Shown here: piece by piece, positions 1 to 64,000 of the stretch | Numbering within the stretch: position 1 is the first letter of the stretch | How the letters are laid out: every line of letters begins with the position of its first letter | Origin: a virus | Taxonomy: Duplodnaviria; Heunggongvirae; Uroviricota; Caudoviricetes | DNA: 64,000 bases | IMG/VR virus record: IMGVR_UViG_3300042445_002023 | Direction: 5' to 3' (one strand) | Program-made: the position numbers and the translations under genes | The notes under the pieces: model-generated | The model's input: the letters and a program-made list of their open reading frames with translations, nothing else | Databases searched by the model: none | Told to the model about the DNA's origin: nothing

Positions 1-1
1 A

Positions 2-247
2 AAAGAATTTCCAGAATATATTGGTCAATTTGGTGAATATTTTTTAGCAAGTTCTCGTTATGGTAATTGGACAAACAACCCATGTCTTTATAAAAAACAA
101 TTTTATTTAGATACAGTCAAACCATTTGCAGGTGAAGGAATTTCATTAGAAGGAAATATTAGTAAATGGTGGGCACAACAAAATTATAGTGTTGCACACG
201 GTGAAGGATTATTTAAACATAACGATTGGCAAAAATACGGAAAATAA
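2..247 (+). CDS. C-terminal part of a glycosyltransferase-like protein (5' truncated by window edge)
   Basis: Open frame from base 2: KEFPEYIGQFGEYFLASSRYGNWTNNPCLYKK...HNDWQKYGK*. The WTNNP and terminal H motifs resemble GT-A C-termini; sits next to sugar-modifying genes. Confidence 0.45.
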   Translation, partial: KEFPEYIGQFGEYFLASSRYGNWTNNPCLYKKQFYLDTVKPFAGEGISLEGNISKWWAQQNYSVAHGEGLFKHNDWQKYGK

Positions 248-260
248 AAATTATAATAAT

Positions 261-947
261 ATGGCAAACGGAATTTATAAAATAACAGAAGACTTTGAAA
301 AGGCATTAGGTGATTACACTGGTGCACCCTATGTAGTAACACTTGATAATATGAGTAATGCTTTATTTTTGGCATTATACTACGAACACCATGTCAAAAA
401 AACTATACCAAATGGAATAGTTTCTATACCTTGTAGAACATATCCATCGGTTCCGTGTGAAATTATTCATGCAGGATTGAAAGTTGATTTTGAACCCGTA
501 AAGGGTAAAACTATAAAAGGTGCATACAATTTAAAAGGTAGTAATGTATGGGATAGTGCATTAAGTTTTACGGCAGATATGTACAAAGAAGGAACTCATA
601 TGTGTGTTTCATTTACTGGTCCTTATAAACATTTTAAATTAAGTAAAGGTGGTGCTATTTTAACTGATAGTGAGGAAGCATATTTCTGGTTCAGAAGAGC
701 GAGATATAGTGGTAGAAGAGAATGTTCATACCACGAAGACCACTTTGATATGTTAGGATGGAATTTTTATATGATGCCTGAATTAGCTGCAAGAGGATTA
801 TTGTTGATGAATCAATTTTACACATCAAAAGGTGAAAAAAAATCGAATATAGATTTAGAATTATCGTATCCTGATTTATCTAAATTTGAGATTTATACGA
901 AATCAAACGATGATTCCGATAACTCACTATTAAATTGTCATATGTAA
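261..947 (+). CDS. DegT/DnrJ/EryC1/StrS-family PLP aminotransferase (short, ~228 aa)
   Basis: DNMSNALFLAL, IPCRTYPSV and SFTGPYKHFKLSKGGAILTD motifs. Start moved to ATG 261 (MANGIYK). Confidence 0.8.
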   Translation: MANGIYKITEDFEKALGDYTGAPYVVTLDNMSNALFLALYYEHHVKKTIPNGIVSIPCRTYPSVPCEIIHAGLKVDFEPVKGKTIKGAYNLKGSNVWDSALSFTADMYKEGTHMCVSFTGPYKHFKLSKGGAILTDSEEAYFWFRRARYSGRRECSYHEDHFDMLGWNFYMMPELAARGLLLMNQFYTSKGEKKSNIDLELSYPDLSKFEIYTKSNDDSDNSLLNCHM

Positions 948-1612
948 TGGTAGGAATAATGCAACCATATTTTTTCCCTTATATTGGATATTTTCAACTT
1001 ATACATTGTGTTGATACATATGTAAATTTAGACCACGTATCTTTTATGAAAAGAAGTTATATGATTAGAAATACATTAAAAAATAACACTACAATAAATG
1101 TAAATGTTTGGAAAGCAAGTCAAAATAAAAAATGTAACGAAATATATGTTAATTTTGAAAATAATTATATTCCTAAATTTTTAAAAACATTAGAAAATTT
1201 ATACTCAAAAGAATCACATTATGAAACAATTTTAAATGAAATAATTTTACCTGAATTTATTAATAGAGAAGTAACAATATCCGAATTCAATTTAAATTTA
1301 ATAAAAAGAATATGTAATTATTTGGATATACAAACTAAAATAATAAACACTTCGGTTGGATTAACAACTTTAAAAAAAGGAGAAGGATTAAAATCAATAA
1401 CAAAACAAATGGGTTCAAATGTATATGTAAATGCAATTGGTGGTCAATCGTTGTATAACAAAGGAGATTTTAAAAATGATAACATTGAATTGTATTTTAT
1501 ACAAATGGGTAATGTTGATTTTGATAACAAGTATGCATCCATATTAGATTTGTTATTTAGATATGAGAAATCACATATTCAAAAACAAATTAAAAATTAT
1601 AAATTAATATGA
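947..1612 (+). CDS. WbqC-like protein
   Basis: N-terminal IMQPYFFPYIGYFQLI and YVNAIGG motifs. ATG 947 overlaps the upstream stop. Confidence 0.85.
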   Translation: MVGIMQPYFFPYIGYFQLIHCVDTYVNLDHVSFMKRSYMIRNTLKNNTTINVNVWKASQNKKCNEIYVNFENNYIPKFLKTLENLYSKESHYETILNEIILPEFINREVTISEFNLNLIKRICNYLDIQTKIINTSVGLTTLKKGEGLKSITKQMGSNVYVNAIGGQSLYNKGDFKNDNIELYFIQMGNVDFDNKYASILDLLFRYEKSHIQKQIKNYKLI

Positions 1613-2220
1613 GTTATTTAAAATTGGCAGAACATTACGATAAATGTTTTAAAGAACATGGTGATACTCATTTAGGAGTGGATTGGCCAAAATTGGAAGA
1701 TACTTTTAAAAGGTATGATGTGATGCTTGGATTAATAAAAGAAGAAACATCAATATCACTATTAGATTTTGGATGCGGAACAGCATCGTTAAATCAGTAT
1801 ATTGAATTTTTGAAAATAAAAAATATAAAATATTCCGGATTAGACATAAATGATGGATTTTATAATACTTCGAAATTAAAATTTCCTAATAATGATTTTT
1901 ATTGTTTGGATATTTTAAAAAATGAAAGTATACCAAATTTTGATTATATCGTATGTAACGGCCCATTTACCGAAAAAAGAGATTTATCACAAGAAGAAAT
2001 GATGGATTTTTTTACAAGTGTAATTAAAAAATTATGGAATAAGTGTGATAAAGGAATTGCTTTCAATTTAATGTCAAAACATGTTGATTGGGAACGTGAT
2101 GATTTATTTCATGTTTCATTGGATGAGTTGGGTTGGTTTTTAAAAAATAATTTAAGTAGAAATTTTATAATAAGAAATGATTATGGATTATATGAATACA
2201 CAACGTATGTTTACAAATAA
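1609..2220 (+). CDS. Class I SAM-dependent methyltransferase
   Basis: LLDFGCGTA motif I, YSGLDI, FDYIVCNG. Confidence 0.85.
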   Translation: MSYLKLAEHYDKCFKEHGDTHLGVDWPKLEDTFKRYDVMLGLIKEETSISLLDFGCGTASLNQYIEFLKIKNIKYSGLDINDGFYNTSKLKFPNNDFYCLDILKNESIPNFDYIVCNGPFTEKRDLSQEEMMDFFTSVIKKLWNKCDKGIAFNLMSKHVDWERDDLFHVSLDELGWFLKNNLSRNFIIRNDYGLYEYTTYVYK

Positions 2221-2866
2221 AGTAGTAGTTTTTGGTATAAACGATACTGCGGAACTAACTCATTGGTATTTGACAAATGATAGTAACTATGAAATAGTTG
2301 CATTTACAGTAAATGCAGAATATATGTCAATTACCGAATTTAAAGGATTACCGGTAGTTCCTTTTGAAGAATTAGAAAAACTATATCCACCAACTGAATA
2401 TTTATTTTTTGCACCTATGACAGGTACAAAGATGAATAACAATAGAAAAAGAATTTATGAAGAAGGTAAGAAAAAAGGATATACTTATATTTCTTATATT
2501 TCTTCAAAGGCAACAATATGTGGAAATAAAATAGGTGAAAATTGTTTTATTTTGGAAGATAATACAATACAACCATTTACTGAAATTGGAAACAATATTG
2601 TTATGTGGAGTGGTAATCACATTGGACATCATGGTAAAATAGAAGACCATGCATTTTTCACATCACATGTAGTTTTATCGGGACATTGTCATGTTAAAGA
2701 AAGGGCTTGGTTTGGTGTAAATTCAACAATAAGAGATGGTTTGACAATTGGTGAAGGTAGTTTGATAGCAATGGGTGCGGTTATAACAAAATCAACTGAA
2801 CAAGATGGGTTGTATATGGGTGCACCTGCAAAAAAACAAGAAGCCCCGGCGAGTAAAGTTTATTAA
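2207..2866 (+). CDS. Sugar acetyltransferase, PglD/NeuD-like (left-handed beta-helix)
   Basis: N-terminal VVVFG Rossmann-like domain followed by hexapeptide repeats (IGENCFI, IGNNIVM, IGEGSLIAMGAVIT, YMGAPAK). Confidence 0.85.
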   Translation: MFTNKVVVFGINDTAELTHWYLTNDSNYEIVAFTVNAEYMSITEFKGLPVVPFEELEKLYPPTEYLFFAPMTGTKMNNNRKRIYEEGKKKGYTYISYISSKATICGNKIGENCFILEDNTIQPFTEIGNNIVMWSGNHIGHHGKIEDHAFFTSHVVLSGHCHVKERAWFGVNSTIRDGLTIGEGSLIAMGAVITKSTEQDGLYMGAPAKKQEAPASKVY

Positions 2867-2867
2867 T

Positions 2868-3767
2868 ATGTGGGAAAGGGGAGGAAATATTTTTAATAAA
2901 CATCATTCACAGGTACCGGTAATTGATATAAATAATAACGGATACTGGAGAATATATTATTCAAAAAGAATTGATAATAAAAGTCATCCATTTTATATAG
3001 ATGTTGAAGTTGGAAATCCATCGAATATTTTATTTGAATCGGAAAGACCTATTTTAGAATTGGGTAATTTGGGCAAATTCGATGTTGCTGGTATAATGCC
3101 AACTGAAATAATTACAATCGGTAATGTGAAGTATTTGTATTATATAGGTTGGACAAACAGATTGGATGTACCATATCACAATACATTGGGACTTGCAGTA
3201 AGTACGAATGGTGGAATTACTTGGAATAAATTTTCTGATGGTCCAATATTCGGAACATCATATAAAGAACCAGGATATACAGGCACCATATCTATTATAA
3301 AAAAAGATAAATTGTTTTATGGATATTATTTGGCTTGTAGAGAATGGAAAGTATTTGATGGCAAACCTGAACCCATATACGATATAAAATATGCAACATC
3401 AAAAAATGCAATAGATTGGTTTCCGATAGGAACTTCTATAAAATTGGAAGATGGTGAAGGTGGAATATCAAAGGCATCTGTTATAAAACATAATGATAAA
3501 TATTTAATGTGGTATTCGGTTAGAATGGAAACCGATTATAGGACAAACCCAACAAATAGTTACAGAATAAAATGTGCAGAAAGTTTTGATTTGGTAAATT
3601 GGAAAAAAATTAGTATATTAGGACTTGATGTGGATAACGATAGTAACTGGGATAATCAGATGGTAGAATATCCACATATTATAAATTATAAAAACAAACT
3701 CTATATGTTTTATAACGGAAATGGGTTTGGTAAAACTGGTATAGGATATGCAACAATTGAAAGATAA
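2868..3767 (+). CDS. Five-bladed beta-propeller glycoside hydrolase/phosphorylase-like protein (GH32/43/130-like fold)
   Basis: Repeated YLYYIG/YLMWYS/LYMFYNG blades, LAVSTNGGITW, WDNQMVEYP, IGYA at the C-terminus. Confidence 0.7.
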   Translation: MWERGGNIFNKHHSQVPVIDINNNGYWRIYYSKRIDNKSHPFYIDVEVGNPSNILFESERPILELGNLGKFDVAGIMPTEIITIGNVKYLYYIGWTNRLDVPYHNTLGLAVSTNGGITWNKFSDGPIFGTSYKEPGYTGTISIIKKDKLFYGYYLACREWKVFDGKPEPIYDIKYATSKNAIDWFPIGTSIKLEDGEGGISKASVIKHNDKYLMWYSVRMETDYRTNPTNSYRIKCAESFDLVNWKKISILGLDVDNDSNWDNQMVEYPHIINYKNKLYMFYNGNGFGKTGIGYATIER

Positions 3768-4497
3768 TGGTATAATTGTTTTAAAACAATTTTTTACAAA
3801 AGAAAGAATTGAAAAATTAAGAGAATCTGCAAAAGATGTTTTTAAAATTCAATTCAAACATTTTGGTTATACCGATTTTGATAGTGAAGATGGATTTAAA
3901 AATTCAATGATTAGATTATTTGAAGAACATTTTGAAATATTTCAAAGTACTGGTAAATTAATCCAATCTGGTTTAGTCGAATTATACAAAATAGTATATG
4001 ATGATATTCTGTTAGATAAGTTAAAAGAGTTGGGAATATCAAATCCATTGGTTTGTACAAGACCCGCTTTATTTTTTAATCATCCTAAATTAGCGAAAGA
4101 ATCACAATATTATAAAACACCAACACATCAAGATTACCCATCAATGTTATCATCATCGGACTCGGTTGTTGTTTGGATTCCATTAATTGATGTTACTCCT
4201 GAAAATGGAGCAGTTGTATTTTATCCAGAAAGTCATAAATTAGGCCCTCTTACTACATCATTGGGAACATCTGGATTTGCAGAAGTTAATATTGATACCG
4301 AAATATATAAACCAATTCAACCATCTTTACAAATTGGTGACATTGCAATATTTTCAACATTACTGGCCCACAATTCAGGTGATATACTAAATGATGATAT
4401 TCGTTGGTCTTGTCATTTTAGATATACAAATTTAAACGATAAAGACTTTATTGAAAGAGGATTTCCTTCACCATACATATATAAATCAATTGCATGA
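3748..4497 (+). CDS. Phytanoyl-CoA dioxygenase (PhyH)-family 2OG-Fe(II) oxygenase
   Basis: TPTHQD, VWIPLIDVTPENGA, GDIAIFSTLLAHNSG...R motifs. Confidence 0.85.
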   Translation: MQQLKDNGIIVLKQFFTKERIEKLRESAKDVFKIQFKHFGYTDFDSEDGFKNSMIRLFEEHFEIFQSTGKLIQSGLVELYKIVYDDILLDKLKELGISNPLVCTRPALFFNHPKLAKESQYYKTPTHQDYPSMLSSSDSVVVWIPLIDVTPENGAVVFYPESHKLGPLTTSLGTSGFAEVNIDTEIYKPIQPSLQIGDIAIFSTLLAHNSGDILNDDIRWSCHFRYTNLNDKDFIERGFPSPYIYKSIA

Positions 4498-5126
4498 TAA
4501 GTTTTAATTTTCAAGATTCAAATTATTTACATTCATTTGAGAATTGTATATCTAATGTTAGAAAGTTTTATCCAAATGAACTAATAGATTTTTATATAGA
4601 TTCAAATTCACCCAAAATAGATGAATATAAAAAAATATGTGATTCATTCAATGTAGAAATGACAATTAGACAAAGAAATCAGGGATATATAAAGAGAACC
4701 GATTCGATGGAAACGAACATCCCAAAAATGTTAGAATCACATTATAGAATATATAATACTTGTAAAAAATCAAATTCGGAATGGGTGATGTTATTGGAAG
4801 ATGATGTTCTAATAAAAAGAAAAATCAAACACTGGCCTTCAAAAGATGTTGGAACTAATAGAGAATATTTTAGAGCAGGTGGTGGAGCAATATTTAAAAG
4901 AGAAACTTTTTTAAAAATTTATGAAAACTTAGGAGAACATGGATTGGAAACAATAATAAGACAAAAACATATTTACTCTTGGGCAGGAGATGCTTTGAAA
5001 GAAAGAATATTCAAAGATGCAGATGTATCAAACGAAAAGTGGATTGAATTGGCTGAACCTGGATACTACGATAATACAGACCATGCAATTTATCACGGAT
5101 ATAAAGATTTACACAAATTAGGATAA
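4494..5126 (+). CDS. Glycosyltransferase (GT-A fold)
   Basis: WVMLLEDDVL DxD-type motif, GGGAIF, terminal HGYK. Confidence 0.65.
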   Translation: MISFNFQDSNYLHSFENCISNVRKFYPNELIDFYIDSNSPKIDEYKKICDSFNVEMTIRQRNQGYIKRTDSMETNIPKMLESHYRIYNTCKKSNSEWVMLLEDDVLIKRKIKHWPSKDVGTNREYFRAGGGAIFKRETFLKIYENLGEHGLETIIRQKHIYSWAGDALKERIFKDADVSNEKWIELAEPGYYDNTDHAIYHGYKDLHKLG

Positions 5127-5127
5127 T

Positions 5128-5991
5128 ATGAAAAAAATGAAAGATGTAGTAATAGGATGTATCACAAATTATACATTTGAAAATATTAAACTATTTGTAA
5201 ACTCAATTGATAGAAGTGGATTCACTGGTCATAAAGTTATGATAGTTTATAATGTTCCATTTTCAACGGTCGATGAATTGAAAAAAAGAGGATGGGATGT
5301 TATTGGATTCAATAGAGATGAAGTAAATCAACGATACACTTATAGAGATAATTTTATAGTAACAGTTGATAGACATTTACATTATTATCTTGCTCTAAAT
5401 CAATTGGCAGAAGAAACATCTGAAGGTTTAAGATATGTATTAGCATTAGACCCAAAAGATGTTGTGTTCCAATATAACCCATCAGAGTGGTTAGAAAAAA
5501 ACTTAGGTGATTATAAAATTAATGCAGGTAGAGAAAGTGTTAAGTATAAGGATGAGGTATGGGGTAGAGGTAATATGATTGAAAGTTTTGGTGAAGTGGT
5601 TTATGATAGATGTAAAGAAAATATAACAGTAAACGCAGGAACAATATCAGGTGATTGGAAAACAATGTCTGAATTATTTTTAAATGTGTATTTAATGTGT
5701 CAAGGAAGTCCATCGGCAACACCTGACCAAGCAGCAGTAAATGTAGCATTATCATTTTCACCATATAAAGAATTGACTAAGTTTACAAATTCCGAAGAGG
5801 GTTGGGCTGCACAATGTGGAACGACGGTTGACCAACGAATGGTTAGTCAGTATGGTGATAACCTATTAGAACCATCACCTATTATGGATGGTGATATTGT
5901 AAAAACAAGTACAGGTATTCCATTTGCAATGGTACATCAATACGATAGAATTCCAGAATGGAATCGAATCATAACAAAAAAATACGAATAA
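5128..5991 (+). CDS. Glycosyltransferase-like protein (GT-A)
   Basis: YVLALDPKDVVFQYNP, VNAGTI, DQAAVN, VHQYDR motifs. Confidence 0.7.
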   Translation: MKKMKDVVIGCITNYTFENIKLFVNSIDRSGFTGHKVMIVYNVPFSTVDELKKRGWDVIGFNRDEVNQRYTYRDNFIVTVDRHLHYYLALNQLAEETSEGLRYVLALDPKDVVFQYNPSEWLEKNLGDYKINAGRESVKYKDEVWGRGNMIESFGEVVYDRCKENITVNAGTISGDWKTMSELFLNVYLMCQGSPSATPDQAAVNVALSFSPYKELTKFTNSEEGWAAQCGTTVDQRMVSQYGDNLLEPSPIMDGDIVKTSTGIPFAMVHQYDRIPEWNRIITKKYE

Positions 5992-6482
5992 TGATTATAG
6001 GTAGGGGGGATATAGCATCTGTCTTAAATGATAGAGAAGGGGCAACATTCTTTGTATCTGGTGTTTCTAATAGTAATGAAACAAGAGAATCTGAATTTAT
6101 GCGTGAAATAGAATTGTTAGATACACAAGATAAAACAAAGTGTTTATTCTATTTTAGTTCCATTTCAGTTGATGATATTGAAAAGGTAGGGAGTAACAAA
6201 TACTTACAACACAAACTAAGAATGGAAACCCTTATCAAATCTAATTTTAAAAATTATAATATTATTAGAATTGGCAATATCACATGGGGAAGTAACCCCA
6301 ATACCTTTATCAATTATATTAAAAATAAAAAGAGTAAAGGTGAATCTGTTCAGATAAAAGATGAATACAAATATATAATAGATAAAGACCAATTGGTTAT
6401 GTTAACTGATAACTTACCATTGGTTGGACAAAATACATTATGTGTATTTGGTCGAATGGCAAAAGTTGCAGAATTAGTATGA
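5991..6482 (+). CDS. Short NAD-dependent epimerase/dehydratase-like protein
   Basis: IIGRGDIA, SGVSNS, YFSS, Y-x3-K (YLQHK), IRIGNI. Lacks the usual C-terminal domain. Confidence 0.65.
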   Translation: MIIGRGDIASVLNDREGATFFVSGVSNSNETRESEFMREIELLDTQDKTKCLFYFSSISVDDIEKVGSNKYLQHKLRMETLIKSNFKNYNIIRIGNITWGSNPNTFINYIKNKKSKGESVQIKDEYKYIIDKDQLVMLTDNLPLVGQNTLCVFGRMAKVAELV

Positions 6483-7372
6483 TAGAAATTGTAATTTGGA
6501 TATCACCAACGGACATTGAAGATTTAGAAAAATCATTAAATCGATTACATATTGGAAAAGATTATCTAACAAAAGAACAATGTGATAATATTAAATTTAA
6601 TGTTGTTATGTGTGTATCTGATGAGATAATTGATTGGGGTAAAAGTGGTGTTACCAAAGAAGAATGCACAGAAAAGTTTTTAGGATTGAAACCATTAACG
6701 GATTGGGCAGGAAAGGTAATATTTGAAACTACAACTACTATAAACGGATGTACCTCAATGCGAAGATTAGCATCGTATTCTGATTCAAACTATTATTTGT
6801 GGTTAGATACTGATATAATCTTTGACCCACAAACCCTAGCACATTCAATCAATTCAATAGATGTAATTGAATATGCAGGATTTACTAAATTTGTATCTAT
6901 CCCAGAAATCGTAAGACAATGGGATTCTACATGGGATTGTTTAGTAAATGAAAGATTTATAAATAAACCAATAGGATATCAGGCAACTAATAATCCACAT
7001 ATTGATGCCACTATTTATGGAGACCCACACTTAGAGGAGGTACATAATAATGTTCATCACCAACCATATATGAAATTTGGTGGTGGGTGGTTCGCATTGA
7101 TATCAAAAGAATTAATGAAGGTTATACCATTTCCAGAAAACTACGGACACTATGGGTTGGATGATACTTACTTAATGTGGGGTGCAAATATATTACAAGA
7201 CCCTACCATAAAACAATTCAAATTAAAAAATACAGTTGTGTGTGAAAATTATTACGATAGAATTACCACTTATAAAGACCAAATACAATTTATAGATAAA
7301 CGTGAGGAGTATAAAAAGTATAACGAAGAATTATTTTATATCGGTTTACAAAATATATTAAATAACAAATGA
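6479..7372 (+). CDS. Glycosyltransferase family 2-like
   Basis: LWLDTDIIF DxD motif, GGGWFALIS, YGHYGLDD. Paralog of the next gene. Confidence 0.75.
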   Translation: MIEIVIWISPTDIEDLEKSLNRLHIGKDYLTKEQCDNIKFNVVMCVSDEIIDWGKSGVTKEECTEKFLGLKPLTDWAGKVIFETTTTINGCTSMRRLASYSDSNYYLWLDTDIIFDPQTLAHSINSIDVIEYAGFTKFVSIPEIVRQWDSTWDCLVNERFINKPIGYQATNNPHIDATIYGDPHLEEVHNNVHHQPYMKFGGGWFALISKELMKVIPFPENYGHYGLDDTYLMWGANILQDPTIKQFKLKNTVVCENYYDRITTYKDQIQFIDKREEYKKYNEELFYIGLQNILNNK

Positions 7373-8262
7373 GGATAGTAATATCAATATTTACTTTACC
7401 ACATGAAATTGATGATTTAGAAACTCTATTAACTCAATTAAGACGTGCATCAAAACACCTAAGTGGAACACATGAATGGGTGTTAGATGTGAGTATGTGT
7501 ATAGCAAATGATATGGTAGATTGGAAACGTTCTGCGTTACCAAAAAGTTATTTTATTGATAAACTACTAAAACTATCAGCACATAGTGATTGGTGTGCAA
7601 AATACTTCACCGCATCTGAAGATATAAAAGGATGTGTATCTCATAGAAAACATACATTAGAAACTCAAGAAACTGCAGATTATTATATTTGGTTAGATAC
7701 TGATATCGTATTTGATGAAAAGACTTTATCTTATATGGAAGAAACCCTAATAGCAATTAATGATATATATCCATATACTATTATAACACCAGAGATTGTT
7801 AGAGTTGGTGATTCCACTTGGGATTGTTTAGTTAATGAAAAGTATTTAACTAAACCATTAAATTATCATCTTACAAATAATCCATATATAGATTGCGGAG
7901 TTAAAGGGGAGGTTACATTAGAATTGGTTAATAATGTAATAGAAAATCAACCAAGATATAAATTTAATGGAGGTTGGTTTACTTGTTTATCCGGTCAATT
8001 ATTACGAAGAATTGGTATACCTGAAACATTTAGTCATTATGGATTTGAAGATACATTTATAATGTGGGCTGCAGAAAAACTGATGACAACTACTGATATG
8101 GAAATCTATCAATTTAAAATAAAAAATTTAGTAATTTGTGAAAATTATAAATACCGAAACAATTCTCATTTATTAAATCATCTTAGTGCTTTTGATAAAC
8201 GAGATGAATTTAAAAAGATATCAGAAGAAAATTTTAATCAAGAATTACAAGACCTCATTTAA
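7369..8262 (+). CDS. Glycosyltransferase family 2-like (tandem paralog)
   Basis: IWLDTDIVF, NGGWFTCLS, FSHYGFED. Shares PEIVRxxDSTWDCLVNE with the upstream gene. Confidence 0.75.
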   Translation: MRIVISIFTLPHEIDDLETLLTQLRRASKHLSGTHEWVLDVSMCIANDMVDWKRSALPKSYFIDKLLKLSAHSDWCAKYFTASEDIKGCVSHRKHTLETQETADYYIWLDTDIVFDEKTLSYMEETLIAINDIYPYTIITPEIVRVGDSTWDCLVNEKYLTKPLNYHLTNNPYIDCGVKGEVTLELVNNVIENQPRYKFNGGWFTCLSGQLLRRIGIPETFSHYGFEDTFIMWAAEKLMTTTDMEIYQFKIKNLVICENYKYRNNSHLLNHLSAFDKRDEFKKISEENFNQELQDLI

Positions 8263-8364
8263 CAATGAGGTTTTTTGTTTTTGAATAATACTTATTAGCA
8301 ACAACATGTTTCATAAATAGGTTATTTTTTTTAGTTTTAGTTTTCAATTAAAAAAAGGTATTAT

Positions 8365-9030
8365 ATGAAACAGGTAATTAAAAGTTTACACATTAATGTA
8401 GATTCGTTAAAAGAAAAAGCATTCACAGCTTTTCTTTCGTTAGTAGGGTTATGGATTATATTCGCCATATCTTTCCAAATGTTCTTTGTTTATTTAGAGT
8501 TATCTGGTAAACATGAACTACAAAGAAACATTGTAAATTGGATTGAATGGAGAATCGATGGTACATTTAAAAATAATCCAGAAAATATATGGTATGATGC
8601 CGAAGACCATATCTTTGTTGAATCCGTAGAAAATCAGGTTAAAATTGGTAAGTTAGCAGGAAATCGTAATCTTGCTTTTGGTGTAAAAAATATCTTAGAA
8701 GAGTTTTTACAAGAAAAGGGATATGGATTATCCGAAGATGCCAAATATAGATTAAAAGTTGAAATCGTTTATTTAGATGTCCTATCAACTAAAACAAACA
8801 TTTCAGTATTTCATAAAAATGAAGATGAAGTTGTCGTTCGCTTAAAAGCAAATCTTTTCAAAGAAGGCAAAAAAGGAAAAGATATTGTAGTAGAAGCGGG
8901 TTCATCTGAAGTCTCAATGTCTACACTAATAGTTGATGAGGGTGGTAAATTCAATCAACAGAGTTTAAGTAATGCTATTAAAAAAGCATGTGAATCATTA
9001 GTAAAACAAATTGAGAAACAACAACAATGA
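8365..9030 (+). CDS. Membrane-anchored protein with CsgG/LptE-like alpha/beta domain
   Basis: N-terminal TM helix. NLAFGVKNILEEFL resembles KVGLGVANITMEYL in the CsgG-like ORF at 18522. C-terminal beta-hairpin and helix. Confidence 0.45.
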   Translation: MKQVIKSLHINVDSLKEKAFTAFLSLVGLWIIFAISFQMFFVYLELSGKHELQRNIVNWIEWRIDGTFKNNPENIWYDAEDHIFVESVENQVKIGKLAGNRNLAFGVKNILEEFLQEKGYGLSEDAKYRLKVEIVYLDVLSTKTNISVFHKNEDEVVVRLKANLFKEGKKGKDIVVEAGSSEVSMSTLIVDEGGKFNQQSLSNAIKKACESLVKQIEKQQQ

Positions 9031-10688
9031 AAAAACTATTAACATTTTTAGGGATATTAATACTATCCACTATCGCATTTACGTCTAATGCACAATTAAA
9101 AATCGGTCAATCAATGACACCAGAAACGGGGTTAAAAGTTGGCGATACTCTGACAGTTAAGTACACTTTAACAAAAGGACAGACCATTGTTAATCCTCGT
9201 TATCTTTGGTTTAGATACCAATTTAACAATAAAGCATTAACATATGTTTCAACTGCATTTAATCAAGGTACATCTGCACAAACATTTTATACCGGTTGGA
9301 CTAACTATAAGTTTACTCCAAATGCAGGAGCAAATGATAATGATATAAATCTTCAGTATGGATTAACCCCGTGGGGATATGCAGTAAATGCAGATTGGAA
9401 TGTAGGACAATTAACAGTTCAAAGAGCAGACCAATCTATTAGTGGATTAATAGCTACTCAAAAATATATTTTAAAAGACCAAAATACTTATTCAAACATA
9501 TTCAAAATAGATTTGGCAACTGGTACTGATACTGCCGGTGGAAACGTTGGAACTATTACTGGTGGTGGATTCTCATCTATAACAGGTGTAACAGGTAATA
9601 CATCTCAATTTAAAGTAAAAGTTTTATATCCACAAGGATATACTATTACTGACCATAGTGTTCAATTGATGAAATTAAAAACAGATGGTAGTGGAGATAT
9701 TGATTGGTCACAACAACCTATTGCACAATTACCATTAGATGCAAGTGGTGAAGCTCTTTTCACAACACAAGTTAAAGTGGGCGATTCAGTAGGTGTATTT
9801 GTTGGAGGTGCCTTTCAAAAGACGTGGATGAATAATATCGTAACTGTATCAGATGCCTACAAAGCATTTTTAGGACATTCACAAACTGATATTAGTGGAA
9901 CTACAAATTATTTTACATTACCTGCATTAGAAAAGAAAGTTGGTAAAGTAACTAATACTCAAACTGCGTTTGGTGAAGCAGATTCTTACGCTTTATTTGC
10001 ACATGTGATGGGACAGAATATGTCAACAACTGCGATGATTCCAACTTCAACTTCAACTTCAATAAAATGGTATAGTGGATTATTAAATCAAAGTTGGTTA
10101 GATGGTGTTGTTAAGAATAAAGTAACCATTGATACTCCTATAAAAGAAGTGTATGCAGTATTCGCATGGGGTGGTGATTTAAACTGGTCACATTCATCAG
10201 ACCCAGCAGTAATTGCATCTAAAATAACTGCAGGACAATTTACTAATTCAGTAAATAATAAAAGTACAAACTCAATTAAATCTATGAGTACTGCACCAAT
10301 GGCTTATCAAACTTTAGCGGTAGAAACAGCAAAATTAGGTATTACATCTACATTAGAAGGTGGAAAAGTGGTATTAACTACAACTTTAACAAAAGCAGAA
10401 TTAGCAGGTTTACAAGTAGTAATGAATTATGATGAATCTAAATTAACTTTGGATAACGTAATATTCGATGCAGGAAGTACAATTACTAACTTCTCAACAC
10501 ATGATAATGGTAGATTAACATTTGGTTCTATTGACCAATTAAAAACTGCAAGAATTAAAGTGGGTACTCCATATAAATTAATATTCACACCAAAAGAAAC
10601 TTTAAGTAATACTGCAGGATTATTCTACTTTGTATTATCGGATGCAGTAGATGCTAAAGGTAATAAAATCAACTTAATAGTTGAATAA
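9027..10688 (+). CDS. Secreted protein with N- and C-terminal cohesin-like domains and a degenerate dockerin-like segment
   Basis: Sec signal ending SNA-Q; KVGDTLTV...YQFNNKALTYVS; IVTVSDAYKAF...EADSYALFAHVMG; GGDLNWSHS; LAGLQVVMNYDESKL. Confidence 0.6.
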   Translation: MKKLLTFLGILILSTIAFTSNAQLKIGQSMTPETGLKVGDTLTVKYTLTKGQTIVNPRYLWFRYQFNNKALTYVSTAFNQGTSAQTFYTGWTNYKFTPNAGANDNDINLQYGLTPWGYAVNADWNVGQLTVQRADQSISGLIATQKYILKDQNTYSNIFKIDLATGTDTAGGNVGTITGGGFSSITGVTGNTSQFKVKVLYPQGYTITDHSVQLMKLKTDGSGDIDWSQQPIAQLPLDASGEALFTTQVKVGDSVGVFVGGAFQKTWMNNIVTVSDAYKAFLGHSQTDISGTTNYFTLPALEKKVGKVTNTQTAFGEADSYALFAHVMGQNMSTTAMIPTSTSTSIKWYSGLLNQSWLDGVVKNKVTIDTPIKEVYAVFAWGGDLNWSHSSDPAVIASKITAGQFTNSVNNKSTNSIKSMSTAPMAYQTLAVETAKLGITSTLEGGKVVLTTTLTKAELAGLQVVMNYDESKLTLDNVIFDAGSTITNFSTHDNGRLTFGSIDQLKTARIKVGTPYKLIFTPKETLSNTAGLFYFVLSDAVDAKGNKINLIVE

Positions 10689-10689
10689 T

Positions 10690-12972
10690 ATGAAACATTT
10701 ATTAGTTACATTATTCTTATTAATATCATTTTTAGGGTTCGGACAGAGTGTATCTGCTCCGGACTCTAAATCGTTTATACCATCCACTGCCGGACAAGAT
10801 GCAAGTGGATTTGTATTGAGTGGGTTTAGTGCTACATCAACTTTGTTAGCATCAATCAGTTTAGTTAATCCACCAACAGGTACAACATTTAACCTAACTA
10901 CAACAACAGGTCTGACCGCAGCAAGTGGATTTACATTAGCAGGTAATAAGACTCGTTTAGTGGTAACGGGAACAATGGCCAATATCAATACTGCATTAGC
11001 ATCCTTAAAAGTAAACACAGGTTCAGTAAGAGGTAATGTTTTATTATCAGTAGCGGCAACAGTCAATCCGGTTGGATATTATTACAATGGTGTAAACGGA
11101 CACTTTTACAGACCAATAACAACCGGAGCAACTTATACGAACGCAAGAGCGGCATCTCTATTAACCACATTCAAAGGACAAACGGGATATTTGGTAACAA
11201 TTACTTCTGCCGATGAAGATGCATTTATTTTCAATAATGTACCACAAGGTAATATTTGGTTTGCATTAACCGATGAAGCAAGTGAAGCTAGATGGACGAT
11301 AGATGCGGGACCTGAAAAAGGAACTCTAATTAAAATAAATAACGGACAACTAAACGGAAATATTCCCGGTCAATACAACAACTGGGCATCTGGTGAACCA
11401 AACGATAGTGGTAATGAAGATTATGCAGTAACTAAATGGGGTGGCGGTTCTCAATGGAACGATTTACCTAATCATTTTAATAATCCTTATGTAATTGAAT
11501 ATGGAACTTGGACTAATCCTGATGATGCAACCTTTACGGAGTTTTATACCAATAGTGTATCACACTCAAATGGTGAAGTTCTATCTGCAAAATTCAATGT
11601 TGATTTTGGTGGTAATGTAGATGAAACTAAATTCACAGCAAAAGGATATACATATACTAACAATACATGGAATGTAGTAAACGGAACTGCTAAACAATTA
11701 AGTGGGTTGGGTAAAGTTGATTTGACAAGTTTGTTAGATACTACTAAAACTGCAAATGGAATTAGAGCACTAACATCTGCTGGACAAACTGAATGGGCAA
11801 TAATAAATCCATATAATGCAACTTTGGGTGGACATCAATTGTTAATAGACGAAAGAGAATTTGATGGAACGGGCGTTTCTCCAAACAATGTAACATCAAT
11901 TAAATTATTTGATATATACGATGGACCAGTTACCATTAGTAGTGTAAGTGGTTTTTGGAAAACATATATAATGCCAGGTGATTTGACATCAAAAATAACA
12001 TCATCAACATTTCAAGCCCAATTAAGATTACAAGATGGTTGGTATGGAACGAAAGCCGAATTTGCATTTTCACCTGCAATGGTATACAAATCACATGGAA
12101 TGGAATTAACTCATTCAAGCCAAACGGAACTAAATACATTATATAGTAATATAGTAGGGGTATCTGATGTATATTTGGCATTTAAAGAATTGGCAGATAA
12201 AGGTATATTGGGAAACCAAAGTGGATTAGGATTAACAAATGGTATTCAGTATTTAAATGCAGATGTGGATGGTAATGGGATATTTAACGAATCGGATACA
12301 TATAAATTATTACAACATTTAACAGGAGTTCAATCACTTTCACAATCTACGGCATTAACTTATTTGATGAAATTATATAACAAATCAGATTACGATGTAA
12401 TAACAACATCAAATTGGGGAACTCAATTTAATTCAACTCGCAACTTAATTCCATTCACATTGAGTAGTTTAAATAATACATACAATATAAATGTAACTTG
12501 GTTAGGTGATGTGAATCTTTCACATTCGGCACAACAAAGTGTAAGTAGTGTTACAACCAATTCGATACGAAGTATGAGTTTAGCAACTAATTCAGTTTCT
12601 AATCAAATAAACGCATATCTGATGGGTGAAAATATTGGCGGTAAGTTAGTAGTAACAATATCAGTTGACCCATTACAACAAGAATTAGTCGGTACTCAAT
12701 TCAATTTAAACTATGATAATACCGCTTTAAAGTTTGAAAAGATAGAATTCACCACAAAGGGGACACCTACCAATTTTGGAACTAATAGAGGTACATATGT
12801 AACATTGGGTTCATTAATAACAGATGGTTCAACTATATTAGATAAAACAACTGAATATAAAATAACATTCACACCATTAATAGGATTAAATGGTACATTG
12901 GGATTAACATCAATATCAAATACTGATGCAGTTAATAAGAATGGAACACAATTAAAAATAAAAATAAATTAA
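10690..12972 (+). CDS. Secreted protein with C-type lectin-like, dockerin/EF-hand-like and C-terminal cohesin-like domains
   Basis: Sec signal; NGHFY...GYLVTITS...WFALTDEASEARW...NWASGEPND...WNDL (CTL); ADVDGNGIFNESDTYKLLQHLTG (dockerin-like); LGDVNLSHS; GTQFNLNYDNTAL. Confidence 0.7.
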   Translation: MKHLLVTLFLLISFLGFGQSVSAPDSKSFIPSTAGQDASGFVLSGFSATSTLLASISLVNPPTGTTFNLTTTTGLTAASGFTLAGNKTRLVVTGTMANINTALASLKVNTGSVRGNVLLSVAATVNPVGYYYNGVNGHFYRPITTGATYTNARAASLLTTFKGQTGYLVTITSADEDAFIFNNVPQGNIWFALTDEASEARWTIDAGPEKGTLIKINNGQLNGNIPGQYNNWASGEPNDSGNEDYAVTKWGGGSQWNDLPNHFNNPYVIEYGTWTNPDDATFTEFYTNSVSHSNGEVLSAKFNVDFGGNVDETKFTAKGYTYTNNTWNVVNGTAKQLSGLGKVDLTSLLDTTKTANGIRALTSAGQTEWAIINPYNATLGGHQLLIDEREFDGTGVSPNNVTSIKLFDIYDGPVTISSVSGFWKTYIMPGDLTSKITSSTFQAQLRLQDGWYGTKAEFAFSPAMVYKSHGMELTHSSQTELNTLYSNIVGVSDVYLAFKELADKGILGNQSGLGLTNGIQYLNADVDGNGIFNESDTYKLLQHLTGVQSLSQSTALTYLMKLYNKSDYDVITTSNWGTQFNSTRNLIPFTLSSLNNTYNINVTWLGDVNLSHSAQQSVSSVTTNSIRSMSLATNSVSNQINAYLMGENIGGKLVVTISVDPLQQELVGTQFNLNYDNTALKFEKIEFTTKGTPTNFGTNRGTYVTLGSLITDGSTILDKTTEYKITFTPLIGLNGTLGLTSISNTDAVNKNGTQLKIKIN

Positions 12973-12977
12973 AAATT

Positions 12978-13325
12978 ATGTTAGATACACCATTTAAGGT
13001 AATTGGAGTTGCTAATTGGCCAGAATATATTAAAACTTTACCAATCGAACAAAGAGATTGGAAAGAAATAGTTCACGATGTAATACGAGAAATGAGAAAC
13101 GATTATCCTGTTGTTACAGATGCATGGCTAAAGGAATTACATCAGAGGGTACTAGATGTAACTACTATTATTATAGACCAAGATAATAATTTCACTCGTA
13201 AGGGTGGGATTTGGATTGGACCAACTTATGATAGAAATAAAAATATTTTAGTTGGGTGGGTATCATTTGTGGGTGATGGAGCGTTTAGATATGAATTTGA
13301 AACCGACACTTTCATAATGGACTGA
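12978..13325 (+). CDS. Hypothetical protein
   Basis: 115 aa ORF abutting its neighbours; no recognised motif. Confidence 0.6.
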   Translation: MLDTPFKVIGVANWPEYIKTLPIEQRDWKEIVHDVIREMRNDYPVVTDAWLKELHQRVLDVTTIIIDQDNNFTRKGGIWIGPTYDRNKNILVGWVSFVGDGAFRYEFETDTFIMD

Positions 13326-14218
13326 TGAAAAAACTAATAACCATATTATTTTTACTTTGTGTAAGTTTTGTTACAAACGCACAAATACAAACACCTGATA
13401 CATTACAACTATCACCAAAAGAATTATTTGGAGAAAGTGATGATTGGAACGATGTGGGTATATTACAATCCTATGTTAATTTTTCAAAAGATGTACTTTC
13501 ATCATCAAACCTTTCGGTAGGTGTAATCGGAAAGCAAGTATCTACTACTCTTAATTTAGGATATCATAAATCATCTATGAATGGGCAATGGGGACATTCA
13601 TTTGCAGCATCGATAAACCCTATATGGAACTATTATGGTGTGGGATATGGTTTAAGTAAAAATACTGAAAAAAGAACTACTACAATACAAACATTCTATT
13701 CTACGGATTTTGATTTCCAAAAAGATATTACATTATCATTCATCGATGTATTCAGAACTAAAAAATGGGGAACATTTGGATATAGTGTAATTGCATCAAA
13801 ATCATTTTGGGGAACATACGAAGGCGAGTGGGAAGGAAAATATACAATTGATGAGAATGGTAATTTTAAAGATTTAATATATCCACAAATGCCGGCATCA
13901 AATGAATTGAGTTATAGGGGTATGGTGATGTACACATATACATTGAAAACAAAAAGAGTAAACATCTCCCCACAAATATTCGCAATGAGTGATGTATATA
14001 AAGTATTCAAAGATGGTACTGAATCGGATTTAGCATATGTTGATGATTTCAATTTGGATTTATATTATGGTACATCTATTGATTGGAAAATAACTAAAAA
14101 ATTCATATTGAATACTAATATTAGATATAACACAACTTGGGATAAATTAAGTGAATCAGTTGGATATAAAAAGAGTAACCCAATCCTATTTATGATAGGA
14201 ACAAACTTTCAATTCTAA
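13325..14218 (+). CDS. Secreted putative outer-membrane beta-barrel protein
   Basis: Sec signal ending TNA-Q, alternating aromatic/hydrophobic strands, C-terminal IGTNFQF typical of a BAM beta-signal. Confidence 0.6.
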   Translation: MKKLITILFLLCVSFVTNAQIQTPDTLQLSPKELFGESDDWNDVGILQSYVNFSKDVLSSSNLSVGVIGKQVSTTLNLGYHKSSMNGQWGHSFAASINPIWNYYGVGYGLSKNTEKRTTTIQTFYSTDFDFQKDITLSFIDVFRTKKWGTFGYSVIASKSFWGTYEGEWEGKYTIDENGNFKDLIYPQMPASNELSYRGMVMYTYTLKTKRVNISPQIFAMSDVYKVFKDGTESDLAYVDDFNLDLYYGTSIDWKITKKFILNTNIRYNTTWDKLSESVGYKKSNPILFMIGTNFQF

Positions 14219-14559
14219 TGAAAAAGATAATATTGATATCATTGATTTTATTGGTAGGGTGTACTAAACCAGAACTACCAACCCCAACTCCAACTGTTGA
14301 AAAAATATTTAGTGTCGGTGAAAGTAAAGTAGTAAACGGACAATCTATTTATTTTGATTTACCATCAGCTGGAACATATACACTAACTTTAATTGATAAA
14401 GAAAGTGGACAAGTAGTTAGTAGAGAAAGGTTTATTGGACAGAATGGAGAAAATGTAAAGAAGATTTATACGAATTCAATACAATCTCAATATTTATATT
14501 TGTTATTAGAAGATGTTACTAAAAAAGAAATAAGTAAAACAACAATAATAACCAAATAA
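14218..14559 (+). CDS. Lipoprotein with T9SS C-terminal-domain-like Ig fold
   Basis: Lipobox LVGC; YFDLPSAGTYTLTLID...GQVV. Confidence 0.55.
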   Translation: MKKIILISLILLVGCTKPELPTPTPTVEKIFSVGESKVVNGQSIYFDLPSAGTYTLTLIDKESGQVVSRERFIGQNGENVKKIYTNSIQSQYLYLLLEDVTKKEISKTTIITK

Positions 14560-14570
14560 GGGAAACCCAC

Positions 14571-14942
14571 ATGAAAAAATTAATTTCAATAATTGCATTA
14601 TCAGTACTATTAACAGGTTGTTATAAAGATGATATTATAGAACCAATAAGACCTCAGGCTACTGATGATTTAAAAATAGCTAATGCGGTTGGTATCAAAT
14701 TACAAACACCATTTGTAACATCGGAAGTTGCTATGAATGTAAAAAGTGATGTAGCACAAACTGTAACTATTAAAATTTTTGATATTGCTAATAGAGTAGT
14801 ATCTAAATCTACAAGTGAAGTAAAGGTAGGTGATAATATTTTAAAAGTATACACAAACGCATTACCATCATCTGGATATAGAATAGGATTATTCGATGCA
14901 AGTGGTAAACAATTAGGAATAACGGATTTTAACAAACTATAA
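14571..14942 (+). CDS. Lipoprotein with T9SS C-terminal-domain-like Ig fold
   Basis: Lipobox LTGC; VTIKIFDIANRVV...LPSSGYRIGL...TDFNKL resembles the type-A CTD pattern. Confidence 0.6.
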   Translation: MKKLISIIALSVLLTGCYKDDIIEPIRPQATDDLKIANAVGIKLQTPFVTSEVAMNVKSDVAQTVTIKIFDIANRVVSKSTSEVKVGDNILKVYTNALPSSGYRIGLFDASGKQLGITDFNKL

Positions 14943-14957
14943 ATAGGAGAATTAACA

Positions 14958-15266
14958 ATGGCAGAAGAACAAGAGGAATCAACAGGAAAATCTTTTAAAG
15001 GTATCCTAATTACAGTTGTGAGTACAATATCATTAGGTATTGCAGCATATGTAACAAAAATTATTACGGGTGAAAAAGATGAAACACCGGTACAACAAGC
15101 AGCACCAGTAATCAACATCAATCAAGCAGCACCTCAACAAGTATCAGGCGGTACTAAAACTATAATCATCAATAAGGGTGGAGATGGTAGTGCTAAACCA
15201 GCACCGGCACCAAAACCAAAGAAAAAAGAAGGTGATGAATTTAAAGAAGAGGCACCTAAATGGTAA
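14958..15266 (+). CDS. Single-TM, Pro/Gln-rich hypothetical protein
   Basis: Hydrophobic ILITVVSTISLGIAAYV followed by QQAAP/PAPAPKPK low-complexity sequence. Confidence 0.6.
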   Translation: MAEEQEESTGKSFKGILITVVSTISLGIAAYVTKIITGEKDETPVQQAAPVININQAAPQQVSGGTKTIIINKGGDGSAKPAPAPKPKKKEGDEFKEEAPKW

Positions 15267-15275
15267 CCATTTAAA

Positions 15276-15437
15276 ATGGAACAAGGATTGGGTTTTATAG
15301 TGGTAATTGTATTGTGTACGATAGCTATGTTTGTATTTAATTCTCCATTGATGTTTTTAACATCTTTTATTGGAGGTAGCAGTTATTTAGTAATAAGAAG
15401 TAGAAAAAAAGGTTGGAAATGGCCACATAGGCCGTAA
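15276..15437 (+). CDS. Small membrane protein (53 aa, not in ORF track)
   Basis: MEQGLGFIVVIVLCTIAMFVFNSPLMFLTSFIGGSSYLVIRSRKKGWKWPHRP*; fills the gap between ORFs. Confidence 0.55.
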   Translation: MEQGLGFIVVIVLCTIAMFVFNSPLMFLTSFIGGSSYLVIRSRKKGWKWPHRP

Positions 15438-15460
15438 CTTAAAAAAAGAGAATAAGTAAA

Positions 15461-16084
15461 ATGTCAGAAAATAATCAACCCCCAAGTGGTTTTAAAGATT
15501 TATTAAGTAATATGATGGCCAGAAGATGGTACATCACCGCATTGGTATTGGGTGGATTTATGTTTATTATAGGAGGAATGTTCTTCGCTATATTAAATAA
15601 ATCAGCAATAGAAGGTGAATGGAAAGAACTTCTATTATTGTTATTAGGAGCGTTCATTGGTTCTTATGGTAAAATCATTGACTATTGGTTTAGTGATACT
15701 GATAAAGATAAAATGTTGGTTCAGAAAATGGATGAGGAAGATGGTACGGCAATGAGTAACACTGCTGATATGCCGGTAACTCCGCCAAACAACACACCAA
15801 TCATACCAGAGGCGTTTCAAACCGCTATTGAAAACTCAAAAATAGAAAAGGTAAACGATACGTTTGAACAAGTACCAACTACACAACCAAGAACAGGTAT
15901 TGAAGTGGATGAAGATGGCGATGGTGTAATGGATGGTATAGATTTTGATGGAGATGGTAAAATCGATATGTACTTTGCACATAGACAATGTGAGCACGTA
16001 TGGGGAGATTTAGATGGTGATGGTGAAGAAGAATGTTTAAAATGTGGCAAAATCAGAGATGAAGATGCCGAACAAGTAGGATAA
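15461..16084 (+). CDS. Two-TM holin-like protein with C-terminal DxDxDG Ca-binding loops and possible Zn site
   Basis: Two TM helices ending GKIIDYWFS; DEDGDG, DFDGDG, DLDGDG; CEH...CLKCG. Confidence 0.5.
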   Translation: MSENNQPPSGFKDLLSNMMARRWYITALVLGGFMFIIGGMFFAILNKSAIEGEWKELLLLLLGAFIGSYGKIIDYWFSDTDKDKMLVQKMDEEDGTAMSNTADMPVTPPNNTPIIPEAFQTAIENSKIEKVNDTFEQVPTTQPRTGIEVDEDGDGVMDGIDFDGDGKIDMYFAHRQCEHVWGDLDGDGEEECLKCGKIRDEDAEQVG

Positions 16085-16131
16085 AATAAAGGTTACATAG
16101 TTTCATAATTAAAAAAAAAGGAAAAAAGACT

Positions 16132-16386
16132 ATGGCTAAATTTACTGATATTTTCAAAGATTCAAATGATTTGAATGAGAAAACAATCGTAGGGTTTGCA
16201 TCATTTATTGTAATGACAGCATTTGCAGTTACTGATTTGGTAACTGGGTATTTAGGAAAAGAATTACTTGTAAATGAATTTATTTACAATTCATTTATGT
16301 ACATAACATTAGGTGCTTTTGGTATCGCTGAAGTGGGTAAAATCTTTAATAAAAAAGAAGAACCAAAAGAAGAAGAATTGGGATAA
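16132..16386 (+). CDS. Two-TM small membrane protein (holin-like)
   Basis: Two hydrophobic segments and a charged C-terminus KKEEPKEEELG. Confidence 0.55.
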   Translation: MAKFTDIFKDSNDLNEKTIVGFASFIVMTAFAVTDLVTGYLGKELLVNEFIYNSFMYITLGAFGIAEVGKIFNKKEEPKEEELG

Positions 16387-16390
16387 TTTA

Positions 16391-16418
16391 AAAAGGGAGA
16401 TGATTTCTCCCTTTTTTT
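16391..16418 (+). terminator. Intrinsic terminator
   Basis: AAAAGGGAGA-TGATT-TCTCCCTTTT followed by a T-run. Confidence 0.8.
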
Positions 16419-16444
16419 ATATTTATATAAAAATAAAATACAAT

Positions 16445-17518
16445 ATGGCAAAAGAACAAATCCCTGCAGGTTGGCAAGGTGGGTTTCCATCTGAAAATCA
16501 AAAGCAAATGTTATATCCTACTACGGATTTATCTTCATTACCTATGTTGGGTAATATGGATAACATTAATTTACTACAAAGACAATGGGGTGTTAAATGG
16601 CCAATGTTTAGTTGGAATACCCTAAATGGGGAAAAAGACCCAAAACGTTGTTATGTACAATTTGCTCCTTATATTTCTAGAATAGGATATACTAATGAAG
16701 GTAGAATTTATTCAATAATCTGTCCTCAGCAGGGGATGTGGGTTGGTGATGAAATTTGTATCAATGTTGAAGTAACAGTTACTGGACAAAAAGGGTGGGT
16801 AAATGAAACTACAAAAGAAATAGCCGCAGATATGATGGTTGAGGGAAAAATTTGGCTAACACCAAGTGAACATCAAGGTAGTCATTTAAAAGCAATTTGG
16901 CCATTATTAAAATATAGTGCTCATAAATACCCTATTGACAAAGAAAACGCAATTCGTGTTTCAACCCATTTACCAGGAAATCCTAAACAACCTGTATTTC
17001 AACTTGGAAAAGGTTTATCTTCAAGATTTAAAAATCCACAATTTGCTATAAAAGAAGAAGCATTTACAACAGGACATATCAATGTAGAAATAGGAGGAAT
17101 AGTTCCTACAAACGATGCCAAACTAGATAAGTTCAATCAATATTTTTTAGATATTTTTAACTTAGCTACTGGTAATATGCTACAAAAGGGTAATGTATTA
17201 TCGTGGAACTTATTTTTTGATTCACCTGAATTAGTTTCAGTTTCTGAATGGCAAAATCACGCTGATTATTGGCGTACTTCTATAAACGCTCATCATGGTT
17301 CTCCAGATGGTGAGGGAACAAGTCCAAGATATTTTGATGGAACATATTTTGACACTAAAAATTTCGCTATTAAAGAGGTTATTAAAGAAATTTTAAATCA
17401 CGTAGTAAAAAACCCCACATTGAGAAAGGGTTTAATATTATTTGTAGAATATTGTCCTAAAACAATTTTGGATATATTTTTAAAAAAAAGTAAACAACCT
17501 AAAACAAATACACAATAA
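16445..17518 (+). CDS. Hypothetical protein (357 aa)
   Basis: Long ORF; start moved to ATG 16445, after the terminator and TATTTATA motif. Confidence 0.7.
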   Translation: MAKEQIPAGWQGGFPSENQKQMLYPTTDLSSLPMLGNMDNINLLQRQWGVKWPMFSWNTLNGEKDPKRCYVQFAPYISRIGYTNEGRIYSIICPQQGMWVGDEICINVEVTVTGQKGWVNETTKEIAADMMVEGKIWLTPSEHQGSHLKAIWPLLKYSAHKYPIDKENAIRVSTHLPGNPKQPVFQLGKGLSSRFKNPQFAIKEEAFTTGHINVEIGGIVPTNDAKLDKFNQYFLDIFNLATGNMLQKGNVLSWNLFFDSPELVSVSEWQNHADYWRTSINAHHGSPDGEGTSPRYFDGTYFDTKNFAIKEVIKEILNHVVKNPTLRKGLILFVEYCPKTILDIFLKKSKQPKTNTQ

Positions 17519-17521
17519 ACT

Positions 17522-17764
17522 ATGGAAGACGAATTAATAGGAATCATTAAATTATTCGGTGGAAACTTTATTCCACGAGGATATATGGAATGTAATGGAC
17601 AATTACTACCAATAAATCAATATCAAGCGGTGTATTCAATACTTGGTAATACATATGGTGGTAATTATCAATCAATGACATTTGCTCTACCTAAATTAAC
17701 CCCTCCCAATGAGAATATGAAATATATTATGTGTGTGGAAGGTGTATACCCATCAAGACAATAA
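17522..17764 (+). CDS. Phage tail collar domain protein
   Basis: IGIIKLFGGNFIPRGYMECNGQLLPINQYQAVYSILGNTYGG...FALPKL. Confidence 0.85.
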   Translation: MEDELIGIIKLFGGNFIPRGYMECNGQLLPINQYQAVYSILGNTYGGNYQSMTFALPKLTPPNENMKYIMCVEGVYPSRQ

Positions 17765-17768
17765 TACT

Positions 17769-18512
17769 ATGACAAAAGAAGAAATATTATACAATGTTGG
17801 TTTAACTGAAAAAGTTTATTCCGAACAAAAAGACATCGATTTTAAATCATTGGGTTTAAAATTAGTTAAGTGGATTGAGGATAAAAAATCCGATACTCAG
17901 GGATTCGTTGCAACAAAAGATAAATCAATTTATATTGTTTGGAGAGGCAGTTCATCTAAAAAGGATTTCCAAAATGATGCATCAATTGATAAAGTTCCTT
18001 TCATTGAAGAAGGTGAAAAAGTTCATATTGGATTCAAATCATCGTGGGAAGCAGTTAAAGATAAAACATATCAGGCGTTAGATGTTGCACTTAAAAACTT
18101 AGGTCAAGAACATTCAATAGATAATATTATTGTGTGTGGTCATAGTTTGGGTGCTGCAGTTTCAACCTTATCTGCATATGAGATTTATTCGATTTACAAA
18201 TCAAATAAAATTATATGCTGTACCATTGGTAGTCCAAGAGTTGGAAATAAAATATTTAAACAAAACTTTGATAAATCACCGATAGAATCCCTAAGAATAG
18301 TTCATAATTTAGATGTTGTTACTCGTGCACCAAATATTGGATATCATCATGTTAATACCGAATTAAGGATTGATGATGAGGGTAATGTTAAAAAATGGAT
18401 GGTTGATTGGAAAAGAGTAGGTGATTACCTTAAAGCAGTTTTCACTGGTCAGACAGTTAAAGACCATATGACAAGTAATTATATAAGTGCATTAAATAAA
18501 TGGAATCCATAA
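17769..18512 (+). CDS. Lipase class 3 (alpha/beta hydrolase)
   Basis: WRGSSS, VHIGF, GHSLGAA, GSPRVGN, VHNLDVV, DH. Confidence 0.9.
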   Translation: MTKEEILYNVGLTEKVYSEQKDIDFKSLGLKLVKWIEDKKSDTQGFVATKDKSIYIVWRGSSSKKDFQNDASIDKVPFIEEGEKVHIGFKSSWEAVKDKTYQALDVALKNLGQEHSIDNIIVCGHSLGAAVSTLSAYEIYSIYKSNKIICCTIGSPRVGNKIFKQNFDKSPIESLRIVHNLDVVTRAPNIGYHHVNTELRIDDEGNVKKWMVDWKRVGDYLKAVFTGQTVKDHMTSNYISALNKWNP

Positions 18513-18521
18513 AAAAAATAT

Positions 18522-19241
18522 ATGAAACAATTATTAGTATTTTTGCTTGGTGTTTTACTAAGCAATGTTGCCATTGCCCAAACTGTGGGAACAACGAAGA
18601 CCGAAAATTACAAAGCAAGTTTCGAAACAAAAGTAGACATTAGTCAATTCTTAGATTATGAAGGTAAACAAATCCCAATACAGATTCTCAAATGTGGTAT
18701 TGGTGATGAAGTTTATGAGCAGTATCCTGAACTCAAAGAAAAGAAAGTGGGTTTGGGTGTGGCTAATATCACGATGGAATATTTGGAGAATCTTAACAGG
18801 TTTACGTTTACGGAGGATAAGACAGAAATTAAGAACCGCATGGTAAAGCAGTTTCAAGCTTCTCAATCTGGTATTTCGCAAGATAAGTTAGATGGCAGAG
18901 GAAAAATTAGATTAGCACATTATTTTGTAGAAATTGAAGTGTATGATTTTTCAGTATCCGAAGATGAGACAGTAAATTTAAGTAATGGTGTTAAGAATAA
19001 AGTAGTAACTCGTTTGGGTTTACAAGTTCGTTTCACAAATGCAGAGACAGGAGAAATTATAGCAGCAAGTGGATTGGGTGAAGCGGTTACAACAAGAGAA
19101 TTATCACTCCTTTCAGATGCAACTGTGGATGAGGTTAAATTCAACCAATCAACCATTGGAACATCTACAAAGAAAGCATTGGATATAGCATGTGCAAGAA
19201 TATTAGGTAGAATGATTAAAAAGGGTGTGTTCGAAAAATAA
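18522..19241 (+). CDS. CsgG/HfaB-family secreted protein
   Basis: Sec signal; RFTFTED...; LQVRFTNAETGEIIAASG pattern of CsgG-like proteins. Confidence 0.7.
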   Translation: MKQLLVFLLGVLLSNVAIAQTVGTTKTENYKASFETKVDISQFLDYEGKQIPIQILKCGIGDEVYEQYPELKEKKVGLGVANITMEYLENLNRFTFTEDKTEIKNRMVKQFQASQSGISQDKLDGRGKIRLAHYFVEIEVYDFSVSEDETVNLSNGVKNKVVTRLGLQVRFTNAETGEIIAASGLGEAVTTRELSLLSDATVDEVKFNQSTIGTSTKKALDIACARILGRMIKKGVFEK

Positions 19242-19261
19242 AATCGATAATATTTAATAGT

Positions 19262-19963
19262 ATGATAAAGTTAAAGAAAATATTAAACGAAGCAACTGCA
19301 TCTGATATTATAAAAGATTTAGATAAGGTAAGACATGAGTTAATTAAAAAAGTAGATGTCTTAATTGCTAAAAAGAAAAAACTTTATTCTAATATGGATA
19401 TAGAATCCCCAATGAGTGCGGATGAAAAACAATTAGATAAAGATATACAAAGTATATTCTCACAAATACAACAAATAATTCAACAAAAAAGAAGTATTAA
19501 AGAAGGTGTAGAAACTGATACAATAGAGTGTGCAGAATGTGGTTGGGATTGGGATTTAGAAGATGGCGGTGAAGAACCATATGTTTGTCATAAATGTGGA
19601 TACGATAATTCAGATGAGTACGATGAATTGGATGTAGAGGATGATGATGAGGAGGATTTCTTAAATTACTTAAAAGGATATAAAACCGAACTAAAAGAAG
19701 CAAATTGTAATTGTGTTTATGAAGCAGAATACAAAGGTAGAGAAGTTAAGTTAGGCAAACCAATGCAAGGTGATGTTAAGAAGTTTAAAGTATATGTAAA
19801 GAATCCTAAGACAGGTAAAGTTATTAAAGTAAACTTTGGTCAAAAGGGAATGGTAATTAAGAAAGATAATCCTGCTGCTAGAAAATCATTTAGAGCAAGA
19901 ATGAATTGTGATTCACCGGGGCCAAGAACAAAAGCAAATTATTGGTCTTGTAGAAAGTGGTAA
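19262..19963 (+). CDS. Phage protein with Zn-ribbon and DUF6321-like C-terminal domain
   Basis: CAECGW...CHKCG; KKFKVYVKNPKTGKVIKVNFG...RKSFRARMNC...ANYWSC. Confidence 0.7.
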   Translation: MIKLKKILNEATASDIIKDLDKVRHELIKKVDVLIAKKKKLYSNMDIESPMSADEKQLDKDIQSIFSQIQQIIQQKRSIKEGVETDTIECAECGWDWDLEDGGEEPYVCHKCGYDNSDEYDELDVEDDDEEDFLNYLKGYKTELKEANCNCVYEAEYKGREVKLGKPMQGDVKKFKVYVKNPKTGKVIKVNFGQKGMVIKKDNPAARKSFRARMNCDSPGPRTKANYWSCRKW

Positions 19964-20045
19964 TATGATAATAATTTGTTAATATTGAATTAACCTATTA
20001 AAAGAAGCGAGAGCATAATTATTGAGGAACTAACTTAAATAATTT

Positions 20046-22526
20046 ATGGCCCGTTTCTTTTTTATTTTGTTACTATTTCCATTTGTAGCGTTTTCTCAAA
20101 CCTCCCAATTAAGTGGAGAAACAAAATCCAAAACCGAAAAAATATATTTTTCACATATTACATTTGAAGATGTGAATGGTAATAAGTTTTCTACAATTTC
20201 TAATGAAAACGCTGAATACAAAATCAATCTAAAATTAGGTGTATATAAAATCAAAGCATCTTATGTTGGTTATACTACCTATACAACACAAATAAACTTA
20301 ATATCAGATACTACATTTGATATTATATTGTTGGATGATACAAAGCAATTATCAGAAGTCGTTGTTAGAGCAGCAAATCAAAAAGTAACTGATGTAGCAG
20401 TAGTTAGAACAATCCGAAATAGTAATGTAGTATCCGATGGAGTATCCATAGAATTCATTAAAAAAACACCTGATAGAAATGTTGGTGATGCTCTTAAAAG
20501 AGTAAGTGGTGTAACAATCCAAAACGATAAGTTTGTATTAGTAAGAGGATTGGCGGATAGATACAATTCAGCTATCTTAAACAAAACCCTACTACCATCA
20601 ACCGAACCTGATAGGAGAGCATTTTCATTTGATATAATTCCAACAGCATTAATTGATAATATTATAGTTGCTAAATCAGCATCGGCAAATCAGCCAGGTG
20701 ATTGGAGTGGTGGATTGGTTCAGATTACAACAAAAGAAGTTTCTGATAACTTTTTTAATATCTCATTGGGAAGTGGTTGGGGTTTAGTTTCAACTTTAAA
20801 GGATTTTAAGTTAGTTCAAGCTACTGAATTCCCTTCCACATTCCCATCTACATACGGATACCGTGTTAGTAGTAATGGTGATAAAAGATTATACACAAAG
20901 CAATTCAGTAATCCAATAGTAGATGGGTTTACTTCATCCCCAAACTTAAATGGTGGATTATCATTTGGTGTAAAGAAAAACAAATTCAACGCTCTATTCA
21001 GTTCAACCCTTAGAAACACATATGGAATAAATTACATAGATAGAATCGATTACCAATCCTCAACCGAATTAGCATACGATTATAGAGATACATTGTATAC
21101 AAAAAGATTTTCCGCAAATGGTTTATTGAATTTAACTTATTTAGGTGAGAACCGATATAGTTGGAAAACATTAGTGAACTATCAAACGGATGATTCTTAT
21201 ATGAATAGAAATGGTGAGAACTATGATAATGTTCAGAATGTTCATAGTAATTCATCTAACCACATAAATAATATTGTAGTTAATTCTCAATTCGATGGTA
21301 AACTTAAAACATGGGATTTTAATTTAGGGTATAATTTAATTTTAAGAGAACAACCTGATTATAGAGTTAATCCAATTACAAAATCATTAGGAGTAAACGA
21401 ACCATATACTACGGCGTGGAGAGATACATATCGTTTTTGGAGTGTGATGGATGAAAACTCTTTTAGTGGTAACATTAACAAATCATTTGGTGATATTAAG
21501 ATTGGTGGTGGCTACTTAAAAAAGATTAGAGGATTTAATGCAAGAATATTCCGTTATCTTTCAACTGATATGTTAGATGAGATAACAAACAATACAGACA
21601 AATACACTGCTGATTTTGATTTAGGTAGTGGGTATGTAATGTGGGATAAAGAATTTGGTTTATGGAAATTAAATACAGGTGTTAGAACCGAATATAATTT
21701 ATTTGGTGTATCTACTGCAGATTTTAGTGGAAGTAAAGTTAAAGTTAATAGAGAGTATTTAGATGTATTACCATCTCTAAATCTTTCATACAATTTAGAA
21801 AAAATAAAGTATAGATTTTCATTAAGTAAAACATTAGCAAGACCGGAGTTTAGAGAAGTTGCTAATTTTGCTTATTATGATTTTGTAAGAAATGCACAAT
21901 TATTGGGTAATCCTAAATTAGAAAAATCTGACATATATAATTTAGATTTGAAATGGGAATTATATCCAAAAGCAGGAGAGAATATTTCAGTATCCCTATT
22001 TGGTAAGAACTTCATAAAACCAATTGAACAAGTAGTAGCAGATGGGTCAGTTCCATCTAACTTATTATTAACTTACGCAAACCCTGATAACGCGTATCTT
22101 TATGGTGTTGAATTAGAATTTCGTAAAAAGGTAACTGAATGGTTTGATTTTTATACAAACGCTTCGGTAATGAATTCGGAAGTAAACGTGAAAGGAGTTA
22201 AAAGACAATTACAAGGACAATCAAATTATGTATTAAATGGTGGGGTTAATATCCACAAAAACAAAAACACACTTAACGTAACTTACAATAGAGTAGGCGA
22301 TAGAATATCAGCAATAGGATTTCAAGGTTATCCAGACATTTTTGAAAATAGTAGAGATGTATTGGATGTGACCCTTTTACATAAATTAAATAAAGGTGAA
22401 ATAAAATTGGCAATAGGTGATTTGTTTGGCCAACAATCAATCTATTATCAAAAATTACAAAACCGAAATTTGATAAAAACAAACAATGAACAAACAATTT
22501 CTTTAACATTAAATTTAACATTATGA
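20046..22526 (+). CDS. TonB-dependent receptor (Bacteroidota type)
   Basis: Sec signal, N-terminal CarboxypepD-like domain, LSEVVV TonB-box region, plug motif DALKRVSGVT...VRGLADRYN, barrel motifs LARPEF and GNPKL. Confidence 0.9.
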   Translation: MARFFFILLLFPFVAFSQTSQLSGETKSKTEKIYFSHITFEDVNGNKFSTISNENAEYKINLKLGVYKIKASYVGYTTYTTQINLISDTTFDIILLDDTKQLSEVVVRAANQKVTDVAVVRTIRNSNVVSDGVSIEFIKKTPDRNVGDALKRVSGVTIQNDKFVLVRGLADRYNSAILNKTLLPSTEPDRRAFSFDIIPTALIDNIIVAKSASANQPGDWSGGLVQITTKEVSDNFFNISLGSGWGLVSTLKDFKLVQATEFPSTFPSTYGYRVSSNGDKRLYTKQFSNPIVDGFTSSPNLNGGLSFGVKKNKFNALFSSTLRNTYGINYIDRIDYQSSTELAYDYRDTLYTKRFSANGLLNLTYLGENRYSWKTLVNYQTDDSYMNRNGENYDNVQNVHSNSSNHINNIVVNSQFDGKLKTWDFNLGYNLILREQPDYRVNPITKSLGVNEPYTTAWRDTYRFWSVMDENSFSGNINKSFGDIKIGGGYLKKIRGFNARIFRYLSTDMLDEITNNTDKYTADFDLGSGYVMWDKEFGLWKLNTGVRTEYNLFGVSTADFSGSKVKVNREYLDVLPSLNLSYNLEKIKYRFSLSKTLARPEFREVANFAYYDFVRNAQLLGNPKLEKSDIYNLDLKWELYPKAGENISVSLFGKNFIKPIEQVVADGSVPSNLLLTYANPDNAYLYGVELEFRKKVTEWFDFYTNASVMNSEVNVKGVKRQLQGQSNYVLNGGVNIHKNKNTLNVTYNRVGDRISAIGFQGYPDIFENSRDVLDVTLLHKLNKGEIKLAIGDLFGQQSIYYQKLQNRNLIKTNNEQTISLTLNLTL

Positions 22527-23725
22527 AAAAATTATTAGGTATTATTTTGGTATTAGGATTATTCAGTTGCCAAAAAGAATTAGGTGGTGATATAACTCCT
22601 ATCAATGTTCCAACTTCAACAACTTTGAGTGGTAACATTAACACAACAACAACTTTGACATCAGACAAAGTATGGACATTAAAAGGATATGTTTATGTAA
22701 CTGATGGTGCTAAACTTATTATCCAACCGGGTACAACAATTATTTCTGATATTGCAGAGAAAGGTGCATTAATTATTGAAAGAGGTGCACAACTTTTAGC
22801 AGAAGGAACTTCGGCAAAACCAATTGTATTTACATCAGGCAAAGCAGTAGGTGAAAGAACTCCTGGTGATTGGGGTGGTGTGGTATTATTAGGTAGGGCA
22901 ACTACTAATAGAACTTCCGAACCAACTATTGAAGGTGGTATTGGTAGACCATATGGTGGCACTAACGATATAGATAATAGTGGTATTCTAAAATATGTAA
23001 GAATTGAATACGCTGGTATCGCAGCAATGCCAAACTCTGAAATCAACGCCCTAACATTGGGTGGTGTTGGTAGTGGAACAATCATTGAGAATGTTCAAAC
23101 TATTTACGCTAACGATGATGCATTTGAATTCTTTGGTGGAACTGTAAATGCAAAGAACTTATACGCTTATGCAACTGCGGATGATGATTACGATTTTGAT
23201 TTTGGATATAGAGGTTCAGTATCTTATTCAGTATCAAAGAGAGACCCATTATTTGTAGATGCCGGTGATGCTGGAAATGGTGTAGAGTGTGATAATGATG
23301 GAACAGGTACATCTGCACAACCATTCACACATCCTAAATTAGATAATATGATTTTAGTTGGACCATTTGATGTAACCGCATTAGCAAACCACAATTTAGG
23401 TTTAAGATGGAGGAGAGCAACTCAATTCACAATTACTAACTCAAAGATTGTTGGATATCAAAAAGGTGGATTCTCAATGGAAAGTAATGAAACTGCACAG
23501 GCATATAAAGATGGTGTAAGTAAGTTCCAAAATAATGAGATTCAGGCGTATGAACCATTATTAAACTTCAAATCAACATCAACTATATTTACTGCAGCTG
23601 ATATGAAGGTAAAAGCTTTATCAGAGGGTAACAAACAAGTATCTTATACAAAAGCTGAAATGGAAATATTATCCAAACCAATATGGATTAGTGGTTGGAC
23701 TAGATTCCCAACAAAAGGTAATTAA
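22523..23725 (+). CDS. Lipoprotein with beta-helix-like repeats, partner of the TBDR
   Basis: Lipobox LFSC; LKGYVYV...GALIIERGAQLLAEGT...PIVFTS; WGGVVLLG; DDAFEFFGG; DDDYDFDFGY. Overlaps the TBDR stop (ATGA). Confidence 0.8.
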   Translation: MKKLLGIILVLGLFSCQKELGGDITPINVPTSTTLSGNINTTTTLTSDKVWTLKGYVYVTDGAKLIIQPGTTIISDIAEKGALIIERGAQLLAEGTSAKPIVFTSGKAVGERTPGDWGGVVLLGRATTNRTSEPTIEGGIGRPYGGTNDIDNSGILKYVRIEYAGIAAMPNSEINALTLGGVGSGTIIENVQTIYANDDAFEFFGGTVNAKNLYAYATADDDYDFDFGYRGSVSYSVSKRDPLFVDAGDAGNGVECDNDGTGTSAQPFTHPKLDNMILVGPFDVTALANHNLGLRWRRATQFTITNSKIVGYQKGGFSMESNETAQAYKDGVSKFQNNEIQAYEPLLNFKSTSTIFTAADMKVKALSEGNKQVSYTKAEMEILSKPIWISGWTRFPTKGN

Positions 23726-23729
23726 TATC

Positions 23730-23757
23730 AAAAGGGAGATTTATTCTCCCTTTTTTT
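23730..23757 (+). terminator. Intrinsic terminator
   Basis: AAAAGGGAGA-TTTAT-TCTCCCTTTT plus T-run; stem identical to the one at 16391. Confidence 0.8.
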
Positions 23758-23769
23758 ATATTTATACAT

Positions 23770-24003
23770 ATGATATATAAGGTTATAGATGTGCCGGTAA
23801 ACGACCCATGTGAAGAATGCATTTCATGTATGAGGCTTAAATTAATGGAAATTGGATTCGTGAGTGGACAGGACATTGAGATACAAAAAAAACAATGGGG
23901 GTTATATGTTATCAATCTGGTTTCAAAACAAGGACACGTTGAACAAACTATAGCATTAAGAGAAGAAGAATTTAATCGAATTTGTTTAAAAGAAAAAAAT
24001 TAA
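23770..24003 (+). CDS. FeoA-domain (SH3-like) protein
   Basis: RLKLMEIGFVSGQDIEI...IALREEEFNRI. Confidence 0.7.
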   Translation: MIYKVIDVPVNDPCEECISCMRLKLMEIGFVSGQDIEIQKKQWGLYVINLVSKQGHVEQTIALREEEFNRICLKEKN

Positions 24004-24066
24004 TATTAATAATTTAATAATACATAAGTCCCCCAATAAAAATGGGGATTTTTTATTTATACCTAT

Positions 24067-24786
24067 ATGCTAAAAGAAATACTTACTATCGTTATACCTT
24101 GTAAAAATGAAGGTATTAACATTTACGATTGTTTAGGTTTAATTTGTAAACAATCTGATATAGAAGGAACTAATGTAGTAATTGCAGATAGTTCCGATGA
24201 TGCGGATTCACTTTATTGGTTAAGCAGGGCAAGAATCGATTTTGGGTTCTCCATAGTAATTCATACCATCAATGGTGGATATCCTGCTAAAGCCCGTCTA
24301 AATGGTTCACAATTGGTAAAAACACCATACGTTCTATTCTTAGATGCGGATGTGATGTTAAGAAATAAAAATCTATTAAAAAATATATGGGAAACTTCAC
24401 TTGCATATTACGAAGTAGATTTAGTAACAACTCCATTTCAGACAGAAAAGGGATGGAATTGGGTTTTCCGTATTTTTGATAAATTTCAAAGATTGAGCAC
24501 ATTATTAGGTACACCATTTGCAGTAGGAGGATTTCAGATATTTAATACCAAAACCTATTGGGAGATTGGTGGATATAATCCCGAAGAATTATTTGCAGAA
24601 GATTACTCACTTTCATCTAAAATAAATCCAAAGAAATTTTGGATTCATAAAACAAAAGGAGTGTGGACATCTGCAAGGCGATTTAAAAATAAAGGAGTAT
24701 TATGGATGTTTAAGATAATGATACTAAGTTATATAAACCGAAATAATCCTAACTTCTTTAAACACCACCACAACTATTGGACATGA
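24067..24786 (+). CDS. Glycosyltransferase family 2
   Basis: TIVIPCKNE, VIADSS, ARLNG, LFLDAD, GGY...AEDY, TSARRF. Confidence 0.9.
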   Translation: MLKEILTIVIPCKNEGINIYDCLGLICKQSDIEGTNVVIADSSDDADSLYWLSRARIDFGFSIVIHTINGGYPAKARLNGSQLVKTPYVLFLDADVMLRNKNLLKNIWETSLAYYEVDLVTTPFQTEKGWNWVFRIFDKFQRLSTLLGTPFAVGGFQIFNTKTYWEIGGYNPEELFAEDYSLSSKINPKKFWIHKTKGVWTSARRFKNKGVLWMFKIMILSYINRNNPNFFKHHHNYWT

Positions 24787-25499
24787 AATATCAAGCAATC
24801 ATAGTATCAGATTTACACTTAGGTATAAAAGATTCTAAAACTGATGAATTCATAGAATTTATAGAATCACATCCTACGGAATTATTAATTCTTAATGGAG
24901 ATATAATTGATGGTTGGGCATTGAATAGAGGTTCTAAATGGAGAAAATCGCATACCAAAGTAATCAGTAAGTTATTAAAGATTTCTAATAAAACTCGTAT
25001 TATTTGGATTAGAGGAAACCACGATGAATTTATTCAAGAATTTATGAATAATCACATTGGGTCAATTGAAATAAGAGAGGATTATATCCTAAATGTGAAC
25101 GAAAAAAAATACTATTGTTTTCATGGAGATGTCATCGATGTATTCATTACAAAATATAAATGGTTATCAAAGATAGGTGCAGTGGGATATGATTTTGCAC
25201 TTTGGTTAAATAGAGTTTACAACACATATCGTAAGTGGAGAAAACTACCTTACATATCCATCTCACAAAAGATTAAAAATTCAGTTAAGGTTGCAACAAA
25301 TTATGTAAATGATTTTGAAACCACCGCATTATCAATGGCAACTAAAAAAGGATGTGATGGAGTTATATGTGGGCATATCCATCAACCAGAAGACAGAATG
25401 ATAAACGATAAGAGATATTTAAATAGTGGTGATTGGATTGAGAATATGAGTGCAATTTGTGTTGATGGAAATGGAATGTTATATTTATATAAAAGATAG
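24783..25499 (+). CDS. Calcineurin-like metallophosphoesterase of the PlcP/LpxH2 type (putative phospholipase C)
   Basis: SDLHLG, NGDIIDGW, GNHD, HGD, amphipathic lid region, CGHIH, NSGDWIE. Confidence 0.85.
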   Translation: MKYQAIIVSDLHLGIKDSKTDEFIEFIESHPTELLILNGDIIDGWALNRGSKWRKSHTKVISKLLKISNKTRIIWIRGNHDEFIQEFMNNHIGSIEIREDYILNVNEKKYYCFHGDVIDVFITKYKWLSKIGAVGYDFALWLNRVYNTYRKWRKLPYISISQKIKNSVKVATNYVNDFETTALSMATKKGCDGVICGHIHQPEDRMINDKRYLNSGDWIENMSAICVDGNGMLYLYKR

Positions 25500-25503
25500 T
25501 CCT

Positions 25504-26331
25504 ATGAAAAGTATAATAACCTTATTGGTATTATTACCAACGTTAGCATTTTCACAAGTATCAACTTGGAGACAAAGTGGTGGAAGTGTTCCGGCATCAT
25601 CACAAATATCACAATCAACTCAAACAAGAGTTCAACCATCTGTACCACAACAAAATAATGTGAGTAGCTGGAGAAACAATCCACCAGAAACATCTAAACC
25701 AAACTATAATATAATTGCACGACCAAACAATTGGCGATGGGGTGGTAATAATTGGGGTTGGCAATGGAATAATTGGGGATGGTATCAACCAATGCCTTAC
25801 ATTTGGTATGATGATTACGGATGGAGACAAAGAAGTGTAATTCATGTATACGAAAGTGGTAAAAGAGATACTATTAGAAAAGAAAGAGTTTATACCTCAT
25901 TTGGATTTGGGCATACTACTAATAAACAAGCAGCATTTTGGGGAATCGTTGGTGGTAAAAAATCATATTTCATTATGGATTATGTAATGACTTATGCAAT
26001 AGACCAAAACCAATACTATCCATATGGTCAAATTAATAATGTTGACTTTCCACTTAGTAAAGAAGATTGGAAAAAAGAATCAACTTTATATGTAGGTGGT
26101 GGTAAACGAATTGGTAAAATAGGTATACATGGTATGATAGGATTTGGTAATGAAGTTATCAGATGGCAAGGTAAAGATGACTTAGGTGGTATCTCATTTC
26201 CAAAATCAAATTCCTCATTCACTACATTTAAAGTTGGTGTTATAAAAGATTTCAAATTCGTTACATTAAAATTAGAAACTGACCCAATTAGAGGGTATTC
26301 TCAAATTTCAATCGGATTGAATAATAAGTAA
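25504..26331 (+). CDS. Secreted protein with Gln/Asn/Trp-rich N-terminus and beta-stranded C-terminal domain
   Basis: Sec signal ending AFS-Q; NNWRWGGNNWGWQWNNWGWY; alternating beta-strands to the C-terminus. Confidence 0.55.
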   Translation: MKSIITLLVLLPTLAFSQVSTWRQSGGSVPASSQISQSTQTRVQPSVPQQNNVSSWRNNPPETSKPNYNIIARPNNWRWGGNNWGWQWNNWGWYQPMPYIWYDDYGWRQRSVIHVYESGKRDTIRKERVYTSFGFGHTTNKQAAFWGIVGGKKSYFIMDYVMTYAIDQNQYYPYGQINNVDFPLSKEDWKKESTLYVGGGKRIGKIGIHGMIGFGNEVIRWQGKDDLGGISFPKSNSSFTTFKVGVIKDFKFVTLKLETDPIRGYSQISIGLNNK

Positions 26332-27854
26332 TGAAAAAATGGGTAGTAAACTTTATAATAATTTGTATTGTTCTATTTGCACAAAAAGTAAATGGTCAAG
26401 TATTCACGCAATCATTTGTAGATAAATGTACTGGTGAAATAAAAATTGCAACCACAACTTATGTAAGAGGTAATGCAGTGGTTTCATTTTATAATCAAGT
26501 TCGAACATTCACTCCCCTTGAAGTACAAAGTGGTATATTAAATGCATGGTTACAAACTACCTATTTGGCATATTCCACATTAGGGTGTCCAACTAATGTA
26601 GTAGTTCAACAAACTGTCCAACAAGCAGTAACTCAGGCTGCAGCACAAGCAGCAGCCGCAGCAGCATCCGCCGCCGCACAAGCAGCAGCAGATGCAGCAG
26701 CAAAAGCAGCATCGGATGCAGCAGCAAAAGCAGCAGCAGATGCAGCAGCAAAAGCAGCAAGTTCATCCGCGAGTGGTGCCGCATCATCATCCGCTTCTTC
26801 GGCAGCAACCTCATCTGCAACAGCAGCAACTTCATCAGTAGCAACTCCACCACCAACATCAACACCTCCACCTGCAAGTAGTAGTTCAACACCTCCACCT
26901 GCAAGTAGTTCTTCATCATCAAGTAGTGGTGGGTCTTCATCAAGTTCATCATCATCTGGCTCATCTACGGAGAGTAAGACCGAAACTAAAACTGAAGCTA
27001 AAACAGAATCGAAAACCGAAGAAAAGAAAACCGAAACTAAATCAGAGGAAAAGAAAGAGGAAACTAAGTCTGAAAGTAAAGAAGAGAAAAAAGAGGAAAG
27101 TAAATCGGAAGAAAAGAAAGAAGAAAAAAAGGAAGAAAAGAAAGAAGAAAAAAAGGAAGAGAAAAAAGAGGAAAAGAAAGAAAAGAAAAAAACTGCAGTT
27201 ACAAATCCAATGATGTTATCATCTGATTTAGCAGGAACTGAATCCGCAGATGGTGAATACGCAGTAATGATGTCAGTAGGTGTATCTAAATCATCTCTAA
27301 TGGGTGATAAATCATATTCCAGCTCTGCATTAATATGGTCTACATTTGACCAATTTGCACTATCATCAGGAGTTACTAAAATGGTAATAGCAGATGGTAA
27401 ATTAAAAGCACTTAATAGTTACTCATTAACATCTGCATATCTTAAAGGTACGTTGATGGGATTAATGGGATATACATGGATTAAACCACACCCAACATTG
27501 GGTACATTTGGATATAACTTAGGTGCAATTATGTTAATGATGAAAGGTACTGAAATGAAATACAATACATCATTCTCAACCTCAGTAGTGGTATTTTGGA
27601 CTAAACCATATCAATACTCAAGAAAACTTACGATTTCACCTCAGATATTTGTAATGTCAGCACCTATTGCTTATAATTCACTAACAGGTGGAACATCCGT
27701 AAGTAGAACACCTGGTGCTTTATTAGGAACTGCTATTGATTATAGAATTAGTAAAAGATTTGGATTTAACTTTGGATATAAAGCAAATATAGCGTTTGAA
27801 CCAGAATTCAGTTTGTTGCATAATTTCCAAATTGGTTCTAAAATGACATTCTAA
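26331..27854 (+). CDS. Secreted protein with Ala/Ser/Pro and Lys/Glu low-complexity stalk and C-terminal putative beta-barrel
   Basis: Sec signal; AAA/SSS/EEKK repeats; beta-strands ending FQIGSKMTF. Confidence 0.6.
   Translation: MKKWVVNFIIICIVLFAQKVNGQVFTQSFVDKCTGEIKIATTTYVRGNAVVSFYNQVRTFTPLEVQSGILNAWLQTTYLAYSTLGCPTNVVVQQTVQQAVTQAAAQAAAAAASAAAQAAADAAAKAASDAAAKAAADAAAKAASSSASGAASSSASSAATSSATAATSSVATPPPTSTPPPASSSSTPPPASSSSSSSSGGSSSSSSSSGSSTESKTETKTEAKTESKTEEKKTETKSEEKKEETKSESKEEKKEESKSEEKKEEKKEEKKEEKKEEKKEEKKEKKKTAVTNPMMLSSDLAGTESADGEYAVMMSVGVSKSSLMGDKSYSSSALIWSTFDQFALSSGVTKMVIADGKLKALNSYSLTSAYLKGTLMGLMGYTWIKPHPTLGTFGYNLGAIMLMMKGTEMKYNTSFSTSVVVFWTKPYQYSRKLTISPQIFVMSAPIAYNSLTGGTSVSRTPGALLGTAIDYRISKRFGFNFGYKANIAFEPEFSLLHNFQIGSKMTF
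26630..27190 (+). repeat. Coding low-complexity repeats (GCA-rich tract, 23-bp direct duplication, GAA/AAA tract)
   Basis: CAACACCTCCACCTGCAAGTAGT at 26860-26882 and 26887-26909; tandem gcagcagcaaaa and aaagaagaaaa units. Confidence 0.8.
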
Positions 27855-27884
27855 TACTTATAGTAATACAAACAACAAAATTTT

Positions 27885-28532
27885 ATGAAAAAATTATTAA
27901 ACATCAAAAACATTGCATTATTATTATTAATTGCAATTGTTGTATTCCAACAATGTGGTGGGAATAAAAACCAAACTGGTGAAATTGTAAAAGTAAATGG
28001 TAAAAAGTACGAACTTATTAAACATGAAATTGATACAATTGAAGTAGTTAAGACAAAAGTAGTAACTAAAAAAGGTGAAGATATTTACCACGAAACAATC
28101 GTTGAGAAAGAGGTTATAGTACCTGCAAATGTAGATACTAGTGCAATCCTAAAACAATACTATACAAAAGTATTATATAAAGATGTATTAGTATTACCTG
28201 ATTCATTAGGAACTGTTGCAGTAACTGATACTATCTCACAAAATAAAATATTTGGCAGAACTTTTAACGCAAATGTTAAACAAAGAACTATCAAAGAAAC
28301 TACAATAGTAAAAGAATTACCTAAGAATCAAGTCTATTTTGGATTTGGTGGTCAATTTAACAAAGCTGATTTTATTAATGGTCTTAGTACTGGAGTGATA
28401 TTAAAAACTAAAAAAGATAAAATATATCAAGTTAATGTAGGAGTTACTAACTCAACAATCGATGGAGTAAATGGTGAATTTAAACCATATGTTGGAGCAG
28501 GAGTTTATTGGAAAATCCGATTAAAAAAATAA
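27885..28532 (+). CDS. Membrane-anchored/lipoprotein, spanin-like or envelope protein
   Basis: N-terminal TM ending FQQC, DT-rich beta region (HEIDTIEV, VTDTISQN), C-terminal beta-strands. Confidence 0.45.
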   Translation: MKKLLNIKNIALLLLIAIVVFQQCGGNKNQTGEIVKVNGKKYELIKHEIDTIEVVKTKVVTKKGEDIYHETIVEKEVIVPANVDTSAILKQYYTKVLYKDVLVLPDSLGTVAVTDTISQNKIFGRTFNANVKQRTIKETTIVKELPKNQVYFGFGGQFNKADFINGLSTGVILKTKKDKIYQVNVGVTNSTIDGVNGEFKPYVGAGVYWKIRLKK

Positions 28533-28567
28533 TTCAATATTTATTGATATATTAAAATAATAGAAGT

Positions 28568-29920
28568 ATGAAAATGGATGATTTAAAAAAAGTAATTGCA
28601 AAATTGATTCGTGAAAATTTTCACCAATCAATATCAGAAGCAACATATGATTTCGGTAAAAAACAATATACCGATAAAAATATGACACCAACCGAAATTT
28701 TGGATTTAGCAATGGCTTATGTTAATGAACCCATAACAAAATTAGTAGGTAAAACATTAGGACATAGAATATATGTAGCAAATGATTTAGCTAAATTAAC
28801 TGGTACTACCCAATCAGATGTAAAGACTAGGGGTAAACAACCTGCACTTGTATTATTTTTATTAAAAAATAGTTTGGTTTCTAAAGAAGAATACGCTAAA
28901 ATATATAAAGATTTATTAGCAAAACAAATTCAAGTTATTAAATATCTTAAAAATGCCTCTCCTGATATGAGAAATAGCAGTAGTGCAATGAGAGCAGCAG
29001 AAAAAGATGGTAGAGGTGAGTTTGGTGAATCAGTAAATGAAATGAGTAGAAACGATGTACATTTTAAAGAAATAATGAAAATGTATGATAGAGGTGGTTC
29101 ATTCACAAAAAAGAAAGTTGCAGTAGTTGTATGTAGAAATTCAAAAGCATCAAGACGTGATATTGAAGAGGAACTATTAGATACAAATTATGAAGATATC
29201 GTACAATATCAAGATGAATTAAATATTAAAGAATCAGTAGAGGGTGATAGAATACAAAAACTTAATGATAGAATTAAAGCATTGAGAGATAAAATGAATT
29301 CAACCAAATCATCAACTCAAAAAAATCTAATCCAACAAAGATTAAAAAACGCTCTACAAACCCTTACTAAAATAAAGAGTGGGTTGGGAATCAAAAAAAT
29401 AAATAACGAATCAGTAAACGAAGCTGCAAGTGTGGAAGCAATGGGAATTGCAGCACTAACAGGTCTTAGAGGAGATGCGGTTCAAAAGTTTATTGATGAT
29501 AATAATATTCATGCTAGAAAATTACTTGCATACCTTAAAATGAAAGGTCCACATACATTAAGTAATAGAATGGATATTTCAACTGCTATTGTAGGTAAAG
29601 CTAACAATAAATTTGCACAAGGTATTATCAAAGCATTTAGTGAATCGGTAAACGAAGCAAAATCTGATTACGAAGTATATCATGATTCATACACTTCAGC
29701 AATTAATGCAGCTAAAGCATATGCGGAGAAAAAAGGATACACTATTAACGATGATGATTCATTTACTAAAATAGGAATGGGTCCGAAGAAACCATCGGAA
29801 GGAAAGACTAATAGATTCAGTATCGAATTAGTTAAAGATAATAGAGTACAAAAGAAAATGCTTCAAATCCAAGTATACGGAATGAAAAATAAATACGAAT
29901 TAAACTGCTATATAGGATAA
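28568..29920 (+). CDS. Multidomain phage protein with repeated ESVNE/ESVE linkers (possible internal head protein)
   Basis: Modules separated by GESVNE, KESVE, NESVNE, SESVNE; basic helical segments. Confidence 0.5.
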   Translation: MKMDDLKKVIAKLIRENFHQSISEATYDFGKKQYTDKNMTPTEILDLAMAYVNEPITKLVGKTLGHRIYVANDLAKLTGTTQSDVKTRGKQPALVLFLLKNSLVSKEEYAKIYKDLLAKQIQVIKYLKNASPDMRNSSSAMRAAEKDGRGEFGESVNEMSRNDVHFKEIMKMYDRGGSFTKKKVAVVVCRNSKASRRDIEEELLDTNYEDIVQYQDELNIKESVEGDRIQKLNDRIKALRDKMNSTKSSTQKNLIQQRLKNALQTLTKIKSGLGIKKINNESVNEAASVEAMGIAALTGLRGDAVQKFIDDNNIHARKLLAYLKMKGPHTLSNRMDISTAIVGKANNKFAQGIIKAFSESVNEAKSDYEVYHDSYTSAINAAKAYAEKKGYTINDDDSFTKIGMGPKKPSEGKTNRFSIELVKDNRVQKKMLQIQVYGMKNKYELNCYIG

Positions 29921-29924
29921 TCAT

Positions 29925-30224
29925 ATGATAAGTTTAAAAAATATAATGACTGGAATGGACTGGAACGGTCGTAAGGTGGAGTTGGGTAAGGTGTATAGTA
30001 ATCCTTACGCAAATGCATTCAAACCTCTTAAAGAGGGTGAGGATTCCGATTACGAAGTATCTATGGCACAAAAACAATTAGATGATATAATCAAGTCTGC
30101 AACAGAATTAAAACAAAAAATGGGTGATTCGGAATTTAATGTAGCCGCATGGATACAAGACCATATTTCAAAATCCCAAAATTACATCAACCAAGCCAAC
30201 TACGGGTTTGACAAGGAACAATAA
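29925..30224 (+). CDS. Phage hypothetical protein
   Basis: YEVSMAQKQL...AAWIQDHISKS motif, recognised from large-phage proteins. Confidence 0.6.
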   Translation: MISLKNIMTGMDWNGRKVELGKVYSNPYANAFKPLKEGEDSDYEVSMAQKQLDDIIKSATELKQKMGDSEFNVAAWIQDHISKSQNYINQANYGFDKEQ

Positions 30225-30245
30225 TAAATTAAAGGTTCAAAAGTA

Positions 30246-30866
30246 ATGTCACACCAAATGGAAATATTTGCTACAATTATAATTGCTTTGATAACAGCAG
30301 TAATCGGTCCAATCGTATTAGAGTGGGTTAAGGTTAAATTATCTAAGAAAGAAAAAGAAGACCCTATTAAAAAAGGATGTCAACAGGGACTTGTCATTGA
30401 AGAAGAAATCGAAAACATCAGAGAAGAACTTAATGGAGATAGAGTTTGGATATCAATGTTTCACAATGGAGGACATTTTCTACATACCAATAAATCTATT
30501 CAGAAATTTTCAGTAGTATACGAAGTAGAAAAAGCAGGAGTTGCCAAAATAGCACATACATTTACAAATATACCTCTTTCTCTATTTGCAAAATCAATCG
30601 ATGAAATGCTTAAAACTGGTTATATTTTTATTCCTAATTTTGAGGACCCAACCATAGCAACATTCGGATTAAAACCAGGTGCAGAAGCAGCAGGTACAAA
30701 GGCATCATATTGTATAGCACTTTTTGATATAAAAACTGAATCATGTATTGGTACAGTTGGAATTGATTATACCAAACCTAAAAAACTTACAAACGAAGAG
30801 AAGGGGTTCTTTATGGAAAGAGCTAATCGTTTATCTGGGTACTTATCTAATTTCTTAAATAGTTAA
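30246..30866 (+). CDS. N-terminal TM plus GAF-like domain protein (T4 T-holin-like architecture)
   Basis: TM IIIALITAVIGPIVLEWV; DRVWISMFHNG...FSVVYEV...IGTVGIDY. Confidence 0.5.
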   Translation: MSHQMEIFATIIIALITAVIGPIVLEWVKVKLSKKEKEDPIKKGCQQGLVIEEEIENIREELNGDRVWISMFHNGGHFLHTNKSIQKFSVVYEVEKAGVAKIAHTFTNIPLSLFAKSIDEMLKTGYIFIPNFEDPTIATFGLKPGAEAAGTKASYCIALFDIKTESCIGTVGIDYTKPKKLTNEEKGFFMERANRLSGYLSNFLNS

Positions 30867-30870
30867 TCAT

Positions 30871-31863
30871 ATGGATGATAAGGTTATAATAATTAATAAT
30901 ACATTTAATTTAGATACCCATCCATTATTTGAAAATCAACCAATCGATGTAATTGAATCAATTTTAATGAATTCATCATTAATAGTATTTGATTATCAAG
31001 AAGATTTACCACAACGTTTATGGGATATTATTTTATTTTGTGCTAAAAACAGTCTAAAAACATATATCAATGGATTTACACAGCCATTAAAAATGTATTT
31101 TGATAAAACATATCCAAATAATAAAATATATTTTCCATCTATTGAAGCATCAAATTGGTATCATATGCATATCAATTCATTTACATTATTTGAAAAATCG
31201 GTTATAAATGAAAGAAAATACTTATTAAAATACTTTTCTGCATGTAGAAAGCCGTGGCGAGATTATGTTATACTATTCTTGCGTGATAATGGTTTAATTA
31301 ATGAAAAAAATTTAATATGTTTTAGAAATAGAGGTAAAGACCATTTTAATTATTTACTATATAAAGACTATAATAGTGAAATAGAATACCCAAATTTAGA
31401 TTATTTTTGGTTAGATAATCTTAATTTATGTCATCCAAGTCAAGAAAATATTATCCCGTGGGAAGACCAAAATGCACAAGATGTAGGATTATTTGAAGCA
31501 CATTTTAATTCTTATTTTGATATAATATCAGAAGCAGTTGTTCCATATAAAACCCATCCAAATGAAATAGGTGAAAATATATCATCGGTCTCTAAAAGAA
31601 CAATTTTTCCATTATTATGTAGAAACGTGTTTCATATATACCCTGAGAATAAACCACTTGAAAATTATTTAAAAGAATTAGGTATAGAGTTTTTCTTCGA
31701 ATCGGATAATGAATTTTGTGATAATATTACATCTGAATTTTATATGTTACCAACAACTCAAGAAAAATTAAATAATAATTTTGATATTGCTATGACAATA
31801 ATAAGTCATCATTTAAGTATGCACCTTAATAGACATCATAATTCACATACCCCAACTAATTAA
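30871..31863 (+). CDS. Hypothetical glycan-related protein (GT-B/GT10-like C-terminus)
   Basis: RKPWRD; YFDIISE...SKRTIFPL. Similar in pattern to the ORFs at 37148 and 41955. Confidence 0.4.
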   Translation: MDDKVIIINNTFNLDTHPLFENQPIDVIESILMNSSLIVFDYQEDLPQRLWDIILFCAKNSLKTYINGFTQPLKMYFDKTYPNNKIYFPSIEASNWYHMHINSFTLFEKSVINERKYLLKYFSACRKPWRDYVILFLRDNGLINEKNLICFRNRGKDHFNYLLYKDYNSEIEYPNLDYFWLDNLNLCHPSQENIIPWEDQNAQDVGLFEAHFNSYFDIISEAVVPYKTHPNEIGENISSVSKRTIFPLLCRNVFHIYPENKPLENYLKELGIEFFFESDNEFCDNITSEFYMLPTTQEKLNNNFDIAMTIISHHLSMHLNRHHNSHTPTN

Positions 31864-31879
31864 AAAATTATTAAATAAA

Positions 31880-31911
31880 TTTGGAAATATAAGCTTTTTT
31901 TCGTATCTTTA
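31880..31911 (+). promoter_or_regulatory. Bacteroidota-type -33/-7 promoter
   Basis: TTTG (31880) N20 TATCTTTA (31904). Confidence 0.55.
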
Positions 31912-31946
31912 CTCATTAAAAAGGTTAGTAATATTTATATACATCT

Positions 31947-32474
31947 ATGATTTCAAGAAATTTATTTACTGAAAGTAAAAACCTACGAATATTTGATTTT
32001 GATGATACCCTTGTCAAAACAAACTCTTATATCTACGTCACCCATGCAAATGGAATGAAAAGTAAATTAACTCCTGGTCAATATGCGGTGTATACTGAAA
32101 AACCTGGTGATGTTTACGATTTTAAAGATTTTGAACAGGTAAAAGAACCACAAGAGATACAAAAGATAACTAAAATTCTTAGAGGTATCGTTCAAAAAAG
32201 TAAAGAGGTAGTGTATATCCTAACAGCACGAGCAGCTTATCAACCAATCAAAAAATATTTAAACGATATTGGTATAAATTCTAAAAAGATTTATGTAGTT
32301 GCACTTGCATCTAATAATCCAAAAGATAAAGCAGATTGGATTGAAAATATGATTGATAAGGAGGGGTATGATGATATTTATTTTGTGGATGATTCAGAGA
32401 AAAATGTATCAGCAGCAAAACAAATGTTGAAAACAAAGAACGTAAAGTGGAGAGTTCAGCATATAAAACATTAA
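31947..32474 (+). CDS. HAD-superfamily hydrolase
   Basis: IFDFDDTLVKT, YILTAR, YFVDDSEKN. Confidence 0.85.
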   Translation: MISRNLFTESKNLRIFDFDDTLVKTNSYIYVTHANGMKSKLTPGQYAVYTEKPGDVYDFKDFEQVKEPQEIQKITKILRGIVQKSKEVVYILTARAAYQPIKKYLNDIGINSKKIYVVALASNNPKDKADWIENMIDKEGYDDIYFVDDSEKNVSAAKQMLKTKNVKWRVQHIKH

Positions 32475-32536
32475 AAGTTTATATTTATATCAAATAGTTA
32501 TATTGACTATTATAAAACTAAAAAAGGAAAACACAA

Positions 32537-32725
32537 ATGGCAACAAATTACAAAATTACATTATCAGGAAGTACTGAATCAGTTGAAGGTACTCAAACAT
32601 TTACAACATTAGAAGAATGCCAAGCATGGTTAGATGTTCATCAAGTTTATTATGCAGATGATGATGCAGACAAACCAGCTACCGATTCTTGTAAATATAT
32701 ATTATTCACTACTGAATCTGAATAA
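32537..32725 (+). CDS. Hypothetical protein
   Basis: 62 aa ORF with AAGGA upstream. Confidence 0.55.
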   Translation: MATNYKITLSGSTESVEGTQTFTTLEECQAWLDVHQVYYADDDADKPATDSCKYILFTTESE

Positions 32726-32728
32726 TAA

Positions 32729-33244
32729 ATGCCAGCAGTATCAAAAGCACAACAACGATTTATGGGAATGGTTCATGCCGCTCAAAAAGGTGGTGAACCT
32801 GCAAGTCCAGAAGTTGCAAAGGTGGCAAAAGATATGACTGATAAAGATGCTAAGGATTTTGCATCAACCACACATAAAGGGTTACCTAATCATATTAAAA
32901 AAGAAATTCTTAATAGATTAAAAACCGAATATGGTTTAATGTTACCAAACCATCATGTACAACCTGCAGCTGTTGCTATGGGATTAGATGATGAAGATGA
33001 ACAATATGGAGAAAATCGAATTATGAAGTTGAAAAAAATTATGGAAGGTGCTGATGAAATAAACACAGCAGTAATTCCGGCGGCAATCAAAATAAAATTT
33101 GAAAAAGCATTAGAACTAATGAATGGTAAAGAATTATCATACAACCAAAAAATTAAATTATTAGCAAAAATAATTGATGGATTGGGTATTGATAAAATGG
33201 AGTTAGGTAGAATTAGTAGTAAATTAAAATCAAATTTAGATTAG
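32729..33244 (+). CDS. DUF3008-like phage protein
   Basis: MPAVSKAQQRFMG...DAKDFASTTHKGLP. Confidence 0.7.
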   Translation: MPAVSKAQQRFMGMVHAAQKGGEPASPEVAKVAKDMTDKDAKDFASTTHKGLPNHIKKEILNRLKTEYGLMLPNHHVQPAAVAMGLDDEDEQYGENRIMKLKKIMEGADEINTAVIPAAIKIKFEKALELMNGKELSYNQKIKLLAKIIDGLGIDKMELGRISSKLKSNLD

Positions 33245-33258
33245 AATAGGAGATTTAT

Positions 33259-34095
33259 ATGTTATTAAAAAAGGGTGATAATAACGAAAGTGTAAAGTTA
33301 ATGCAAGAAAAGTTGGGGATATCCCCAGCAGTTACTAATTTCGGTCCTAAAACCGAAGAGGCAGTAAAAGCATTTCAATTAAAAAATGGATTAACACCCG
33401 ATGGTATAGTTGGTGATAAAACATGGGGAATGATTATGGGTGAAAGTGTTGAAGTAACACCACAGCCGGTAGTATCAACTCCATCCGTAAGTGGATTGAA
33501 ATTAGATAAACTTAAAGGACATGTTCCTCAAGTTGTAATCGATTCAATCCCCGAAGTTGCAACTAAATTTGGAATCAATACTCCATTAAGAGTTGCACAC
33601 TTTCTTGCACAATGTGGACATGAGAGTGGTGGATTCCGTTTAACAAAAGAAAACCTAAACTATTCTGCAAAGGGATTGATGGGTATATTTAAAAAGTATT
33701 TCCCAACTGAAGCCCTGGCTAAAGCATACGAAAGACAACCTGCAAAGATTGCAAACAAAGTTTACTCAAATAGAATGGGTAATGGAACTGAAGCAAGTGG
33801 TGATGGTGCAAAGTTTTGTGGTAGAGGATATATTCAATTAACAGGAAAAGAAAACTATACCGCATTTGGTAAATCAATCGGAGTAGATGTATGTGCTAAT
33901 CCAGAGTTAGTAGCATCACAATATGCACTTGCATCAGCAGCATGGTTCTTTTCTAAAAATGGATTACATAAGATAGCAGATGAAGGAGCAAGTGATGCAG
34001 TAGTAACAAAAATTACTAAAAGAGTAAATGGTGGAACGATTGGATTACCGGATAGAATAAAACACTTTAAAGAATATTATTCTTTATTGGCATAA
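33259..34095 (+). CDS. Endolysin: peptidoglycan-binding domain plus GH19 lysozyme/chitinase-like domain
   Basis: FQLKNGLTPDGIVGDKTW; AHFLAQCGHESGG...ENLNYS; GRGYIQLTGKENY; VNGG..GL.DR. Confidence 0.92.
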   Translation: MLLKKGDNNESVKLMQEKLGISPAVTNFGPKTEEAVKAFQLKNGLTPDGIVGDKTWGMIMGESVEVTPQPVVSTPSVSGLKLDKLKGHVPQVVIDSIPEVATKFGINTPLRVAHFLAQCGHESGGFRLTKENLNYSAKGLMGIFKKYFPTEALAKAYERQPAKIANKVYSNRMGNGTEASGDGAKFCGRGYIQLTGKENYTAFGKSIGVDVCANPELVASQYALASAAWFFSKNGLHKIADEGASDAVVTKITKRVNGGTIGLPDRIKHFKEYYSLLA

Positions 34096-34111
34096 AAAAA
34101 AGAAATAAGTT

Positions 34112-34582
34112 ATGATATATTGGTTTACTGGTCAGCCTTGTGCTGGTAAGACTGTATTAGGAAGTAAGTTACATAAGTTTTTACAAACTGAAAAACGTAA
34201 TTGGAGAAAATCAGTTTTTCATGTTGATGGAGACCATTTACGAGATATCTATCAGAATAAAGATTATTCAGAACAAGGTAGACGTACTAACATTAAAAAT
34301 GCACAAGCATTAGTAGAATACTTACATACATGCGAATGTGATGTAGTAGTATCATTAGTAGCCCCATATTTAGATTTAAGAGAAGAATTCAAAGATAAAA
34401 TCGGTAACGATATTGTTGAAATATTTGTACATACTACCGAAGCAAGAGAAAGAGACCATTTTCACGTTTCTAACTACGAACAACCGCAAGTGAACTTTAT
34501 TGATATTAATACTACAAAGGATTCACCGGATACCTCATTTTCAAAATTAATAAATAATCTTAATAAAATCAACAAGTTATAA
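34112..34582 (+). CDS. cysC: Adenylyl-sulfate (APS) kinase
   Basis: WFTGQPCAGKT P-loop, DGDHLR, DYSEQGRRTN, VSLVAPY, YEQP. Confidence 0.8.
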   Translation: MIYWFTGQPCAGKTVLGSKLHKFLQTEKRNWRKSVFHVDGDHLRDIYQNKDYSEQGRRTNIKNAQALVEYLHTCECDVVVSLVAPYLDLREEFKDKIGNDIVEIFVHTTEARERDHFHVSNYEQPQVNFIDINTTKDSPDTSFSKLINNLNKINKL

Positions 34583-34980
34583 TGAAAAAGTATTTAGCAC
34601 AGGCTGCTTTTAAATCATCATCAAATGATGTAAAGTATTCAATGTATATTGGAAGATGGCAACCCTGGCATGAAGGTCATCGTTGGTTAATCGACCAACG
34701 ATTGAATGAGGGTAAAAAAGTTCTTATTTGTATTAGAGATGTAGAAGCAGATGAGAAAAACCCGTGGACTCCATTAGAAGTATTACAAAATCTTACACAT
34801 GAATTGTTGGATATCATCCAAGAAGGTAAAGTTAAAATTATTATCATACCCGATATTGAATCAATTAATATTGGCAGGGGTGTAGGATATGATGTGATAG
34901 AACATTGTCCTCCAGATGAGATAAAGGAAATATCTGCAACTGCTATCAGAGAACAACTGAAAACAGATGGTAAGTTATGA
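34582..34980 (+). CDS. HIGH-motif nucleotidyltransferase (cytidylyltransferase-like)
   Basis: IGRWQPWHEGH, GRGVGY, ISATAIR. Confidence 0.8.
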   Translation: MKKYLAQAAFKSSSNDVKYSMYIGRWQPWHEGHRWLIDQRLNEGKKVLICIRDVEADEKNPWTPLEVLQNLTHELLDIIQEGKVKIIIIPDIESINIGRGVGYDVIEHCPPDEIKEISATAIREQLKTDGKL

Positions 34981-35192
34981 CCGTAGATAAAAGGAGACAC
35001 ATTGCTAAAACCATCTCATATCGAATTTTAAGTACCTTAATCGGATTCTTATTGATGTGGTGGATAAGTGGTTCAATTAAAGTTGGAACTGCATTTGGAG
35101 TGGCAGAATTAGTTTATAAACCTATTCAGTATTACTTACACGAAAGAATATGGTATCGTTGGATTAAATACGGACTAAAAAAAAATAAATAA
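34977..35192 (+). CDS. DUF2061-like membrane protein
   Basis: RHIAKTISYR...YYLHERIW. Confidence 0.8.
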   Translation: MTVDKRRHIAKTISYRILSTLIGFLLMWWISGSIKVGTAFGVAELVYKPIQYYLHERIWYRWIKYGLKKNK

Positions 35193-35194
35193 CA

Positions 35195-36115
35195 ATGTTA
35201 AAAAACGTATATTGTTTTGGTACTTCATATACTGAAGGGGGTGGATTTGAATTTTCCGAAAAGGATTTAAAATTATCAAGATTATATGACCATTTGGGAA
35301 TTGAGTTAAATCAATTCAATTTCTCCTGGCCAGGTCAACTTCAATCATTATTAGGAAATGATATAAAAATACATAATTTAGCTAAATCTGGCTATGGTAA
35401 TGAACGAACTCATAGAGTTTTTTTTGATTTAATAGAACAAAAAGATAATATTTCTAAAGATAGTATTTTTTTATTTGAAATAGCTTCGTTGGGTAGGAAA
35501 GAATATTATTTAAATGATTTAAATGAGTATATAATATGTAATTATAGTATTAAGGATGGTAATGATACAGGTGTCATGCATGGAATTGCAAGTACTTATT
35601 TTTATGATACACCGGAAATAACTAAAACAATAATTGATAATGAAGAATTATTTAATCAAATTATAAAAAAAACCATAAATTTTAATATAGAACATAAATT
35701 ATATGAAAGGAATTTTATATTACTTTTATCATTTTTAGAATTACATAATTTTAAATATTTTATTTTAGGTAATATAAATTTTAATCCAAAATACAATAGA
35801 TATACTCCAGATTATATTAGTAAAACTATATGGTTTCCATCTAAAACTAATAAAACTAAAAAAGGTGATTTCGTACAATTTTTTAATGAATATAATTTAA
35901 CCCTAACTGAAGAAACTAAAGGTGTAATAAAAGATGGCCATTCTGGATATGTAGGAAACAAACTCACAGCTGAAATTATATATAATCATTTAATAGATGT
36001 AAATGTTATTGACTCAAATAAAGTAGAACTAACTGATTATACTAAAGATTATATATTTGAACCATCAGGTAAAACTCCAATGGATAACTTTCTTGAACCT
36101 ATAAATAAAAACTAA
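35195..36115 (+). CDS. SGNH/GDSL-like hydrolase or acyltransferase
   Basis: FGTSY block I, NLAKSGYGNE, C-terminal DGH. Confidence 0.65.
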   Translation: MLKNVYCFGTSYTEGGGFEFSEKDLKLSRLYDHLGIELNQFNFSWPGQLQSLLGNDIKIHNLAKSGYGNERTHRVFFDLIEQKDNISKDSIFLFEIASLGRKEYYLNDLNEYIICNYSIKDGNDTGVMHGIASTYFYDTPEITKTIIDNEELFNQIIKKTINFNIEHKLYERNFILLLSFLELHNFKYFILGNINFNPKYNRYTPDYISKTIWFPSKTNKTKKGDFVQFFNEYNLTLTEETKGVIKDGHSGYVGNKLTAEIIYNHLIDVNVIDSNKVELTDYTKDYIFEPSGKTPMDNFLEPINKN

Positions 36116-36119
36116 ATAT

Positions 36120-37148
36120 ATGATAATACCTAATGTAAAAAGTGAATACGGCAAATTAAAAGAAATAATAGTTGGAGTTGCTAAAAATGCACAAATACCA
36201 ACAGTTAAAGATAAATCCTTACATTGTATAGATTACGCACATTTATCAGATGCCGAATTTGAAAAAATTCCAACAGGTAATTATCCACAACAATTAATAG
36301 ATGAAACCGAAGAAGATTTAAATAATCTAGCAGATACTCTTAAAGATATGGGTGTTGTAGTACATAGACCAGTTGATAGAGATTTTTCTGAAAAGAAAGG
36401 TAATGATTTATGGCAAGTAGATGGGTACTATAATTATTGTCCTAGAGATTCGATGTTAGTGATTGAAGATAAAGTATTAGCAACACCTATGACATTACGT
36501 CAAAGACAATTTGAAGCAGAAACATGTAAACCATTAATACATCCAGACCATTGGATTGATTTACCTAAACCAAAATTAGGGGATGAAATGTATAATCGAA
36601 ATGATTTGAGTAGACCAACGTTAATGGACGGACCAGAACCAATATTCGATGCAGCTAACATAATTAAAAGTGGATATGATATCCTATATTTAGTTAGTAA
36701 TACAGGTAACAAAGCCGGTGCAACATTTTTAGGTGATTATTTAAGACAAAACTTTGACCCAAAATATAAAGTTCACACTGCAGAAAATGTTTATGCATAT
36801 ATTCACATAGATACTACATTTGTATTTCTAAGAGAAGGATTGGTATTATTAAATCCATCGCGAGTTAATGATAAAAATATGCCTAATTTTTTAAGAGATT
36901 GGGATAAAGTTTGGGCGCCAGAACCATACCCAACTCAAGTATTAGAAGATTGGTGTCCGGCATCACCTTGGCTTGGTATGAATATACTTTCCATTGATGA
37001 AAAGACTGTGATGGTTGAAGAACATCAAACACTCCTTATGAAAACATTAAAGAAGTATGGAATTGATTCTATACCTATAAAGATGAGACATAGTAGGACA
37101 TTTAGTGGAGGACCGCATTGTGTTACACTTGATTTAATTCGTGAGTAA
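36120..37148 (+). CDS. Amidinotransferase (glycine/inosamine-phosphate amidinotransferase family)
   Basis: EYGKLKEIIVG, CPRD, FDAAN, HIDT, GGPHCVTLD with the catalytic Cys. Confidence 0.88.
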   Translation: MIIPNVKSEYGKLKEIIVGVAKNAQIPTVKDKSLHCIDYAHLSDAEFEKIPTGNYPQQLIDETEEDLNNLADTLKDMGVVVHRPVDRDFSEKKGNDLWQVDGYYNYCPRDSMLVIEDKVLATPMTLRQRQFEAETCKPLIHPDHWIDLPKPKLGDEMYNRNDLSRPTLMDGPEPIFDAANIIKSGYDILYLVSNTGNKAGATFLGDYLRQNFDPKYKVHTAENVYAYIHIDTTFVFLREGLVLLNPSRVNDKNMPNFLRDWDKVWAPEPYPTQVLEDWCPASPWLGMNILSIDEKTVMVEEHQTLLMKTLKKYGIDSIPIKMRHSRTFSGGPHCVTLDLIRE

Positions 37149-38296
37149 TGAAATCCATTTTAGAATATACATCGAGGGCAACTAGATTAATAGATTTTTT
37201 TTATAATTCTTTTATCACAAGAATCAATAATGTGATAAAAGATGAAAAGTTCGATATTATTTTTATTGGTTCTAACGATTTAAATAATTGTGATTCTATA
37301 TTAGAATATGCAAATTTAGATACTACTTATTACATTGATTCTGTAACTGAATCTTCGGGATTTTATGGTGTCTATGAAAACGTATTACAATTTAAAAAAA
37401 AATACAAAATAGCATCTGATAAAATCGTAATGATTTGTGATGTTATAAGTGATAATGATTTTGATAAGTTAACGGAGTTTAAGATATTCAATTCAAAATA
37501 CTTTCCATTCTACGCGTATCTAACATTTACTCATGATTCCTTTTCAGTATTCAATGGGCATCAATTACAAGTATTAGAAAATCTATCATTTACTATTGAT
37601 AGAAAAAAATTATTTACTTCAAGAAATGGTAGACATAATGAATTTCGTGCATATACCTTGTACAAACTATTCAAAGATAATTTAATAAATGATGGTTTAG
37701 TTTCTGCATTTTTTTATGGTAGTAATAATACGATTCATAACGAACATAAAGATATTACATACTTTCACCAATATATCGATAAACCTTATTGGGATACTAA
37801 TGTAGCATCAAAGTTACCAATTAAAATAGATAATTTCTTTTTAGGTTGGGATGAAAACCAAAACGCTAACATATCAGGTGATTTACATCATAATGACATT
37901 TTTAAAGATGCGTATGTAGATTTAGTAACTGAAAATATACATTATAGTCCAACCATATTTGAATATAATACTCTTACTGAAAAATCATTAAAACCATTTT
38001 TATTTTATCAACTACCACTATTCGTTACATATCCATATAATTTAAAATGTTTAAGAGATATGGGATTTGATTTGTTTGATGATATACTTGATAACTCGTA
38101 TGATTTAGAATTAGACCCTAAAGTTAGAATCGATAAAATAATTACCAATTTGATTAATTTAAAATCAGTTGATTTAAATGATTATTTTAAAAATAATAAA
38201 ATTAGATTTATAAACAATAGGAATTTAATATTAAAGTTAGCTTTTTCAAATGGTCTTAATGACACATTCAAATTAATTAATTTTCTTAATATTTAA
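37148..38296 (+). CDS. Hypothetical glycan-related protein (GT-B/GT10-like C-terminus)
   Basis: LVTEN...LTEKSLKPF...GFDLFDDILDNSYD. Confidence 0.5.
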   Translation: MKSILEYTSRATRLIDFFYNSFITRINNVIKDEKFDIIFIGSNDLNNCDSILEYANLDTTYYIDSVTESSGFYGVYENVLQFKKKYKIASDKIVMICDVISDNDFDKLTEFKIFNSKYFPFYAYLTFTHDSFSVFNGHQLQVLENLSFTIDRKKLFTSRNGRHNEFRAYTLYKLFKDNLINDGLVSAFFYGSNNTIHNEHKDITYFHQYIDKPYWDTNVASKLPIKIDNFFLGWDENQNANISGDLHHNDIFKDAYVDLVTENIHYSPTIFEYNTLTEKSLKPFLFYQLPLFVTYPYNLKCLRDMGFDLFDDILDNSYDLELDPKVRIDKIITNLINLKSVDLNDYFKNNKIRFINNRNLILKLAFSNGLNDTFKLINFLNI

Positions 38297-38328
38297 ATAT
38301 AGTATACTTATATAAAATGTAGATTACT

Positions 38329-38898
38329 ATGGAAAATATGAATAATGAGGAAAAAGTATTTCCTAACTTTGACCCAACTAAGAATCTTTCTTTGGCTGGT
38401 AATAGTAGGAGGATGAAAAGAGGATTAGGTGCTAAACCTATAATGGAATCCGAAATCAAAGATGCACAATCAAAGGCTCGTTCCGCAATGGAAGCCGCAA
38501 GAGTGTTAGGTATATCATACAACACCTATAAAAAATACGCAAGACAATATGGTATTTTTGAAAATTTAAAGAATCCGGATGGTAAAGGAATTCGTAAAGG
38601 ATTTAATATCAAAAGAGGTAAATTTTCATTAGATGATATTGTTGCAGGCAAATACCCAGATTATCCAATTTGGAAATTAAAACAAAGATTACTACTAAAT
38701 GGTTATATGTTAGAAAAGTGTAATAGTTGTGGGTTTGAGGAAAAAAGAATTACTGATGGTAAAGTTCCGTTAGTGTTAGATTTTGCTGATGGTAATAGAT
38801 GTAATCACAAATATGATAATTTAAGAATGTTATGTTTTAATTGTTCATTTCTATTAAACGGAAATTTAACAGGCCCCAAAAAAGAATACGAATATTAA
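38329..38898 (+). CDS. HTH plus degenerate HNH/Zn-finger protein
   Basis: AMEAARVLGISYNTYKKYA; CNSCG...LVLDFADGNRCN...NLRMLCFNC. Confidence 0.65.
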   Translation: MENMNNEEKVFPNFDPTKNLSLAGNSRRMKRGLGAKPIMESEIKDAQSKARSAMEAARVLGISYNTYKKYARQYGIFENLKNPDGKGIRKGFNIKRGKFSLDDIVAGKYPDYPIWKLKQRLLLNGYMLEKCNSCGFEEKRITDGKVPLVLDFADGNRCNHKYDNLRMLCFNCSFLLNGNLTGPKKEYEY

Positions 38899-39206
38899 TG
38901 AGTTTTATCATTGGAAAAAGCTGTGATGGATGCATAGATACTAGCTGTGTTACTGTATGCCCGGTAGATTGTATTAACGGCCCAATTATAATAGATGGGT
39001 TGGGTAGAGAAGTATTTGGGATGAGTGATGCGGAAAAGGTTGGTAAACAAATGTATATAAACCCAATCGAATGTATCAAATGTGGAGCATGTATACCTGA
39101 ATGTCCTGTTGATGCAATATATAGAGATGAAGATGAGGCCATTGTATTTAAAGATACTGAGTCTATTCACAAAAATTATGAATTTTACGGATTAAAATAT
39201 GAATAA
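38898..39206 (+). CDS. Dicluster ferredoxin (4Fe-4S/3Fe-4S type)
   Basis: CDGCIDTSCVTVCPVDCI and INPIECIKCGACIPECPVDAI. ATG overlaps the upstream stop. Confidence 0.9.
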   Translation: MSFIIGKSCDGCIDTSCVTVCPVDCINGPIIIDGLGREVFGMSDAEKVGKQMYINPIECIKCGACIPECPVDAIYRDEDEAIVFKDTESIHKNYEFYGLKYE

Positions 39207-40083
39207 ATATTTAGTTGCAGGTGGATGTTCTTATACAGGTGGAGGTGGGTTTAATAATCCACAAATATTTAATTTAGAGTTTCCTAATATAGATGTAACT
39301 CAATTTGAAATATATCATACTGAAATAGATTGGTTATGTCCTAAATTTAGAGAATTTATCAAACCATATCTTTGGCCATCGTTATTGAGTGATATGTTAA
39401 ATTATAAAGAATCTTATAATTTAGCAGGAGGTGGTAAGGGTATCTATACCTCAATAAATTCCATATACCATTTCATATACAAATGGCAATCAGATAGTAA
39501 AGACGTAACCGAATTAGAAATATGGTTTCAAATTCCAAATCATAATAGAGTAGAAACTTATATAAACAACATAGATAAACATCGATGTGTTCTTACCGAA
39601 TTTGATGATTCTAGTGATATTAAGAAAACTTTTATTAATAATTTTTTTGATGAAGATTTTAATTTATTAATTTCATTACATGAAGTATACAAATTAAAAA
39701 AGTATTGTGATTCATTAGGAATTGTTTTATATATTATTCCGTGGAGTAATGATAGTATGTTTAAAAATGGTTTGGATTATATTAAATTAAGACAACGTAT
39801 TGATAAATATTCTAATGATACAAACAAACAACATTTTTATAAATTACACACAAATATATATGATGTAACTTATTACGATATTGATTTAATATTGGATGAA
39901 TTAAATATAATATCAGTTGAAAATAACGATGCGTTATCCAATTATTTGGAAAGAAACTTTGATTCCTATTATTTTGAAAGCAAATATCCAAATATTAGCA
40001 GTGATAGACATATGACAAGTGAAGGGCATATTGAATACGCTAAATTATTAAAAAAAATAGTTAAAATAAATTTGGAAAATTGA
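39199..40083 (+). CDS. SGNH/GDSL-like protein
   Basis: AGGCSY, WPSLL, NLAGGGKG, DRH. Confidence 0.6.
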   Translation: MNKYLVAGGCSYTGGGGFNNPQIFNLEFPNIDVTQFEIYHTEIDWLCPKFREFIKPYLWPSLLSDMLNYKESYNLAGGGKGIYTSINSIYHFIYKWQSDSKDVTELEIWFQIPNHNRVETYINNIDKHRCVLTEFDDSSDIKKTFINNFFDEDFNLLISLHEVYKLKKYCDSLGIVLYIIPWSNDSMFKNGLDYIKLRQRIDKYSNDTNKQHFYKLHTNIYDVTYYDIDLILDELNIISVENNDALSNYLERNFDSYYFESKYPNISSDRHMTSEGHIEYAKLLKKIVKINLEN

Positions 40084-40102
40084 GAAAGATTTCGTATCTT
40101 TG
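40071..40102 (+). promoter_or_regulatory. Bacteroidota-type -33/-7 promoter
   Basis: TTTG (40071) N20 TATCTTTG (40095): exact TAnnTTTG consensus, 33 nt before the DUF4494 ATG. Confidence 0.7.
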
Positions 40103-40135
40103 GACTTATAATTAATAATTTAAACAAAAAAACGT

Positions 40136-40348
40136 ATGAACAAGTATTTTGAAGTTGCAGTTGAAGTGGTGGTTGCCACACTTAAAAATGGTAAAGAAAA
40201 GAAAAATAAAGAAATTTATTTAGTAGATGCACAATCAGTAACCGAAGCGGAAGCAAGAGTTGTTAAGGATTTTGAAAAAGCAGGTGTTCAAATTGATTAC
40301 AAAGTAAGTGGTGCTAAAGAAAGTAGAGTACTAAGAGTAATTGAATAG
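40136..40348 (+). CDS. DUF4494-like protein
   Basis: GKEKKNKEIYLVDAQSVTEAEAR; a family typical of Bacteroidota and their phages. Confidence 0.75.
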   Translation: MNKYFEVAVEVVVATLKNGKEKKNKEIYLVDAQSVTEAEARVVKDFEKAGVQIDYKVSGAKESRVLRVIE

Positions 40349-40349
40349 T

Positions 40350-40616
40350 ATGGGAAAACAATTAGAAATCATACAAGAAGAGGTTAAAACAAAAATTGCT
40401 AAGAGAGTTCCACCTGGAGATAGGTGGCAACCTCTTGACAACCCTCAAGTCACACTACAATCCCTAACTGAAGTATTGGAGTATGTTTACCAAAAGACCG
40501 GTAACACGCAGTTCTATATGGATGCTAGAGAGGGATTCACTTACATTATAGATACCGAAGAGAGAGTTATACAACCAGAACCAGAGAAAAAATGGTCATT
40601 ATATGGTGAAGAATAA
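40350..40616 (+). CDS. Phage hypothetical protein
   Basis: RVPPGDRW motif; ORF fills the gap. Confidence 0.6.
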   Translation: MGKQLEIIQEEVKTKIAKRVPPGDRWQPLDNPQVTLQSLTEVLEYVYQKTGNTQFYMDAREGFTYIIDTEERVIQPEPEKKWSLYGEE

Positions 40617-40666
40617 CTTTTAAAATTTTATATTTATATTTATTAACAAACCAAAAACCAAAAATT

Positions 40667-40927
40667 ATGGGATTATTCGCATTCATTAAGAATCTTTTCT
40701 CTAAAGCAGAACAGATTGAAAATTCAGTTGAAAAATTTGTAAACGAAGTGGAAGTAATTGCACCGGAAGCAAAGAAAGTAACTGATAAAGTTAAAACTGG
40801 AATTGCTAAAGCAAAAAAAGTAACTAAACAAGGACAAGAAATTGCTACTCAAAACGAAACTGCAATTAATGTAGTAGAGACAGTTGCTAAATCAGTAAAG
40901 GCTAAAAAAACTGCTACTAAGAAATAA
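40667..40927 (+). CDS. Hypothetical Lys/Ala/Val-rich protein with amphipathic N-terminus
   Basis: MGLFAFIKNLFSK...; basic C-terminus. Confidence 0.6.
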   Translation: MGLFAFIKNLFSKAEQIENSVEKFVNEVEVIAPEAKKVTDKVKTGIAKAKKVTKQGQEIATQNETAINVVETVAKSVKAKKTATKK

Positions 40928-40936
40928 GGAGAACTT

Positions 40937-41818
40937 ATGAGTATTAAGAAATTAATTGCAGAAGCAATTATAGTTGATAATATGTTTGATATGGAATCTG
41001 AAATGATATCCATAAAGGAATCTATCATTGAACATTTAATACTTGAAGGTGTAGATGACCCCGGCATCCTAAAATGTGTATTTATGGCAGGTGGACCAGG
41101 AAGTGGTAAATCTTTCATTGCAAATGAGATTTTTGGGGTATCACATAAAACAATGTCAGCAGTATCTGCTGGTGGGTTAAAATTAATTAACTCTGATAGT
41201 CTATTTGAAAAAGGATTAAAGGATAACGGAATCAATTCAAAAGATTTAGGTACGATTGAAAAAGAAAATCCGGAACTTTGGGATATGATTGCAGGAGAAG
41301 ATAATAAAAATTCAATTAGAAACCATGCAAAAGACTTAACCAATAAACAAAGAGCTTTTTATGAAGCAGGTAGGTTGGGTATGATTATCGATGGTACTGG
41401 TGATGAGGTTACTAAAATAAAGAAAAAGAAAGAACATGCAGAAAGTTTAGGATACGATTGTTATATGGTATTCGTAAATACTTCGCTGGAGGTTGCGTTA
41501 AAGAGAAATGCAGAAAGGGATAGGACATTATCCGATGATTTAGTAAATAAAATCTGGAAGGATTGTCAAAATAACTTAGGTGCATTTCAAGGTATGTTTG
41601 GTGGAAATTTTATAATTGTTGACAACACTAGTTATAGTAAAAACATTTATAATTTTAAGGATAAAAAAGCCGGAAAGGTTGTAACATCTGATAAACCCAT
41701 CGCACGAAATATTCAAACATCTATTGACCAATTTCTACGCAAACCTATTTACAACCCAATAGGAAAACAGTGGGTATTAAATGCTAGGGCATTGAAATCC
41801 GCAGGGTTTATCAAATAA
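40937..41818 (+). CDS. Zeta-toxin/AAA_33-like P-loop kinase
   Basis: FMAGGPGSGKS, INSD, IIDGTG, VFVNTSLEVALKRNAERDR. Confidence 0.8.
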   Translation: MSIKKLIAEAIIVDNMFDMESEMISIKESIIEHLILEGVDDPGILKCVFMAGGPGSGKSFIANEIFGVSHKTMSAVSAGGLKLINSDSLFEKGLKDNGINSKDLGTIEKENPELWDMIAGEDNKNSIRNHAKDLTNKQRAFYEAGRLGMIIDGTGDEVTKIKKKKEHAESLGYDCYMVFVNTSLEVALKRNAERDRTLSDDLVNKIWKDCQNNLGAFQGMFGGNFIIVDNTSYSKNIYNFKDKKAGKVVTSDKPIARNIQTSIDQFLRKPIYNPIGKQWVLNARALKSAGFIK

Positions 41819-41943
41819 TGGCAAAAGGAAAATCCTTAACTACATCAAAAGTAACATTCGGAAAAAGAAAATCCGGTAAGGCATCTAAAACTACTAATAG
41901 ACACGATAGAAAAGAAAAGAATTATCGTGGTCAAGGTAGATAA
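41818..41943 (+). CDS. Small basic peptide ending YRGQGR (41 aa, not in ORF track)
   Basis: MAKGKSLTTSKVTFGKRKSGKASKTTNRHDRKEKNYRGQGR*; ATG overlaps the upstream stop. Confidence 0.7.
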   Translation: MAKGKSLTTSKVTFGKRKSGKASKTTNRHDRKEKNYRGQGR

Positions 41944-41954
41944 ATTTAATTAAA

Positions 41955-43160
41955 TTGGTTACACACATCATAACTGAAAATAGAACAGATTTTTTATTTG
42001 TATATCGTTTATTAAAACCATATGTGAATAAAATATATGTAGATAGTTTACAGCATTCAGAACCATATAGATTTTTAGCTGAAGTTGATTCTCATAAATT
42101 TGATGTATATATTACAAATGAAATAAATCATTTTGTTGAAACTAATCCATTAAAATTACCTTCTTTTCAAAATTCAATAATTATCACCTACATTGATGGT
42201 AGCATTGATGGGTATGATAAATTCAATCGATTAAAGACTCAGGGCTTTGGTAAAATCATTTCATTAGAAAATGATGGTGAAATATATCACCATTCCAAAC
42301 TCAAAGTAAAATGCTTAGAGATGGGATTATTATTATTGAGTTCAAATTTAGATTCAATTACACATTCTGATGAATTTATTAAAAAAGAATTTGGGTTTAA
42401 TATTGATGTTGAGACTCGTTCTCATAAAAATTTCATACAAAATGCTTATTCTGGATTTCTTAGATACCAATCATTAATTCACTTAGAGGAACGATGGTAT
42501 TCTAAAAAAGAAAACATAGCACATAATTTCGATATAGCTTTATATCATAGAGATGGATACAAAGGTTGGAGAGATGAAATTTCTAAATACTTACTTTCTA
42601 ATTCAGAACATCTTAACGTAAAAAAAATAAGTGATTTAAGACACCTAAATGTGCTTGAATACGATGTGAACTCAGAGGATACATTACAATCAGTAGATAG
42701 GATTTTTTTAAATCTTAATAAAGTAAACTTACATAATACATATTTCAACGATATGTATGATGCTAAAATGCATATTACATTTGAAACTTGTTTAGAAGAG
42801 CCGGAAGTATTCATAACTGAAAAAACTTTTAAAGAATATTACTACGGATTTCCATTTTATAATTGTTGTTCGTACACAATGACAAAAGAGTTGGAACGTT
42901 TGGGGTTCTTTTCATATGATATGTTGCAACAAAGTAATTTACATAACTTCGTACAAAATCATAGTTTAATTTATAGTTTACAACAAGATTGTATTACTAG
43001 ATTTAAACAATTTGTAGATACATATGTTACTACATCTAAAGTAAATGAACTATGGGATACTCATAGAGATAAATTTCAAAACAATATTTCAAATCTATAT
43101 CACTTAATAAGTGAGAAGAACGAACATAGAACTGATTTAATAAATAAACTATTTTTATGA
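41955..43160 (+). CDS. Hypothetical glycan-related protein (GT-B/GT10-like C-terminus)
   Basis: ITFET...ITEKTFKEY...PF...LERLGF. Confidence 0.45.
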   Translation: MVTHIITENRTDFLFVYRLLKPYVNKIYVDSLQHSEPYRFLAEVDSHKFDVYITNEINHFVETNPLKLPSFQNSIIITYIDGSIDGYDKFNRLKTQGFGKIISLENDGEIYHHSKLKVKCLEMGLLLLSSNLDSITHSDEFIKKEFGFNIDVETRSHKNFIQNAYSGFLRYQSLIHLEERWYSKKENIAHNFDIALYHRDGYKGWRDEISKYLLSNSEHLNVKKISDLRHLNVLEYDVNSEDTLQSVDRIFLNLNKVNLHNTYFNDMYDAKMHITFETCLEEPEVFITEKTFKEYYYGFPFYNCCSYTMTKELERLGFFSYDMLQQSNLHNFVQNHSLIYSLQQDCITRFKQFVDTYVTTSKVNELWDTHRDKFQNNISNLYHLISEKNEHRTDLINKLFL

Positions 43161-44020
43161 AAGGTATAATATTCGCAGGATGTTCGTTCACATGGGGTGA
43201 AGCATTAGAATTATATTCCGAATACCCAACGATTCGGTACGATTATTATAAACAAGAGCATAAGGGATATTACTTTCCAGAAGCAGTTATGTATCAGAAA
43301 CCTGGTCATATCAAGTTTATAGAATCAAATCGGTTTGCTAGAAAAGTAGCACAACACTTTAATACATTTGATTTAGTATATCCAAAGAATGGTGGAAGTT
43401 TGACTACTATGCGTAAGTTTATATCATCATCATTATTAGAGTATGAGGGTGATATTGAATATATAGTATTACAATTTACTGAAATTTTAAGAGATGTCTA
43501 TATTCACGATAAATGTACAAATGATTGTTGCAGTATTTCGGTAAGAGAAATTCTAAATGACAGAATTAGTTACGAATGTAATGAACTTAGTTTGGATGAA
43601 TATAAAAAGTATAAATCATATGAATTATACAATCGTTATTTTAATGGTAAGACTCCAATAGATATCGACAATGAATACTCAATTACCGAATTAATAAAGA
43701 CATTAAAATTCCTATTAGATATTCAGAAAACTGGTATAAAAATAAAATTATTAGGAACTTGGACAAATGATATTCAAAAATATGAGAACTTAAAAAATAT
43801 AGATTTAGAATTATATAATTTTTACAAAGAAAATCTGGTATCTATTGAGTCGGATGGTAAAGAATATGAAACTATTTTTTCAGTATACAATTCTAAATCG
43901 GAATATAGAATAGCAACTGATTTACCCTGGTCTAATAATGACCATCCAAGCTTAAAATTTCATAATTTAATTTCAAATTCTATAATTAAAAATATAGAAA
44001 ATGATATATATATAAAATAA
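43157..44020 (+). CDS. SGNH/GDSL-like protein
   Basis: FAGCSFTWG, PKNGGS, NDHPS. Confidence 0.65.
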   Translation: MKGIIFAGCSFTWGEALELYSEYPTIRYDYYKQEHKGYYFPEAVMYQKPGHIKFIESNRFARKVAQHFNTFDLVYPKNGGSLTTMRKFISSSLLEYEGDIEYIVLQFTEILRDVYIHDKCTNDCCSISVREILNDRISYECNELSLDEYKKYKSYELYNRYFNGKTPIDIDNEYSITELIKTLKFLLDIQKTGIKIKLLGTWTNDIQKYENLKNIDLELYNFYKENLVSIESDGKEYETIFSVYNSKSEYRIATDLPWSNNDHPSLKFHNLISNSIIKNIENDIYIK

Positions 44021-44033
44021 ATTAAAAAGATAT

Positions 44034-44195
44034 ATGGATGATTTAACAACGCTTATTGGAAAATATTGTAATATTTTAGAAGATGCAATAGATGAGCAAG
44101 ATTGGAGACAGGTAAAACTTGTCTTAAAGGAGATGGATGCCCTATATGAAGATTTGGAAAGAAAATCTAATGGGTTTACTTCGGATGAATATTAA
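44034..44195 (+). CDS. Small hypothetical protein (53 aa)
   Basis: MDDLTTLIGKYCNILEDAIDEQDWRQVK...SDEY*; read manually. Confidence 0.55.
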   Translation: MDDLTTLIGKYCNILEDAIDEQDWRQVKLVLKEMDALYEDLERKSNGFTSDEY

Positions 44196-44209
44196 AAAAT
44201 AAATAAGTT

Positions 44210-44389
44210 ATGACCTATATTACTGCACATCTACCGGAGTTAAAAAAATTAAAATCGGAATTAGAAGAAAATCCTAATGCGATTAAACGGTATTTAAAGT
44301 ATGAAGGGTTTTCTAGTACACATAGTGGTTCTATTGATTATCTTGATATGAAGATAGAAGAATATTACAAATCAAAACAAAATGATTAA
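44210..44389 (+). CDS. Small hypothetical protein (59 aa)
   Basis: MTYITAHLPELKKLKSELE...KQND*; overlaps the start of the methyltransferase. Confidence 0.55.
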   Translation: MTYITAHLPELKKLKSELEENPNAIKRYLKYEGFSSTHSGSIDYLDMKIEEYYKSKQND

Positions 44390-45710
44390 ACCTTTCTCTA
44401 TTTTAGACACTCGTACAAAAGAGTGGCAAGATAGAAAGAGATGGTGGATTAATACCTATAAAATTCAATCCGAATTAGGTAGAGAACAAACTATTTCCAA
44501 AACAAATTTTTGGGATACTGAAGAACCTTCCGTATCAATATTTGATGCTACATTATGTGAATTGATGTATGATTGGTTTTGTCCCAAAGGTGGAACTATA
44601 TTAGACCCATTTGCAGGAGGTAGTGTTAGAGGAATAGTTGCATCAGAAATGGGATACCATTACACAGGTATTGATATATCAGAAACTCAAATCCTTGCAA
44701 ATCAAAAACAATCTGAAAAACCAAATTGGATAGTAGGTGATAGTGCAACGATATTGGAAACACTTGATGATGAAACCTATGATTTTGTATTTACATGTCC
44801 ACCTTACTACGATTTAGAAATATATTCTGATAATGAAAACGATTTATCAAATATGGATGATGAGGATTTTGATGATGCATATGCACACATTTTAACTGAG
44901 TCCTATTCTAAACTAAAAGATAATAGATTCTTTTGTATAGTTCTATCAGAAACCCGTGAGGTATCTAAGACAGGGAATTATAAAATTGGTAAGTATCGAA
45001 ACTTAGTTGCTAAAACAATAATGGGATGTGAGGAAATTGGTTTTAGTTTTTATAACGATATGGTGTTATTTAACTCACAACATCAGGCATCTAAAATATC
45101 CAAAACATATTTTGATAGAAATCGAAAAATAGCATCGGTTCATCAAAACGTATTAGTATTTGTAAAGGGTAATCCTGATTTAGCAACTGAAGATATTAAT
45201 TGGGATGGTTCGTATAAATGTATTGTAGATGGGATTAGATATAAATCATTCAGAGAAGCAGCAATATCAATAGACCCAAATGAATTAGTTGCAACGGAGA
45301 TAGAACGTAGATGCAAATCTACTAAATCAAAATACAAAGATTGGCAAATAGTAGGAGCAGAAACCAAACCCACAATTCGATATGAGGTGGATGGTATTCC
45401 ATTTGAAACTCCTAAACAAATAGCAGAACTAATTGGTGGAGATTTTAGTGAACAACGAGCTCGTAATTTTATAGATTCCGGTAACTTAAAATACCGTCAT
45501 TGGAAAAAAACTGATGAATGGGATATTACATATGATGAAATGGAAAAACTATGGAACGGCACAATTCGTATAGAAGTGCCGATAATTAGTTGTGAAGGTA
45601 TGGAGTTTTATTCCTTATTAGAAGCAGCAAATCACTTTAAATGTTCAGATGAAAGAATACGTCAGAAATTAAAATCTGATAAATATTTGGATTTCCTTTA
45701 TATTGATTAG
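44382..45710 (+). CDS. N6-A/N4-C DNA methyltransferase with C-terminal NUMOD1-like repeats
   Basis: LDPFAGGSVRG, GIDI, FTCPPYYDLE; then YKSFREAA, FETPKQIA, FYSLLEAANHF. Confidence 0.8.
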   Translation: MIKPFSILDTRTKEWQDRKRWWINTYKIQSELGREQTISKTNFWDTEEPSVSIFDATLCELMYDWFCPKGGTILDPFAGGSVRGIVASEMGYHYTGIDISETQILANQKQSEKPNWIVGDSATILETLDDETYDFVFTCPPYYDLEIYSDNENDLSNMDDEDFDDAYAHILTESYSKLKDNRFFCIVLSETREVSKTGNYKIGKYRNLVAKTIMGCEEIGFSFYNDMVLFNSQHQASKISKTYFDRNRKIASVHQNVLVFVKGNPDLATEDINWDGSYKCIVDGIRYKSFREAAISIDPNELVATEIERRCKSTKSKYKDWQIVGAETKPTIRYEVDGIPFETPKQIAELIGGDFSEQRARNFIDSGNLKYRHWKKTDEWDITYDEMEKLWNGTIRIEVPIISCEGMEFYSLLEAANHFKCSDERIRQKLKSDKYLDFLYID

Positions 45711-45770
45711 GATGATACTTATATAAAAGGTTACGCATTATTCACGAAACTAACTTATAAATGAACGACG

Positions 45771-46004
45771 GTGATAGTAAAAAAACTAAACAAATTAAAG
45801 GAAAAGGAGCATCGCTTGATGCTTTACAAAGATACATCACTAATGTTAGCGATGTTCTTTCTACCACTTGGTTACGATGCACTATTCAAACTAATGATGG
45901 AACTGACAGGTTCGTATTGGGGAGCAGACGTTATCTTTTACTCAATTTCAGGCTCTTTTTGGTTGGTGTATATATTTCTTACGAGATACTTAAATAAAAA
46001 ATAA
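45771..46004 (+). CDS. Small two-TM membrane protein
   Basis: LAMFFLPLGYD and IFYSISGSFWLVYIFL. Confidence 0.6.
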   Translation: MIVKKLNKLKEKEHRLMLYKDTSLMLAMFFLPLGYDALFKLMMELTGSYWGADVIFYSISGSFWLVYIFLTRYLNKK

Positions 46005-46007
46005 ATT

Positions 46008-46412
46008 ATGGCATACGGAGATAAAGTAATAGACCATTTCAATAACCCACGTAACGTAGGTACTTTGGATAAAAGTAAATCCAACGTAGGTACGGGATTA
46101 GTGGGTGCACCTGAATGTGGTGATGTAATGAGACTACAAATAGAAGTTAATGATAATATCATAACTGATGCCAAATTCAAAACCTTTGGATGTGGTTCTG
46201 CAATAGCAGCATCATCCCTAGCAACGGAATGGTTGAAAGGAATGTCAATAGATGATGCAATCAAAATGGATAATATGGAATTGGTAGAGGAACTATCCCT
46301 ACCACCAGTTAAGATACATTGTTCAGTATTGGCAGAAGATGCGATAAAAGAAGCAATAAAAGATTATAGACAAAAGCAAGGATTACAGGAATTAATCCTT
46401 GAAGGAATCTAA
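46008..46412 (+). CDS. iscU: Fe-S cluster assembly scaffold
   Basis: DHFNNPRNVG, GAPECGDVMRLQI, FKTFGCGSAIA, LPPVKIHCSVLAEDAI. Confidence 0.95.
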   Translation: MAYGDKVIDHFNNPRNVGTLDKSKSNVGTGLVGAPECGDVMRLQIEVNDNIITDAKFKTFGCGSAIAASSLATEWLKGMSIDDAIKMDNMELVEELSLPPVKIHCSVLAEDAIKEAIKDYRQKQGLQELILEGI

Positions 46413-46431
46413 AAATAAAAAAATATAAATT

Positions 46432-46740
46432 ATGAGTTTTATCATTGGTAGGGCTTGTGTTGATTGTATGGATACTGCATGTGCAAGTGCATGTCCAGTT
46501 GATTGTATTCATGGACCTATTGATATGGAAGGTTCAGGCGGTGAAATTGAAAGAGATGGTAGAGCAGCATTTCCCGGTGGGCAAATGTATATCAACCCAG
46601 ATACTTGTATAAATTGTGGAGCGTGTGTGCCGGAGTGTCCCGTTTCTGCTATCTATGAAGATGAAGATATCGCAATTGGGGCAGGAGATGAAGACTCCGT
46701 ACATAAGAACTATGGTTTCTTTGGATTAAAATACAACTAA
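46432..46740 (+). CDS. Dicluster ferredoxin (paralog of 38898)
   Basis: CVDCMDTACASACPVDCI and INPDTCINCGACVPECPVSAI. Confidence 0.9.
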   Translation: MSFIIGRACVDCMDTACASACPVDCIHGPIDMEGSGGEIERDGRAAFPGGQMYINPDTCINCGACVPECPVSAIYEDEDIAIGAGDEDSVHKNYGFFGLKYN

Positions 46741-46767
46741 TTTAATCTTATCTTAAAAAAATTATAT

Positions 46768-46802
46768 ATAACCTATTGATAACCAATAGGTTATTTTTTT
46801 TT
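46768..46802 (+). terminator. Hairpin plus T-run terminator
   Basis: ATAACCTATTG-ATAAC-CAATAGGTTAT followed by TTTTTT. Confidence 0.75.
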
Positions 46803-46820
46803 TAAAATAATTGGTAAAAT

Positions 46821-46866
46821 ATTTGGAAATGTGGTAAATAATGTGTAGTTTAGCTTTATAACAATG
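46821..46866 (+). promoter_or_regulatory. Repeated promoter-like element, copy 1
   Basis: ATTTGGAAAT-N14-GTAGTTTAGCTTTATAACAATG. Confidence 0.6.
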
Positions 46867-46922
46867 AGAGATAACACCCCTAATAGTAAGACCCAAAATA
46901 ATTTAAAAATAAATGGGTAAAA

Positions 46923-46993
46923 ATTTGGAAATACCGATTTTTATTAGTAGTTTAGCTTTGTAATAATTGATAACACTAAAACATAAACATATG
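46923..46993 (+). promoter_or_regulatory. Repeated promoter-like element, copy 2, with leader
   Basis: ATTTGGAAAT-N14-GTAGTTTAGCTTTGTAATAATTGATAACACTAAAACATAAACATATG. Confidence 0.7.
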
Positions 46994-49084
46994 AGTAAAT
47001 ATTCTTATAAACCCCACGCCTCTTACTGGTTACGCGATTGGGAAGATGATGACATCTTAGTTACCAACATGAATGATGTTGAGCGTAAATCACATGACCT
47101 TTATAAATTAGCCACTGCAAAGAGGGCGATTTCAAACTTCGTAAACATTGTTACTAACAAATCAATTCCTGTGAAATTCTCCGGTAAGGGTAATTCCTAT
47201 ACTGATGGTAAAGCAGTGGTAATTGGTTCTAATGTAGTTGAACCAAAGGATTTTGACGTGGCAGTTGGATTGGCGTTACACGAGGGTTCTCACATTAAAT
47301 TATCTAACTTTGAATTATTGAGAGATATTCATTCAATGATTCCCGCTTCGGTTTCTGATTCCGCAATTAAAAAAGGGATTATGAATCCGATATCAATCGT
47401 AAAAGATATTTGGAACTATGTTGAAGATAGACGAATTGACTGGTATGTATTTAATCAGGCACCTGGTTATAGAGAGTATTATCGTTCAATGTATGATAAG
47501 TACTTTAATGACCCTTTAATTGATAAGGCATTGAAAAGTGATGAATATAATGAGGAAACTATTGAATCATATATGTTCAGAATTATCAACCTCCATAATA
47601 AAAACGCTGACCTTAATAAGTTGAACGGTCTTAAAGCCATTTACAAATTGGTTGGGTTGGGTAATATCAGCCGTTTACAATCTACAAAAGATGCGTTTGA
47701 TGTTGCATTGAGTATCTTTGAAGAGATTTTAACTAACTTACCTATCGCAACTAAAGCACAAGACCAATCTAACTCTACACAAGGTGAAACCGGTGAGGGA
47801 GAAAATGGAGACGAAGAAGGTGAAGGTGGTGGTGGTTCTGGTCAATCAAATGATGAATCGGATGAATCTGATTCTGATTCTGAAAATGGTAAAACTGAAA
47901 TGGTGGGTGATGAAGATGAAAATTCAATGGGAGGTTCATCAATGTCTGCATCATCTCCGATGGAAGGTGGTAAGCCATCTACCTCTGATTCAGATGGTAG
48001 TTCAAAATCGGCTACCGAATTATCAGAAACTCAAAAAAAGTTATTAAAAAAGAAAATAGATAAACAAAAAGATTTCTTACGTGGTAATATCCATAAGAAG
48101 GGTATTAGTAATAGAGAATTGACAGACCTTAACTCAATTGAAGAATCTGGTTCTGAAATTAAATCGGTGGGTGTGGATATGCCAAATGGTTGGGGTAACC
48201 CACAACGAGGTGTTGAATGTATTGTGGTTAATAAATTAACTACGGCATTGATGAATACCGACACGTTCCCTCTTAGTTATGTAAATTGGGAAACTAAGGA
48301 ATTTCACAAATATAATCAGGCTGCAATTGACAACGGAATTCGTATCGGAACTTTGTTAGGTAAGAGATTACAGGTACGAGGTGAAGATAGAACGACGGTC
48401 TTTAATAGACAAAAAGTTGGTCGTATTGATAAGAGAATGATTTCATCATTAGGATTCGGAAACGAAAACGTTTTCCAATTTACTGAGATTGATTCATACA
48501 AAAAGGCTAACTTGCACGTTTCGATTGATGCATCTGGTTCAATGAGTGGTAGAAAATGGGTGGAAACTCTTACCAACGTAACCGCGTTATGTAAGGCAGT
48601 TGATATGATTCAAAATCTATCAATTCAGATTTCAATCAGAACCACAACCGATTCAAAACCTTATGTGGTTATTGCTTATGATTCACGAGTTGATAAGATT
48701 TCAAAAGTGAAAGCTTTATTCCCTGGCTTAAATGCAGGGGGTACTACACCGGAAGGATTATGTTACGAAGCAATTATGAAATTGTTAGTTCCATCTAATA
48801 ACGATATGGATTCGTATTTCTTAAACATATCCGATGGTGAACCTTACTTTAATGGAAGTAAGTTTGATTATCATGGTGGACCTGCTTACAAACATACTCA
48901 AAAGATGGTTAGACAAATTGAAGGGATGGGTATTAAAACACTTTCTTACTTCGTAGAGGAAGGTAGTTCAGGTAGAATTTCATCGGCATTTAAAACGATG
49001 TATGGTAAGGGTGCTGAATGTATTGATGTGACAAACGTTTCACAAATCACCAAAACAATGAATTCACTCTTTCTTTCTAAATAA
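46991..49084 (+). CDS. VWA-domain protein with N-terminal HExxH metallopeptidase-like domain (CobT-like MoxR partner)
   Basis: LALHEGSHI, VEDRRID, acidic Ser/Gly/Glu linker, HVSIDASGSM MIDAS, GGTTPEG, ISDGEP. Confidence 0.88.
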   Translation: MSKYSYKPHASYWLRDWEDDDILVTNMNDVERKSHDLYKLATAKRAISNFVNIVTNKSIPVKFSGKGNSYTDGKAVVIGSNVVEPKDFDVAVGLALHEGSHIKLSNFELLRDIHSMIPASVSDSAIKKGIMNPISIVKDIWNYVEDRRIDWYVFNQAPGYREYYRSMYDKYFNDPLIDKALKSDEYNEETIESYMFRIINLHNKNADLNKLNGLKAIYKLVGLGNISRLQSTKDAFDVALSIFEEILTNLPIATKAQDQSNSTQGETGEGENGDEEGEGGGGSGQSNDESDESDSDSENGKTEMVGDEDENSMGGSSMSASSPMEGGKPSTSDSDGSSKSATELSETQKKLLKKKIDKQKDFLRGNIHKKGISNRELTDLNSIEESGSEIKSVGVDMPNGWGNPQRGVECIVVNKLTTALMNTDTFPLSYVNWETKEFHKYNQAAIDNGIRIGTLLGKRLQVRGEDRTTVFNRQKVGRIDKRMISSLGFGNENVFQFTEIDSYKKANLHVSIDASGSMSGRKWVETLTNVTALCKAVDMIQNLSIQISIRTTTDSKPYVVIAYDSRVDKISKVKALFPGLNAGGTTPEGLCYEAIMKLLVPSNNDMDSYFLNISDGEPYFNGSKFDYHGGPAYKHTQKMVRQIEGMGIKTLSYFVEEGSSGRISSAFKTMYGKGAECIDVTNVSQITKTMNSLFLSK

Positions 49085-49089
49085 TATAT

Positions 49090-49118
49090 AAGTCATTGGT
49101 TTTCAATGGCTTGTTTTT
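49090..49118 (+). terminator. Hairpin plus T-run
   Basis: AAGTCATTG-GTTTT-CAATGGCTT followed by GTTTTT. Confidence 0.6.
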
Positions 49119-49153
49119 ATTCATAAAAAAACTTTAAAAATAAATGGCAATAT

Positions 49154-49224
49154 ATTTGGAAATCTCAATAAAAGGTCGTATATTAGCTTTGTAATAATTG
49201 ATAACATTAAAACTTAAAACAATG
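49154..49224 (+). promoter_or_regulatory. Repeated promoter-like element, copy 3, with leader
   Basis: ATTTGGAAAT-N14-GTATATTAGCTTTGTAATAATTGATAACATTAAAACTTAAAACAATG. Confidence 0.7.
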
Positions 49225-50439
49225 AAAAAAAATCTCGATTTAAATGTGGTAGGGTTCGTTGCTAACGAAATCTACAAAGTAGAAAAATTTGGTAGTACTT
49301 TCAAAATGATTGACACTGCCGGTAACAAGGTTGGTACATTAGGTACATCCTTAACCCGTAAACAAGCCTTCAACGAAGGTAAAGCGGTTCAAGCCTATGT
49401 AGATAAGACAGGTAAAAAAACCTATCGTAAAGTAGATATGGGTGTATATAACGCGATGATTATCCCAATGAATACCGCAGATGGTGGTATCCAAATTGAG
49501 GAATCCGCAGACCACAATGCAGTTAAGGATTTCATCCACAAGGGTTCGGTATCGTTAAAACCACGTGAGTTGGTGATGACAGACCTTAAGTGGAAATATT
49601 TAATACGTTCAGCAGTTCGTGCTAAGAATATTATGATGACCGGCCCTGCTGGTTGTGGTAAAACATTAGCCGCAAAGGCGTTGGTTAAATCATTAGAGAG
49701 ACCTGATTTCTATTTCAACTTAGGTGCCACTCAAGACCCGAGAGCAACCTTAATTGGTAATACTCACTTTGACCAAGGCAAGGGAACGTTCTTCTCTGAA
49801 TCTGCTTTCGTTAAAGCGATTAAGACACCAAACGCAGTTATCTTATTGGATGAGTTAAGTAGAGCTCACCCAGATGCTTGGAATATCTTAATGAGTGTTT
49901 TAGACCAAGGTCAAAGATACTTACGATTGGACGAGGCAGAAGGTTCACCAATTGTAAATGTTGCAGACGGAGTTACCTTTATCGCAACTGCCAATATTGG
50001 TTCTGAATATACCTCTACTCGTGTTATTGACCGAGCAATGTTAGACCGTTTCGTAACAATTGAAATGGATGTGTTGAATGATGTACAGGAATTTGAATTA
50101 CTTAAATATATGTTCCCAGAAGTTGCTGAAGATGATTTGAAAGCAATCTCTGAGATTTCTCACCACACAAGAACTCAATCAATGAGTGATAGTGGAAAGT
50201 TATCCTCAATGGTTTCTACCAGAGCATCGGTTGAAATGGCGAGTTTGGTTTATGATGGATTCAATTTGTTTGAAGCTGCAGAGATTTCAATCTTCCCTTT
50301 CTTCTCTAACGATGGTGGGGTTGATTCTGAAAGAACTTATGTTAAGCAATTAGTTCAAAAGTACGAAAAGGATGAAAATGGTTCTCCGCTTTTCGAAGCG
50401 AAGACTGAAGATAATGTGGATGAGATTCCACAGTTTTAG
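49222..50439 (+). CDS. MoxR-type AAA+ ATPase (CbbQ/NorQ/CobS-like)
   Basis: GPAGCGKT Walker A, ILLDELSRA Walker B, IATANIG, DRAMLDRF, STR. Confidence 0.92.
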   Translation: MKKNLDLNVVGFVANEIYKVEKFGSTFKMIDTAGNKVGTLGTSLTRKQAFNEGKAVQAYVDKTGKKTYRKVDMGVYNAMIIPMNTADGGIQIEESADHNAVKDFIHKGSVSLKPRELVMTDLKWKYLIRSAVRAKNIMMTGPAGCGKTLAAKALVKSLERPDFYFNLGATQDPRATLIGNTHFDQGKGTFFSESAFVKAIKTPNAVILLDELSRAHPDAWNILMSVLDQGQRYLRLDEAEGSPIVNVADGVTFIATANIGSEYTSTRVIDRAMLDRFVTIEMDVLNDVQEFELLKYMFPEVAEDDLKAISEISHHTRTQSMSDSGKLSSMVSTRASVEMASLVYDGFNLFEAAEISIFPFFSNDGGVDSERTYVKQLVQKYEKDENGSPLFEAKTEDNVDEIPQF

Positions 50440-50465
50440 GGTTAATCATTATTACAACTGAATGG

Positions 50466-50490
50466 GGGGAGTTTCTCCCCTCCTTCTTTT
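50466..50490 (+). terminator. Putative intrinsic terminator
   Basis: GGGGAG-TTT-CTCCCC followed by a pyrimidine/T-run. Confidence 0.6.
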
Positions 50491-50514
50491 ATTTAACCTT
50501 AAAATAACTAGATT

Positions 50515-50724
50515 ATGGTGAAGAATGAAATGACCGAAGAACGAAAACAAGCATTACAAACATTAATAGCTTGGTATTGGGTAGATGGACTAAATCATAT
50601 TAGTAAAGCGGATTATCAATTTTTATATGATTTATATGACCACTCACTTGGATTTTATGGCGATGATGTTCAACTTAGATTAAATGCAATTAGAGACGTT
50701 TATTTAAATTATAAATCAATATGA
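50515..50724 (+). CDS. Hypothetical protein
   Basis: 69 aa ORF in a run of short overlapping genes. Confidence 0.55.
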   Translation: MVKNEMTEERKQALQTLIAWYWVDGLNHISKADYQFLYDLYDHSLGFYGDDVQLRLNAIRDVYLNYKSI

Positions 50725-51056
50725 AAACATTAGGAACTAAATACGGAATTAATATTACAAAGCCCTGGAATCAGGATATGTATACTCATAACGAAAAGAT
50801 TGGTGAGATAATGAAAACCAATATTAAAAAGGCTTTGATAAAAGCATATAGTGAAGATGATGAGAAATCATTAAGAGAAATTTCTAAGGCAGTAGTTGCA
50901 CATGGATATGGTAGCGGATATGAGATTGATGATATATATGATGAAACTATATTAGGAATTGAGAATTCTGAAAACTATTGGTTGAATCAAGAGTATCCAG
51001 ATTTAGTAAGAGATGGATATGTACCAGAACTATCAGAGGATATGGTTGGCTATTAA
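50721..51056 (+). CDS. Hypothetical protein
   Basis: 111 aa ORF; ATGA overlap. Confidence 0.6.
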   Translation: MKTLGTKYGINITKPWNQDMYTHNEKIGEIMKTNIKKALIKAYSEDDEKSLREISKAVVAHGYGSGYEIDDIYDETILGIENSENYWLNQEYPDLVRDGYVPELSEDMVGY

Positions 51057-51067
51057 AAAACAATTAT

Positions 51068-51271
51068 ATGAATACCCATTATTTAAAAGAAATCATTAAA
51101 CTTGCAAGAGAAGGCAAAGAATCTTTATTAGTTAGAAAAGAAATCATAATGGATGACGATACTACTGATGAAGAATTGGGTACGATTATTCGTATGATGT
51201 ATAGAGCAAAAGTAAATACTGCAGATGAAACAATCACCCAAACCCAAAATATCATTAACAATGCCTCTTAA
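51068..51271 (+). CDS. Hypothetical protein
   Basis: Start moved to MNTHYLK. Confidence 0.55.
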   Translation: MNTHYLKEIIKLAREGKESLLVRKEIIMDDDTTDEELGTIIRMMYRAKVNTADETITQTQNIINNAS

Positions 51272-51443
51272 AAAAGATTTAAAGAACTTACAATTAGCAT
51301 TACAGGAAGTAGAATCAACTAATCCAACTAATTGGTTTGGTAAACTATTTAAAAAATTTAAAATTACTAACCTTAATATGCTAATTTTAAAAACAAAATC
51401 GAAACTGCAAGATTTAAAAATTCAAAAACAATATAATAAATGA
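51261..51443 (+). CDS. Hypothetical protein
   Basis: Start moved to MPLKK. Confidence 0.5.
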   Translation: MPLKKDLKNLQLALQEVESTNPTNWFGKLFKKFKITNLNMLILKTKSKLQDLKIQKQYNK

Positions 51444-51598
51444 GTAAACCTATAAACGAAAACTGGCTAGAAAAGTTGGTAAAAAATTACCACGTACCAA
51501 AACAAGAAGAAATTAAATCAAACAAGATTCTAACCGAATCACAAATAAAAATTATCCAAAATGGGAAAGATAAAGGAAAACCTAGTAAACAATCTTAG
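51440..51598 (+). CDS. Small hypothetical protein (52 aa)
   Basis: MSKPINENWLEKLVKNY...; ATGA overlap with the upstream stop. Confidence 0.45.
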   Translation: MSKPINENWLEKLVKNYHVPKQEEIKSNKILTESQIKIIQNGKDKGKPSKQS

Positions 51599-51869
51599 TG
51601 AAGATGACTTCTACACACTACAAGAAATGAGTGATGAAGAACAACGATATCAAGAATGGATTAATTCAGATGAATATATCCAATTTGTAAACGAACAATT
51701 AGCAGAAAGTAAACCAGTGTTTTCAACTGAAGATATAAAAAATGCATTAGATTGGGCTAAATCTGCAATTAACGTAGAACCAACTGATATTGGTAAAGAT
51801 GTATACGATATTCTATTTATTGAAAAAGTAGAAGAACATTTAAATAAAATTCGTTATGATAAATTTTAA
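51561..51869 (+). CDS. Hypothetical acidic protein
   Basis: 102 aa ORF. Confidence 0.6.
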   Translation: MGKIKENLVNNLSEDDFYTLQEMSDEEQRYQEWINSDEYIQFVNEQLAESKPVFSTEDIKNALDWAKSAINVEPTDIGKDVYDILFIEKVEEHLNKIRYDKF

Positions 51870-52353
51870 GGATTACATACAAACAATTCCTGATTTTCCA
51901 AAGGAAGGAATTATGTATAGAGATATCCAACCATTACTTGCTAATCAAAATGTATTTAAAGAGGCAATTAAAAGAATGGGTACGTTGGTAGAGATACCTG
52001 ATTATTGGGTGGCAGTAGAAGCAAGAGGATTTCTTTTTGCATCTGCACTATCTTATAAGTTTGGTGGGGGTATCCGAATGATACGCAAGAAAGGGAAATT
52101 GCCAACTAAAGATAATTGGGGATTACCATACAATTTGGAATATGGCACTGATATGTTAGAAATGTCTAAGTTTGGTAATGATGGTTCAACCGCAGTTATA
52201 GTAGATGATGTCCTTGCAACAGGTGGTACAATTGATACTGCCGAATTATTATGTAAGGCAGAGGGGTTGAAAGTTATCGGTAAATTATGTTTGGTGGATA
52301 TTGGTATTGTAGATAGACCAGATGTTAAAAGTTTAATATACTATGAAGATTAA
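51856..52353 (+). CDS. apt: Adenine phosphoribosyltransferase
   Basis: IPDFPKEGIMYRDI, EARGFLF, RKKGKLP, YNLEYG, VDDVLATGGT. Confidence 0.92.
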   Translation: MINFKDYIQTIPDFPKEGIMYRDIQPLLANQNVFKEAIKRMGTLVEIPDYWVAVEARGFLFASALSYKFGGGIRMIRKKGKLPTKDNWGLPYNLEYGTDMLEMSKFGNDGSTAVIVDDVLATGGTIDTAELLCKAEGLKVIGKLCLVDIGIVDRPDVKSLIYYED

Positions 52354-52903
52354 GTTATTCGTTGCATTAGAAACCGAACTCCCAAAGGAACTTCTACCAG
52401 AAGGAGTGGAGGTATTTTATACCGGAGTGGGTAAGGTTAATGCTGCAATAAAAGCAACCGAAGTCCTCTCCCCTACATATGAAGTATACAATACTAATAC
52501 AATGGTGTTAAACTATGGTTCTGCCGGCTCAAAATCCACACCAACCCATTCTTTGGTAGAGTGTAAGGTATTTGTTCAAGAGGATATGGATGGTAGACCA
52601 TTTTCACCCCTAAAAACTACTCCCTTTGATAAGGAAATGTATCCACAAATAGGTGATGAACCGATTATATTTGGGGCAGGAGGGTATCTTTGTCATACAC
52701 AAGACCACTTTGAACAAAACCCTAAAAATGGGGTATTTGATATGGAAGCATATGCTTTGGCAAAGGTTTGTAAGATATATGGGTATGATTTTAAGGCTTA
52801 TAAATTCATATCAGATGATGGCAATCCAGATGATTGGGAAGAGAATCACCATTTAGGAGCTGAATTATTTCTAAAAGAATTGAATAAATATTTGGTAGAT
52901 TGA
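52343..52903 (+). CDS. MTA/SAH nucleosidase-like (PNP_UDP_1 family)
   Basis: TGVGKVNAA, NYGSAG, DMEAYALA, KFISD. Confidence 0.85.
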   Translation: MKIKLFVALETELPKELLPEGVEVFYTGVGKVNAAIKATEVLSPTYEVYNTNTMVLNYGSAGSKSTPTHSLVECKVFVQEDMDGRPFSPLKTTPFDKEMYPQIGDEPIIFGAGGYLCHTQDHFEQNPKNGVFDMEAYALAKVCKIYGYDFKAYKFISDDGNPDDWEENHHLGAELFLKELNKYLVD

Positions 52904-52922
52904 GAATAAATTCGTATATTTA
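52891..52922 (+). promoter_or_regulatory. Bacteroidota-type -33/-7 promoter
   Basis: TTTG (52891) N20 TATATTTA (52915). Confidence 0.55.
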
Positions 52923-53017
52923 CATATAAATAAAAACATCAAATGAGATTATGGTTCACGTCCCACCATAGTTAAGTTTGAATAATTGTTAATCAACGGG
53001 ACTAAAAAAACAACAAT

Positions 53018-53188
53018 ATGAAAAAAGTACTATTTGCACTTTTCATCGCAGCAGGTTTAACTGCATGTGGTGGTAACGCTTCGACTGAAGCTACAACTGA
53101 TTCAACGACCGTAGTAACCGATTCTTCTGCAGTAGCAGCTGATTCTACTTCTACACCAGTAGTTGATTCTACTTCAGCAGTGAAGTAA
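53018..53188 (+). CDS. Small Ser/Thr-rich lipoprotein (56 aa, not in ORF track)
   Basis: MKKVLFALFIAAGLTAC-GGNASTEATTDSTTVVTDSSAVAADSTSTPVVDSTSAVK*; lipobox LTAC. Confidence 0.8.
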   Translation: MKKVLFALFIAAGLTACGGNASTEATTDSTTVVTDSSAVAADSTSTPVVDSTSAVK

Positions 53189-53191
53189 TTA

Positions 53192-53234
53192 AGTGGAGCT
53201 TTAGGAGTGTAGGGTTCGAATCCCTACTCCACTC
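53192..53234 (+). ncRNA. tRNA-like minihelix (acceptor stem plus T-arm only)
   Basis: AGTGGAG/CTCCACT 7-bp stem; TAGGG-TTCGAAT-CCCTA T-arm; only 11 nt where the D and anticodon arms would be. Confidence 0.5.
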
Positions 53235-53262
53235 AAATTTTTAAAATTTATACTAAAAAGTT

Positions 53263-53526
53263 ATGAAAACATTTAAAGATATCCAATTCAAAATAAACCC
53301 AATGGGTTCTGATTTTGGAATTGTAAGCAGAACTCAATTCGATAATGGGTATGAAGTATCCGTAGTAAAAAGCCCACATTCATATGGTGGTGATAAGGGA
53401 TTATACGAATTGGCTATTTTCAAAGATGGTGAGATATGTTATGATACTCCAATTACGGATGATGTAATTGGTTATCTAAGACCAGAGGATGTAACCGATG
53501 TAATGGAACGCGTTGAAAAATTATAA
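53263..53526 (+). CDS. Phage hypothetical protein
   Basis: FDNGYEVSVV...YELAI...YDTPITDDVIGYL motif, recognised from phage proteins. Confidence 0.65.
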   Translation: MKTFKDIQFKINPMGSDFGIVSRTQFDNGYEVSVVKSPHSYGGDKGLYELAIFKDGEICYDTPITDDVIGYLRPEDVTDVMERVEKL

Positions 53527-53529
53527 TCC

Positions 53530-54051
53530 ATGTCAGGCAAAGTAATTTTTATAGATGTTGATGGCCCTTTGGCTTGGGGGACGTGGGATGAAGGTAAAGT
53601 AAAAATAATGAAGGGAACTTCGCATGAATTTACAATACCATACCCGTGGGTTAAAGAAGATTGTGATGCACTCGCTGAAATTATAAAACAAACCGATGCA
53701 CGATTAGTAGTATCATCAGATTGGAGAAAGCATTATACTCTTGCTGATTTGGCTATGATATTCGAATACTATGGTATTGGTAGATGGAATTTATTAGATA
53801 CCACCACCCACTTTAATCCTAAAAAGAAAATGAGTTCATCAGGCGAATGGGATAGAGCGTGTGAGATTGAGACATGGGTTAAATCATTCAAACCTACTAA
53901 TTGGATTTCTATTGATGATATGCAATTAAATTATGGTTACAAATCATTAGGTATCGCACAATTTCATCACGTACAAGTTAGTGGTGATTGGGGTAATGGT
54001 GGTAAATTGAGAGATAAGATTGATGAATGTGTTAAAAAATTAAATAGATGA
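53530..54051 (+). CDS. HAD-domain protein of the RNA-repair-associated (Swiss Army Knife) type
   Basis: IFIDVDGPL, VVSSDWR, R..EI..W, WISIDD. Confidence 0.75.
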   Translation: MSGKVIFIDVDGPLAWGTWDEGKVKIMKGTSHEFTIPYPWVKEDCDALAEIIKQTDARLVVSSDWRKHYTLADLAMIFEYYGIGRWNLLDTTTHFNPKKKMSSSGEWDRACEIETWVKSFKPTNWISIDDMQLNYGYKSLGIAQFHHVQVSGDWGNGGKLRDKIDECVKKLNR

Positions 54052-54539
54052 GTTACAATAAATTCAGATGGTATACGAAGGGAAGACCAAATAAACCACT
54101 TCATTCAGATGCCCCACTTTTATTAAAGATACGAAATGGTGACTTTGATTATTCTTATATGTTTAGTGAAGCTAGGGAAGTTAAAGAGAGTGCCAAGAAA
54201 GCTAGTGAGGATGCTTATAATAATTATGGGGGTACGGATATCAAAAATCGTAATGAGGCTTCTTTGGAGGCTGGAAGGATGAAGCGAATTAAGGCTATCA
54301 AATTAGAATTGGAAGCCTTTGCAGATGAAAATAGAATCCTTTGGAAATTACGAAAAGAATTAAAAGAAGAGTTTGGTAAAGACCTTTGGGAAAAATCATT
54401 AGAACGTCAGAGAGGTAAGGGTACATTAGAAAATTTATACTATTGGTATAAGAAACAGGTTAAAGAAGCAACCACTAAATCTGAAATAGATATCCAATTT
54501 AAAAGGGCTAACACACGAGGATTATCACACCTATTTTAG
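54048..54539 (+). CDS. Phage hypothetical protein
   Basis: KIRNGDFDYS; basic helical ORF. Confidence 0.6.
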   Translation: MSYNKFRWYTKGRPNKPLHSDAPLLLKIRNGDFDYSYMFSEAREVKESAKKASEDAYNNYGGTDIKNRNEASLEAGRMKRIKAIKLELEAFADENRILWKLRKELKEEFGKDLWEKSLERQRGKGTLENLYYWYKKQVKEATTKSEIDIQFKRANTRGLSHLF

Positions 54540-54594
54540 TGTAAAAATTAAATGTTGGATATATATTATAGGAATATGATATAATCAAACTGAT

Positions 54595-54753
54595 ATGAAA
54601 AAACTACTAAAGGTGATAAATTCAATGTCTAACATATTGCAAATAGATGCAACTAGAAAATATATAGATTTGTATTATAAACAATTTGGAGAAACTCGTA
54701 AGGATGTAATAGAATATTATTTTCGTAATAAAAAGAAAAATTTGAAGAACTAA
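54595..54753 (+). CDS. Small hypothetical protein (52 aa)
   Basis: MKKLLKVINSMSNILQIDATRKYIDLYY...; read manually. Confidence 0.5.
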   Translation: MKKLLKVINSMSNILQIDATRKYIDLYYKQFGETRKDVIEYYFRNKKKNLKN

Positions 54754-54759
54754 GGTCTA

Positions 54760-55092
54760 ATGGACGAACCAAGAGAGATATTAACAATTTACATAGGTAA
54801 TTCTGATATTTTTGAATGGGCAACTGATAGAGGTAAATCAGTATTGATGTCCGAATTATTGGTTGGTTGTGAAGAATTATTATATAATGAGTTAAATGAA
54901 GTTAAGTGTCTAAGAGTTGAATCATTTGTAAGAGGGAAACATATGGCATATGATTTTTCAATTTACAAGGATGGATATGATGAAACGTTAGAAAAAATAA
55001 TGGACTGGGCATTAGAACATGAGGAATATGAAATGTGTCAGAGAGTTACTGAACTAAAAAATTATACAAATAAACAAATAAATGAATTTTAA
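54760..55092 (+). CDS. Hypothetical protein with UVR-like C-terminal motif
   Basis: ALEHEEYEMCQRVTEL. Confidence 0.55.
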   Translation: MDEPREILTIYIGNSDIFEWATDRGKSVLMSELLVGCEELLYNELNEVKCLRVESFVRGKHMAYDFSIYKDGYDETLEKIMDWALEHEEYEMCQRVTELKNYTNKQINEF

Positions 55093-55160
55093 ATTCATAA
55101 TGTAGCAAAAAATATATTTTTAATATTTAAAGATATAAGATACATTTAATTTATATTGTT

Positions 55161-55901
55161 ATGAAGATTTTAGTTATAGGCGATAATTGCACGGATGTGT
55201 TTATTTATGGTCGTTGCGAACGATTAAGTCCAGAAGCACCAATACCCGTCTTTGAACCCTCAAAGACCATTACCAACGATGGAATGGCAGGAAACGTAGT
55301 TGCAAATCTACGCAAGTTGGGAGTGGAAAAAATTGAATTAATATCTAACCACGAACAAATTACAAAGACTCGATATGTAGAGGAAAAATCAAATCAAATG
55401 CTTTTAAGAGTGGATTCTAATGATAAAGTTAGAAACACCTTTGATGTAAAGAAAGTAGATTTTGATTCATATGATGCAGTAGTAGTTGCGGATTATGATA
55501 AGGGATTCCTAACCCTAAAAGATATTCAAGATATTTCAGAAAGAGCCAAGTTATCATTCATTGATACTAAAAAAGTAATAGAACATAATTACTTTGAAAA
55601 TTACACATTTGTTAAAATGAACGAAGTGGAGTGGGAAAACTGCTTGAAACATGGTGCAGTATATGATGAGTGGGAAAGTAAATTAATAGTTACCATGTCT
55701 GAAAGAGGATGTATGTATCAACGAAAGAGATACTCAGTTGATAATTCAATTGAAGTACGTGATTTAAGTGGAGCAGGTGATACCTGGATGGCATCATTTG
55801 TTTTTAGGTATATAGAAACATTGGATGTATCTGAATCAATAGAATTTGCAAATCAAAAAGCAACTCTTGTAGTACAAAAGAGAGGCGTATCAACTATATA
55901 A
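55161..55901 (+). CDS. PfkB-family sugar kinase, RfaE/HldE kinase-domain-like (heptose-7-P kinase)
   Basis: RLSPEAPIPV, GMAGNV, DYDKG, DLSGAGDT. Confidence 0.85.
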   Translation: MKILVIGDNCTDVFIYGRCERLSPEAPIPVFEPSKTITNDGMAGNVVANLRKLGVEKIELISNHEQITKTRYVEEKSNQMLLRVDSNDKVRNTFDVKKVDFDSYDAVVVADYDKGFLTLKDIQDISERAKLSFIDTKKVIEHNYFENYTFVKMNEVEWENCLKHGAVYDEWESKLIVTMSERGCMYQRKRYSVDNSIEVRDLSGAGDTWMASFVFRYIETLDVSESIEFANQKATLVVQKRGVSTI

Positions 55902-55904
55902 AAA

Positions 55905-56309
55905 ATGACAGAACGAAAGTATTTACCTACACTAGCAGAATTGATAGATAGATTATCAATCTCACAATTAAAAGAAGTATTCATTGCAGACCATAAATCG
56001 GAATATGCAAAAGAAATAGATGAAATTGTTCATGATATTGAATTAATTTTAAGCGAAACTGATGGTAGATTAACAGGTGAACAAGTGAGGGCAATTGTAG
56101 TTCTTGCACAAATGAATTTACATATTTGGCATAACGAATCCAATGTGAGAAATGGAGTATCTGGTGCAAACGCGTTGACCCTAACTCATGGATTGAATGG
56201 TATCAGAAACACTGCAAAGAATAAGATACAAGAAGTGGTAGGTGGTAGAAAGGATTATAAGATAGATTGTTTGGCATCTGATTTTAAAGACTGGGAAATT
56301 AGTTGGTAG
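55905..56309 (+). CDS. Hypothetical protein
   Basis: LPTLAELIDRLSI...NLHIWHNE...NGIRN. Helical; possibly MazG/DUF4254-like but uncertain. Confidence 0.6.
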   Translation: MTERKYLPTLAELIDRLSISQLKEVFIADHKSEYAKEIDEIVHDIELILSETDGRLTGEQVRAIVVLAQMNLHIWHNESNVRNGVSGANALTLTHGLNGIRNTAKNKIQEVVGGRKDYKIDCLASDFKDWEISW

Positions 56310-56310
56310 T

Positions 56311-57129
56311 ATGAATATATTAATTTCTGGATGTAGTTTTACTGCTCCTCAAAATGGATGGTCTTCAAATTTCTCAAAAAAAGACCCAAAATTTAATATA
56401 TCAAATATAGCACATCATGGTGCAGGGAATACCTATATACGGAGACAAATTCAAGCTGAAATATTTCGAAAAAGTAGAATAAATAATAATAAAAAATATG
56501 ATTTTGTGATAATTCAATGGTCTACAATTGATAGATGGGATTATCCAATTTCATTTATGTCTGAAGATGATGCCCCACTAATTAAATTAAATTTACATAA
56601 TGATGATTGGGTTGGTAAAGTTGGTTATACTAGAAATGGTACATCATTAGAAGGTAAATCTAAAATATTTTATGAAAATTTATATTCTAAATATGGTCAG
56701 TTATTAAATACATTAGATGATATCTATTATACTCAATTATTTTTAGAGAATTTGGGAATACCTTATTTAATGTTTTCAATTGCAAACTTTTTAACAACTG
56801 AAGCATCATTTGATATGATAAAAAGTATTGGAGATATTAAAGGTGATTTACAAAAACAAAAAATAAACAAACTGGAAATTGAAAAATTGATGAATTATTC
56901 TGAAGAATCAGATTCATTGGAAATTATAAAAAAGAAAATAAATTGGGATAAATTTATTTGGAGTAGTGATTTTAAAATTGATAATATAGGTGATGGCTTT
57001 ACTGAATATTTAATAAATAAAGGCGAACCTTTTAAACAAACTGGAAATCATCCTGATGAAACACAACATACCAATTTTTTTAACGATATAATATACCCAA
57101 AATTTATTTCTGAAATTAATAGTATTTAA
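56311..57129 (+). CDS. SGNH/GDSL-like protein
   Basis: ISGCSF, GAGNTYI, IQWSTIDR, GNHP. Confidence 0.65.
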   Translation: MNILISGCSFTAPQNGWSSNFSKKDPKFNISNIAHHGAGNTYIRRQIQAEIFRKSRINNNKKYDFVIIQWSTIDRWDYPISFMSEDDAPLIKLNLHNDDWVGKVGYTRNGTSLEGKSKIFYENLYSKYGQLLNTLDDIYYTQLFLENLGIPYLMFSIANFLTTEASFDMIKSIGDIKGDLQKQKINKLEIEKLMNYSEESDSLEIIKKKINWDKFIWSSDFKIDNIGDGFTEYLINKGEPFKQTGNHPDETQHTNFFNDIIYPKFISEINSI

Positions 57130-57130
57130 T

Positions 57131-57916
57131 ATGATTAACAAAAAAGTAGAATGGGATAGAAATAAAGAGGAAGGATTTCCTCGAGTTACAATTGATAACT
57201 TTTTAGACCAGGAAACCTGCATGAAACTTTATGAGGAATGCGTGAATGCTCCCAAAGGTGGATGGACAGTATTTACCAGAGCAGGTTCTCGTATGGAAGA
57301 GTTCAATGACCTAATTTCACTACCAACCGCACATAGAGTTACATACGATATAATGCATTCAGGCGAGTTCTTATATCAACTTGAAAATATGACAGGAATT
57401 GTAGGATTATTACCTGACCCACATTTAGTTGGTGCAGGATATTCTATTTTAAGAAAGGGAACGATATTATCTCCACACTTTGATTTCAATTGGAATGATA
57501 GATTACGATTACATAGAAAACTTACAGGGATATTATATATCACACCGAATTGGAAATCAGAATGGGGTGGACACAACGTAGAGTGGACATCAAACCCTGA
57601 ATTAGACCCAGATGCAAAAATAGTTGAATCCATTGCACCACTATTTAATCGTTTTATTATTTCTGAAAATGTAACAAAAGGGCCAGTTCACTCAGTAAGT
57701 AAAGTTGATTGTCCTGATGATGTATATGGTAGATGTGCGATACGTTTCTTTTATTACATTTCAACATCCGAACCAGATAAAGAAAATCCACCACATAGAA
57801 GTACCTATACTACAAATGATTACTCACACCATAAACTGCATGAAGATGCCGAATGGAGTGGGCATTTTGTTGGTAAAGGAGGCGAAGATTATGGGTATAC
57901 TCCTAAAAATACATAA
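57131..57916 (+). CDS. 2OG-Fe(II) oxygenase (prolyl-4-hydroxylase-like)
   Basis: DPHLVGAG, LSPHFDFN, ILYITPNWKSEWGG, PLFNR, HSV. Confidence 0.85.
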   Translation: MINKKVEWDRNKEEGFPRVTIDNFLDQETCMKLYEECVNAPKGGWTVFTRAGSRMEEFNDLISLPTAHRVTYDIMHSGEFLYQLENMTGIVGLLPDPHLVGAGYSILRKGTILSPHFDFNWNDRLRLHRKLTGILYITPNWKSEWGGHNVEWTSNPELDPDAKIVESIAPLFNRFIISENVTKGPVHSVSKVDCPDDVYGRCAIRFFYYISTSEPDKENPPHRSTYTTNDYSHHKLHEDAEWSGHFVGKGGEDYGYTPKNT

Positions 57917-57919
57917 TTG

Positions 57920-58732
57920 ATGAATAAAACAAATCTGATAGTAGGTGGATGTTCATTCTCCGAAGGACATAATTTAGGTAATAATGGAAGTTGGGCATAT
58001 TGGATATCCCAACAAACTGGTCAAACACTTCACAATTTAGCAAAAGGTGGGGTAGGGAATGAATTCATCACCCAAAAAGTATTATCATTTTTAATTAGTA
58101 ATCAAGAAATAGCAAAAGATTCAGTAGTAATGATTGGTTGGTCCGAACCAACTAGACAAATGGTATTTTTTGAACCACACGAAGGTTTGGGTTGTTTTCA
58201 TTCGATGCAACCGGAAGATTTCATTGATGAGAATAAAGAAAATGATATTTGGCAAGGTGATATACTTACACCACATGGATGGGTGAGAAAGAATAAAGAT
58301 TCACTCTGGCCATTTTTTTCTTCGTTGCGTTATTGTATATTTAAAACATATTATAATATGATTACGCTTAAAACTTATTTGGAAGCAAACAATATTCCTT
58401 ATATTTTTTTTGATGCAATTAATCCAACCAAAATATTAATAGATAATTCATTAAGACAGTTTAAAATAAGAAAATACCCAAATGATATAAAATATTCAGT
58501 AGAAAATATTGGAGATTTTTCAAGTATACTGAATGATGGGGTAGTTGATTACATTTACAATAAAAATTTTATATCATTTGATGGATTAAGTATTAATGAA
58601 TGGTTATGGAAAAATGGTAAGAATGAATATGAAACTCTTACTAATGGAAATAATGGTCATCCAAATGAATTAGCATCAAAGGAATTGGCAAGTTACATAT
58701 TAAACGAATATGCGAGATTATACAATAAATGA
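57920..58732 (+). CDS. SGNH/GDSL-like protein
   Basis: VGGCSFS, NLAKGGVGNE, GWSEPTR, NGHPN. Confidence 0.7.
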   Translation: MNKTNLIVGGCSFSEGHNLGNNGSWAYWISQQTGQTLHNLAKGGVGNEFITQKVLSFLISNQEIAKDSVVMIGWSEPTRQMVFFEPHEGLGCFHSMQPEDFIDENKENDIWQGDILTPHGWVRKNKDSLWPFFSSLRYCIFKTYYNMITLKTYLEANNIPYIFFDAINPTKILIDNSLRQFKIRKYPNDIKYSVENIGDFSSILNDGVVDYIYNKNFISFDGLSINEWLWKNGKNEYETLTNGNNGHPNELASKELASYILNEYARLYNK

Positions 58733-59333
58733 TAGTTGGGATTGGGTTACCCATTTTGAAAATGAAATAGCAGATTACTGTGGTTCAAAATATGGAATTG
58801 CATGCGATTCAAATTCTAATGCAATTCGCTTGGTATTACACTATTTGGGTATAGTTGGTCAAGAAATTGGAATACCGGCAAGAACGTATGTATCCGTCCC
58901 AAACCAAATTATCCTATCTGGTAACAAACCTATATTCGAAGATTACGAATGGGATGGGTTATATAAATTTGATGGTGTCCCAATAGTAGATGCAGCAACT
59001 GCGTTTCATCAAGGAATGTATGATGGTGAAAATTATATGATATTATCGTTTCATATTAAAAAAATCCTAAACATTGGACAAGGTGGTATGATACTTACCG
59101 ATGATGAGAAATTCAATGAGTGGGCAAGACCGATGATATACGATGGTCGGCATAAATACAAATTATATAAAGAGGATGAGTTTGATTGTATAGGTTGGCA
59201 TATGTATATGTCACCAGAACAAGCACAGAGAGGATTAGAAATATTTCATTCATCAAAGATACATTCAAATAATCCACATTGTGGTGGTAGTTGGTTGTAC
59301 AACGATTTGAGTACACAAAAAATATATCAGTAA
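58710..59333 (+). CDS. DegT/DnrJ-family aminotransferase (short, 207 aa)
   Basis: DSNSNAIRL, IPARTYVSV, DAA, SFHIKKILNIGQGGMILTDD. Confidence 0.8.
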   Translation: MRDYTINDSWDWVTHFENEIADYCGSKYGIACDSNSNAIRLVLHYLGIVGQEIGIPARTYVSVPNQIILSGNKPIFEDYEWDGLYKFDGVPIVDAATAFHQGMYDGENYMILSFHIKKILNIGQGGMILTDDEKFNEWARPMIYDGRHKYKLYKEDEFDCIGWHMYMSPEQAQRGLEIFHSSKIHSNNPHCGGSWLYNDLSTQKIYQ

Positions 59334-60052
59334 TGAGTAAAATACTATACACACATGGTGATTCCGTAGTATGGGGTGCTGAGTTAGAGAATAAAGAAAC
59401 CGAAAGGTTTTCGCATCACATAGCAAAACACTTTGATTGGATAGATTGCAACAATGCAACTGCCGGAGTTTCAAATGATTATATATATCGTCAAACAATT
59501 AGAGATGTATCTCGTTGGATATTTGATAGAAATATATGGAGTGAAGAAACTGGTTGGGTATATTCGGATGAACTTATTGTATCAATTGGATGGACATCCC
59601 CAACAAGATTTGAATGGTGGACAGGTGATTCATATCAACAAGAACGATTATGGGTGGGATATGATAAATGGGGTGAGAATGATAAAGATAGAACAACCGA
59701 AGACCAATTCGTATTACATCAGACAGAAGATATTCCATCATATATCAGAACATTTAATCAGATAATTAGTTTATCTGCTTTTTTAGATAAACACAATATA
59801 CCATACTATTTTTTTAATACATTTTACGATTATAGATTACCAGAAGAACCTGAAGATAAAATAGATAAATTTGGTAAACGTACTAATCAATTAGATTTGA
59901 AAGTATTGTGGAATATGTTACCTGATGAATTTACATTTGGTACTATGTATGATTATATTAAATTTATGGGTGAAGGATTCTTACCACGTAATCACCCAAC
60001 AGCAGAAGCACATTTAGAATGTGCAAAATTTATAATAAATGAATTGGAATAA
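59333..60052 (+). CDS. SGNH/GDSL-like protein
   Basis: HGDSVVWG, GVSNDYI, GWTSPTR, RNHP. Confidence 0.7.
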   Translation: MSKILYTHGDSVVWGAELENKETERFSHHIAKHFDWIDCNNATAGVSNDYIYRQTIRDVSRWIFDRNIWSEETGWVYSDELIVSIGWTSPTRFEWWTGDSYQQERLWVGYDKWGENDKDRTTEDQFVLHQTEDIPSYIRTFNQIISLSAFLDKHNIPYYFFNTFYDYRLPEEPEDKIDKFGKRTNQLDLKVLWNMLPDEFTFGTMYDYIKFMGEGFLPRNHPTAEAHLECAKFIINELE

Positions 60053-61277
60053 TTACAAATACATAATTACATCTGGTTGTAGTTATAGTGTTTTAATTGA
60101 AAACACAATACATACCCATACGCATTATGAAAAAATACATAGTGAATTCGGTGAATTAGAAAAAAGTGCATTAGACAATGGTTTAACAAACCCAAAAATT
60201 ATTCAAACAAATAGTGATGATAATATTATTAATATTGATGTAAGTTTACCATCACAAACATCAGAATGGATTTTACATTCTACTCAATATGCTATTCAAA
60301 AATTAATACAATTAGGAGTTAAATTGGAAAACATTTATTGTTTTGTGGAGTGGACTCAGTATAATAGATATTCCATACCACATGATAGTTATATAAAAAT
60401 ATCAGATGTAAAAGTAAATAGTTTTTTAAAAGTATATAGTAAAGATACTAAATTGAATATTAATTATATAAAAAATCAATTTAAATTTGGAAGACTTGAT
60501 GAATTAATAAACGTAGGAGTTATTGAAAATAGATTATATTTATCTGCCAATCAATTAATACCTACCAATTTTAAAAATTTACCAACTGAATGGGAACTTT
60601 GGTACGAAACACATAAAACTAGATATCATAAAACAAGTAATATAGAATTATTAACAAAATATTTAAGTAATATTATATCATTACAATCTTATTTAAAATC
60701 ATTAAATATTCAATATAATTTTTGTAATATGCAATGTGAGTTTGCTGGATGGGTTACAAATGGGTTTGAATATGAACAAAAAATAAAACTTGGCCGGAAA
60801 TATCATCCATATTATTTGAATGGAAAAGATGAAATAATATATAATAATCAATATATAGAAACCATTAAATTAGGAGAACCTGTTGAAATTGTATATCCAC
60901 AGATAACACACTTATATAACCTAATTGATTTTACTAATTGGTGGTTCTATGAATCAGATAATTCTTCTCGTGGTGGTATTGATGAATATATGTTTGATAC
61001 ATATGGAATTCACGCTTATACAAAAATAAAAAATGATACTCAATTACCTACTCAAGAATTTATAGGTGGACCAAATTGGCATCCAACTGAATTACTATAT
61101 ACTTTATTACATGATAAAATATGTTTTAATAATCCCTTTTTTAAAATAAATCCAAAATGGATTACTTTTATAAATGATAAATTAAATGAAGATATTAATT
61201 ATGATGGTATTAGTAAAAATAATTTAACATATTCTACTAAGTACATCAATAATTTTATAAAATATGAATCTAAATAA
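60039..61277 (+). CDS. SGNH-like protein (long form)
   Basis: TSGCSY, VEWTQYNR, GGIDEY, NWHP. Paralog of 61264. Confidence 0.55.
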   Translation: MNWNNYKYIITSGCSYSVLIENTIHTHTHYEKIHSEFGELEKSALDNGLTNPKIIQTNSDDNIINIDVSLPSQTSEWILHSTQYAIQKLIQLGVKLENIYCFVEWTQYNRYSIPHDSYIKISDVKVNSFLKVYSKDTKLNINYIKNQFKFGRLDELINVGVIENRLYLSANQLIPTNFKNLPTEWELWYETHKTRYHKTSNIELLTKYLSNIISLQSYLKSLNIQYNFCNMQCEFAGWVTNGFEYEQKIKLGRKYHPYYLNGKDEIIYNNQYIETIKLGEPVEIVYPQITHLYNLIDFTNWWFYESDNSSRGGIDEYMFDTYGIHAYTKIKNDTQLPTQEFIGGPNWHPTELLYTLLHDKICFNNPFFKINPKWITFINDKLNEDINYDGISKNNLTYSTKYINNFIKYESK

Positions 61278-62463
61278 CTACAAATATATCGTAGCAAGTG
61301 GTTGTAGTTATGCAACTACACTCAGTAGTTTAGAAGTTAAAAATTTAGATGTTAAATTAGATACATCAGATAATTTAATTTTTATTGAAGTTGGATGTGC
61401 AAGTCAGAGTTCTGATTGGGCTTACGATAGTGTAATACACACAATAGAAACCCTTTTTAAATTAGGAGTTAAGCCTGAGAATATTTATTGTTTTGTAGAA
61501 TGGACTCAAATTGAAAGAATTACTATTAATCAAGCTGCATATTCACATCAACTTTTAAATAATAATATTGCTAAAGAAAAATATAAAAATAGACATTTTT
61601 ATATTAAAGGTAATAATAATGAAATAATTCAACAATTATACGATTCAATCAATATTAAGTGTTTACAAGATGTGCATAATATAATGTCAATAGATGGGCT
61701 ATTTTATATAAACCCATTACATACCGACCCAACTGATATTTCGAAATTAAATGATATTGATTTTGAATTTTATTTTAATATAGGACTAGAATATGAATTA
61801 AGAATTCCATTTGAAGTGCGTGTTAAAAAATACTTAGATAACATATTAAATTTACAACGATATTTAAAATCTAATTTAATTGATTATAATTTTGCTATGA
61901 TGCAATCACAATTTAGTGCATGGGCTAGTGGTAATAATGATAATATAGTTCACAAATATGAATCATATTTAAATAAACCAATGATAATTAATGATGGAAT
62001 ACTTAAACAAAATATCAAATTTAAAAAGAATTTAGATATATCTGAAAAAGATGATTTGGTTAATATATTTCCACAATTTAATTCATTATTTAATAAAATT
62101 GATTTATCCAATTGGTGGTTTTATAACAAAGGTGGATATCGTTATGGTGGTATTGATGAATATGCATTAGAGGAATATGGTGTGTATGGATACTTATCCG
62201 CTTGTCAAGATGCAAGATTTGATATGGAGTTAAATCCAGAAAGATTTATAGCATCGTTTGGATACCACCCACATCCATTTGTTCATGTTTTATTAGTAAA
62301 CGAGATGTTATTTAATAATAAATTCTTTAAAGTATCTGATGAAACCATTACTAAAATTAAAGATATGGTAACTGAAGATATTAATTCTAAGAATAAAACA
62401 AAACATAATTTAGCAATTTCAAAAGTTGAGTATGACAAATGGATTAATAACACCATTATTTAA
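61264..62463 (+). CDS. SGNH-like protein (long form, tandem paralog)
   Basis: ASGCSY, VEWTQIER, GGIDEY, GYHP. Confidence 0.55.
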   Translation: MNLNNYKYIVASGCSYATTLSSLEVKNLDVKLDTSDNLIFIEVGCASQSSDWAYDSVIHTIETLFKLGVKPENIYCFVEWTQIERITINQAAYSHQLLNNNIAKEKYKNRHFYIKGNNNEIIQQLYDSINIKCLQDVHNIMSIDGLFYINPLHTDPTDISKLNDIDFEFYFNIGLEYELRIPFEVRVKKYLDNILNLQRYLKSNLIDYNFAMMQSQFSAWASGNNDNIVHKYESYLNKPMIINDGILKQNIKFKKNLDISEKDDLVNIFPQFNSLFNKIDLSNWWFYNKGGYRYGGIDEYALEEYGVYGYLSACQDARFDMELNPERFIASFGYHPHPFVHVLLVNEMLFNNKFFKVSDETITKIKDMVTEDINSKNKTKHNLAISKVEYDKWINNTII

Positions 62464-62480
62464 AAAGTATATATTTATAT

Positions 62481-63470
62481 ATGATGAATAGTAAATTACT
62501 AAATGTAGGTTGGTCAGCAATGATTTATAAAATCGGTACTGATTATTGGATAACAAATCCCAAAGTTGGTTCTAGGTTTTTAACAAATTTTAGTCAATTA
62601 AATGGTAACTCACAATATACTGCACTCAGTATAACGCCGGTTTTTTATCAATATGATAATTTTCGTATAGAAAATAAATTTGATGTTGTGGATTTCAAAC
62701 CCAATTCAGATTCTATCATTATAAAGGGTAATTATTTTAACTGGCAAATACTTGCTGTTAATGAATGGAATAAACCAGTTACTAAAGATGAATTAATTGA
62801 TATTTTAGGTAAAACAAATTTTGGATTGATACGCAATCCATTAGAACGTTTAAAATCAGGTGTATCTCAAATGTTAGTAGAATGGTTTTTTGAAAGTATA
62901 AAACTATACAAACAAAATAAATCTATCGAAGAGTGTAAATTATTAACTGGTAATTTAAATGAACATCTATTTGACATCAATTGGAATATATTTTATAATC
63001 CATTTTCAGACGATATCATAAATAATACTAAGATAAATTTGGATACGATTAATAGATACCCAAATAAAATAACGGCAGAATGGAAGTTAGAATGGCAAAA
63101 ATTTTGTAAATTAACATTTGATTCTATTCATCCAAATGACCTTTCTTATTTAATCGAAACGAATAACCATACTCAAACATTTTTATATTTGCAATACCAA
63201 TTTTTAATGGATATTGATGTATTTAAAAATATGAAAATAATAGATATAAATAAATTAAATGAATCTAAAGATTTAATTTTATCTAGTATAAGTGATATAC
63301 ACGTTAGAGAGAATCTAAATCATTTTTTTGGAAATCCGTATTATCAAGAATCAAATATTGTATTTAAAGATATAAACTGGCAACCAATATACGATTGGTT
63401 GGCTAACTACAAATTATACACATTAGAAATTCAAACATTTTATAACTTATTACATAATATAAATGAGTAG
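62481..63470 (+). CDS. Sulfotransferase-like protein
   Basis: ITNPKVGSR (5'-PSB-like), IRNPLERLKSG (3'-PB-like), HTQT. Confidence 0.6.
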   Translation: MMNSKLLNVGWSAMIYKIGTDYWITNPKVGSRFLTNFSQLNGNSQYTALSITPVFYQYDNFRIENKFDVVDFKPNSDSIIIKGNYFNWQILAVNEWNKPVTKDELIDILGKTNFGLIRNPLERLKSGVSQMLVEWFFESIKLYKQNKSIEECKLLTGNLNEHLFDINWNIFYNPFSDDIINNTKINLDTINRYPNKITAEWKLEWQKFCKLTFDSIHPNDLSYLIETNNHTQTFLYLQYQFLMDIDVFKNMKIIDINKLNESKDLILSSISDIHVRENLNHFFGNPYYQESNIVFKDINWQPIYDWLANYKLYTLEIQTFYNLLHNINE

Positions 63471-63786
63471 TATAACAATTAATATTATAGACAGAGTAAA
63501 TAATTTACACACATTAGAAGCTCCAACAAACATGAGTATGAATTTGATGGAATTCCTAAGAGCCAATGAGTTTGGAATAGAAGGAACTTGTTCAGGACTT
63601 GGAATGTGTTCTACTTGTCATGTTTATATAAACTCTGATAATGAGTTAGTAAAAATGGGTACGATTGAAGATATGATGTTAGATGATGTTGGTGATTTAA
63701 GAACGGCAAAATCAAGATTGTCATGTCAATTACATTTGACTGATAAATTAAATGGACTTGTATTAGAACTACCAAAACTAAATTAA
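63463..63786 (+). CDS. 2Fe-2S ferredoxin (adrenodoxin/ISC Fdx type)
   Basis: GTCSGLGMCSTCHVY and SRLSCQL. Confidence 0.9.
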   Translation: MSSITINIIDRVNNLHTLEAPTNMSMNLMEFLRANEFGIEGTCSGLGMCSTCHVYINSDNELVKMGTIEDMMLDDVGDLRTAKSRLSCQLHLTDKLNGLVLELPKLN

Positions 63787-63788
63787 AA

Positions 63789-64000
63789 ATGTCAATAGAT
63801 TTATCGGGTTATAATATAGAGTTTGATTACACCCTAATTCCTATGGGGAGTCGATACTGGATAACAAACGCCAAAGTTGGAAGTAGATATCTATCACAAT
63901 ATGTAAGTGATACAGATACTATAAAATATATAAAAATAACCCCAACAAGTGAGAATTCATTAGAGGATAAAAATAATATAGAATTATCAGGAGTTAAATT
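63789..64000 (+). CDS. N-terminal part of a second sulfotransferase-like protein (3' truncated)
   Basis: YWITNAKVGSRYL parallels YWITNPKVGSRFL at 62481; frame open to the window end. Confidence 0.55.
   Translation, partial: MSIDLSGYNIEFDYTLIPMGSRYWITNAKVGSRYLSQYVSDTDTIKYIKITPTSENSLEDKNNIELSGVK

Follow-up and report, generated by a model that had tools for sequence, protein, structure and literature searches.

Punctuation of mRNAs by tRNAs is a textbook principle in mitochondria. [quoted passage not shown] Phage T4 produces two stable non-decoding RNAs of tRNA ancestry, rnaC and rnaD (119–139 nt), which are processed with its tRNAs, odd tRNA-like genes also occur in phage tRNA arrays, and synthetic minihelices are substrates of CCA-adding enzyme and synthetases in vitro. 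Minihelices consisting of the acceptor stem and T-arm also serve as RNase P substrates (McClain, Guerrier-Takada and Altman 1987, as cited in PMC5499578), and the elbow is the point from which RNase P, RNase Z and the CCA-adding enzyme all measure along the acceptor/T-arm stack (PMC4919913). The t-elements of plant mitochondria carry a T-arm with the sequence GGTTCRANYCC, map to the ends of mRNAs, are cleaved by both RNase P and RNase Z and receive non-templated C or CCA (PMC1920247; PMC5499578), and some of them, such as the nad6 element, lack the anticodon arm (PMC5499578).

Here we describe a 43-nt armless tRNA-like element found in 64,000 nt of DNA from a tailed phage (Caudoviricetes; IMG/VR record IMGVR_UViG_3300042445_002023), which we refer to as the window, together with its relatives in other phages; such armless elements were not found described for phages in the literature we searched. 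We conclude that this is a real and selected tRNA-like module, probably derived from a tRNA gene, with a putative function in RNA processing or 3'-end formation.

Anatomy of the element

The element lies at positions 53192–53234 on the plus strand and consists of a 7-bp acceptor stem, an 11-nt linker, a 5-bp T-stem with a TTCGAAT loop and a final C. The 5' strand of the acceptor stem, AGTGGAG (53192–53198), which is paired in 8/8 aligned sequences, is followed by the linker CTTTAGGAGTG (53199–53209), which takes the place of the D and anticodon arms and includes a D-loop-like GG, and then by the T-arm TAGGG/TTCGAAT/CCCTA (53210–53214, 53215–53221 and 53222–53226) and the 3' strand of the acceptor stem, CTCCACT (53227–53233). 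The C at the discriminator position (53234) is followed by AAA (the downstream sequence is AAATTTTT), and direct reading of the sequence reveals no D arm, anticodon arm or encoded CCA. A first-pass annotation, made from the sequence alone, had described this same anatomy, and the sequence agrees with it throughout.

The minimum-energy fold is the acceptor/T-arm minihelix, both for the element alone (z = −2.1) and in a 211 nt context. Compared with a canonical tRNA, the element has the acceptor stem of 7 bp and the T-arm of 5 bp with its T-loop, and is without the D and anticodon arms and the anticodon. It has the features by which a t-element is recognised, as it mimics the acceptor stem and T-arm with the other arms missing, and the T-arm motif GGTTCGAATCC at 53213–53223 fits the GGTTCRANYCC consensus.

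Partial matches had been expected from tRNA-finding programs, and this was borne out by the Rfam tRNA model (RF00005), which scored 18.4 bits (E 0.48) against a gathering threshold of 29 bits, though not by ARAGORN, which called no tRNA or tmRNA in the 64-kb window. Elements of this kind are missed by ARAGORN and by the Rfam thresholds and so go unannotated. The Rfam alignment pairs CTCCACT with an upstream AGTGAAG (53179–53185), and we rejected this pairing as the upstream strand is unconserved elsewhere (e.g. it is ATGAAGT in L087). Other known RNA classes were also considered and rejected. The tRNA-like domain of a tmRNA does not fit an element whose halves are just 11 nt apart, in a window where ARAGORN finds no tmRNA, and a YrlA-type Y RNA module is not indicated by any Rfam Y-RNA match or by any Ro-type gene among the flanking ORFs scanned. 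The Rfam mascRNA-menRNA model gave no cmscan match at E up to 10.

We ran an architecture scanner on ~2.1 Mb of phage DNA containing nearly 900 tRNA genes, and it returned three element families plus one chance match within a real tRNA. Looser settings applied to a complete 287-kb relative returned this element, one match composed only of A/T, and nothing else. The motif GGTTCGAATCC also has just one copy in the 64 kb. The architecture is thus exact and not random, and chance is excluded.

Element families and the phages that carry them

Family A is represented by the window, L001/L003/L099, L002 and 16 metagenome contigs, and is always placed 2–3 nt behind a Ser/Thr-rich lipoprotein ORF. A diverged set found in L286 and L282, which we refer to as A', follows homologous lipoprotein genes, with the stop codon overlapping the first A of the acceptor stem. 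In this set the linker is AGAGGTAAGY and the T-stem TGGGG/CCCCA, and L282 has in addition the loop TTCGACT and the acceptor 3' strand CTCTGCT. Family B, which follows either an SPFH-like ORF or a different ORF and is known from at least nine contigs, is made up of AAGATAG, TTTGGAA with 4–7 variable nt, a 6-bp T-stem with the loop TTCAATT or TTCGATT, CTATCTT and a C; its linker is 11, 12 or 14 nt long and its helices are constant. Family C (L040:2599–2647, L042:2374–2422 and L046:977–1025) is an armless minihelix of 49 nt located 4 nt after a tRNA and inside a tRNA array. It has a 16-nt linker and an acceptor stem of 8 bp which includes a G-1:C73-like pair, such a pair being a bacterial histidine identity feature.

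Two small features are common to all of the families. One is a C directly 3' of the acceptor stem, mostly as CAA (window 53234; L286:774; L010:2796; L040:2646–2647). C73 is found in just 16 of 637 phage tRNAs (2.5%), and CAA is the commonest non-CCA trailer after the discriminator in the tRNA genes of related phages. The other is the linker GG, which may dock on the T-loop in the manner of G18/G19 of the D-loop and so act as a D-loop mimic. We also note a 34-nt hairpin in L301 (G006:111296–111329), with an 8-bp stem abutting a short G/C stem, a TTCGACT loop and no linker at all; this is possibly a still smaller 'microhelix' relative, or else an unrelated hairpin.

The relatives are IMG/VR contigs of 237–335 kb from lake water, a size which identifies them as jumbo phages. 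No close cultured phages were found by blastn, and tblastn with the HAD protein encoded downstream of the element (see below) produced only Stenotrophomonas jumbo-phage matches at 34% identity. A Bacteroidota host is suggested by the TTG-N20-TAnnTTT-type promoter, the lack of Shine-Dalgarno sequences and the lipoprotein. In the complete relative G001 (287 kb, the contig of L002) the element is found at 109771 and 25 tRNA genes and a tmRNA at 158–165 kb, so that the element is solitary and outside the tRNA array, some ~48 kb from it. The tmRNA (158606–158951, tag GVNNYALAA) heads this 25-gene array. The related phage's own tRNA genes are also without CCA, and no match to a CCA enzyme (PF01743) or RNase Z was found in the relatives bearing family A, which means that host enzymes must already serve CCA-less phage substrates.

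In the arrays of distant relatives, many canonical T-arms are not part of any tRNA called by ARAGORN (L040:1207–1223, 1307–1323 and 1590–1606; L023:500–516 with L024, L035, L043 and L054; L023–L046 and similar loci). One conserved set of these shows compensatory T-stem changes (ACGGG/CCCGT vs ACCGG/CCGGT), and these T-arms are probably parts of odd tRNA-like genes that have escaped annotation.

Conservation and covariation

All 43 nt of family A are identical in the 16 metagenome contigs, and the complete 287-kb phage (L002/G001) differs at one linker base. Identity within the family is 0.997 (14 distinct contexts), compared with 0.76 for the 150 nt of upstream coding flank and 0.60 for the 150 nt downstream, in a set collected with a search pattern that fixed 21 nt and left the remaining 22 nt free to vary. 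These 22 nt are invariant in all 16 metagenome copies, and the linker base in L002 is the sole change among them.

When A and A' are taken together, 48/48 pair cells are standard, with one compensatory swap of A-U to G-C in the T-stem and two one-sided changes to G.U, the latter being those by which the L282 strand CTCTGCT keeps its pairing; 8/11 linker columns differ between the two sets. A covariance-model alignment of A, A' and B gave 100% pairing with 4/7 acceptor pairs altered on both sides, a score reached by 0/500 shuffles and with slid controls pairing at 46–65%, where it should be noted that the alignment was fitted to the structure and the A-versus-B covariation amounts to about one split between two groups. 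Within family B, the outer T-stem pair swaps between C-G and U-A. MAFFT gave no in-register alignment of family A with B or C, and we infer the homology of A and B from their common position and design. A covariance model (R1) based on family A alone proved too specific to its sequence and was set aside, and its extra full-length matches were fragments of real tRNAs.

Across the families T54, T55, C56 and A58 of the T-loop are kept and variation is restricted to positions 57 (G/A), 59 and 60, which are sites at which real tRNAs vary. Changes that preserve G.U count as pairs only in plus strand RNA, and the selection therefore makes sense for an RNA read from that strand. The element is under purifying selection at the RNA level and is a real, selected mimic of the top half of tRNA. 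Such a mimic was the core of the first-pass reading, which is upheld by the strong conservation, the compensatory changes and the tRNA-like variation of the T-loop, and the covarying stems that it had proposed to look for in related phages were found across A, A' and B. It had also named an alternative, in which GGAG pairs with CTCC in a simple hairpin that acts as a mere terminator. This fails, as GGAG/CTCC is lost in A' (linker AGAGGTAAGY) and in B, and the terminator scan is silent.

The lipoprotein unit and its neighbours

The ORF upstream of the element (53018–53188, plus strand) encodes a 56-aa lipoprotein rich in D-S-T motifs with an LPAM_1 lipobox match, and its stop codon is 3 nt before the element, as had been claimed. 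Homologues of this lipoprotein precede every A and A' copy. A putative promoter (52892–52922, plus strand) is formed by TTG, 20 nt and TATATTTA, with the motif TTCGTATATTT within it (the promoter scan reports TTGGTA-17-TATATT). This motif has exactly one copy in the window and recurs before the homologous lipoprotein genes in L282 and L286, whose units also have an equivalent of the 5' UTR hairpin TATGGT/ACCATA read from the sequence at 52950–52970 (plus strand). Another hairpin, of 7 bp (TACTTCA/TGAAGTA, 53170–53187), spans the last lipoprotein codons and the stop, directly before the minihelix, and at this spot a hairpin is kept in other copies with other letters (ACTTC/GAAGT in L087 and ACTAC/GTAGT in L002).

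Downstream on the same strand are an 87-aa ORF of unknown function (phrog_4074; 53263–53526), which is the usual downstream neighbour and starts 28 nt after the element, and a HAD_SAK_2 phosphatase-like gene (53530–54051; E 6.6e-19). The first-pass annotation had drawn attention to the HAD gene as lying about 300 nt downstream. The distance is correct (296 nt), but this gene is not a specific partner of the element: it has 65 viral relatives, and together with the 87-aa ORF it is present in most relatives without any minihelix. In relatives the 87-aa ORF is preceded by element A, element B, a real tRNA-Arg or tRNA-Trp, or nothing, and in distant relatives the HAD and 87-aa genes are embedded in large tRNA arrays. 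As most relatives have the same flanking genes without the element, it must be dispensable.

In every case the element is found at the 3' end of an ORF and on the same strand, from 3 nt past the stop codon to overlapping it. The type of element tracks the upstream gene and not the downstream gene. For example, the 87-aa protein of the window shares 86% identity with that of L016, which has element B, compared with 49% with that of L002, which has element A. The element travels with the upstream gene, the lipoprotein ORF and the minihelix being parts of one unit with the promoter and the 5' hairpin. Its edges are sharp, as similarity to the contigs of relatives breaks off at 53189 and 53233 (loose ends).

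The terminator scan of the window did not call the element, the T-run beginning 4 nt after the stem. In L286 the unit runs from the promoter through the ORF, the minihelix, a long hairpin and a strong intrinsic terminator ~100 nt on to the next promoter, and with this separate terminator the minihelix is there an internal feature of the transcript and not a terminator. The long hairpin between the minihelix and the intrinsic terminator (L286:776–842, with an equivalent in L282) is conserved, with the strands AGCTCATA and TATGAGCT enclosing ~40 nt, and could be liberated from the 3' UTR of the A' units as a small RNA.

Assembled contigs from six metatranscriptome runs (Logan) provided RNA data for lake water, and such contigs cannot show RNA ends. 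A 232-nt contig from run X15 with a depth of 63 covers 52949–53179, beginning just past the predicted promoter and stopping 13 nt short of the element. For contigs on neighbouring genes the depth is 2–9, compared with 63 here, where contig depth cannot rank genes and the libraries may contain DNA, and we take the X15 contig as a hint at most and read nothing into the gap in coverage over the element. Contigs with depths of ~900–2600 (runs X15–X17) match only ~53057–53101 and lack 3 nt at 53075. They come from diverged homologues of the lipoprotein, which would accordingly seem to be highly abundant in metatranscriptomes of lake water.

Origin of the element

The element probably derives from a tRNA gene by internal deletion. 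This is supported by family C, in which the linker resembles the 3' anticodon stem and variable loop of tRNA-Glu(UUC) at 10/16 positions. No parent tRNA of A, B or C was found among the 882 phage tRNAs compared, and a search for full-length IMG/VR tRNAs with an AGTGGAG/CTCCACT acceptor stem produced nine matches and no parent. Most of the nine were tRNAs for Met(CAT), Ile or Pro, in which the discriminator was A and the T-arms were unrelated. A weak TAGGAG resemblance to tRNA-Gly(UCC) was noticed by eye.

We also looked for a host tRNA or att source and found no match to the 3' half of the element in 185,579 species genomes; the A' version of the 3' half gave two genome matches, both of which were unrelated RNAs. 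We rejected an att-type tRNA fragment, as both acceptor strands are present and there is no host tRNA match.

Discussion

Given the structure of the element, its RNA-level selection, its fixed position and its linkage with the upstream gene, the explanation that we tentatively favour, at a little under even confidence, is a cis-acting module resembling t-elements and mascRNA which is read by the host RNase P, RNase Z and CCA-adding enzyme and sets the 3' end of the lipoprotein mRNA. A tRNA gene would have lost its D and anticodon arms to become a cis-acting RNA module, keeping the 12-bp stack of acceptor and T-stem and an intact T-loop, which is the part that RNase P, RNase Z and the CCA-adding enzyme recognise. 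The minihelix would form the 3' end of a self-contained unit with its own promoter, 5' UTR hairpin and small lipoprotein ORF, fold once transcribed, and be cut by host tRNA-processing enzymes on the 5' side, the 3' side or both. Such a cut would fix the 3' end of the lipoprotein mRNA and uncouple it from the RNA that follows (the 87-aa ORF in the window; the hairpin and terminator in L286), and the 43-nt piece, perhaps with CCA added, would be either released, as for mascRNA and the plant t-elements, or retained as a tRNA-like 3' cap. Three roles had been put forward in the first-pass annotation, a decoy, a processing signal and a tRNA remnant, and a putative processing signal is the best anatomical fit among them, as the element always marks the 3' end of a gene, with which it travels, and is distinct from the terminator in L286.

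Position also bears on which side might be cut. In A' and B the acceptor stem begins within the stop codon, and an RNase P cut at +1 would therefore give an mRNA without a stop codon. As bacteria pay a price for such mRNAs, the cut would more plausibly fall on the 3' side, leaving the minihelix as a cap, or else be a regulatory or down-regulating one. Were cleavage to make stop-less messages, the tmRNA encoded by G001 would become relevant. The invariance of the family A linker represents more constraint than a bare RNase P/Z signal needs, and this counts against processing as the main explanation.

The same invariance, seen across lineages whose flanks are 60–76% identical, would be expected if the product were instead the released 43-nt RNA with CCA added, acting in trans as a non-decoding top-half. 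We regard this as unlikely. Such an RNA might be a decoy, a sponge or a regulator, and as a decoy it would be aimed at host factors or defence toxins that act on the acceptor end or elbow of tRNAs, with the strong lipoprotein promoter supplying the quantity. The GG kept in all of the linkers and possibly docking on the T-loop, the rare discriminator C shared by all of the families, and the placement of family C in a tRNA-gene slot 4 nt after a tRNA, as would be expected of a small-RNA gene, are consistent with this. However, there is no known target and no linked defence or anti-defence gene, most relatives are without the element, and the linkers of A, A' and B are almost wholly different, so that no common sequence-specific target is evident. 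Nor is there a recognisable aminoacylation identity set (G3:U70 is absent, and G-1:C73 is found in family C only), and a purely trans role leaves the tight juxtaposition to stop codons unexplained. It is distinctly improbable that large phages of Bacteroidota make an abundant CCA-tailed 43-nt top-half tRNA via a strong lipoprotein transcript, or keep a tRNA-like 3' cap, in order to act on the host machinery that handles or targets tRNAs. If they do, then such a sponge for enzymes, toxins or translation factors binding the acceptor end or elbow would be the phage counterpart of the tRNA-like 3' ends of plant viruses and of RNA decoys.

A plain hairpin, whose likeness to tRNA would reflect ancestry alone, could protect the mRNA 3' end from exonucleases or terminate weakly at a T-run without any part being played by tRNA enzymes, and in the window the T-run CAAATTTTT does follow an element that ends a unit with its own promoter. 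We consider this a rather poor prospect and reject an intrinsic terminator, as the T-run starts 4 nt past the stem, is absent from the A', B and C copies and is not called by the terminator scan, L286 has its own strong terminator ~100 nt downstream, and a hairpin has no need of T54-T55-C56-R57-A58 or of the 7/5 geometry, yet both are preserved across the families. A DNA boundary or recombination site for the exchange of modules between phages would explain why the element sits at junctions, as A has four downstream contexts and B is found between three gene pairs, and why homology to the contigs of relatives stops precisely at 53189 and 53233; it is nonetheless highly improbable, as keeping G.U pairs and compensatory changes is sensible only for plus strand RNA, the element is always on the coding strand at the 3' ends of ORFs, no integrase or homing endonuclease was seen beside it, and no host tRNA shares its 3' half. 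A tRNA gene that had lost its middle and survived by chance or hitch-hiking as an inert relic might account for the real tRNA-Arg and tRNA-Trp at the matching spot before the 87-aa ORF in distant relatives, for the HAD and 87-aa genes lying inside tRNA arrays there, and for the linker of family C. The remnant proposed earlier probably holds as a statement of origin, given this tRNA-Glu-like linker, but not of inertness, as the element is selected: 43/43 positions are conserved against 24–40% flank divergence, the adjacent coding sequence evolves faster than the element, compensatory changes are present, and the same architecture occurs in three families. The diverged A' copies argue against all of the copies being recent transfers of one cassette, and we hold an inert relic to be very improbable.

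If RNase P or RNase Z does cut the element, as under the processing explanation that we favour, then phages of Bacteroidota use tRNA punctuation on mRNAs, for which no phage description was found in the literature searched, and this would account for a small accessory gene taking its own 3'-end signal along when it moves from one genome to another. The constancy of the linker and the presence of C73 in every family point to a recognition feature, and at 43 nt the element offers a ready-made minimal natural substrate for work on the RNase P, RNase Z and CCA enzyme of Bacteroidota.

Comparison with known systems

Like the t-elements (Hanic-Joyce 1990; Forner et al. 2007, PMC1920247), the phage element is a degenerate tRNA-like structure that has kept the acceptor stem and T-arm. 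T-elements occur at the 5' or 3' ends of mRNAs and sometimes extend into the reading frame, a placement comparable to that of the phage element at the 3' ends of ORFs. They differ in being organellar and mostly 70–75 nt long with a degenerate D arm, in contrast to the 11-nt linker of the phage element, which belongs to a mobile unit with its own promoter and whose cleavage is putative. With mascRNA and MEN-beta it shares a non-decoding tRNA-like fold at the end of an abundant transcript, but the latter are nuclear RNAs of eukaryotes, in which the fold is a full cloverleaf-like one of ~61 nt. Synthetic minihelices have the same 12-bp coaxial stack and are laboratory constructs with no linker, whereas the phage element is natural, conserved and has an 11-nt linker with GG. 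Finally, rnaC and rnaD of T4 sit inside a tRNA cluster, while element A is ~48 kb from such a cluster and attached to an mRNA, and it is family C that is located in an array of this kind.
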